NCBI GenBank assembly: GCA_000025185.1
Contig: CP001848.1
Span: 4,200,001 to 4,232,000 of the forward strand
From: Pirellula staleyi DSM 6068
GTDB taxonomy: Bacteria; Planctomycetota; Planctomycetia; Pirellulales; Pirellulaceae
Direction of reading: 5' to 3'
Length of the DNA stretch: 32,000 nucleotides
The position numbers were made by a program, and so were the translations under genes. The notes beneath the pieces are model-generated. The model worked only from the letters and a program-made list of their open reading frames with translations, did not search any database and had not been told where the DNA came from. This document shows positions 1 through 32,000 of the stretch, piece after piece; within the stretch, counting starts at the first letter, position 1; every line of letters begins with the position of its first letter.

Positions 1-205
1 GCGGGATTTCTCCAGAGAGGAAAAGAAGCAAGGTGTGGAAATCGAACGTCAGCGGCACGATCAACATGGATCGCGCCGGAGAGTTCGTTTGGCATCAATG
101 CCGGTAGGCGGGGCAGATTCTAACGGGGTTTGGGCACCACTTCCAGCAAATCATGGCGGTGCTGAATATTTCGTAATCTCAGGGTGTGCGGCGCTCAGGA
201 GCCCC

Positions 206-754
206 TTAAACCTTTTTTTGGCTTGCCAAAACATCGAGGCAGCCACGGCAGAAATCGGGCAGGTCATCGGGCTTGCGGCTCGACACAAAATGCCGGTCGA
301 CCACCACCGCAGCATCTTCCCAAATCGCGCCGGCGTTCACCAAATCGTCTTTGATGCCGAGCGATCCGGTGACTCGTACGCCCCGATAAACCCCCGCCGA
401 GATCGGTATCCAGCCACCGTGACAAATGGCGGCGACCAGTTTTCCTGTCTCCGCAAAGTGACGCACGATCGCCAGCACTTGTGGATCGCGTCGCAGTTTG
501 TCGGGCATAAAGCCCCCTGGCACAACGAGTCCATCGAACTGCGTAGGATCGACGCTTGCAATCGCAACATCCGACTTGCACGGATAGCTGTGCTTTCCTG
601 CGTAGAGCTGCTTGGCTTCGTCCGCAGCAATCACCACCTCGGCCCCCGCTTCGATCAGTCGCAGCTTGGGATACCAGAGTTCGAGATCTTCGTAGATATC
701 GCCGGTGAAGAAGAGAATTTTCTGACCAGCGGCTGAGCGGGGCGAAGTTGTCAT
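206..754 (-). CDS. DJ-1/PfpI family protein (class I glutamine-amidotransferase-like / intracellular protease type)
   Basis: Frame of track ORF 206..937(-). The family-like sequence begins at the internal Met (MTTSPRSAAGQKILFF...), giving about 182 aa, which is typical for the family. It has the nucleophile-elbow motif AAICHGG and the VVPGGF motif. The upstream 61 codons of the track ORF look non-coding. Confidence 0.85.
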   Translation of the reverse strand: MTTSPRSAAGQKILFFTGDIYEDLELWYPKLRLIEAGAEVVIAADEAKQLYAGKHSYPCKSDVAIASVDPTQFDGLVVPGGFMPDKLRRDPQVLAIVRHFAETGKLVAAICHGGWIPISAGVYRGVRVTGSLGIKDDLVNAGAIWEDAAVVVDRHFVSSRKPDDLPDFCRGCLDVLASQKKV

Positions 755-954
755 GGAAGCTCGAATCGTGCTTGAGAGTCGTGTTGCAGGAACATGTCTG
801 GCGGTTTGTAGCACGAAATGGGGCTCGATGAAATGCACGGCGATGCAGGGGGTGTGCAGTAGCCGCGCGTCGCTGATTCGTTCAGAATACGGTTCTCGCG
901 TGCGAGAGCCTCTCCCACCTTGCAACGACGTAAGCACGACGAAGGAGTTTTGTG

Positions 955-1740
955 ATGAGCGACGTGGCCAATCCCGCAGCCTCTGGTGAAGAGACCAAAA
1001 AGTGGCGTCCCCTCAACTCGCGCTGCCGGCGCATTTTTGGCGTGCTGATTGAAAAAGCGAAGACAACGCCTGATGCCTACCCCCTCACACTTTCGGGGCT
1101 CATCACCGGCTGTAATCAAAAGAGCAATCGCGAACCGCAGATGAATCTCGACAGCGATGAGGTCGAGCAGCATCTCGAGGAACTGCGCGCCCTGGGTGCG
1201 GTGACTGAAGTGCAGGGGAGTGGTCGCGTCGCCAAGTATCGCCATCATGCGTACGAGTGGCTCGGGGTCGATAAGTTTGAACTCGCCGTAATGACCGAAC
1301 TGCTGCTGCGGGGCGAACAAACACTGGGGGAACTGCGTGGACGTGCGGCTCGCATGGAGCCGATTGCCGATCTCGCGGCGCTGAAGCCGATCGTCGATTC
1401 GCTGCTGAAAAAGGGGCTGATGATTGCCCTGACACCAGCTGGTCGCGGGCAAATTGTGACGCACAATCTCTACAAAGAGCGGGAGATGGTGGAACTTCGA
1501 GCCCAGTTTGCAAACTACACCCCACCTTCGCCATCAGCAACCGATGACGACGATGGCCCAGTGACGCGGCACGCGCCATCGGCGCCGGTGGCTTCAGCTC
1601 ACGCGACTCCAGCGGCAGCTCCGCTGCGGAGTATCACGGCCGATATGCTGGCGGAACTCAATGTCGAGTTTGCCGAACTTCGTGCCGAAGTGATGCGTCT
1701 GCGCGAGCGCGTGACGACGCTGGAAGATAAAGTGGGTTAG
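955..1740 (+). CDS. YceH/DUF480 (UPF0502) family protein with C-terminal coiled-coil tail
   Basis: The translation is collinear with E. coli YceH as I recall it: (V/L)IEKxxTTPxxYPL(S/T)xxG(L/V)xxxCNQK(S/T)NREP, then LLLRGxQTxGELRxRAARM. AGGAG lies 7 nt upstream of ATG 955; the track start at 952 is a GTG one codon earlier. Confidence 0.85.
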   Translation: MSDVANPAASGEETKKWRPLNSRCRRIFGVLIEKAKTTPDAYPLTLSGLITGCNQKSNREPQMNLDSDEVEQHLEELRALGAVTEVQGSGRVAKYRHHAYEWLGVDKFELAVMTELLLRGEQTLGELRGRAARMEPIADLAALKPIVDSLLKKGLMIALTPAGRGQIVTHNLYKEREMVELRAQFANYTPPSPSATDDDDGPVTRHAPSAPVASAHATPAAAPLRSITADMLAELNVEFAELRAEVMRLRERVTTLEDKVG

Positions 1741-1779
1741 TGGTCGGCGCTATTCTGTGAATCGCCGTCTTGGCTAACG

Positions 1780-2484
1780 CTAGGAAGTGGGACCACGAAA
1801 TAGAGCCGGAGCGAGCGGGGCCAGACTGGCACTGCTGTCGAGTGCCGCGCGAAGTCGCTGAAGATATTCGGCGCGTGGAATTTCCGTTGCACCGAGGCTT
1901 CGCGTGTGGTCGTTGATCCACTGCACGTCGAGTAGTTGAAACCCGCGCTCGAGCAGTGTTTGCTCGAGGAACATCAGGGCGATCTTCGAGCCATCACTCA
2001 CGCGCGAGAACATCGACTCGGCAGCGAACAAACCACCGATCGCGACGCCGTAAGTCCCGCCGATCAGTTGGCCGTCGAGCCACACCTCGATGCTGTGGGC
2101 ATGTCCCGCCCCGTGCATCGCCAGGTAGGCCCGCTGCATCCGGGGCGTGAGCCACACCCCGGTCTCTTTGCGGCGTGGTCCCGCACAGCCGGCGATCACG
2201 TCGGCAAATGCTTGGTCGATCGAAACATGGTACTCTCGCTGCCGCAGTTTGCGGCATAATCGGGACGATTTCCGTAGCTGACCGAGGGGAATGATCGCGC
2301 GCGGATCGGGCGAATACCACGAAGTGCGAAAGATCGTTCGGCTGTCGTCGGGCATCGGAAATGCGCCGGCGCGATAGGCCGCCAGAAGCCAGTCGATCGA
2401 CAGAGTTCCCCCCACAAGCAGCAAGCCGTCGGCAGCAGCTTTTTCTGCGGGAGGAAACTTCGTTGATCGCTTAAGAAACCACAT
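1780..2484 (-). CDS. aat: leucyl/phenylalanyl-tRNA--protein transferase
   Basis: 234 aa. The C-terminal half matches the Aat pattern I recall: GGLFAAESMFSRVSDGSKIAL...LLDVQWINDHTRSLGATEIPRAEYL, compared with E. coli GESMFSR...SKTAL...[25 protein letters not shown]. Confidence 0.9.
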   Translation of the reverse strand: MWFLKRSTKFPPAEKAAADGLLLVGGTLSIDWLLAAYRAGAFPMPDDSRTIFRTSWYSPDPRAIIPLGQLRKSSRLCRKLRQREYHVSIDQAFADVIAGCAGPRRKETGVWLTPRMQRAYLAMHGAGHAHSIEVWLDGQLIGGTYGVAIGGLFAAESMFSRVSDGSKIALMFLEQTLLERGFQLLDVQWINDHTRSLGATEIPRAEYLQRLRAALDSSASLAPLAPALFRGPTS

Positions 2485-2721
2485 GAGCCGGATGAGTTAA
2501 ATTTTGCGAGGGGAAGCGACTAGTAAAACGCAAATGAGATCGGCTGAACGATCATGAATCGTCAGGTTCTCGCGGTAGTGGACAAGCGATTATCGCGGCA
2601 GCCGGGCAAGAATTCGATGGTAGGACAGTCCTTCGGCTGCCGAACTGGTAGAGAATTCCTGATTTTTCGGCTCCATCTGAGAAGAAAAAGGGCACGCAGA
2701 GCGATTCGATCGTAAATTTTG

Positions 2722-2750
2722 TTTTCAGCACTTTCCCGTCCCTCTATAAT
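2722..2750 (+). promoter_or_regulatory. candidate sigma70-type promoter for the HtrA-family gene (TTTTCA-N17-TATAAT)
   Basis: A perfect TATAAT lies at 2745..2750. A 4/6 match to the -35 consensus (TTTTCA, 2722..2727) sits at 17-nt spacing, about 29 nt upstream of the TTG 2779 start. This is a sequence match only. Confidence 0.3.
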
Positions 2751-2778
2751 CGAGAAGTTAGCGATCTAGAGAGGGGAC

Positions 2779-4281
2779 TTGTTTCCCTCGTACCGATCCC
2801 CGGCACTTTGCCCCAATCCTTGCGACGGAGTTTTTCCTGTGGACGAGCGGAGCGATTATCGCCAGCCAATCCCCTCGAAAATCCCTCCAGCAACAGGGAT
2901 AGGTAGCGGGCTTCCCATCCACCAAACAACGGGGTGGAATACGCAAGAGCCGATCACGACTCACGAACCGGGGGAGAGCAGCCGACCTTCGGGGGCTCAC
3001 GATTTTGCCTCGATTCGTCAGGCTGTTCGAGCGGCCAGTAGTTCGCCCGATGAATCGAGTGACGCGGCTGCGGCCAATCTAGTCGGGGTGAGTGCCTCCC
3101 CTTGGGACGAAACCTCAGCCGACCGGGAAGTGCTACGCGTGAAACTCGCCTGGGCCAAGCTGATGTGGCTGATGGCCTTTCTGATGGTGCTTCTCGCGGT
3201 TAGCTATCTTGTGCCGTTTATCGCCGAGAATACCCAGTATGCCATCACGCGCGGCAAGCAGCGTGCGGAATACGATTTCGCCAAGCAGCATCTCGCGGGC
3301 GATCCTCTCGCGCAGATGTCGCAGGCATATCAGATGGTTTCGCAGCGCGTGAGTCCCAGTGTGGTGCATATCAACACGATTGCGTCGGGCAGCGACGTCT
3401 ATTTGCCGACTTTGTCGCTGCAAAGTCCCAGCCGCAGCCGGATGCCAGCGGAAGGGCAGGGCTCGGGATTTATTGTTGATGCTGGCGGCTATGTGGTGAC
3501 AAATTATCACGTCATTCGCGACGCCCAGCGTATTCAAGTGGCACTGAGCGATGGCCGTCGGGTCGAAGGTCAAATTATTGGCTACGATAAAGAGACCGAT
3601 CTGGCGGTGTTGAAGATCAAGGCCGACAAGCTGATTGCCGCTCAGTGGGCTAATAGCGACGATGTGAACGTTGGGTCGCTTGTTTGGGCGGTTGGTAGCC
3701 CCTTCGGGCTGGAGCGGAGCATCACCTCGGGGATTTTGAGCGCGAAGCATCGGGCTGGTCTCGCGGGAACTCCTTATCAAGACTTTCTGCAATCCGATGC
3801 TGCGGTGAATCCTGGGAACAGCGGAGGTCCGCTGGTCGACATTCAAGGCCGCGTTCTCGGCGTGAACACGGCGATTGTGGGGGACGCCTATCAGGGGATC
3901 AGCTTTGCGGTTCCGAGCAACGTGGCACGCGAGGTGTTTGAGCGTCTGCGCGACGATGGCCTCGTGCGCCGAGGCTGGCTTGGTGTCGCGCTCGATGTTC
4001 CTGATCGCGAAGAGGCTATCAAAGCGGGGTCTACTGAAGGAAATGGAGCGCTCGTGAGCCAAGTGGTTGATGGCGATGGGATGCAGTCTCCTGCCGCCAA
4101 AGCGGGGATCGAGTCGGGTGATATTGTGATTCGCTGGAACGATACTCCGGTCGATGCCCCCGCGACCCTCAGCAATTTGGTCGCTCGCACCCCTGTCGGT
4201 TCGACCGCTTCAGTGGTGATTGCTCGCGGAGGCCAACAATCCACCGTCGAAGTGGTAGTCGGGCTCCGGCCTTCCCCTTAA
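2779..4281 (+). CDS. HtrA/DegP-family (S1C) serine protease with N-terminal membrane anchor and C-terminal PDZ domain
   Basis: Catalytic-triad motifs appear in the canonical order: TNYHVI (His), DLAVLKI (Asp), GNSGGPLVD (Ser). A TM helix (WLMAFLMVLLAVSYLVPFI) precedes the protease domain, and a PDZ-like C-terminal region follows (GDIVIRWNDTPV...). The start is uncertain: TTG 2779 is preceded by purine-rich GAGAGGGGA, and there is no in-frame ATG before the TM helix. Confidence 0.88.
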   Translation: MFPSYRSPALCPNPCDGVFPVDERSDYRQPIPSKIPPATGIGSGLPIHQTTGWNTQEPITTHEPGESSRPSGAHDFASIRQAVRAASSSPDESSDAAAANLVGVSASPWDETSADREVLRVKLAWAKLMWLMAFLMVLLAVSYLVPFIAENTQYAITRGKQRAEYDFAKQHLAGDPLAQMSQAYQMVSQRVSPSVVHINTIASGSDVYLPTLSLQSPSRSRMPAEGQGSGFIVDAGGYVVTNYHVIRDAQRIQVALSDGRRVEGQIIGYDKETDLAVLKIKADKLIAAQWANSDDVNVGSLVWAVGSPFGLERSITSGILSAKHRAGLAGTPYQDFLQSDAAVNPGNSGGPLVDIQGRVLGVNTAIVGDAYQGISFAVPSNVAREVFERLRDDGLVRRGWLGVALDVPDREEAIKAGSTEGNGALVSQVVDGDGMQSPAAKAGIESGDIVIRWNDTPVDAPATLSNLVARTPVGSTASVVIARGGQQSTVEVVVGLRPSP

Positions 4282-4462
4282 TCTCGCCCTCTTCAGCGGC
4301 GTGCTAGCACTACTCGGTTGTCCAGTTTCGATCTAGGACTTTGGACCGAAGTTTGGCACAATCATCTTCCGAAATATCTAGTTTCAAGGACCTTGAGTAG
4401 CGTTTTGCACTCTCGAGTCGTCGGCGAAAAGAGCGTTCGAGCACACGGAGGTGCGACTGGCA

Positions 4463-5419
4463 ATGGTGAGGCGTCTGGGGCAATACGCTGTGTATCTGAT
4501 GGTGCGAGTGGTCATTTCGATCATTCAGGCCCTGTCGCTCGACGCTGCTGCCGCTGTGGCCCGCACACTTGCTTGGTTGCTTTGCGATGTCGTTCGCCTT
4601 CGTCGCCGACTGGTCGACGAAAACCTCGCAGCCTCTTTTCCCGAGAAATCGGTGTCCGAGCGGGCACAAATTGCCCGCGCCCAGTACGAACATCTGCTGC
4701 TTTTGGCGTTCGAAATCGCTCACGCTCCGCGCAAGATTCACGAAACAAACTGGCGCAAGTTTGTGACGATCCATCGCAAACGAGAACTGGTGAGCGCGAT
4801 GCTTGCCCCTCGGCCACGCGTGATTGTCACCGCCCACTTTGGCAACTTCGAAATCGCCGGTTTTATGAGCGGGCTGCTCGGAATTCCGACGTTCACCGTC
4901 GCACGCACGCTCGATAATCCCTACCTCGACGACTACCTGAATCAATTTCGCGAACTCAAAGGGCAGTTCATTCTTCCCAAGGTCGGCAGTGCGCCGCAGG
5001 CTGATGCGGTGCTCGCGATGGAGGGAACTTTGGTGCTGCTGGGGGATCACCATGCGGGGCCGAAAGGATGCTGGGTCGAGTTTATGAACCGCCCCGCGTC
5101 GTGCCACAAAGCGGTCGCTTTGTTTACGCTGCTCAGCGGCGCGCCGATGATCGTCACCTACTGTCGTCGACTCGGTAAGCCCTTGCAGTTCGAACTGGGA
5201 CTAGCGGGCATTCAGGACCCGCTCGTAACTTCCAGCGAACTGGCTGGGGTCAAGCCACTCACGCAGTGGTACAATTCGCGGCTCGAAGAGTTCATTCGCG
5301 ACTGCCCTTCGCAGTACTGGTGGGTACATAACCGCTGGCGCGATCCACCGGCGAAAAAGAAAATCAAAGCAGCCGAACCGACTGCCAGCAGCGACGAACC
5401 ACCGGCCCGGGCGGCGTAG
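4463..5419 (+). CDS. LpxL/HtrB-type lipid A biosynthesis (lysophospholipid) acyltransferase
   Basis: It has an N-terminal membrane helix (YAVYLMVRVVISIIQAL) and an acyltransferase HX4E motif in VTAHFGNFE. Length and overall pattern fit the late lipid A acyltransferase family. ATG 4463 was chosen over GTG 4451, with GGAG at 4447..4450. Confidence 0.75.
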   Translation: MVRRLGQYAVYLMVRVVISIIQALSLDAAAAVARTLAWLLCDVVRLRRRLVDENLAASFPEKSVSERAQIARAQYEHLLLLAFEIAHAPRKIHETNWRKFVTIHRKRELVSAMLAPRPRVIVTAHFGNFEIAGFMSGLLGIPTFTVARTLDNPYLDDYLNQFRELKGQFILPKVGSAPQADAVLAMEGTLVLLGDHHAGPKGCWVEFMNRPASCHKAVALFTLLSGAPMIVTYCRRLGKPLQFELGLAGIQDPLVTSSELAGVKPLTQWYNSRLEEFIRDCPSQYWWVHNRWRDPPAKKKIKAAEPTASSDEPPARAA

Positions 5420-5500
5420 TGTCGGTCGATATTCCAGACTCCTGTCGACGTTGCTAAATTCCTACCCTCCAAACTTCGTCACTTGGTAGCAGGTGCTATT

Positions 5501-5827
5501 TTGTCTGACCGCTGGTTTGCTGTCGCTCGCGACGAAGAACTTCCGGTGGGAGGTGCTCGTGAATGCGTTGCCGATGGCCGCATTGTGGCGATCTTTCGAA
5601 CCGCTGAAGCCTTGTATGCACTCGATGGTATCTGCCCGCATCAGGGTGGACCGCTCGGCAAAGGCAAACTCGCCGGCTGCATCATCACTTGCCCGTGGCA
5701 CGGCTGGCAATTCGATATAGCAACCGGCCAGCATCAGGCGAGCAAGTCGATTGTGCATACCCGCTGGCTCGTAAAATCCGAAGCAGGCGAAATCTGGGTT
5801 TCACCCCCCGATGAAGCGCCGGCATGA
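5501..5827 (+). CDS. Rieske [2Fe-2S] domain protein (NirD-like small ferredoxin subunit type)
   Basis: The two Rieske ligand boxes are CPHQGGPL and CPWHGWQF, with typical spacing. TTG 5501 is preceded by AGGTG with a 5-nt spacer. The track start, TTG 5483, is an alternative. Confidence 0.85.
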   Translation: MSDRWFAVARDEELPVGGARECVADGRIVAIFRTAEALYALDGICPHQGGPLGKGKLAGCIITCPWHGWQFDIATGQHQASKSIVHTRWLVKSEAGEIWVSPPDEAPA

Positions 5828-5966
5828 GTTTCAAGAGCAACTTCTCGCCCCAGAACTCGATCGAAACCTTTCCCCCGAAGCGGTTACCCCTTAGACTCAC
5901 TTCCATGAGCTGCAGCCTCGTTACCGCACACCCCCTCCTCGCGCACCTTGGTGTGCCCCCCACGTC

Positions 5967-6920
5967 GTGATTCGCTATCGATCGTTTCAAAACTGGGACC
6001 CACCATCGCTCGCCGAGATTTGGCGTTCGCAGCCTCCGGTGCGTGGTCGCATGCAGCCCGTCACGCCGGCGATGCTCGAGGAACTTGTTTTTGCCCGTCC
6101 CTACTTCGATCGGCATGGGCTGATTGTCGCCGTCGATGGGGTCCGACCTGTCGGATTTGTCCATGCCGGGTTTGCCGCAAGCAGCGATCTCTCGACGCTC
6201 GATAAATCGCAAGGGACCACCTGCATGCTTCAGGTGATGCCGCACGAACTGCGCGGCGTGATTGCCATGGAGCTGTTGGCGGCCAGTGAAGACTACCTGC
6301 GCAAAAATGGGGCCACGCGGCTGTATGCGGGGCTTAAGTTTCCACTCAACCCGTTCTATCTCGGGCTCTATGGCGGGAGCGAACTTCCGGGCATTCTTGC
6401 CAGCGACGAGCAAGCAGCTGAAATCGTGCGCAGCGGCGGCTATTCCATGGCCGCGCGATCGCTGCTGTGGCAACGTTCGCTGGCAGGCTTTCGCGCTCCT
6501 GTCGATCGTCAGCAAATGGCCGTCCGACGTCGCTTTCGTGTCATGGGTCCTCAGGCGGTGATTCCCGACAACTGGTGGGAAGCGTGTGTGTGGTGCCAAT
6601 GCGAGTGGCAGCGTTTCGACCTCACGCTGCGCGATGGTGGCGAACCCATCGTGAGCGCCACCTTCTGGGAAATTCTTCCCCTCAGCCGCTCGTGGGGTGT
6701 GCGAACGATGGGGCTTGTGAATATCGACGACACCCCCGAAGCTCGCAGCGAAGGACTGACCCTCTTTTTGCTCGGCGAAGCCCTACGACAGTTTCAGTCG
6801 CAAGGTGTCCCGTTTTTCGAAGCCCATTCGGCAGGAGACGATACTTCGCTGGCCGAGGTTTTTATTCAGCTTGGCATGGCGCAGTACGATCGTGGGATCC
6901 TTTGGTCAAAGCAGACCTAG
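5967..6920 (+). CDS. GNAT-like acetyltransferase-fold protein (tentative)
   Basis: This is a long, clean ORF with a GTG start, co-directional with its neighbours. The two-lobed pattern and the N-terminus MIRYRSFQNWDPP... resemble proteins annotated as GNAT family in planctomycetes. That is weak recall; I did not identify an acetyl-CoA binding motif with certainty. Confidence 0.5.
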   Translation: MIRYRSFQNWDPPSLAEIWRSQPPVRGRMQPVTPAMLEELVFARPYFDRHGLIVAVDGVRPVGFVHAGFAASSDLSTLDKSQGTTCMLQVMPHELRGVIAMELLAASEDYLRKNGATRLYAGLKFPLNPFYLGLYGGSELPGILASDEQAAEIVRSGGYSMAARSLLWQRSLAGFRAPVDRQQMAVRRRFRVMGPQAVIPDNWWEACVWCQCEWQRFDLTLRDGGEPIVSATFWEILPLSRSWGVRTMGLVNIDDTPEARSEGLTLFLLGEALRQFQSQGVPFFEAHSAGDDTSLAEVFIQLGMAQYDRGILWSKQT

Positions 6921-7028
6921 ACAGACCAGCGGGCTGCCTGGTTCTACGTTATCTTTCTGCGCCGATGGGTAGCCAAAGCGATCGACAGAGGCTCTAGTAA
7001 ACGCATCCTCTTTTACTCGAGCTGTGAC

Positions 7029-9188
7029 GTGAAAAACCCAACTCATTTCAGTAGAAACTCGCGTGCCTCGGTCACCCGAGTCCAGTGGTGGTGGTCGTCG
7101 CTGGCGAGAATCTCGTCGCTACGGTGGCTCCTTCCCGGGCTCGCTCTACTGCTCCTTTTGCCGATTGGCTACTGGGTGTTTCATCGCGTCGAATCAGCCG
7201 CCCGCATGCAGCTGGCTGACGAACTGCAAACAATCCTGCGTACCGACGTGGCCGCGATGGAGATTTGGTTCGAGACGCAAAAAACGACGGTGCAATCGCT
7301 CGCAACCGATCCCGAATTGCGAGCAATTGTGGATCGTATCTTGGACGATTCGAAAACGCTGGCCGACGACGAATTGGCGATGGCAGCTTCGGCGGAAGAG
7401 TTTCGCGACGTCATTCAGCCGACGCTCGTTGCCCGGCGATATCCCGGCTACATGCTGCTCGACATGAATGCCCGTCTCATCGCTTCCGAGCGCCCCGAGG
7501 CTGTCGGCCAGTCGCTCGAAGGGGACTACCAAGCGCTTGTGAAGCGAGTGGCAGAGAAGGGCCCCACCCTCTATCGCCCTTTTGCATCGACGATTCCGCT
7601 GCGAGTCGCCGGGGGTGAGCTGGCTGCAGGGCTCCCCGTGATGTTTGCTGCTTGCGATGTACGTAATCCGACCGGCGATGTCGTGGCGGTGCTCGCGCTC
7701 CGGATTCGTCCTGAGGTAGAGTTCTCGCGCATTTTGCAAACCGCTTGGGTTGGCGAGACTGGCGAGACCTATGCGTTCGACGCCAAGGGAACACTCGTCT
7801 CGAAAAGTCGTTTCGACGAGGAGCTGATTCGGGTGGGACTGCTCGCCGATAAACCGGGGGCCACCTCGGTCTTGAATGTGGATCTCCGCGACCCGGGGGT
7901 TGATATGCCTGCAGGAAAACAGCCTTCCGAGCGGCGCAGCGCCCAACCACTCACCAAAATGGCAGCCTCGGCAATTGCGGGGGAAACAAGTTTTGACGTG
8001 AATGGCTATCGCGATTTTCGAGGGGTCGATGTGGTGGGAGCCTGGACCTGGCTACCCGAGTACGAGATCGGTTTGGCGACTGAGATTTCACTGCGAGAAG
8101 CGTTCAAACCGCTCTATATTTTGCGAGCGATATTCGGGGGGCTGTTTGGGCTTGTGACACTGGCGATGATCGCCGCGGTGATCTTTTCCTTCGCCGTTTC
8201 GCACTTCCAGCGGGCTGCACAAAAAGCGACGCTTGCGGCCAAGCAACTTGGCCAATACCAGCTCGAAGAAAAACTTGGCGAAGGTGGCATGGGGGTCGTT
8301 TACAAAGGTCAGCACAAAATGCTGCGCCGCGCGACTGCCATCAAACTGCTGCACACAAGTCGTAACACCGAAGATGCGATTCGCCGCTTCGAACGCGAAG
8401 TGCAGCTGACCTGTCAGCTCAATCATCCCAACACGATTGCCATTTTCGATTACGGCCGAACTCCGGACGGCATCTTTTACTACGCGATGGAGTTTCTCGA
8501 CGGCATGGACCTCGAGCAGCTTGTGACCCGCTATGGCGCGCAGCCCGATGGTCGCGTCCTCTCGATCATGAAGCAGATTTGCGGCTCGCTCGCGGAGGCA
8601 CATGGCGTAGGGCTCGTGCATCGCGACATCAAGCCAGCGAATATCTATCTCTGCAGACGTGGCGGCATTTGCGACTTCATTAAGGTGCTCGATTTTGGTC
8701 TTGTGAAGGCCGTGGATGGATCGCGCGAATCGAACATCACCGCTGCTGGCGCGGTGACTGGGACGCCAGCCTACATGGCTCCCGAATCGATCGATGAACC
8801 GGAGCATCCCGACCCGCGCAGCGATCTTTATGCGGTCGGCGCAGTAGCCTATTTTCTACTCACCGGTGCGCCTGTTTTCAGTGGTCGAAGCGTCGTCGAA
8901 ATTTGCATGCATCATGCAAAAACAATTCCACAGCCTCCCAGTTTGTGCTCGAAGCAATCGATCTCGCCGATGCTCGAAGCTGTGGTGCTGAACCTCTTGG
9001 CCAAAAAGCCCGAAGAACGTGTTTCGTCGGCCAGCGAGCTGCTCGAACTGCTCGAGAAGATCGTGCCAGAACATCCGTTTTCTGCGGCCGATGCGAGTGC
9101 GTGGTGGAAGAGTCAGCAGTTGCCAGCCGCAACGCTGGAAATGAAAACAACCGAGATCGGCGCCGAGCAAACGATAGTGGTGAAATAG
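7029..9188 (+). CDS. membrane Ser/Thr protein kinase with extracytoplasmic Cache-like sensor domain
   Basis: Hanks kinase motifs are present: GEGGMGVVYKG, AIK, HRDIKPANI, DFG, GTPAYMAPE. Two TM helices (LLPGLALLLLLPIGYWVF and IFGGLFGLVTLAMIAAVIFSFAV) flank a ~310-aa region containing a Cache-type signature, YRDFRGVDVVGAW. The start is GTG. Confidence 0.9.
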   Translation: MKNPTHFSRNSRASVTRVQWWWSSLARISSLRWLLPGLALLLLLPIGYWVFHRVESAARMQLADELQTILRTDVAAMEIWFETQKTTVQSLATDPELRAIVDRILDDSKTLADDELAMAASAEEFRDVIQPTLVARRYPGYMLLDMNARLIASERPEAVGQSLEGDYQALVKRVAEKGPTLYRPFASTIPLRVAGGELAAGLPVMFAACDVRNPTGDVVAVLALRIRPEVEFSRILQTAWVGETGETYAFDAKGTLVSKSRFDEELIRVGLLADKPGATSVLNVDLRDPGVDMPAGKQPSERRSAQPLTKMAASAIAGETSFDVNGYRDFRGVDVVGAWTWLPEYEIGLATEISLREAFKPLYILRAIFGGLFGLVTLAMIAAVIFSFAVSHFQRAAQKATLAAKQLGQYQLEEKLGEGGMGVVYKGQHKMLRRATAIKLLHTSRNTEDAIRRFEREVQLTCQLNHPNTIAIFDYGRTPDGIFYYAMEFLDGMDLEQLVTRYGAQPDGRVLSIMKQICGSLAEAHGVGLVHRDIKPANIYLCRRGGICDFIKVLDFGLVKAVDGSRESNITAAGAVTGTPAYMAPESIDEPEHPDPRSDLYAVGAVAYFLLTGAPVFSGRSVVEICMHHAKTIPQPPSLCSKQSISPMLEAVVLNLLAKKPEERVSSASELLELLEKIVPEHPFSAADASAWWKSQQLPAATLEMKTTEIGAEQTIVVK

Positions 9189-9246
9189 AGGCGACTGCCA
9201 AGCATCAGCAGCGTTGCGCTACAAATCGCAGCTGCGTAGGCATCGA

Positions 9247-9286
9247 CCTGCGGCGCTCAGGTTTACGAGCGCCACGCAGGTTTTTC
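9247..9286 (+). terminator. intrinsic terminator downstream of the kinase gene
   Basis: CCTGCGGCGCTC / GAGCGC(CA)CGCAGG forms a 12-bp GC-rich stem with a 2-nt bulge and an 8-nt loop, followed directly by TTTTT (9281..9285). It lies in the convergent gap between the kinase gene and valS. Confidence 0.55.
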
Positions 9287-9302
9287 ATTCGTGTGGGCCG
9301 AA

Positions 9303-12300
9303 CTATTTCGGCTTCGCTGCGCGGAGCGAGATCAAGGTGTTCTCGACGCTCGACAGCTGCTGCTCGAGTTGTGCCAGCGCATCGCGCTCGGCTTGCACCA
9401 CATTGGCTGGTGCTCGGCTGACAAATCCCTCGCTCGCGAGCTTCGACTGCTTGGCCTTGATGAGCCCTGCCAGCTTAACAAGTTGCTGCTCGTTTTTCGC
9501 GATTTCGGCCCCGATATCGATAAAATCCTTTAGGTCGACGAACAGCTGCATCGAGGCAATGGCAGTCCCCACATGCGTGGCTGGCGGTTCCGCTGCGGGG
9601 CCAATGTGGGTGGCAGTGGCGTTGGCCATGGAGCGGAAATAGGGAGCCATCGGTTCGAGCAGCGTGGCGACATCGGCATCTGCTTTGAGCGCGAATTCGA
9701 TCGGGTTTTTCATGCCGATATTCTGACGCGAACGAATTTCACGCAGCGCATCGAGCACCGCGCGGAAAATCGAAAAACGACGTTCCATATCGGGGTTTTG
9801 TAGCGCCAAATCGGCGCGTGGCCACTCGGCCATTATTAGCCAATCGGCTGCAGGTGCAGGTTCACGCAGCCCACGCACCGGTGCCATCTTGGCGAGTTGT
9901 TGCCAGATCTCTTCGGTCAAAAATGGCATCATCGGATGGAGCAAACGGAGCATCGTATCGAGCGTATGCGCCAGCACGCGCTGGGCAGTGGGCCGCGCCT
10001 CGGGATCTTGCAATCGCGCCTTCGTGATCTCGACATAGAGGCTGCAGAATTCATCCCATGCGAAGTCGTAAATGCTCTTCGCCGCATCGGCATAACGATA
10101 GGTCTGCAGTGCTTCGGTCACCTCACGCGTCACCGTAGTGAGCCGCGACAAGAGCCAGCGATCTTCCACCGCAAGTTCCTCGGGCAATACACTTCCAGGT
10201 GTGTATTCCTTCAGATTGATAAGCGCAAATCGCGCGGCGTTCCAGAGCTTGTTACTAAAGTTGCGCGCCACTTCAAAGCGTTCGCTCACTACGGCAGCTC
10301 GAGGCAGTGCTTGATCTTCTTCTTTACGCGCCCACTGCGTCGAGAATTCTTTGCTGCACTTTGTGCAAGCGACGCGGGGAAGTTCGCGATTCTTCTTCGT
10401 CTGATCGACGAGCGCTTCGCAGTGCGGGCATTCAAACTGCACCGGCATCCGCACATCTTGCGTTTCGGTCGTCAGGCAAGTGAGGCCGAAGCGGAGCGCA
10501 TCGGCGCCGAACTTGGCCACAATGTCGTTGGGGTCGACACCGTTCCCCTTGCTCTTGCTCATTGTCTCGCCATAGCCATCGAGAATCTTCGGATGGATGA
10601 AGACCTCGCGGAATGGCACTTCCCCCATGTTGTTGAGTCCCGTAAGAACCATGCGCGCCACCCACAACGTAATAATGTCGCGGCTGGTGATCAGCACACT
10701 CGTGGGGTAGAAGAACGCAAGGTCGCTCGTTTTTTCAGGCCATCCGAGCGTGCTATGCGGCCAGAGCGCCGACGAGAACCAGGTGTCGAGCACATCTTCT
10801 TCACGCACAAATCCAAGCGACTCGATTTTCTTCTCGAGCGACTCATCTTCCTTCGCGAGGCACACATGCAAGGTGCCAAAAATCTCTCCATTTCCCTCGG
10901 CATACTCGGGGTTGTGCTCGAGTTGTATCGAAACCGCATCCTTCTGCTCAGCAAACTCTCCCTGGAGTTTTGCAAGCCAAAGCGTCGCCTCTTGCTCCGT
11001 AGCAAATCGATGGGACCAGATCGGAATCTGATGCCCCCACCAGAGTTGGCGACTCACCGGCCAGTCTCGTTTTTCGCCCAGCCAGTCGAGGTAGCTTTTA
11101 GCGTAGCGAGGAGGAACGATTTTCACGCGGCTGTCGGTCACGGCATCCATGGCGGACTGCGCGAGCTGATCCATCCGCACAAACCACTGATCGGCCAGCA
11201 GCGGTTCGATGGGGGTCTTGCTACGATCGCTATGCGGCAGCTCGATTTCTCGATCTTCGACATCACCGAGCAGCCCGAGCGCATCGAGATCAGCGACCAC
11301 TCGCTCGCGCGCTTGCTTGATCGTGAGCCCTTGATACTTCGCTCCAGCATTGGCATTGAGCTTGCCATCGACGGTCAGGATGTTGATCATCGGCAGCTTT
11401 TGACGGCGGCCGACGTCGTAGTCGTTCGGGTCGTGAGCGGGAGTGATTTTGACGCACCCGGAGCCCATTTCAGGCTTGGCCCACACATCGCCGACGAGCG
11501 GAATTTCGCGCTCGGCTAGCGGCAGCATTAGTGTGCGACCATCGCGCGCCATGGCGGCGAGTTGCTCGAGGAGCGGAAGCATCGACGTCCGGCGCTCGGC
11601 GATATTTTTCAGCTGCTCTTCCAGAGCTTCTTTGTCCTTCGCAGCAGCTTTTTCGAGACGTGCGCGAAGCTCGGCCTCTGCTGCATCGAGCGCTTTGGCT
11701 GGTTCGGGATGCACAGCCACCGCCGTATCACCCAGCATCGTTTCCGGGCGCGTGGTGGCCACTGTCACATGCGTAGGCTCGCCCGGCTGAGGGTTAATGA
11801 CCGCATATCGCAGCTGCCAAAAACTTCCCTTCACCGTTTCTTGAGAGACTTCGTCATCGCTCACGGCCGTCTGGAGAAACGTGTCCCAGTTCACCAGTTT
11901 CTTGCCGCGGTAGATCAACTCTTTTTGGAACAGGTCGAAGAAGGTGCGCCGGACCGCGGTCGCGCAGACCTCGTCGAGCGTGAAGCGAGTCCGCTGCCAG
12001 TCGCAGCTGCACCCCATCTGTTTCAACTGGCCGAGAATGCGTTTCTCGTACTCCGCTTTCCAGTTCCAAATCCGCTCGACCAACTTTTCGCGACCCAGGT
12101 CGTGACGCGTTTTTCCCTCTTCTTCGCGCAGACGACGTTCCACCACTGCCTGCGTGGCGATGCCAGCATGGTCGGTCCCGGGAACCCACAGCGTGACATA
12201 ACCTTGCATCCGCTTCATTCGAATTTGAATGTCTTGCAGCGTGTTGTTGAGGGCATGCCCCAGATGCAAAGCGCCAGTGACATTCGGTGGCGGAATCACA

Positions 12301-12434
12301 ATGGCAAACGGTTCTTTACCGATTTGCGGTTCCGCGTGGAAATAGCCGCGCGTTTCCCACTCGGCATAGATGCGAGGCTGTGTTTCGGCAAAGTCGAAAC
12401 GATTGGCGAGCGACTCGGGAGAAAACTCAGTCAT
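9303..12434 (-). CDS. valS: valine--tRNA ligase
   Basis: 1043 aa. It carries the class I HIGH motif (PPNVTGALHLGH), the KMSKS loop (TMSKSKGN), editing-domain motifs (TTRPETMLGDTAVAVHP, KITPAHDPNDYDVG) and a C-terminal coiled coil typical of ValRS. Confidence 0.97.
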   Translation of the reverse strand: MTEFSPESLANRFDFAETQPRIYAEWETRGYFHAEPQIGKEPFAIVIPPPNVTGALHLGHALNNTLQDIQIRMKRMQGYVTLWVPGTDHAGIATQAVVERRLREEEGKTRHDLGREKLVERIWNWKAEYEKRILGQLKQMGCSCDWQRTRFTLDEVCATAVRRTFFDLFQKELIYRGKKLVNWDTFLQTAVSDDEVSQETVKGSFWQLRYAVINPQPGEPTHVTVATTRPETMLGDTAVAVHPEPAKALDAAEAELRARLEKAAAKDKEALEEQLKNIAERRTSMLPLLEQLAAMARDGRTLMLPLAEREIPLVGDVWAKPEMGSGCVKITPAHDPNDYDVGRRQKLPMINILTVDGKLNANAGAKYQGLTIKQARERVVADLDALGLLGDVEDREIELPHSDRSKTPIEPLLADQWFVRMDQLAQSAMDAVTDSRVKIVPPRYAKSYLDWLGEKRDWPVSRQLWWGHQIPIWSHRFATEQEATLWLAKLQGEFAEQKDAVSIQLEHNPEYAEGNGEIFGTLHVCLAKEDESLEKKIESLGFVREEDVLDTWFSSALWPHSTLGWPEKTSDLAFFYPTSVLITSRDIITLWVARMVLTGLNNMGEVPFREVFIHPKILDGYGETMSKSKGNGVDPNDIVAKFGADALRFGLTCLTTETQDVRMPVQFECPHCEALVDQTKKNRELPRVACTKCSKEFSTQWARKEEDQALPRAAVVSERFEVARNFSNKLWNAARFALINLKEYTPGSVLPEELAVEDRWLLSRLTTVTREVTEALQTYRYADAAKSIYDFAWDEFCSLYVEITKARLQDPEARPTAQRVLAHTLDTMLRLLHPMMPFLTEEIWQQLAKMAPVRGLREPAPAADWLIMAEWPRADLALQNPDMERRFSIFRAVLDALREIRSRQNIGMKNPIEFALKADADVATLLEPMAPYFRSMANATATHIGPAAEPPATHVGTAIASMQLFVDLKDFIDIGAEIAKNEQQLVKLAGLIKAKQSKLASEGFVSRAPANVVQAERDALAQLEQQLSSVENTLISLRAAKPK

Positions 12435-12552
12435 GCGTGCGTGCCTTGTTCTTCAATCCACTCGCCGATGCGAGTGCAACGTCCGTGATGAAATTGCGTG
12501 CGTGTAGTGTGGGTCGAATCGGTATAGGAAACTGTTGGTGAGCGTGGGCGTT

Positions 12553-14154
12553 CTAAGCCACACCATCTTTACAAAGTTTGTACTCGATGGCATCGACCAG
12601 CGCGAGCCAACTTGCCTCGATGATGTTTTCGCTCACACCAACGGTTCCCCAAACATCGTGCTGATCGGCCGACTCGATGATCACGCGGATGCGAGCAGCG
12701 GTCCCTTGCTGTCCGTTTACCACGCGCACCTTGTAGTCGATCAATTGCACATCGCGAAGCGTCGGGTACTCGACTGCGAGTGCTTTACGAAGTGCGGCAT
12801 CCAGAGCGTTCACCGGGCCATCTCCTTCGGCCACTTCGTAACGCTCTTGCCCCCGAATGTTCAGTTTTACGGAAGCTTCCGTGACCGGTTCCCCTTGGTT
12901 CGCGGCGGAAACCCCGACGTGGTATTTAAGGCGGTCGAAGTGCGAATTGAAGTTGCCAGTGGCACGACGAACAAGCAGATCGAACGAAGCCCCTGCTGCT
13001 TCAAATTGCCAGCCACTCGCTTCGAGGTCGACTACCTGCTTGAGAATGCGGTCCATCAACTCGCGATCATCGGAAACGTTATGTTTGGCGGTAAGCGCAG
13101 CGATGTTCGAGCGGCCCGACAGTTCGCTCACCAAGATGCGCCGCTCGTTACCGACTAGTTCTGGATCGAGATGTTCGTACGACGAAGTGGCGCGAGTAAT
13201 CGCATGAACGTGCATGCCACCTTTATGTGCAAATGCGCTTTGGCCGACGAAAGGCTGCCCCGATCGCATATTCAGGTTGGCAGTTTCATAGACAAATCGC
13301 GACAACTCGGTGAGATGCGTGAGACCTCGGCCGCCGAGGATCGAGTATCCCTTTTTCTTGAGTCCCAGATTGGCCATCACCGAGATAAGATCGGCGTTGC
13401 CGCAGCGCTCACCTACGCCATTGATCGTCCCTTGCACTTGGGCAGCGCCGGCATCCACCGCAGAGAGGGAATTGGCCACCGCCAGTTCACAGTCGTTGTG
13501 GCAATGGATTCCCACTTGCACTCCGAGCGGCTCGAGTGCCTCGCGAGCCCAGCGCGTCCGCTCGGCAATCTGCTCGGGCATAGTGCCACCATTGGTATCG
13601 CACAGAATCACCATCTTCGCGCCCGCTTTGGCGGCTGTCGTGATGGTTTTTAGTGCGTAGTCGCTGTTGGCAGCGCTGCCGTCGAAAAAATGCTCGGCGT
13701 CGTAGAAGACTTCGCGCCCCTGCGACACTAGGTACGCAATCGAGTCGTGAATCATCGCCAGGTTTTCTTCGAGCGTCACGCGCAATACTTCGGTGACATG
13801 AAAGTCGGATGTCTTGCCGACAATCGTGCAGATTGGGGCATGCGATTCGACGAGCGCTTTCATACCTGGATCGTCGGCAGCGATCACCCCTTTGCGGCGC
13901 GTCATGCCGAAGGCACATACCTTCGCGGTTTTGAATTTCATCGCACGCACGCGCTGAAAGAACTCGGCATCTTTCGGGTTCGAAAGGGGGTAGCCACCTT
14001 CAATAAAATCGATCCCGATCTCGTCCAATCGCGCGGCAATTTGAAGTTTGTCCTCGAGTGAAAGGCTCACGCCTTCTCCCTGGGTTCCATCGCGAAGCGT
14101 GGTGTCGTAGATCTGGATCGTACGCATGTCTTGGGTCTCTACTTTCGCTCGCAT
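12553..14154 (-). CDS. cimA: (R)-citramalate synthase (CimA-type member of the 2-isopropylmalate synthase family)
   Basis: The N-terminal DRE-TIM signature is IQIYDTTLRDGTQGEGVSLSLEDKLQIA...IDFIEGGYPLSNPKD. The HCHND metal site and a C-terminal LeuA-dimer-like regulatory domain are also present. The pattern resembles the CimA subfamily more than LeuA, but an HMM is needed to separate them. Start ATG 14154 has GAGGA 5 nt upstream; ATG 14127 is an alternative. The track start at 14232 would run through a terminator hairpin. Confidence 0.85.
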   Translation of the reverse strand: MRAKVETQDMRTIQIYDTTLRDGTQGEGVSLSLEDKLQIAARLDEIGIDFIEGGYPLSNPKDAEFFQRVRAMKFKTAKVCAFGMTRRKGVIAADDPGMKALVESHAPICTIVGKTSDFHVTEVLRVTLEENLAMIHDSIAYLVSQGREVFYDAEHFFDGSAANSDYALKTITTAAKAGAKMVILCDTNGGTMPEQIAERTRWAREALEPLGVQVGIHCHNDCELAVANSLSAVDAGAAQVQGTINGVGERCGNADLISVMANLGLKKKGYSILGGRGLTHLTELSRFVYETANLNMRSGQPFVGQSAFAHKGGMHVHAITRATSSYEHLDPELVGNERRILVSELSGRSNIAALTAKHNVSDDRELMDRILKQVVDLEASGWQFEAAGASFDLLVRRATGNFNSHFDRLKYHVGVSAANQGEPVTEASVKLNIRGQERYEVAEGDGPVNALDAALRKALAVEYPTLRDVQLIDYKVRVVNGQQGTAARIRVIIESADQHDVWGTVGVSENIIEASWLALVDAIEYKLCKDGVA

Positions 14155-14228
14155 CAGTTCCTCGGCCGGAATTGAATCAAGCAACATTCGAAGCGGAAAA
14201 TCGAAAACGGGGAAGTGCCAGTCAGTAA

Positions 14229-14264
14229 ACAAAAAAAGCCCTGAAACCGCGGGGGCTTCAGGGC
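14229..14264 (-). terminator. intrinsic terminator (candidate attenuator) between mini-ORF and cimA
   Basis: On the minus strand the sequence reads GCCCTGAAG-CCCCCGCGG-TTTCAGGGC followed by TTTTTTTGTTT. That gives 8 perfect bp, extendable to about 11 bp with a 5-nt loop, then 7 consecutive U. It sits 36 nt after the mini-ORF stop and 75 nt before the cimA ATG. Confidence 0.7.
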
Positions 14265-14299
14265 AGGAAATTTTTCGGTGTGCGTACCGTTTTCCTCCA

Positions 14300-14428
14300 T
14301 CAGCCCGGGCTGTGCCCGCTGATAATCAGCACCACAATAATCACTCCAATCGCTACACCTCGCAGAGTGCGCAGTGGAACCATCATCCGGCGGATGGCGG
14401 TCGAAAGTGAATGGATGTGGTGATGCAT
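14300..14428 (-). CDS. 42-codon mini-ORF, candidate branched-chain amino acid leader peptide
   Basis: My own translation of the minus strand gives MHHHIHSLSTAIRRMMVPLRTLRGVAIGVIIVVLIISGHSPG*. Residues 25-36 are 10/12 Ile/Val/Leu (5 Ile, 4 Val, 1 Leu). The ORF is below the length threshold of the ORF track. No Shine-Dalgarno was seen, so translation is unproven. Confidence 0.4.
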   Translation of the reverse strand: MHHHIHSLSTAIRRMMVPLRTLRGVAIGVIIVVLIISGHSPG

Positions 14429-14491
14429 AGGAAATCGGCCTATTTCGGCTGTCACTTGCCCCAGCGGGAAGTGGCAGCACGAAGATTCTCA

Positions 14492-14520
14492 AAACTACGC
14501 TCTGGCCTGCGCTATGTCAA
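14492..14520 (-). promoter_or_regulatory. candidate sigma70-type promoter for the mini-ORF/cimA transcript (TTGACA-N17-TAGTTT)
   Basis: On the minus strand there is a perfect TTGACA (14520..14515), a 17-nt spacer, then TAGTTT (14497..14492). The predicted 5' end lies about 55 nt upstream of the mini-ORF ATG. This is a sequence match only. Confidence 0.3.
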
Positions 14521-14803
14521 CCTCGCGAGGCGGCGACTCGAAGCCTTCATTCGGCCTCCATCGGTCCGGTGGGCAGCATTTTAATTTTCTGTAAGTCGTA
14601 GTCCTGCTAGGTAGTTGCAGCGGGCGACGAGCCTGGGATACTTACGGCTCGCTTCATGGAACGCAAGTGACCAACCGACATTTGCCGGCCACTTGCCACG
14701 TTCCAGCTGTCCCACCGCGACACAATGGTAAAACCTGAGGTCGCTCTCCCCGCATCGCACCACCAGCGTCAACATCGCCTGCTAAACAAGGATTCGTGCT
14801 GTT

Positions 14804-15862
14804 ATGGAGCCTGTCGCCTACGATTTCCTCCGCAAGTTGCTCGATACACCCAGCCCTAGTGGTTATGAGCGTCCGATTCAGGATGTGGTTCGGAGTTATG
14901 TCCGCGACTTTGCCGACAGTGTCTCGACCGACCTGCACGGAAATGTGATTGCCGCGAAGAATCCGGGGGCGGCTCGCCGCGTGATGTTCGCCGGTCACTG
15001 CGACCAAATCGGCATGCTGGTGACCCATATCAACGAAAACGGATTTATCTATGCGCAAACCATTGGAGGCTGGGATGCTCAGCAGCTGATTGGCCAGCGG
15101 ATGGTGATTTGGACCGCCGAGGGGCCCGTTCCGGCCGTCATCAGCCGCAAGCCGATCCACTTACTCTCCGACGAGGAACGCAAAAGTGTCGTGAAACTCG
15201 ACGATTTGTGGCTCGATATTGGGGCACGAAACAAGGCAGAAGTGGCTGGAATCATTAAAATCGGCGATCCGGTGACGCTGGAGCTGAAGTACACCGAGAT
15301 GCGAAACAAACTCGCCAGCAGCCCGGCGATGGACAACAAAGTGGGTCTGTGGGTCTGTATTGAAGCTCTGCGGCGCGCCAGTCAGCAGAACTTGCAGGTG
15401 GGTGTTTTCGCGGTCTCGACCGTGTGCGAAGAAATTGGCTTGCGAGGGGCTCAGACGTCGGCTTTCGGAGTCGATCCGCACATTGGTATCGCGGTCGACG
15501 TGACCCATGCGACCGATTGCCCCACGATCGACAAGCGTCAGCAGGGTGATATTGCCCTGGGGAGTGGTCCGGTCATTTTCCGTGGCCCGAACATGAATCC
15601 TGTCGTCACGGCGAAACTGCTGAGCCTCGCCCAGGAGAAGATGATTCCCCACCAAATTTCGGCCAGCGGCCGAGCAGTGCCAAACGATGCCAACGCCCTG
15701 CAAGTCAATCGCGCTGGCGTAGCGACCGGACTTGTGAGCATTCCCAATCGCTACATGCATTCGGCTGTTGAAATGGTTTCGCTCGAGGATATTGACCAGG
15801 CGGCTGACCTACTGGCAGCGTTTGTAATTTCCCTCGAAGGAACTGAGGACTTTACACCCTAG
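14804..15862 (+). CDS. M42 family metallopeptidase (FrvX/CelM/glutamyl aminopeptidase type)
   Basis: 352 aa. The N-terminus (FLRKLLDTPSPSGYE), the motifs GHCDQIG, AMDNKVG and EEIGLRGA, and the C-terminal RYMHSAVE all follow the M42 family pattern as I recall it. Confidence 0.88.
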   Translation: MEPVAYDFLRKLLDTPSPSGYERPIQDVVRSYVRDFADSVSTDLHGNVIAAKNPGAARRVMFAGHCDQIGMLVTHINENGFIYAQTIGGWDAQQLIGQRMVIWTAEGPVPAVISRKPIHLLSDEERKSVVKLDDLWLDIGARNKAEVAGIIKIGDPVTLELKYTEMRNKLASSPAMDNKVGLWVCIEALRRASQQNLQVGVFAVSTVCEEIGLRGAQTSAFGVDPHIGIAVDVTHATDCPTIDKRQQGDIALGSGPVIFRGPNMNPVVTAKLLSLAQEKMIPHQISASGRAVPNDANALQVNRAGVATGLVSIPNRYMHSAVEMVSLEDIDQAADLLAAFVISLEGTEDFTP

Positions 15863-15963
15863 ATGGGTTATGATCACCGCCGTTGGTCTTTGTCAAAGAT
15901 CGACAGTTGCTAGACGAAGACTTTTCCGTATCGCTGCACCTACCTCATCTGGAGTTCTTGACG

Positions 15964-17385
15964 ATGGGCGTCATTTCGAATGATTCGTGGTTCTCCAACA
16001 TCATTTCAGCGGTACTGGGCGTATTTGTCGCGCCCGTCGTTGGATTGATTGCGGTCGTCGTCTTGTTCTGGAACGAAGGCAACTACCTTTACACAGCGCT
16101 CAGTTTGGATGCTGCTGAAAAGGTGGTGCAAACGGTCGACGGCGCCGCCAAACTCCCTGCTAACGAAGGGAAGCTGGTGCATGTCTCGGGAAAAATGTCT
16201 AGCGACATGCCGCTTGTGGATGAACAGTTTGGCGTGGGTGGGGATGTCGCACGTATGCGGCGGATTGTGGAAATGTATCAATGGGTCGAGCACGAGCACA
16301 CACGCACCAAAAAGAAGCTGGGTGGTGGTACGCGGCGAGTCACCGAGTACGAATATAAAATGGAATGGGTCGAGGGAGTCGAGGACTCACGGAATTTCTA
16401 CGACGCCACGCATGTGAACCCCACCTCAATCCCATTTACTTCGGACGTCAAGCAGGCCAGCAGTGTGCGGCTGGGTGGCTTTGTGATCGGCGATGAACAA
16501 CTCGATAAACTCAGCTATAAGCCCCTGGCTCTGACGAGCCAGACGTTCACCGGTGTTCCCCCCGGGGTTACACCCAAGCCAGTCCCCACGGGATCTGAGC
16601 TCTATGTTCCGGTGGAATGGACATCGTTTGGTCGTGAATCGGTGCAGCCCCCGAAAGCCTCGAAAGAGGCTCCACAGGAAGAAGAAATGCCTGTGAACTG
16701 TGGCGCTGATCCCGCTGCTGAATCGGCTCCCGAAGTCACCCCTGAAGCAGCTCCCACTGAGCCAGCAACAGAGGCCGCCCCACAACCCGAAGCTGCGCCC
16801 GTTGATATGCCGAGCGAAGAGCCTCAGGACTTGTCGCCGTCGCGTTTGAACGAACCGCAAGTTGGTGATGTGCGCATTCGCTTCGAAGCGATCCCACTCG
16901 ACGATGTGACCGTGGTCGCCAAGCAAGAGGGAGAAGCACTCGTCGATTTCATCCCAGAGCTTCGTAACGCCAGGCCGATCATGCTGGTCGACGAAGGGGT
17001 CCACACGACGAAGGTGATGTTCGACAATGCTCGCACTCAAAACACCATGATGCTCTGGATTACACGTGTGATCGGCGGCATTTTGGTTTTCGCTGGCACA
17101 TTCATGGTGCTTCGTCCTCTCAAGGTGTTTGCTGACTTCATTCCGATGATCGGCAGCATTGTCGGCTTCGGCATTTTTGTCGTGGCACTGTTCGTCTCGG
17201 GAGGCTTGACGGTGATGATCATCGGCGTTGCTTGGGTCTATTATCGCCCACTCATCGGCTGTCTCATCTTGCTGCTTGGAGCCCTGATATTCGGCGGTCT
17301 GATCTACCTGATTCGCGCGAGCAGTTCCAAAAACAAGCCTATCATGGCGACTGTGGGGCCCGATCAGCCGATCATCCTGAACTAA
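15964..17385 (+). CDS. TMEM43/LUMA family (Pfam DUF1625-type) membrane protein, paralogue 1
   Basis: The full length is collinear with the eukaryotic TMEM43 pattern as I recall it. The shared elements are an N-terminal TM ending in LFWNEG, then NEGKLVHVSG, VEMYQW, YEYKMEW, NP.SIPF and QVGDVRIRF, three C-terminal TM helices, and WVYYRP. ATG 15964 is preceded by GGAG; the track start at 15883 adds 27 non-conserved codons. It carries a Pro/Glu/Ala-rich insertion of about 60 aa that is absent from paralogue 2. Confidence 0.8.
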   Translation: MGVISNDSWFSNIISAVLGVFVAPVVGLIAVVVLFWNEGNYLYTALSLDAAEKVVQTVDGAAKLPANEGKLVHVSGKMSSDMPLVDEQFGVGGDVARMRRIVEMYQWVEHEHTRTKKKLGGGTRRVTEYEYKMEWVEGVEDSRNFYDATHVNPTSIPFTSDVKQASSVRLGGFVIGDEQLDKLSYKPLALTSQTFTGVPPGVTPKPVPTGSELYVPVEWTSFGRESVQPPKASKEAPQEEEMPVNCGADPAAESAPEVTPEAAPTEPATEAAPQPEAAPVDMPSEEPQDLSPSRLNEPQVGDVRIRFEAIPLDDVTVVAKQEGEALVDFIPELRNARPIMLVDEGVHTTKVMFDNARTQNTMMLWITRVIGGILVFAGTFMVLRPLKVFADFIPMIGSIVGFGIFVVALFVSGGLTVMIIGVAWVYYRPLIGCLILLLGALIFGGLIYLIRASSSKNKPIMATVGPDQPIILN

Positions 17386-17458
17386 GTCGCAAAAATGCCT
17401 CTGCACCGAGCCTGGTTCTACGCAATTGACCAGGGCTTTGCTGTGGCAAACTAACGAT

Positions 17459-17498
17459 CGTGAGTGATTCTCCAGTGGGAGTCACTCACGATTTTTTA
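17459..17498 (+). terminator. intrinsic terminator between the two TMEM43-family genes
   Basis: CGTGAGTGA(TT)CTCC-AGTG-GGAGTCACTCACG forms a 13-bp stem with a 2-nt bulge and a 4-nt loop, followed by ATTTTTTA (T-run 17492..17497). It lies 74 nt after the paralogue-1 stop and 64 nt before the paralogue-2 ATG. Confidence 0.65.
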
Positions 17499-17561
17499 TG
17501 GCCGGACCCTCGCTCAAAAAGTGAAAGGCACTACAGAGCGCGGGGCGTGGAGCGAGCTTGG

Positions 17562-18812
17562 ATGTCGACTGTTGTCACCAGCCAAACGAGTTGGTTTTCG
17601 AGCATCGTCAAAGCGCTGCTGGGTTTCGTTATCGCTCCCTTGGTGGGCCTTTGTGCGGCATTTTTGCTGTTCTGGAACGAAGGGGACTATCTCTACATCG
17701 CTTACAGCCTCGATGAAGGGGAGCAAGTGGTGAAATCGATCGATCCCCATCAGATCGATCCAGCACTCGAGGGAGAGTTGGTGCATGTTTCAGGTCATCT
17801 GAAAGTTCCCCATCAGGTCGAAGACCCCCAGTTTGGTTTGAAAGTAACGGCGATTCGGCTCTATCGCATTGCCGAGATGTATCAGTGGAAGGAAAGCAAG
17901 TCGGAGCGGCGCGTAGATAAGGTCGGGGGTGGAACCCAGATGATCACCGAGTATCACTACGCCGTAGGCTGGCACGAGGATCTGATTCGCTCGAACTCAT
18001 TTCAAACACCCAGGGGACACGAGAATCCCGAGTCGATTCCCTTTACCTCGCAAGTGTTCGATGCCAAAGAAGTACTGCTAGGGGCGTTTCGACTCGATCC
18101 GTCGCAGCTGAAGCAACTGGATACCCGGACCGACCTTTCGCTCGATTGGCTCAAGCCTGACGAGATCCCACAAGAGATTTCGGCGCGGCCACTTCTGCTG
18201 CGAGATCAGCTTTACTTTCCGCGGGAGATTTTGCGCGGCAAGGGTGCGCCGGAAGAGCCTGTGAAGTTAACAGCCGAACGTCCCCAGCGCCCTGAGGTGG
18301 GTGATGTGCGGATTCGCTATCAGGTGGTTCCGCCGCAAGAGGTGACGATCGTCGCTAAGCAGTCGGCTGGGACATTTGTGGAGTATGCCACCAAGGTGAA
18401 AGCACGCCGTGGCATCAATTTGGTCGCTGCCGGAAAGAAAAGCTCCCAGGAAATGTTCGCCGATGCGCGGTTTGCGAATGTCGCTGGACTTTGGATGATG
18501 CGCAGCTTTGGCGGATTTCTGATGTTTGTGGCTGTCGGCATGTTTTTGCAGCCGATTCGCGCACTCGCCAGTGTGATTCCGCTGCTCGGACAGATCGTCG
18601 GCTGGGGGCTCGCTTTAGTCGCCTTTTTTGTCTCGGGTGGACTTACGGTCATGGTGGTCGGCCTTGCGTGGCTCTACTATCGCCCGATCGTCGGCCTCTT
18701 GATCTTGCTGCTAGGGGCGATCGTAATTGTGGGGGTGGTGATGCTGCTGCAAATGCGTCGCTCGCTTCAGGAGTCCCCCGAGATGCCAGCACCGCTGATA
18801 GGTGACCGCTAG
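17562..18812 (+). CDS. TMEM43/LUMA family (Pfam DUF1625-type) membrane protein, paralogue 2
   Basis: It has the same motif series as paralogue 1: LFWNEG, EGELVHVSG, AEMYQW, NPESIPFTS, EVGDVRIRY, FVSGGLTVM and WLYYRP. By eye it is roughly half identical to paralogue 1. ATG 17562 was chosen because the track start at 17460 lies inside the terminator hairpin. Confidence 0.8.
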   Translation: MSTVVTSQTSWFSSIVKALLGFVIAPLVGLCAAFLLFWNEGDYLYIAYSLDEGEQVVKSIDPHQIDPALEGELVHVSGHLKVPHQVEDPQFGLKVTAIRLYRIAEMYQWKESKSERRVDKVGGGTQMITEYHYAVGWHEDLIRSNSFQTPRGHENPESIPFTSQVFDAKEVLLGAFRLDPSQLKQLDTRTDLSLDWLKPDEIPQEISARPLLLRDQLYFPREILRGKGAPEEPVKLTAERPQRPEVGDVRIRYQVVPPQEVTIVAKQSAGTFVEYATKVKARRGINLVAAGKKSSQEMFADARFANVAGLWMMRSFGGFLMFVAVGMFLQPIRALASVIPLLGQIVGWGLALVAFFVSGGLTVMVVGLAWLYYRPIVGLLILLLGAIVIVGVVMLLQMRRSLQESPEMPAPLIGDR

Positions 18813-19084
18813 GGCAAGGGCGCGTGAAACTCCTGAGGGGAGTTCTTCGAGGATGCGGTCTATCGCATTTCCGGGCGCGACCTTGACAAAAGGTGTCCTC
18901 GTTTTCAGGGCGACACTAAAATCAACCGATCGTGTCGCTGGCACTGCTGCCACGAAAGTCGTTGTTAGCTCACGATTTGGCAACGCTTTGCAATTGTTCT
19001 GGGCGTGCACGCCGCGTCACGTTTTTGGCAATTCTGCAATCTTTTCTGCAATACGCTGGGCTGTCGGGCGTTTCTAATCTTGCT

Positions 19085-19618
19085 ATGACGCGATCCGTCG
19101 AACCTGAGTCCGACCGCGAACGAGTTTCGCGCTGGGTACGCCAGCACGGTCGCGTTGTGCGCGGATACTTGCTCGCAAACGTTGGTCGCGAAGATGTGGC
19201 CGACGACATCTTGCAGGAGGTGTTTCGCAAAGCATGGCAAGCTCGCGAGCAGTATCAGGAGCAAGGTTATGAAAAAGCCTACTTGCTCCGAATTGCCGAT
19301 CGGCTGGTGGTTGATTGGTCGAGACGAAGTGGGCTTTTGCAGAACGTCGACGAAGAAACATGGGAAGTGATCACGCCAGCATCGCCTGACGTGGGAGCGA
19401 TGGCGGAACTCGAACTCGATGAGCATCGCCAGCATCTCTCGGCAGCACTCGACCGACTGACGCCTCCGCAGAAACGTGTGCTAATGCTTCGTTACTTCGG
19501 AGAACTCGAATTTTCTGAAATTGCACGAACGCTCGATTGTCCTTTGGGAACGGTGCTGAGTCACTGTCGACGAGGGCTCTTGCAGCTGCGGCGCATCCTG
19601 GTGGAGCCTTCCCCATGA
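19085..19618 (+). CDS. ECF-type RNA polymerase sigma-70 family factor
   Basis: Region 2 is DILQEVFRKAWQAREQY...YLLRIADRLVVDW. Region 4 contains an HTH: LTPPQKRVLMLRYFGELEFSEIARTLDCPLGTVLSHCRRGLLQLRR. At about 177 aa it has no region 3, which is typical of ECF sigma factors. The start is taken at ATG 19085; the track ORF extends 51 codons upstream. Confidence 0.9.
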   Translation: MTRSVEPESDRERVSRWVRQHGRVVRGYLLANVGREDVADDILQEVFRKAWQAREQYQEQGYEKAYLLRIADRLVVDWSRRSGLLQNVDEETWEVITPASPDVGAMAELELDEHRQHLSAALDRLTPPQKRVLMLRYFGELEFSEIARTLDCPLGTVLSHCRRGLLQLRRILVEPSP

Positions 19619-20223
19619 CCCAACACGAACTCCAAAAAACGCTTGAGCGAGTCACCTCGAAAAAACTCGGTGAGGGCGTTTCACTCACCGATGATGAATC
19701 GGCCTTGCGCGAATCGTTTTTGGGAGCGGGTGAGTCGGTGGAACGGCGACAGGAAGCATGGTCGGAAGCATCGCTACTCGCCTCACTGGAAGCTGAATTT
19801 ACGGCGAGTGCTGCGGCCAATTTGGCTGCGGTGAGCATGCCAAGCACCTTCCCAAAGTCGCGCTTCAATTGGACTACGGGGCTCTCGCTACTCGCGACGA
19901 GTCTACTGGTGGCGATGGTCATCTACGCGGCTGTTTCTCGCGACAACCTGCGCGTCGTAACAGTTCCCGCGCCCCAGTCCGATAGCACCTTACCTGTTGT
20001 CACTTCTCCCGCCGAGCTGGCTACTGATTTGCCAGCTACCGAGTCTGTCGATGTAGCGCGAGAGGGAGTTCCTTGGGACGATTCGCTCGATGAGCAGATC
20101 GCAGCGGCGTCGGAAGTGGTGGCATCCTGGACGACAACTCCTACGCGGTGGGAGACGTCGATTTCGACGCTCGATTCACAGCTGAGCGATATGGCGTCTG
20201 ATCTCGCCGACGACTCGCTCTAG
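19615..20223 (+). CDS. candidate single-pass anti-sigma factor (no recognisable ZAS motif)
   Basis: Its ATG overlaps the sigma gene stop (ATGA at 19615..19618), and GGAG lies 9 nt upstream. It has one TM helix (GLSLLATSLLVAMVIYAAV) with an N-terminal cytoplasmic part of about 95 aa. The functional call rests on gene context only. Confidence 0.5.
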   Translation: MTQHELQKTLERVTSKKLGEGVSLTDDESALRESFLGAGESVERRQEAWSEASLLASLEAEFTASAAANLAAVSMPSTFPKSRFNWTTGLSLLATSLLVAMVIYAAVSRDNLRVVTVPAPQSDSTLPVVTSPAELATDLPATESVDVAREGVPWDDSLDEQIAAASEVVASWTTTPTRWETSISTLDSQLSDMASDLADDSL

Positions 20224-20433
20224 ATTGCCAGCTTTCTCAAGATTGCCGCAAATACACTTGAAGAAGTGTTGAGGAACTGCTGCGCATGTCCAAAGGTATT
20301 GATAAGTAACTTCGAAGGAATTTCTTAGAATAAACTTATCGAAGTTTCGGAACCTAAGTCGTTTTTGTCGGTTTCAAGGATTATGCGATTGGGCGGTGGC
20401 ACGAATTGTCGCAGCCCATCGGTGGAGCAAGTG

Positions 20434-21144
20434 ATGAAGCGTTATCCAATCATTGTCGCCTCGATCTGTGCCGTTGCACTTGGTGTTATTCTCTCGCTCA
20501 ATCGGCTGGGGATTACGCAAGATGGCAGCCTGCCGATGCCTAAGGGGAAAAAAGGTCCTCCACCCATTGGTGCCCCCTCGCGTGCACCGAATGGTGCCGA
20601 GGCTTTTGGCCAGGGAGAAATGGGCCCTCCTTCTCCTCCCGCATTCGGCGGTGGCTTTGATGCGCCACGAGTCCATGGTGGCGCTCCGGGGGTTATGCCC
20701 CCAATGGGGCCGCACCCTCCAGGTCCCCATCATCCTCCAGGGGCCAAAGGTCCGCACCATGGAGGCCCTCCTGCAGGGCCACATGCAGGTCCGCATCCAC
20801 CCCACCTTTCGTCGCCGATGATTCAATCGCTCGAACAGGCCGATCCGGAGTTGTTCAAGCTCGTGACAGAAGATGATCAACTCGAGCGTAAGTCGTTTGA
20901 ACTCGCTGAAGAGATTCGGAGGCTTGCGCCAGCGGAACGCACCAAGCGAGAGACCGAACTCCAAACGCTGCTGGTTCAGCATTTCGAGGTGCGTCAAAGT
21001 CGCCGCGCTTTGCAAATCGAGCGTATGGCTGAGCAGATTAAAACCTTGCGGGAATCACTTGAAAAACGTACCGAAGCTCGCGATGCGATTATCGAGCGTC
21101 GGATGCGTGAACTGCTCGGCAAACCTCAAGATCTCGAGTTTTAG
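20434..21144 (+). CDS. signal-anchored/secreted protein with Gly/Pro/His-rich disordered region and C-terminal coiled-coil domain
   Basis: GGTGGAG lies 8 nt upstream of ATG 20434. The N-terminal hydrophobic helix is IIVASICAVALGVILSL. It contains GPH/PPG-type repeats (GPHPPGPHHPPGAKGPHHGGPPAGPHAGPHPPH), then about 100 aa of heptad-like helical sequence. I recognised no family. Confidence 0.6.
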   Translation: MKRYPIIVASICAVALGVILSLNRLGITQDGSLPMPKGKKGPPPIGAPSRAPNGAEAFGQGEMGPPSPPAFGGGFDAPRVHGGAPGVMPPMGPHPPGPHHPPGAKGPHHGGPPAGPHAGPHPPHLSSPMIQSLEQADPELFKLVTEDDQLERKSFELAEEIRRLAPAERTKRETELQTLLVQHFEVRQSRRALQIERMAEQIKTLRESLEKRTEARDAIIERRMRELLGKPQDLEF

Positions 21145-21333
21145 AGCTCGACGTCGGTGGCGTTTGCCAGTGAATATCGAATATCGTCGCGCGGGGGAAC
21201 GCGTAGACATTGTAGGAACTTTCTGATCTCACAATCATGAGGCGGTGATTGCGAGCGGCGTGCTCATTTTGCGCACTAACCGCTCCGGTCCAGCTTCATC
21301 GGTTGTCCTCTCAACCCAGGAGTAGTGCGCCCC

Positions 21334-22728
21334 ATGAGTCATCTTTTCATCCCACGCAAGTTGAGCCGGCTGATGCCGCTTTCGCTTGCCACCATCGCAC
21401 TGCTATCGACACTCGCCGTCGATGCCACGGTGCGCGGCACCGAGCTGCAAAACGCTGGCACGCATGTCGTGTCCGATGCAATGGCCGCTATCGATACAGA
21501 AACCACTTCGCTCGTTTACTTTGCTGACGATGCGAAGGAAGTGGACAAAAGTGCTTCGCCATCTGACAAACCCGCCAAGCCGAAGAAAGAGCTTGCCAAG
21601 AAAGACACCGTCAAGAAGGAAGCCGCGACCAAGGAGCCAACGAAGAAGAAAGCAGAGCCTGGAAAGAAGCAAGTTGCTAAAGCTCCGCTGGAGAAAAAGC
21701 CTGCAGTGAAAGAGGGGGCTCCTAAGCATCCTGGCATGCATGCTCCCGGTAAGCACCCAGCACCACCTCATGCGATGGGAAAACATGGCCCTGGCATGAT
21801 GCACGGCAAGCCAGGTTCGAAGATGGCTGGGCCGATGATGCACGGCAAAATGCCACCGTTGGGAATGCACGGCGCTAAGCCTAGCCCGATGCAAGGTCCC
21901 TGGTCAAAGGGGACGCAGGCGATGAAGCAAAGGCCCCCAATGGGCTCGATGATGGGACGTATGTTGCCGCCTCCGATGGCCATGCATGGCATGCGCTCGC
22001 ATGGTTCGATGCAGCGCGGTTTTGCTCAGCGTGGGGCTGGACCTCACGACGTGCGTCCCCCGATGTTCGGGGCACCACACGCTTCGCACGGTCCGCGTTT
22101 TCCCGGTCACGATGGTCTTGAGGAGCGTCTTGCACGGGTCGAAAAGAAACTCGACCTGCTGATTGCTAAGCTCGAGCAAGTTGAGCGATCGCATCATGCA
22201 GTTGCTCCTCATCACGGTCTATCTGGACATCCGGGACCTCAGCACCCGCCACGACCTGAAGGGCGAGTTGGCGAGCATCCTCAGCCTCCCCATAGTGCGC
22301 CGCACGCGATGGGAGCGAGCAGCGATCGACCTGAACACCAAGGACGTGGCCCTGGTCAAAGTCACGACGAAAATCGTCGAGAAGAACGAGGGGGCTGGAT
22401 GGGTGGATCAGGGTTTAGTGCTCCTCCCATGGGGCGTCCGAGCTTTGGTTCAGGCCCCAGCGGTGGCATGGGACCGGGCTTCGGTTCGGGATTCGGACCA
22501 CGCCCCGAATCTTTGCAGCGAGAGCGTATGTTGCCACCACCTCGCCATGAAGAGGGGCGTCGATCTGAATTGCGACGGGAAGAAGAGCGTCGAGAAGAGC
22601 CCAGTCGCGAAGATCGTCCCAGTGAGCCACGACGTGGTGAGCGTCCCAGTGATTCGCCGAAGCCTCCTCGAGGCGACGACAATATCAACTTCTTTGGACC
22701 AGTCGACGAAGAGCTGCTGAAGTTCTAG
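21334..22728 (+). CDS. secreted low-complexity protein: Lys-rich, Met/His/Pro/Gly-rich, coiled-coil, Arg/Glu-rich segments
   Basis: It has a signal-peptide-like N-terminus (LSRLMPLSLATIALLSTLAVDA). The frame stays open through strongly biased sequence. The start is either ATG 21334 or GTG 21325. A strong terminator hairpin follows the stop. I recognised no family. Confidence 0.6.
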   Translation: MSHLFIPRKLSRLMPLSLATIALLSTLAVDATVRGTELQNAGTHVVSDAMAAIDTETTSLVYFADDAKEVDKSASPSDKPAKPKKELAKKDTVKKEAATKEPTKKKAEPGKKQVAKAPLEKKPAVKEGAPKHPGMHAPGKHPAPPHAMGKHGPGMMHGKPGSKMAGPMMHGKMPPLGMHGAKPSPMQGPWSKGTQAMKQRPPMGSMMGRMLPPPMAMHGMRSHGSMQRGFAQRGAGPHDVRPPMFGAPHASHGPRFPGHDGLEERLARVEKKLDLLIAKLEQVERSHHAVAPHHGLSGHPGPQHPPRPEGRVGEHPQPPHSAPHAMGASSDRPEHQGRGPGQSHDENRREERGGWMGGSGFSAPPMGRPSFGSGPSGGMGPGFGSGFGPRPESLQRERMLPPPRHEEGRRSELRREEERREEPSREDRPSEPRRGERPSDSPKPPRGDDNINFFGPVDEELLKF

Positions 22729-22803
22729 TGCGTGTCGCACGAACGAGTAGCGTGTGTGTGGCGCTCTGATCGTTCTCGAATCAGCTTTGCGATTATCAAT
22801 GCC

Positions 22804-22841
22804 AATGGCTCTGGAGGAATCAATCTTCCAGAGCCATTTTC
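22804..22841 (+). terminator. strong hairpin/terminator in the convergent gap after the low-complexity protein gene
   Basis: AATGGCTCTGGA pairs with TCCAGAGCCATT as 12 perfect bp, extendable to 15 bp with one G-U pair, with a 5-nt loop and running into TTTT (22837..22840). It may also stop the convergent minus-strand gene, but the minus-strand side has no U-run. Confidence 0.55.
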
Positions 22842-22888
22842 GTGCGCTGAATGGTCGGTCGAGCCTATCGAGCTCTCGTTAAGCTGTT

Positions 22889-25141
22889 TTAGAAGGGGAG
22901 ATCTTCGGAGACCGATGGCTTTGTCGGAGCTGCTGGAACACCGGGAGCGGTGAACTCATATTTCTCGGTCAGTGCGGGCATCAGATCGGTGAGGTCGGCT
23001 CCGCCAAGCTGTGCTTCTTCCCACCAAGTGCGGGCCTTAGCGATGTTTTCGGTGGTCGAGCGTTTATCGAGAAGGACATAAGCTCCCTTCACGATTCGCG
23101 AAACAGGATCACTGGCATCGAGGCTGAAGTCAGCAATCGCTGTAGCAAGTCCTAGTGGAAGTTCGCCGTAAGGAAAGGTGCGGTTTTGACCTGCAATGCG
23201 AACGATCAATTTGTCTGGCAGCGTTTCGACAATCACGACTTGAGTGCTGGTGCCCACCGTAAAAGCCTCACCCGCCTGCATCTTGGTGGCAGCATCGACG
23301 AGTGCACTGCGAAACTGCTTGGAGTAGTTGGCCAGAAGTGCCAAACGGGCCACTTTGTCTTGATGCTCAGGGAGTTTCGCGAGGGCCTTAGCCTGCTCGA
23401 GATGCACCGCTGCTTCATCGAATGCGTGTTCGCCCAGGGCGACACGAGCCTCTTCGACTGCCTTCGACAGCTTCGCAAGTTCAGCTGCTGAAACCGCTGG
23501 CATTTCTGGCATTGGCTCTGGAGTGGGAACCGGCATCGGCGTCGGTACGGGAGTTGTCGGTGTGGCTGGTACTGGCGTTGATGGATCGGTTGGGGCTGGC
23601 ACCTCCGGTGTGGTCGGAGTTGCTGCAGGGGGTGTCATCGTGGGATCGGTCGGCGTAGCTGGCGCAGGCATGGCCGGGTCGCTTGGCATCGGTGTCATTG
23701 CAGGCGGCGTGGTGCCCGGAACAGCTGGCGCGGGTGGAGTTGTCACTGGAATCGCTGCGGGGGGCAGCGTTCCAGGTGTTGTAGGGGTAGTGGTAGGCAC
23801 AGGCGCGACCGGCGTTACTGCTGGTGGAACAGGCGTCGGCGAGACGACCGCTGGAGCCGGGCTCACTGCCGCTGGGGGAAGAGGAGGTGCAACCACCGGC
23901 GGAAGCGTGGTCGCCGGAATGTTGGGGGTGTTTGAAGTTGGTGCCGCCGGTCCGTTATTGGCCAGCGGTTCGTCGGAACCAGAGTTGGCGAGCACGATCA
24001 GCACCAGAATCGCGGCGATGGCACCCACCGCACCAGCGATGAGCATCATTTTCTGCGATTGCTTCTGCTGCTTCATGGCGAAGATCGAAGCCGAATTGCT
24101 GCTCGCGCTCATTCCTGAGGCGAGTGAAGGATCGGCCACTTCCACTCCCTTGCCGCTGAGCATCGCCGTCCCTTGCGGAAGCGAACCGGTGGGAATCGAC
24201 CCCGTAGGTAGGGAACCTGTTGGAACGCTGCCCATCGGAATGGCGGTAGCAACTGCCATCGGTGCCATGGGGTTAGCCCCACTCATCCCGGGAATCGCCA
24301 CGGGAGCCATGGGGTCTACCGCAGCAGGCTGATGACTTGGAGGTGGCGGTGGCATGGGATGGCCGCCGTAACCATATCCGCCGTCGGCTACAGGCATAGC
24401 AACGTAAGGTGCTGGTGCATAACCACTTGGATAGGCTTGTGGATAGCCGGTCGGCTGGGCGTAGGTGGCCTGCGGATAGTTGCCAGCTGGAGGATAGCCC
24501 GGTCCCTGAGGTTGCTGCTGGGGATAGCCGGGCTGTGGGTAGCCCATCGGCTGTGGATAGGGGGCTGCCATCGGGGCTTGTGCATAAGCCGGCGCAGATG
24601 GGTAGGGTTGGCTGGGCTGCTGAGGGTAGCTCGCTGGGTAACTCGGAGCCGCTGCGGGAGCCTGTTGGTAAGGTGCTGGTGCTGCTGGAGTTGGAGCAAC
24701 AGGGACTGGCCGATTGGCAGGCGTTTCTACCTTCGGACTCGGAGCTGCTGACGGCTCGACGGTCTTGGGGCCCATGCCCGGAGGATAGAGAAACGCAGAG
24801 GTGGTTGGCTGGCTCGAAACAATGGTCGACGACAGCTGCGGGCTTGTCGATCGCCCGATTCCACTCCCCGAGGCCAGCTTCTTATCGTATGCCGCTTTCG
24901 CCAACGGATCGCAGAGTGTCGACTTGGCTTCGAGCAGCTTATCGATCAGATCGGCCCAAACGTCGAGGTTGGCTCCGGGACGTGAAGCGCGCACCTTGGC
25001 GATCGCTCGGTCGGCAGCAATGGCGATCTTTTCCCCACTCGTTTCCCCAGGCTTTACACCCAGAAGGTCGTAAAACGTAGGGTTTTTCAGGTCGGGCGAG
25101 AGCCCGAGCCATTGTGTCAGGGGATTGGATGGATCGGACAT
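22889..25141 (-). CDS. bitopic membrane protein with N-terminal J-like domain (no HPD), Gln/Tyr/Pro-rich and Pro/Thr/Ala-rich spacers, and a C-terminal globular domain
   Basis: FYDLLGVKPGETSGEKIAIAADRAIAKV...STLCDPLAKAAYDKKL aligns by eye to helices I-IV of DnaJ J-domains. The HPD position reads ASRPG. There is one TM helix (MMLIAGAVGAIAAILVLIVLA). GGAGG lies 4 nt upstream of ATG 25141; ATG 25159 is an alternative start. Confidence 0.75.
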   Translation of the reverse strand: MSDPSNPLTQWLGLSPDLKNPTFYDLLGVKPGETSGEKIAIAADRAIAKVRASRPGANLDVWADLIDKLLEAKSTLCDPLAKAAYDKKLASGSGIGRSTSPQLSSTIVSSQPTTSAFLYPPGMGPKTVEPSAAPSPKVETPANRPVPVAPTPAAPAPYQQAPAAAPSYPASYPQQPSQPYPSAPAYAQAPMAAPYPQPMGYPQPGYPQQQPQGPGYPPAGNYPQATYAQPTGYPQAYPSGYAPAPYVAMPVADGGYGYGGHPMPPPPPSHQPAAVDPMAPVAIPGMSGANPMAPMAVATAIPMGSVPTGSLPTGSIPTGSLPQGTAMLSGKGVEVADPSLASGMSASSNSASIFAMKQQKQSQKMMLIAGAVGAIAAILVLIVLANSGSDEPLANNGPAAPTSNTPNIPATTLPPVVAPPLPPAAVSPAPAVVSPTPVPPAVTPVAPVPTTTPTTPGTLPPAAIPVTTPPAPAVPGTTPPAMTPMPSDPAMPAPATPTDPTMTPPAATPTTPEVPAPTDPSTPVPATPTTPVPTPMPVPTPEPMPEMPAVSAAELAKLSKAVEEARVALGEHAFDEAAVHLEQAKALAKLPEHQDKVARLALLANYSKQFRSALVDAATKMQAGEAFTVGTSTQVVIVETLPDKLIVRIAGQNRTFPYGELPLGLATAIADFSLDASDPVSRIVKGAYVLLDKRSTTENIAKARTWWEEAQLGGADLTDLMPALTEKYEFTAPGVPAAPTKPSVSEDLPF

Positions 25142-25166
25142 TGTGCCTCCGGATGTCATCTGCCTG

Positions 25167-25207
25167 GATCGCAGTAAGTGCCTGTTAATTCAGTGCTTAC
25201 TGCGATC
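25167..25207. repeat. perfect 12-bp inverted repeat GATCGCAGTAAG-N17-CTTACTGCGATC
   Basis: Read directly from the sequence. Arms are at 25167..25178 and 25196..25207. It lies 26 nt upstream of the J-like gene's ATG 25141, in its 5' leader or promoter region. Confidence 0.8.
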
Positions 25208-25751
25208 GCTGGCGAGTCGTCGTCGTCCTGCTAAGTGCTTCTAAACTGCCGCTAAGTCGGTCGCCGGGGAGATTTCATCGGCGATGAATTAGTCGATACC
25301 TGTATCGTACTACTTCCAGCGTAGTTGGCAGAGTCTATTACTGAAAGCGATTGGTAAACCTTGTTGTACTCGCGTTCACCATCGCATTCGGGTTTTCCAA
25401 ACTAACCTTAAGACGAATTCAACACCGTTACTGACCCGAAATTTCGCTCGCTTTCGACCATTTTTCTGAAAAACGGCTGCCCCGACCCTCTGAAATCGTC
25501 GGTAAATACCCCAAACTGCCAAATCGCGGCCAAAGAAATCTCTCAAGTTTGTTCAGCCTGCGGAAAACCGGCGGGCAGCGGTCGTCGTCTTTATCGCTAC
25601 AGGGGTGTGGTGGCGACGCGTCGATGCGTTACAACTCGCTGACACTTCTCTTCACCGCATTCGAGTGGGTAACCACGCATCTCTTCGCAGTTGGTCGTGT
25701 TGGCAGATTCCTGCCACGGGCCCCTGATACGAATCTCAAGGCAGAACGAAC

Positions 25752-28700
25752 ATGAAGCACTTGCACCGAGCCCTTTGGGTTGCCGTAGCAGCGCTACTGG
25801 TAGCCGTCTTCACCACGGGGGGCAAAACAGCCGTGGCCGATCCGGTCGCAGAAGGGGCTAAGGCCCAAAAGCTCATGCAACAAGGAAACTTCAAGGAGGC
25901 GTACGACATCTATCGCACACTGTGTTTGGATGGCGAGATCGACGGCCCCAAGGTCTCCGAGTTTCTGCCGATGGCTGTTCAGTGCCTCTACAACCTGGGG
26001 CGCGTGAAGGAAGTCGATGATCTCATCGAATCAACCGCCAAAGCTCATGCCGATGAATGGCGCGTGCTCGATACTGCGGCTCGCATGTATCTGGAAGCAC
26101 CTCACCAAGGCTTCATGATCGCGGGCAAGTATGAACGAGGCTATCACCGAGGGGGTGGCGAAGTCGCGAGCTCCATGGAACGCGATCGCGTGCGAGCGTT
26201 GCAACTCAGCGTGCAAGCGATGCCCCTCGCCCAGAAAGATGACAACAAGAAAGCGGTTTCCGATTTCTTCTTGCGATTGTCGGAACAGCTTCTCGCTAAT
26301 CGTGGCATTCACGAAGCTTGGCGCCTTGCCGCTCTATCGAACATTGCCGAATTGCCCGACTACGAAGAGGGCTACCCCTATTATCGCAACTACAACGGCG
26401 CGCCGGTCGATGCTGAAGGCAAGCCGATCTATCACAGCCTCCCCAAGAGCTGGGAAGATGCCAAAACCGATGGCGAGCGTTGGCGCTGGGCGCAGATGCA
26501 GGCCATCGAGAATCATCCCGAAAGCCGCTCGCAAGTCCTGATGTCGCAGGCAAATTTCTTCGAACAGCTGTACGGCGTTTCGTCGATGCAAATTGGCAGC
26601 TGGGGTTTCGACCTCCCACGTGACGACGGAGATGACACCAAGAAGAACGAGAGTGGCACCTACGCTCTCCATACGCTCAAAGACGAAGAAACCATCGCCA
26701 AGCTCGCCACCGGCATCAAGCGGTTCACGCTTCCCGATGAATTCAACCCGATCAAAATTTTGAAGATCGTGGCTGAAGAGAAATCGAGCTATGGCGAACA
26801 ATCGTTGCAGCAACTCGCCAACACTTACAGCAACCGTCGTCAGTACCCCACATCCGCCAAGTATTGGCAGGAATCGATCGATCGGTTTGGTGCTGGAGCG
26901 AATAACTGGAAAATCGATCAGAAGCAGCAGATTGTTGGCAACTGGGGGCAGTTCGATGGCACTTCCACGCAACCAGCCGGCAAGGGAGCAGAAATCGGCT
27001 TCCGCTTCCGTAATGGCAAGCTCGTGAAGTTCGATGCGCGAGCGATCAACGTCGCCCTCCTGCTCGACGACGTGAAGGCCTATTTCAAATCCGATCCAGG
27101 AAATCGAATCGACTGGAATAAGGTCAATATCGCCGATTTTGGCTACCGCTTGGTACACGAAAATGAAACGAAGTACCTCGCCGAAGCGACCGCCAGTTGG
27201 GAGCTTGAACTGCAGCCACGCGAGAATCATTTCGACAAACGAATCACGGTCACCACGCCGCTGCAAAAGGCGGGTGCTTATCTCGTCACGGCCACGATGG
27301 CTGACGGCAATGTCAGCAAGATTGTCCTCTGGGTCGCCGATACCGCGATCATTCAGAAACAGCTGAATGGCAAGTCGTTGTACTTTGTCGGCGATGCTGT
27401 CAACGGTGCGCCGCTTCCGGGCACGAACGTTGAGTTTTTCGGCTGGCAACAGCGCCACCTGGGTGGCAATCGTTTTCAGGTGGTGACGAGCAACTTTGCT
27501 GAAGTCACTAGCGACGATGGCATTGTGACTCCCGATCCCAAGGATCTCAAAAACGAATTCAGCTGGCTCATCACCGCGCGTGGCAAGGATGGCGATCGCC
27601 TCGCCTATCTAGGTTTCCAAGGGGTGTGGCAAGCACAGTATCACGACGCCGAATACAACCAGATCAAGGTCTTCACGATCACTGATCGTCCCGTCTATCG
27701 CCCGAATCAAAAGGTCCATTTCAAATTCTGGGTGGCCCGTGCTCAGTACGACCAGAAAGATGCTTCGGAGTTTGCCAAGGCTTCGTTCCCTGTCGAGATT
27801 TACAATCCGAAGGGTGAACGGATTTATGCCGAAACACTCACGGCCGACGACTACGGGGGACTCGAGGGAGAACTTAATCTTCCGATCGATGCCACGCTCG
27901 GCTCGTACAACATCACGCTGAATGCACAAAAAGATGGCGTGCACGTTGCCAGCGGCGGCAACAGCTTCCGCGTGGAAGAGTACAAAAAGCCAGAATTTGA
28001 AGTGAAAATCGAAGCTCCCACCGAGCCGGTGATGCTGGGTGAAAAGATCACCGCCACCATCGAATCGAAGTATTACTTTGGTTCGCCGGTTTCCAAGGGA
28101 ACGGTGAAGTACAAGATCTTCCGCAAGTCGTACAGCGACGCGTGGTACCCCGTTGCTCCGTGGGATTGGTGCTACGGCAACGGCTACTGGTGGTTTGCTT
28201 ACGACTATCCGTGGTATCGCGGTTTCGATAAGTGGAGCGGCTGTTTGCGACCACTCCCACCCTGGGGATTTGGTGGCGCTCAGCAGCCTCCCGAGCTGGT
28301 GGCTGAAGTCGAGCAAGACCTCACGGCCGATGGCAAGTTGAGTGTCGAGATCGATACCATGCTCGCAAAAGAGTTGCATGCCAACTTCGATCACGAGTAT
28401 TCGATCACCGCAGAAGTGCGCGACGAATCTCGTCGCACGATCGTCGGCACCGGCAAGGTGCTAGTCGCTCGCAAGCCTTTCAAGGTCTTCACTTGGCTCG
28501 ATCGTGGTTACTACCGAGTTGGCGACACGATCGATGCTAATTTTCAAGCACAAACGCTCGACAAAAAGCCTGTGCAAGGCAAGGGTGTGATCACCCTGCT
28601 GAAAATTACCTACGACAAAGATGGCGAAGTGGTCGAAACACCGGTTCGTCGCTGGGAAGATGTTTCTACCGGCGAAGAAGGAAACGCCACGCAGCAAATC

Positions 28701-31700
28701 AAGGCCTCGGCTGCTGGTCAGTATCGCCTGTCGTATGTCCTCACCGACTCGAAAGAGCACTCAATTGAGGGTGGCTTCATCTTCACCATCGTCGGAGATG
28801 GCTTCGATGGTTCCGACTTCCGCTTCAACAATATCGAGCTCATTCCGAATAAGCGTGAGTTCGCTCCAGGCGAAAAGGTTGCACTGCAGCTCAACACCGA
28901 TCGCGTCGGCAGCACCGTGCTGCTCTTCATTCGTCCATCGAATGGAGTCTACCTGCCACCGAAAGTGATTCGCCTGAAGGGAAAATCACTGGTCGAAGAG
29001 ATTGAAGTCGTTCAGAAGGATATGCCTAACTTCTTTGTCGAGGCGATGACGATTGCCGATGGCGACGTCTACACCGAAACCAAGGAAGTGATTGTTCCTC
29101 CTGAAAAACGGATCTTGAATGTAGAAGTTACTCCCACCAAGCAAGCCTATAAGCCTGGCGAGAAAGCGACCTTGAAGGTCCGCCTCGTCGATGAAAAGGG
29201 AGAGAATTACAAGGGTGCCGCTGTAATCACGATGTACGACAAATCGGTGGAGTACATCTCGGGTGGCAGCAATGTGCCCGATATCCGCGAGTTCTTCTGG
29301 AAGTGGCGTCGGCACCATCAGCCTCAGTCGAGCCACAGCCTCGCGCGTCTGACGCACAACATGACCCTTCCCAACAAACCGGGGATGTCATTCCTGGGTA
29401 TCTATGGTGCTTCGGTCGCGGATGAACTTTCCGAACAACTAAGCCGCCGAGATGTTGCCAAGGGTTTTGGGCGCGGTGGTGGCGGTTTAAATTCGCTCCG
29501 CAAATCGGAGGGGCGCGGCATGCCGATGGCCGCGATGGCACTGGCCGATGGTGCTATGGAAATGGCTGCTGGTGCTCCGCCTGCTCCCGGCGGGATGCCG
29601 ATGGCAAAAAATCAAGCCTCTGACAAACAGTCCGATGCCATGGCTATCGAAAGCGAGTTGAGTGGCGAACCAGGTGCGCCTGGTGCTCCGCTTGTCGAGC
29701 CTTCGGTCCGAACGAAGTTTGCTGATACTGCGGTTTGGAATGGGGCAATCGTCACAGGAGACAACGGCGAAGCTGAAGTCACCCTCGACATGCCCGAAAA
29801 CCTCACCGGCTGGAAGATCAAAGTTTGGGGCATGGGCCATGGAACGAAAGTTGGTGCGGGCGAGACCGAAGTGGTCACTCGCAAGGATTTGATTGTTCGC
29901 CTTCAGGCTCCACGTTTCTTTGTGCAGAAGGATGAAGTGGTCCTGACGGCCAATGTTCACAACTACCTGCCTGTTGAAAAGGAAGTGACCGTTTCGCTCG
30001 AACTGCCAGGTGAAATCCTGAAGTCGCAAACGGAAACGACTGTGAGGGTTCGCATCCCAGCAGGGGGCGAGCAGCGAGTCGATTGGCGCTGCAACGTGCT
30101 GGCGGAAGGTGAGGCCGTGGTTCGTATGAAGGCCCTCACCGACGTCGAGTCCGATGCAGTCGAGCAGAAGTTCCCCAGCTTCATTCACGGCATGCTCAAG
30201 ACCGAATCTTGGGCAGGGACCGTTCCTGCAGGAACCGAATCGTCGAAGCTGAAGTTCAACGTTCCAGCGGAACGTCGCGTGGAAAACAGCGTGCTCGAAA
30301 TTCGCTACTCCCCTTCCTTGGCGATGGCGATGGTCGACGCGCTTCCTTACCTCGCCGACTTCCCTTATGGCTGCACCGAGCAGACCCTCAACCGCTTCCT
30401 GCCAGCGGTGATTACGCAGAAAACGCTGCTCGACATGCAGCTGAATCTGGCCGAAATTCGCGATAAACGGACCAACCTTAATGCTCAGGAGATCGGCGAC
30501 GATCGCGACCGCGCGAAGCAGTGGAAGCGTTTTGATCGCAACCCCGTGTTCGATGAAGCTGAACTTAACCGCATGGTTAAGGAAGGTGTGAAAACTCTCA
30601 CCGAGCAGCAAATCAGCGACGGTGGTTGGGGATGGTTCAGTGGTGCAGGAGAGCGTAGCTATCCGCACACCACAGCGGTGGTGGTGCACGGTTTGCAAAT
30701 CGCTCGCAGCTGCGATGTGCCACTCGTACCTGGCATGCTCGAACGTGGGATCGACTGGCTCAAACGCTACCAAGCCGAAGAGTTGCAGAAGATCAAGAAC
30801 TTCGAAGCCAAGACAAAGAACGTTCCTTGGAAGTCGCACCCCGATGCTTTGGATGCCTTCGTCTACATGATTCTGGTCGACGAAGCTTCGGATAATGCCG
30901 AGATGCGTGATCTCCTCTATCGCGATCGCGTGCAACTTCCTGTTTATGCCAAAGCGATGCTCGGTATTGCTCTGGATAAACTGGATCGTGACGATGAAGT
31001 GAAGATGATCGTTCAGAACATCGATCAATTCCTAGTCGAAGATGCCGAGAACGAAACTGCTTACCTCCAGCTACCTCAGGACAACTACTGGTGGTGCTGG
31101 TATGGCAGCGAAGTGGAAGCGAACGCCTATTACCTGAAACTTCTCACGAAAGTCGACCCGAAGGGAGTTCGCGCTCGTCGTCTGGTGAAGTATCTGCTCA
31201 ATAACCGCAAGCATGCGACTTACTGGAGCAGCACTCGCGATACCGCGATTTGTGTCGAATCGTTTGCCGACTTTGTGAAGGCAAGCGGCGAACAAAAGCC
31301 CAGCATGACAGTGGAACTGTGGCTCGATGGTAAGAAGCAAAAGGAAGTAGAGATCAACGCCGAAAATCTCTTTACCTACGACAACAAGTTTGTTCTCACG
31401 GGCAAAGAAGTGACCGATGGTAGCCACGAAGTGGAAATCCGTCGTAAGGGTGAAGGGAACGTTTACTTCAACACTTACCTGACGAACTTCACCCTCGAAG
31501 ATCAGATCACCAAAGCTGGTCTCGAAGTGAAGGTCGAACGTAACTACTTCAAGCTGACCCCTGTTGATAAGAAGGTTCAGGTCGAAGGTGTGCGTGGCCA
31601 AGTGATCGACCAGAAGGTCGAGAAGTACGAACGCTCGCCACTAGCGAATCTCGATTCGCTCACCAGCGGCGATCTCGTTGAAGTGGAACTCGTCATCGAG

Positions 31701-32000
31701 AGCAAGAACGACTACGAATACTTGCTCTTCGAGGACATGAAAGCGGCCGGTTTCGAGCCGGTTGATGTTCGGAGTGGATATCAAGGTGGCATGGGAGCGT
31801 ACATGGAGCTTCGCGATAACCGCGTGGCCTTCTTTGTGCGAGCTTTGGCCCGAGGTAAGCACTCGATCTCCTACCGCTTACGAGCCGAGATTCCTGGTAA
31901 GTTCAGCGCTCTGCCTACCAAGGCTTCGGCGATGTACGCACCCGAGCTGAAGGCCAATAGCGATGAGATCAAACTCAACATTGTCGACCAGCCAGCCAAA
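25752..32000 (+). CDS. alpha-2-macroglobulin family protein (bacterial A2M, COG2373-type), 3'-partial at window edge
   Basis: The frame starting at ATG 25752 has no stop through 32000, which is 2083 codons. It is missing from the ORF track because it never terminates inside the window. The signal peptide is MKHLHRALWVAVAALLVAVFTTGGKTAVA. Repeated MG-domain-like beta segments are present, along with the conserved VRTKFADTAVW motif, the thioester box FPYGCTEQTLNRFLP, and a DGGWGWF alpha/alpha-toroid (TED) motif. Confidence 0.9.
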   Translation, partial: MKHLHRALWVAVAALLVAVFTTGGKTAVADPVAEGAKAQKLMQQGNFKEAYDIYRTLCLDGEIDGPKVSEFLPMAVQCLYNLGRVKEVDDLIESTAKAHADEWRVLDTAARMYLEAPHQGFMIAGKYERGYHRGGGEVASSMERDRVRALQLSVQAMPLAQKDDNKKAVSDFFLRLSEQLLANRGIHEAWRLAALSNIAELPDYEEGYPYYRNYNGAPVDAEGKPIYHSLPKSWEDAKTDGERWRWAQMQAIENHPESRSQVLMSQANFFEQLYGVSSMQIGSWGFDLPRDDGDDTKKNESGTYALHTLKDEETIAKLATGIKRFTLPDEFNPIKILKIVAEEKSSYGEQSLQQLANTYSNRRQYPTSAKYWQESIDRFGAGANNWKIDQKQQIVGNWGQFDGTSTQPAGKGAEIGFRFRNGKLVKFDARAINVALLLDDVKAYFKSDPGNRIDWNKVNIADFGYRLVHENETKYLAEATASWELELQPRENHFDKRITVTTPLQKAGAYLVTATMADGNVSKIVLWVADTAIIQKQLNGKSLYFVGDAVNGAPLPGTNVEFFGWQQRHLGGNRFQVVTSNFAEVTSDDGIVTPDPKDLKNEFSWLITARGKDGDRLAYLGFQGVWQAQYHDAEYNQIKVFTITDRPVYRPNQKVHFKFWVARAQYDQKDASEFAKASFPVEIYNPKGERIYAETLTADDYGGLEGELNLPIDATLGSYNITLNAQKDGVHVASGGNSFRVEEYKKPEFEVKIEAPTEPVMLGEKITATIESKYYFGSPVSKGTVKYKIFRKSYSDAWYPVAPWDWCYGNGYWWFAYDYPWYRGFDKWSGCLRPLPPWGFGGAQQPPELVAEVEQDLTADGKLSVEIDTMLAKELHANFDHEYSITAEVRDESRRTIVGTGKVLVARKPFKVFTWLDRGYYRVGDTIDANFQAQTLDKKPVQGKGVITLLKITYDKDGEVVETPVRRWEDVSTGEEGNATQQIKASAAGQYRLSYVLTDSKEHSIEGGFIFTIVGDGFDGSDFRFNNIELIPNKREFAPGEKVALQLNTDRVGSTVLLFIRPSNGVYLPPKVIRLKGKSLVEEIEVVQKDMPNFFVEAMTIADGDVYTETKEVIVPPEKRILNVEVTPTKQAYKPGEKATLKVRLVDEKGENYKGAAVITMYDKSVEYISGGSNVPDIREFFWKWRRHHQPQSSHSLARLTHNMTLPNKPGMSFLGIYGASVADELSEQLSRRDVAKGFGRGGGGLNSLRKSEGRGMPMAAMALADGAMEMAAGAPPAPGGMPMAKNQASDKQSDAMAIESELSGEPGAPGAPLVEPSVRTKFADTAVWNGAIVTGDNGEAEVTLDMPENLTGWKIKVWGMGHGTKVGAGETEVVTRKDLIVRLQAPRFFVQKDEVVLTANVHNYLPVEKEVTVSLELPGEILKSQTETTVRVRIPAGGEQRVDWRCNVLAEGEAVVRMKALTDVESDAVEQKFPSFIHGMLKTESWAGTVPAGTESSKLKFNVPAERRVENSVLEIRYSPSLAMAMVDALPYLADFPYGCTEQTLNRFLPAVITQKTLLDMQLNLAEIRDKRTNLNAQEIGDDRDRAKQWKRFDRNPVFDEAELNRMVKEGVKTLTEQQISDGGWGWFSGAGERSYPHTTAVVVHGLQIARSCDVPLVPGMLERGIDWLKRYQAEELQKIKNFEAKTKNVPWKSHPDALDAFVYMILVDEASDNAEMRDLLYRDRVQLPVYAKAMLGIALDKLDRDDEVKMIVQNIDQFLVEDAENETAYLQLPQDNYWWCWYGSEVEANAYYLKLLTKVDPKGVRARRLVKYLLNNRKHATYWSSTRDTAICVESFADFVKASGEQKPSMTVELWLDGKKQKEVEINAENLFTYDNKFVLTGKEVTDGSHEVEIRRKGEGNVYFNTYLTNFTLEDQITKAGLEVKVERNYFKLTPVDKKVQVEGVRGQVIDQKVEKYERSPLANLDSLTSGDLVEVELVIESKNDYEYLLFEDMKAAGFEPVDVRSGYQGGMGAYMELRDNRVAFFVRALARGKHSISYRLRAEIPGKFSALPTKASAMYAPELKANSDEIKLNIVDQPAK
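30372..30383 (+). other. thioester motif Cys-Thr-Glu-Gln (C-x-E-Q) of the A2M thioester domain
   Basis: TGC ACC GAG CAG is in frame with ATG 25752, at codons 1541-1544, within FPYGCTEQT. Canonical A2M/complement thioester boxes are CGEQ or CLEQ. Confidence 0.7.

Follow-up and report, generated by a model that had tools for sequence, protein, structure and literature searches.

Does the DNA just upstream of cimA in Pirellula staleyi DSM 6068 hold a ribosome-mediated attenuator? The window, that is, the whole stretch of 32,000 nucleotides that was analysed (contig CP001848.1, positions 4,200,001 to 4,232,000), had been read in a preliminary description as carrying a short reading frame rich in Ile, Val and Leu codons and an intrinsic terminator ahead of this gene, an attenuator-like layout for which no antiterminator had been established by eye. 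CimA, citramalate synthase, catalyses the first committed reaction in the synthesis of isoleucine by way of citramalate. The computational analysis reported below makes it highly likely, in our judgement, that the leader is a ribosome-mediated attenuator that senses how much charged tRNA-Ile, and less strongly tRNA-Val, is available, and that it controls cimA and probably the following gene, valS.

Elements of the cimA leader

The elements of the locus are listed in Table 1. The proposed promoter, TTGACA-N17-TAGTTT, is present, but its description as near-consensus holds for the −35 hexamer only, since TAGTTT agrees with TATAAT at just three of six positions; a generic promoter scan missed it. 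It conforms to a family pattern, TTGACN-N16-18-TANNNT, that was found upstream of the leader at 67 of 94 related loci (0.6 expected from shuffles). The leader of the window is unusually long, with about 182 nt from the transcription start to the stop codon compared with about 75–130 nt in most relatives, and the entire 271-nt leader folds with a z score of −4.4. The 12-bp hairpin reported near its 5' end lies where it had been placed and can be lengthened (−21.2 kcal/mol, z = −3.83). This hairpin is specific to the lineage of the window and was not found in the nearest relatives.

Table 1. Features of the cimA locus, in positions of the window
Feature	Position	Strand	Details
−35 hexamer	14520..14515	minus	TTGACA, read from the sequence
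−10 hexamer	14497..14492	minus	TAGTTT, 17-nt spacer after the −35 hexamer
Predicted transcription start	near 14484	minus	about 7 nt past the −10 box
5' UTR hairpin	14483..14444	minus	16 bp with bulges; core of 12 bp between 14478 and 14448
Predicted leader ORF	14428..14300	minus	MHHHIHSLSTAIRRMMVPLRTLRGVAIGVIIVVLIISGHSPG; 42 codons and UGA; ATG 14428 is a tentative start
Putative regulatory codon run	14356..14321	minus	codons 25-36 (V A I G V I I V V L I I)
Segment 1, putative protector	14324..14314	minus	UAUCAGCGGGC; over Ile codons 35-36; pairs with segment 2
Segment 2, putative antiterminator 5' strand	14310..14291	minus	GCCCGGGCUGAUGGAGGAAA; holds UGA 14302..14300
Apical mini-hairpin P2	14289..14276	minus	CGGU-UACGCA-ACCG; caps the antiterminator
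Segment 3, putative antiterminator 3' strand and terminator 5' arm	14270..14253	minus	UUUCCUGCCCUGAAGCCC
Intrinsic terminator hairpin	14264..14238	minus	11-bp stem GCCCUGAAGCC / GGUUUCAGGGC, 5-nt loop
Segment 4, terminator 3' arm	14248..14238	minus	
U-tract (U7 G U3)	14237..14227	minus	U7 at 14237..14231; predicted 3' end of an attenuated transcript of about 250 nt
cimA, citramalate synthase	14154..12553	minus	predicted regulated gene; TIGR00977, 670.6 bits (cutoff 450)
valS, valine--tRNA ligase	12434..9303	minus	starts 118 nt downstream of cimA
M42 peptidase gene, upstream neighbour	14804..15862	opposite to cimA	

The 42-codon frame does run from ATG 14428 to the TGA ending at 14300, and its residues 25-36 read VAIGVIIVVLII, as had been stated; this run comprises five Ile, four Val and one Leu codons. 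The start is less certain than the frame: GTG 14455, which is buried within the 5' hairpin, and ATG 14386 or 14383 are in-frame alternatives, and no clear Shine-Dalgarno sequence was found before the ORF. At least four Ile residues in eight codons, within an ORF ending 15–50 nt before the terminator, occur in only about 0.15% of dinucleotide-shuffled upstream regions. The leader peptide had no Pfam or NCBIfam leader-peptide match at E≤10, and its sole match, to a daptide family, was at chance level (E = 0.13).

The GC-rich terminator with its tail of seven U residues was equally found as described (−19.3 kcal/mol, z = −4.5). As the upstream neighbour lies on the opposite strand, this terminator is not attributable to an upstream co-oriented gene. 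cimA is identified by its TIGR00977 score, and its ATG stands, as claimed, 75 nt past position 14229, with an alternative ATG at 14127 and a GAGGAA Shine-Dalgarno-like site on its 5' side. We detected no terminator in the gap between cimA and valS in the window; given the shortness of this gap, valS is probably co-transcribed. Of the 80 genome loci that we compared, 49 have a co-oriented valS downstream of cimA, which lies within 700 nt in 41 of these; valS is probably co-regulated with cimA.

Competing folds of the leader and their recurrence in Planctomycetota

Folding of the window leader, which had been proposed as a check for mutually exclusive structures, gave two states. When the transcript was folded up to the terminator loop, segments 2 and 3 formed an antiterminator; when the 3' arm was added, the fold changed to a 1:2 hairpin together with the terminator. 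The antiterminator and the terminator are thus predicted to be mutually exclusive. The antiterminator that had not been recognized by eye pairs the stop-codon region with the terminator 5' arm: GGGCU (14306..14302; GGGCU(GA) with the stop codon), GG (14298..14297) and AGGAAA (14296..14291) of segment 2 find their partners in AGCCC, CC and UUUCCU of the terminator region, respectively. The AGGAAA/TTTCCT complementarity noted earlier is therefore one part of this helix. The antiterminator hairpin (14307..14252) has a free energy of −20.0 kcal/mol (z = −3.25), and none of 200 shuffles was equally stable; for the 1:2 protector hairpin (14324..14298) the values are −13.4 kcal/mol and z = −3.07. The window antiterminator falls into two parts and is less stable than is usual in the family. 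Apart from P2, which can coexist with the terminator, it adds about −13 kcal/mol as compared with −19.3 for the terminator, so that it can win only kinetically. By a simple duplex measure the window is unremarkable (−16.7 compared with a shuffled mean of −12.7, sd 4.7).

We then looked at a sample of 153 planctomycete cimA loci, divided into set 1 (80 genome loci and the window) and set 2 (72 metagenome loci, for replication). In the genome and metagenome collections, CimA of the nearest relatives is only 77–78% identical to that of the window. A homologous strong terminator of the CCCUGA type stands just 5' of cimA at 125 of the 153 loci, and no terminator was detectable at the other 28. For a terminator, the stem sequence, CCCUGAGG, is unusually conserved, which can be explained by the need for this stem to pair with two partners. 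Leaders were scored by the presence of at least three Ile residues in eight codons of an ORF ending 15–50 nt before the terminator stem. In set 1, a terminator lies no more than 270 nt from cimA at 67 loci, and 37 of these carry such an ORF, compared with 1.26 in shuffles and 1 in the reverse-complement control. The result was reproduced in set 2, with 43 of 57 loci against 1.6 expected. Over all 153 loci, 79 of the 125 that bear a terminator have the Ile-rich ORF and 46 fall short of this strict threshold, shuffles giving about one or two such loci per set. The spacing is also well kept: a median of 30 nt (IQR 28–34) separates the leader stop codon from the terminator stem, and a median of 15 nt (IQR 11–17), near the 3' edge of the ribosome footprint, lies between the last Ile codon and segment 2. 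The co-occurrence in relatives that had been put forward as a check is thus borne out, as promoter, Ile-rich ORF, spacer of about 30 nt and terminator recur in both sets. We observed the element in Planctomycetia, in Phycisphaerae and in MAGs labelled Brocadiia. Outside the promoter, the stop region and the terminator, the leader sequence is not conserved; many relatives can form a small P2-like hairpin in their spacer, as judged from the alignment by eye only.

The codon content of these leaders narrows the earlier suggestion of control by Ile, Val and Leu codons. In the replication set Ile is enriched about 27-fold over shuffles and Val about 9-fold, the other tested residues reaching 1.5- to 4-fold. 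The codons sensed would be those of Ile, with Val second; for Leu the claim needs correction, as this residue is not clearly enriched. The choice of Ile codon differs as well, with ATT making up 60% in the leaders versus 78% ATC in the cimA ORFs (odds ratio 6.3, p = 8e-33).

The antiterminator was studied across the family by an alignment-free permutation test, in which the stop-codon region was folded as a duplex with the 5' arm of the terminator from matched or mismatched loci. In set 1 the mean was −19.8 kcal/mol for matched and −14.8 kcal/mol for mismatched duplexes (p<1e-4), with controls of −12.7 (shuffled segments) and −10.9 (upstream window); in set 2 the values were −18.8 and −14.4 kcal/mol (p<1e-4). 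The complementarity is specific to each locus, and segments 2 and 3 apparently covary, as illustrated by the compensatory pairs CUUCGGGGU/ACCCCGAAG, GUAGGGC/GCCCUAC, GGGUAGGGC/GCCCUGCCC and CGACCG/CGGUCG. The antiterminator strand is typically UAG-GGC, pairing with GCCCUG. Another of the suggested checks, RNAalifold on homologous leaders, returned an empty consensus for 23 antiterminator regions aligned with MAFFT, as loci differ in their bulges and in register. Inspection of alignments by hand showed that the helix has a bulge on either strand or none, depending on whether the stop region reads UAG-GGC, UUAGGGC or UAA-GGGC, and that the columns shift by one; the matched-versus-mismatched test was chosen for this reason.

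Ribosome footprint sizes are established, and we used masked folds of the transcript before synthesis of the 3' arm, which probe geometry only. With the ribosome at the Ile codons, 38 of 46 loci paired the terminator 5' arm with the stop region; with the ribosome on the stop codon, 3 of 46 did so. The protector formed by segments 1 and 2 gave a weak signal across the family (mean z = −0.39, with 13% of loci below −1.64) and for this reason it is not put forward here as general to the family. The family would consist mostly of three-segment switches, the 1:2 protector being predicted in the window and weakly supported elsewhere. A scan for the whole architecture on both strands of all DNA examined gave 36 matches, of which 32 are the cimA leader. 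A Thr-run ORF followed by a terminator (L071:5307) looked at first like a second attenuator but proved to be an artefact, as the run is off-frame and the terminator is that of an ordinary gene.

A proposed isoleucine switch and competing explanations

From these data we infer that the leader is translated, that ribosomes stall at its Ile codons and that termination takes place and responds to isoleucine. Transcription would begin near position 14484, with a ribosome translating the leader behind RNA polymerase. When isoleucine is plentiful, the ribosome would reach the UGA codon and its footprint would lie over segment 2; segment 3 would then pair with segment 4, and the terminator and U7 would release a transcript of about 250 nt, leaving cimA off. 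When charged tRNA-Ile is scarce, the ribosome would stall in the Ile/Val run and mask segment 1, so that segment 2, now free, could capture segment 3 as it emerges and before segment 4 is made. The terminator would be blocked and the polymerase would continue into cimA and probably valS. As the antiterminator strand is built on the leader stop codon, the position of the terminating ribosome would be read out directly. The device is very probably a switch that boosts isoleucine synthesis upon isoleucine shortage, and the attenuator interpretation of the preliminary description is supported by the conserved architecture and the covarying antiterminator in two independent Planctomycetota sets. 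We also lean towards a broader view, according to which the window belongs to an undescribed, phylum-wide class of Ile-sensing attenuators placed over a conserved cimA-valS unit, with a stop-codon-based antiterminator, mostly of three segments and ON when untranslated.

In one alternative the leader is a general translation sensor and not a specific Ile sensor: any slowing of its translation, by starvation, the stringent response or antibiotics, would free the antiterminator, and the Ile run would serve as a hydrophobic, AU-rich and unstructured tract. The family is mostly three-segment, 37 of 46 leaders fold into the antiterminator when no ribosome is present, and ATT-rich runs would likewise keep the region unstructured. 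We nevertheless consider this improbable, for the enrichment is codon specific (Ile far above Val, and Val above the other residues), the runs are in frame with start and stop and at a fixed distance from segment 2, and the controlled gene is the Ile-specific cimA. The conservation of the reading frame and of its Ile codons also tells against a regulatory RNA that binds a ligand, a tRNA or a protein (such as a T-box, riboswitch or TRAP-like target) and has an incidental ORF, which would leave both unexplained. The unusual conservation of the terminator stem could be taken in its favour, as could the fact that T-boxes govern ilv and leu genes in other phyla (PMC2494555), but sequence conservation is confined to the promoter, stop region and terminator, the leader matches no Rfam family at E≤10, and no Rfam model attains its gathering score within the window or the related loci searched; this makes such a regulator extremely unlikely.

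Could the promoter, ORF and terminator instead be an independent small gene, for a hydrophobic or membrane peptide or an sRNA, that neighbours cimA by chance and exerts no control? In favour of this, the window peptide includes a hydrophobic stretch of 13 residues, folding at equilibrium prefers the terminator, and trans-acting RNAs and peptides derived from attenuators, such as rnTrpL and peTrpL, are known (PMC7298713). Yet the stretch was rightly judged short for a transmembrane helix: a small membrane protein would have some 18–20 hydrophobic residues and conservation at the protein level. In the relatives the runs of 3–6 Ile/Val are shorter still, and often have 3–5 residues beside charged ones (IIIIREVRP, IIIGEAGA), which is too short for such a helix. 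Peptide lengths vary from 16 to about 45 aa with no amino-acid conservation past the Ile run, and no protein family was matched. What is conserved is the RNA, in which the stop-codon region covaries with the terminator arm, and the unit is always directly 5' of cimA and co-oriented with it. An independent gene is on these grounds very unlikely, and the Ile-responsive attenuator stands as our preferred reading.

Gene regulation in Planctomycetota is very poorly charted, and this attenuator, if real, would give the phylum its first defined amino-acid-responsive cis-regulatory RNA. It would offer a native, ready-made and candidate Ile-responsive genetic switch to a phylum with few tools. An Ile-codon attenuator at cimA would also be independent regulatory evidence for isoleucine synthesis by the citramalate route, tuned by tRNA-Ile charging, and suggests that cimA and valS are a co-regulated unit. 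For annotation, the element provides a signature made of TTGACN-N17-TANNNT, a short Ile-run ORF, UAGGGC, a spacer of about 30 nt and the CCCUGAGG terminator.

Comparison with known systems

The mechanism of attenuation is textbook knowledge, so the advance would be one of scope and not of kind: classical attenuation, known above all in Proteobacteria, Actinobacteria and Firmicutes, would reach another deep lineage, which bears on how many times it was independently invented. Our literature searches found no attenuator described for planctomycetes, nor for cimA in any organism, in line with what the preliminary description had said. The Rfam scan that it had called for was run. At low stringency it returned only chance-level matches of the leader to eukaryotic miRNAs and snoRNAs (E of about 1 or higher), and no gathering score was reached in the window or in 15 related loci. 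The T-box model RF00230 (stem I, specifier loop and T-box sequence) gave no match on the leader at E≤10. With no family matched at E≤10, the cimA leader lies outside every family in Rfam.

The pheM-pheST system of E. coli, a leader-peptide attenuator of an aminoacyl-tRNA synthetase operon, invites comparison, as valS is the gene next to cimA. Its leader relies on Phe codons and the synthetase is the first gene regulated, whereas in cimA-valS the synthetase comes second and is presumably co-transcribed. T-box leaders of ilv, leu and aminoacyl-tRNA synthetase genes follow the same logic, in which tRNA charging governs the choice between terminator and antiterminator (PMC2494555); unlike the proposed switch, they bind uncharged tRNA directly and need no translation, and the window has no T-box signature. 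Outside Proteobacteria, leader-peptide attenuators of branched-chain amino acid operons are Rli60 of Listeria and the ilv-leu leader of Staphylococcus aureus (PMC5864092, PMC5794164). These belong to Firmicutes, work with CodY and, in S. aureus, are Leu-rich; the cimA leader is unrelated to them in sequence and has a different target operon. Comparative genomics has also revealed conserved uORF motifs at ilvB-II (Corynebacterium), ilvB-OMG (several phyla) and ilvB (Leptospira), which are in frame, rich in codons for branched-chain amino acids (and Thr) and proposed to act by attenuation (PMC10272879). The planctomycete element differs from them in its downstream gene, cimA and not ilvB, as well as in structure and taxa.

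The closest likeness is to the enterobacterial leaders of ilvGMEDA (ilvL), ilvBN (ivbL) and leu (leuL), whose architecture had been invoked for this locus. As in these, a short leader ORF with a run of branched-chain codons is followed by an intrinsic terminator before the first structural gene, the position of the ribosome would select a mutually exclusive antiterminator, and in the window a predicted 1:2 protector overlaps the codons of the run, like that of the classical model with four segments. The comparison holds as one of analogues and not of homologues, as there is no sequence or model homology (Rfam including Leu_leader, Pfam, NCBIfam). The planctomycete leader would sense essentially Ile and some Val in place of a multivalent Ile/Val/Leu signal, and its target is cimA(-valS), of a pathway that E. 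coli does not have. Most cimA leaders are without a conserved segment 1, and their antiterminator strand is centred on the stop codon itself.

Anatomy of the leader and its predicted switch

The elements placed before cimA in the preliminary description (a 5' hairpin, a 42-codon ORF, a terminator with a U7 tract and the cimA start 75 nt further on) were all recovered on the minus strand. The promoter had been called near-consensus, which was overstated: TTGACA, the 17-nt spacer and TAGTTT are present, but half of the −10 hexamer (3 of 6 positions) departs from TATAAT, and a generic scan misses it. The cimA product scores 670 bits to TIGR00977 citramalate synthase (cutoff 450). Since the next upstream gene, an M42 aminopeptidase (14804..15862), lies on the opposite strand, the terminator does not serve a co-oriented upstream gene. 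Folding of the whole 271-nt leader gave z = −4.4. An alternative start, GTG 14455, is buried in the 5' UTR hairpin, which sits between promoter and leader ORF.

Features of the cimA leader and its downstream neighbour in the window
Feature	Position	Strand	Remarks
−35 hexamer TTGACA	14520..14515	minus	sequence
−10 hexamer TAGTTT	14497..14492	minus	17-nt spacer after −35
5' UTR hairpin, bulged	14483..14444	minus	−21.2 kcal/mol, z = −3.8
Leader ORF, ATG 14428 to TGA 14300	14428..14300	minus	encodes MHHHIHSLSTAIRRMMVPLRTLRGVAIGVIIVVLIISGHSPG; predicted start
Segment 1, protector strand	14324..14314	minus	
Segment 2, stop-codon region	14310..14291	minus	
Segment 3, terminator 5' arm side	14270..14253	minus	
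Segment 4, terminator 3' arm	14248..14238	minus	
Terminator hairpin, 11-bp GC-rich, then U7	14264..14238	minus	−19.3 kcal/mol
cimA start ATG	14154	minus	75 nt beyond U-tract; GAGGAA in front; 533-aa product
valS, valine--tRNA ligase	9303..12434	minus	downstream of cimA

The transcript was folded to successive 3' ends as co-transcriptional snapshots, with energy models that leave out kinetics, polymerase pausing and ribosome-polymerase coupling. With the terminator 5' arm and loop out and the 3' arm absent, the minimum-energy fold is an antiterminator with three paired blocks: GGGCU (14306..14302, ending on the U of UGA) with AGCCC (14257..14253), GG (14298..14297) with CC (14263..14262), and AGGAAA (14296..14291) with UUUCCU (14270..14265), the last being a pairing already noticed in the preliminary description. 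This hairpin, capped by a small one at 14289..14276, reaches −20.0 kcal/mol (z = −3.25), and none of 200 shuffles was equally stable. Extending the transcript through the 3' arm replaces this fold by the terminator (−19.3 kcal/mol) together with a hairpin at 14324..14298 (UAUCAGCGGGC / GCCCGGGCUGAUG; −13.4 kcal/mol, z = −3.07), which sequesters segment 2 and whose 5' strand overlaps Ile codons 35-36. Folding thus yields mutually exclusive structures, one before the 3' arm and one after it, and with antiterminator, terminator and sequestering hairpin all four classical segments are present in the window.

Conservation among related cimA loci

CimA searches gave a genome set, drawn from genomes and MAGs of Planctomycetota (80 loci, 54-77% identical), and an independent replication set of 80 metagenome loci (53-78% identical); neither collection contained a CimA relative nearer than 77% and 78%, respectively. 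A strong intrinsic terminator lies at most 270 nt from cimA in 125 of the 153 loci with enough upstream sequence, and most of these terminators follow the scheme (A)CCCUGAGGCC...GGCCUCAGGG(U)UUUU. An Ile leader, defined as an ORF whose end lies 15-50 nt ahead of the stem and in which some stretch of 8 codons has 3 or more Ile, was found in 37 of 67 terminator-bearing loci of the genome set (1.26 in dinucleotide shuffles, 1 on the reverse-complement strand) and in 43 of 57 loci of the replication set (1.6 expected). The peptides, among them MFFATSIIAISIIIGTGKA, MTTANASIIAIAIIITYPM, MSNFSRFIDQLRRRSASRPVIGIIIIREVRP, MNTTKVAPIIGISIIIRHGAR and MTIATGIIIIEEPHCR, are 16 to ~45 aa long and show no conservation beyond the Ile run; the distance between their stop codons and the stem varies little (median 30 nt, IQR 28-34). 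A blind scan of both strands of all DNA analysed, seeking any one residue present four or more times within 8 codons and then a terminator, returned 36 matches, 32 of them the cimA leader; among the four off-target matches, the one inspected was an artefact. Co-variation of mini-ORF, I/V/L run and terminator in relatives had been proposed as a check; mini-ORF, Ile run and terminator are conserved as a whole layout in two independent sets.

Of 94 loci, 67 have the promoter pattern TTGACN-N16-18-TANNNT ahead of the leader (0.6 expected); the TTGACA-N17-TAGTTT of the window conforms to it, and the predicted transcription start is usually 20-60 nt ahead of the leader start codon. In L034, L036, L104, L130, L143, L150 and L128 this start, taken 7 nt past the −10, coincides with the start codon or is no more than 2 nt away from it, so that the peptide of these loci may be translated from a leaderless mRNA. 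The window is itself a divergent family member, with a bipartite antiterminator, an unusually long leader (~182 nt from transcription start to stop codon vs ~75-130 nt in most relatives) and a 5' hairpin missing from its nearest relatives.

Variants of the layout were also seen. In L012 (2900..2960) the promoter is followed almost directly by the terminator and the Ile-rich ORF is absent, and the Bythopirellula-type loci (L008, L009, L011) have no terminator and in its place a hairpin (…GATGCTCAAGGGTAGCATAACC…) that is conserved among them upstream of the gene. Control of cimA may be of another kind in these loci. Gemmatales/Isosphaerales-type leaders (L049, L053, L055, L122, L127, L128, L132, L134) carry an internal peptide motif AAQGVR, whose RNA (about GCNCAGGGNGUGCG) is a second CAGGG element flanked by Ile/Val/Thr-rich runs, and may point to a switch of greater complexity or to another segment resembling an antiterminator. 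Between terminator and cimA, simple repeats occur as (GCAAATT)n in L024 (2925..2990) and as inverted GGGCTAGGG/CCCTAGCCC arrays in L061 (2900..3000).

The antiterminator, which the preliminary description could not establish, is present: with leaders lined up at their stops, the stop-codon RNA, typically GGCC-UAG-GGC, mimics the terminator 3' arm and is complementary to the 5' arm GCCCUGAGGCC. Terminator and stop region change together, as in ACCCCGAAG with CUUCGGGGU (L057), GCCCUAC/GUAGGGC (L067), GCCCUGCCC/GGGUAGGGC (L073, L079), AGCUCUGGA/UCCAGGGCU (L053) and CGGUCG/CGACCG (L080). In a permutation test, the best duplex was computed for each stop region with the terminator arm of every locus. 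Matched duplexes of the genome set averaged −19.8 kcal/mol vs −14.8 for mismatched ones (0 of 10,000 permutations as low), shuffled segments −12.7 and an upstream control window −10.9; the metagenome set gave −18.8 vs −14.4 kcal/mol (p<1e-4). Leader stops (n = 79; e.g. L024:2865, L061:2841) comprise 33 TAG, 27 TGA and 19 TAA. TAG is usually a rare stop codon, and its being the commonest here is what selection on UAGGGC for pairing would produce; UAG-GGC is likely the core of the strand pairing with GCCCUG and the reason for the TAG excess. In TAA-stop leaders the extra A is bulged out.

Probable sensed amino acid, proposed mechanism and valS

The last 16 leader residues contain 20.5% Ile, 13.9% Val and 2.9% Leu. 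Over shuffles, the replication set shows a ~27-fold excess of Ile and 9-fold of Val; six other residues reach 1.5-4-fold (Leu ~2.8-fold), part of which arises because an ORF is present at all. Judged from these figures, the sensed amino acid is very probably isoleucine, with valine second, which suits an Ile-specific enzyme; of the Ile/Val/Leu control proposed earlier, the Leu part has no clear case. In 46 genome-set loci, window included, leaders use 138 ATT and 83 ATC (60% ATT) vs 224 ATT and 854 ATC (78% ATC) in the adjacent cimA ORFs (odds ratio 6.3, p = 8e-33). Slower wobble decoding or the need for an unstructured AU-rich tract could account for this preference.

A ribosome at the stop codon would cover segment 2 with its footprint. 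In folds made before the 3' arm, pairing of the 5' arm to the stop region is seen in 38/46 loci when the footprint is on the Ile run, in 3/46 when it is on the stop codon, and the antiterminator forms in 37/46 without a ribosome. The last Ile codon begins a median of 15 nt (IQR 11-17) before segment 2; given the footprint size, a ribosome holding that codon in its A site would have its 3' edge at roughly this distance. With ample Ile-tRNA, a ribosome at the stop codon would mask segment 2 and the terminator would form; with scarce Ile-tRNA, it would stall upstream of the stop, and the freed segment 2 would capture segment 3 while segment 4 is still to be made, letting polymerase read through. 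The pairing of segments 1 and 2 gives a weak signal across the family (mean z = −0.39), too weak to count as a family feature. Most members thus look, in these models, like three-segment switches that would be ON when untranslated, the window having an additional protector.

In 49/80 genome loci cimA is followed on its own strand by a valS homologue, at most 700 nt away in 41 of them (gaps −9 to 669 nt, mostly <250 nt), and even a weak terminator-like hairpin occurs in just 8 of these 41 gaps; none was detected in the 118-nt gap of the window (12435..12552). Co-transcription is plausible from this arrangement, which suggests a conserved cimA-valS operon under an Ile/Val attenuator and, if true, would give a rationale for the Val codons. 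Elsewhere in the window, tandem paralogous ORFs at 15883..17385 (+, 500 aa) and 17460..18812 (+, 450 aa) have similar N-terminal regions (SWFSNIISAVLGVFVAPVVGL... / SWFSSIVKALLGFVIAPLVGL...); both C-termini are hydrophobic, and the pair resembles a membrane-protein gene that has been duplicated.

Alternative explanations and known systems

That the mini-ORF encodes a small membrane peptide is contradicted by the short Ile runs with charged residues on their flanks and by peptides that are not conserved at the protein level. An independent sRNA ended by the terminator is at odds with its constant placement ahead of cimA and with the covariation of antiterminator and terminator, and a T-box or riboswitch with the conserved reading frame and the negative Rfam result. 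A general translation sensor, not specific to Ile, is improbable, as the codon enrichment is specific to Ile. The Rfam scan suggested in the preliminary description gave no family at E<=10 on the window leader, and none reached its gathering score in the window or 15 related loci; nor did the peptides match Pfam/NCBIfam leader-peptide families, so homology to known attenuators is unsupported. Full-text literature on leader-peptide attenuation in Planctomycetes or of citramalate synthase yielded nothing relevant (the survey of Lopatovskaya et al. 2010 lay outside its coverage). The cimA leader is thus a very probable example of a known mechanism for which we found no prior description in Planctomycetes or for citramalate synthase. 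It has its regulatory logic in common with ilvL, ivbL and leuL of Enterobacteria, and matching logic is found in the uORF motifs ilvB-II, ilvB-OMG and Leptospira ilvB (PMC10272879) and in the ilv attenuators of Listeria and S. aureus (PMC5864092, PMC5794164).
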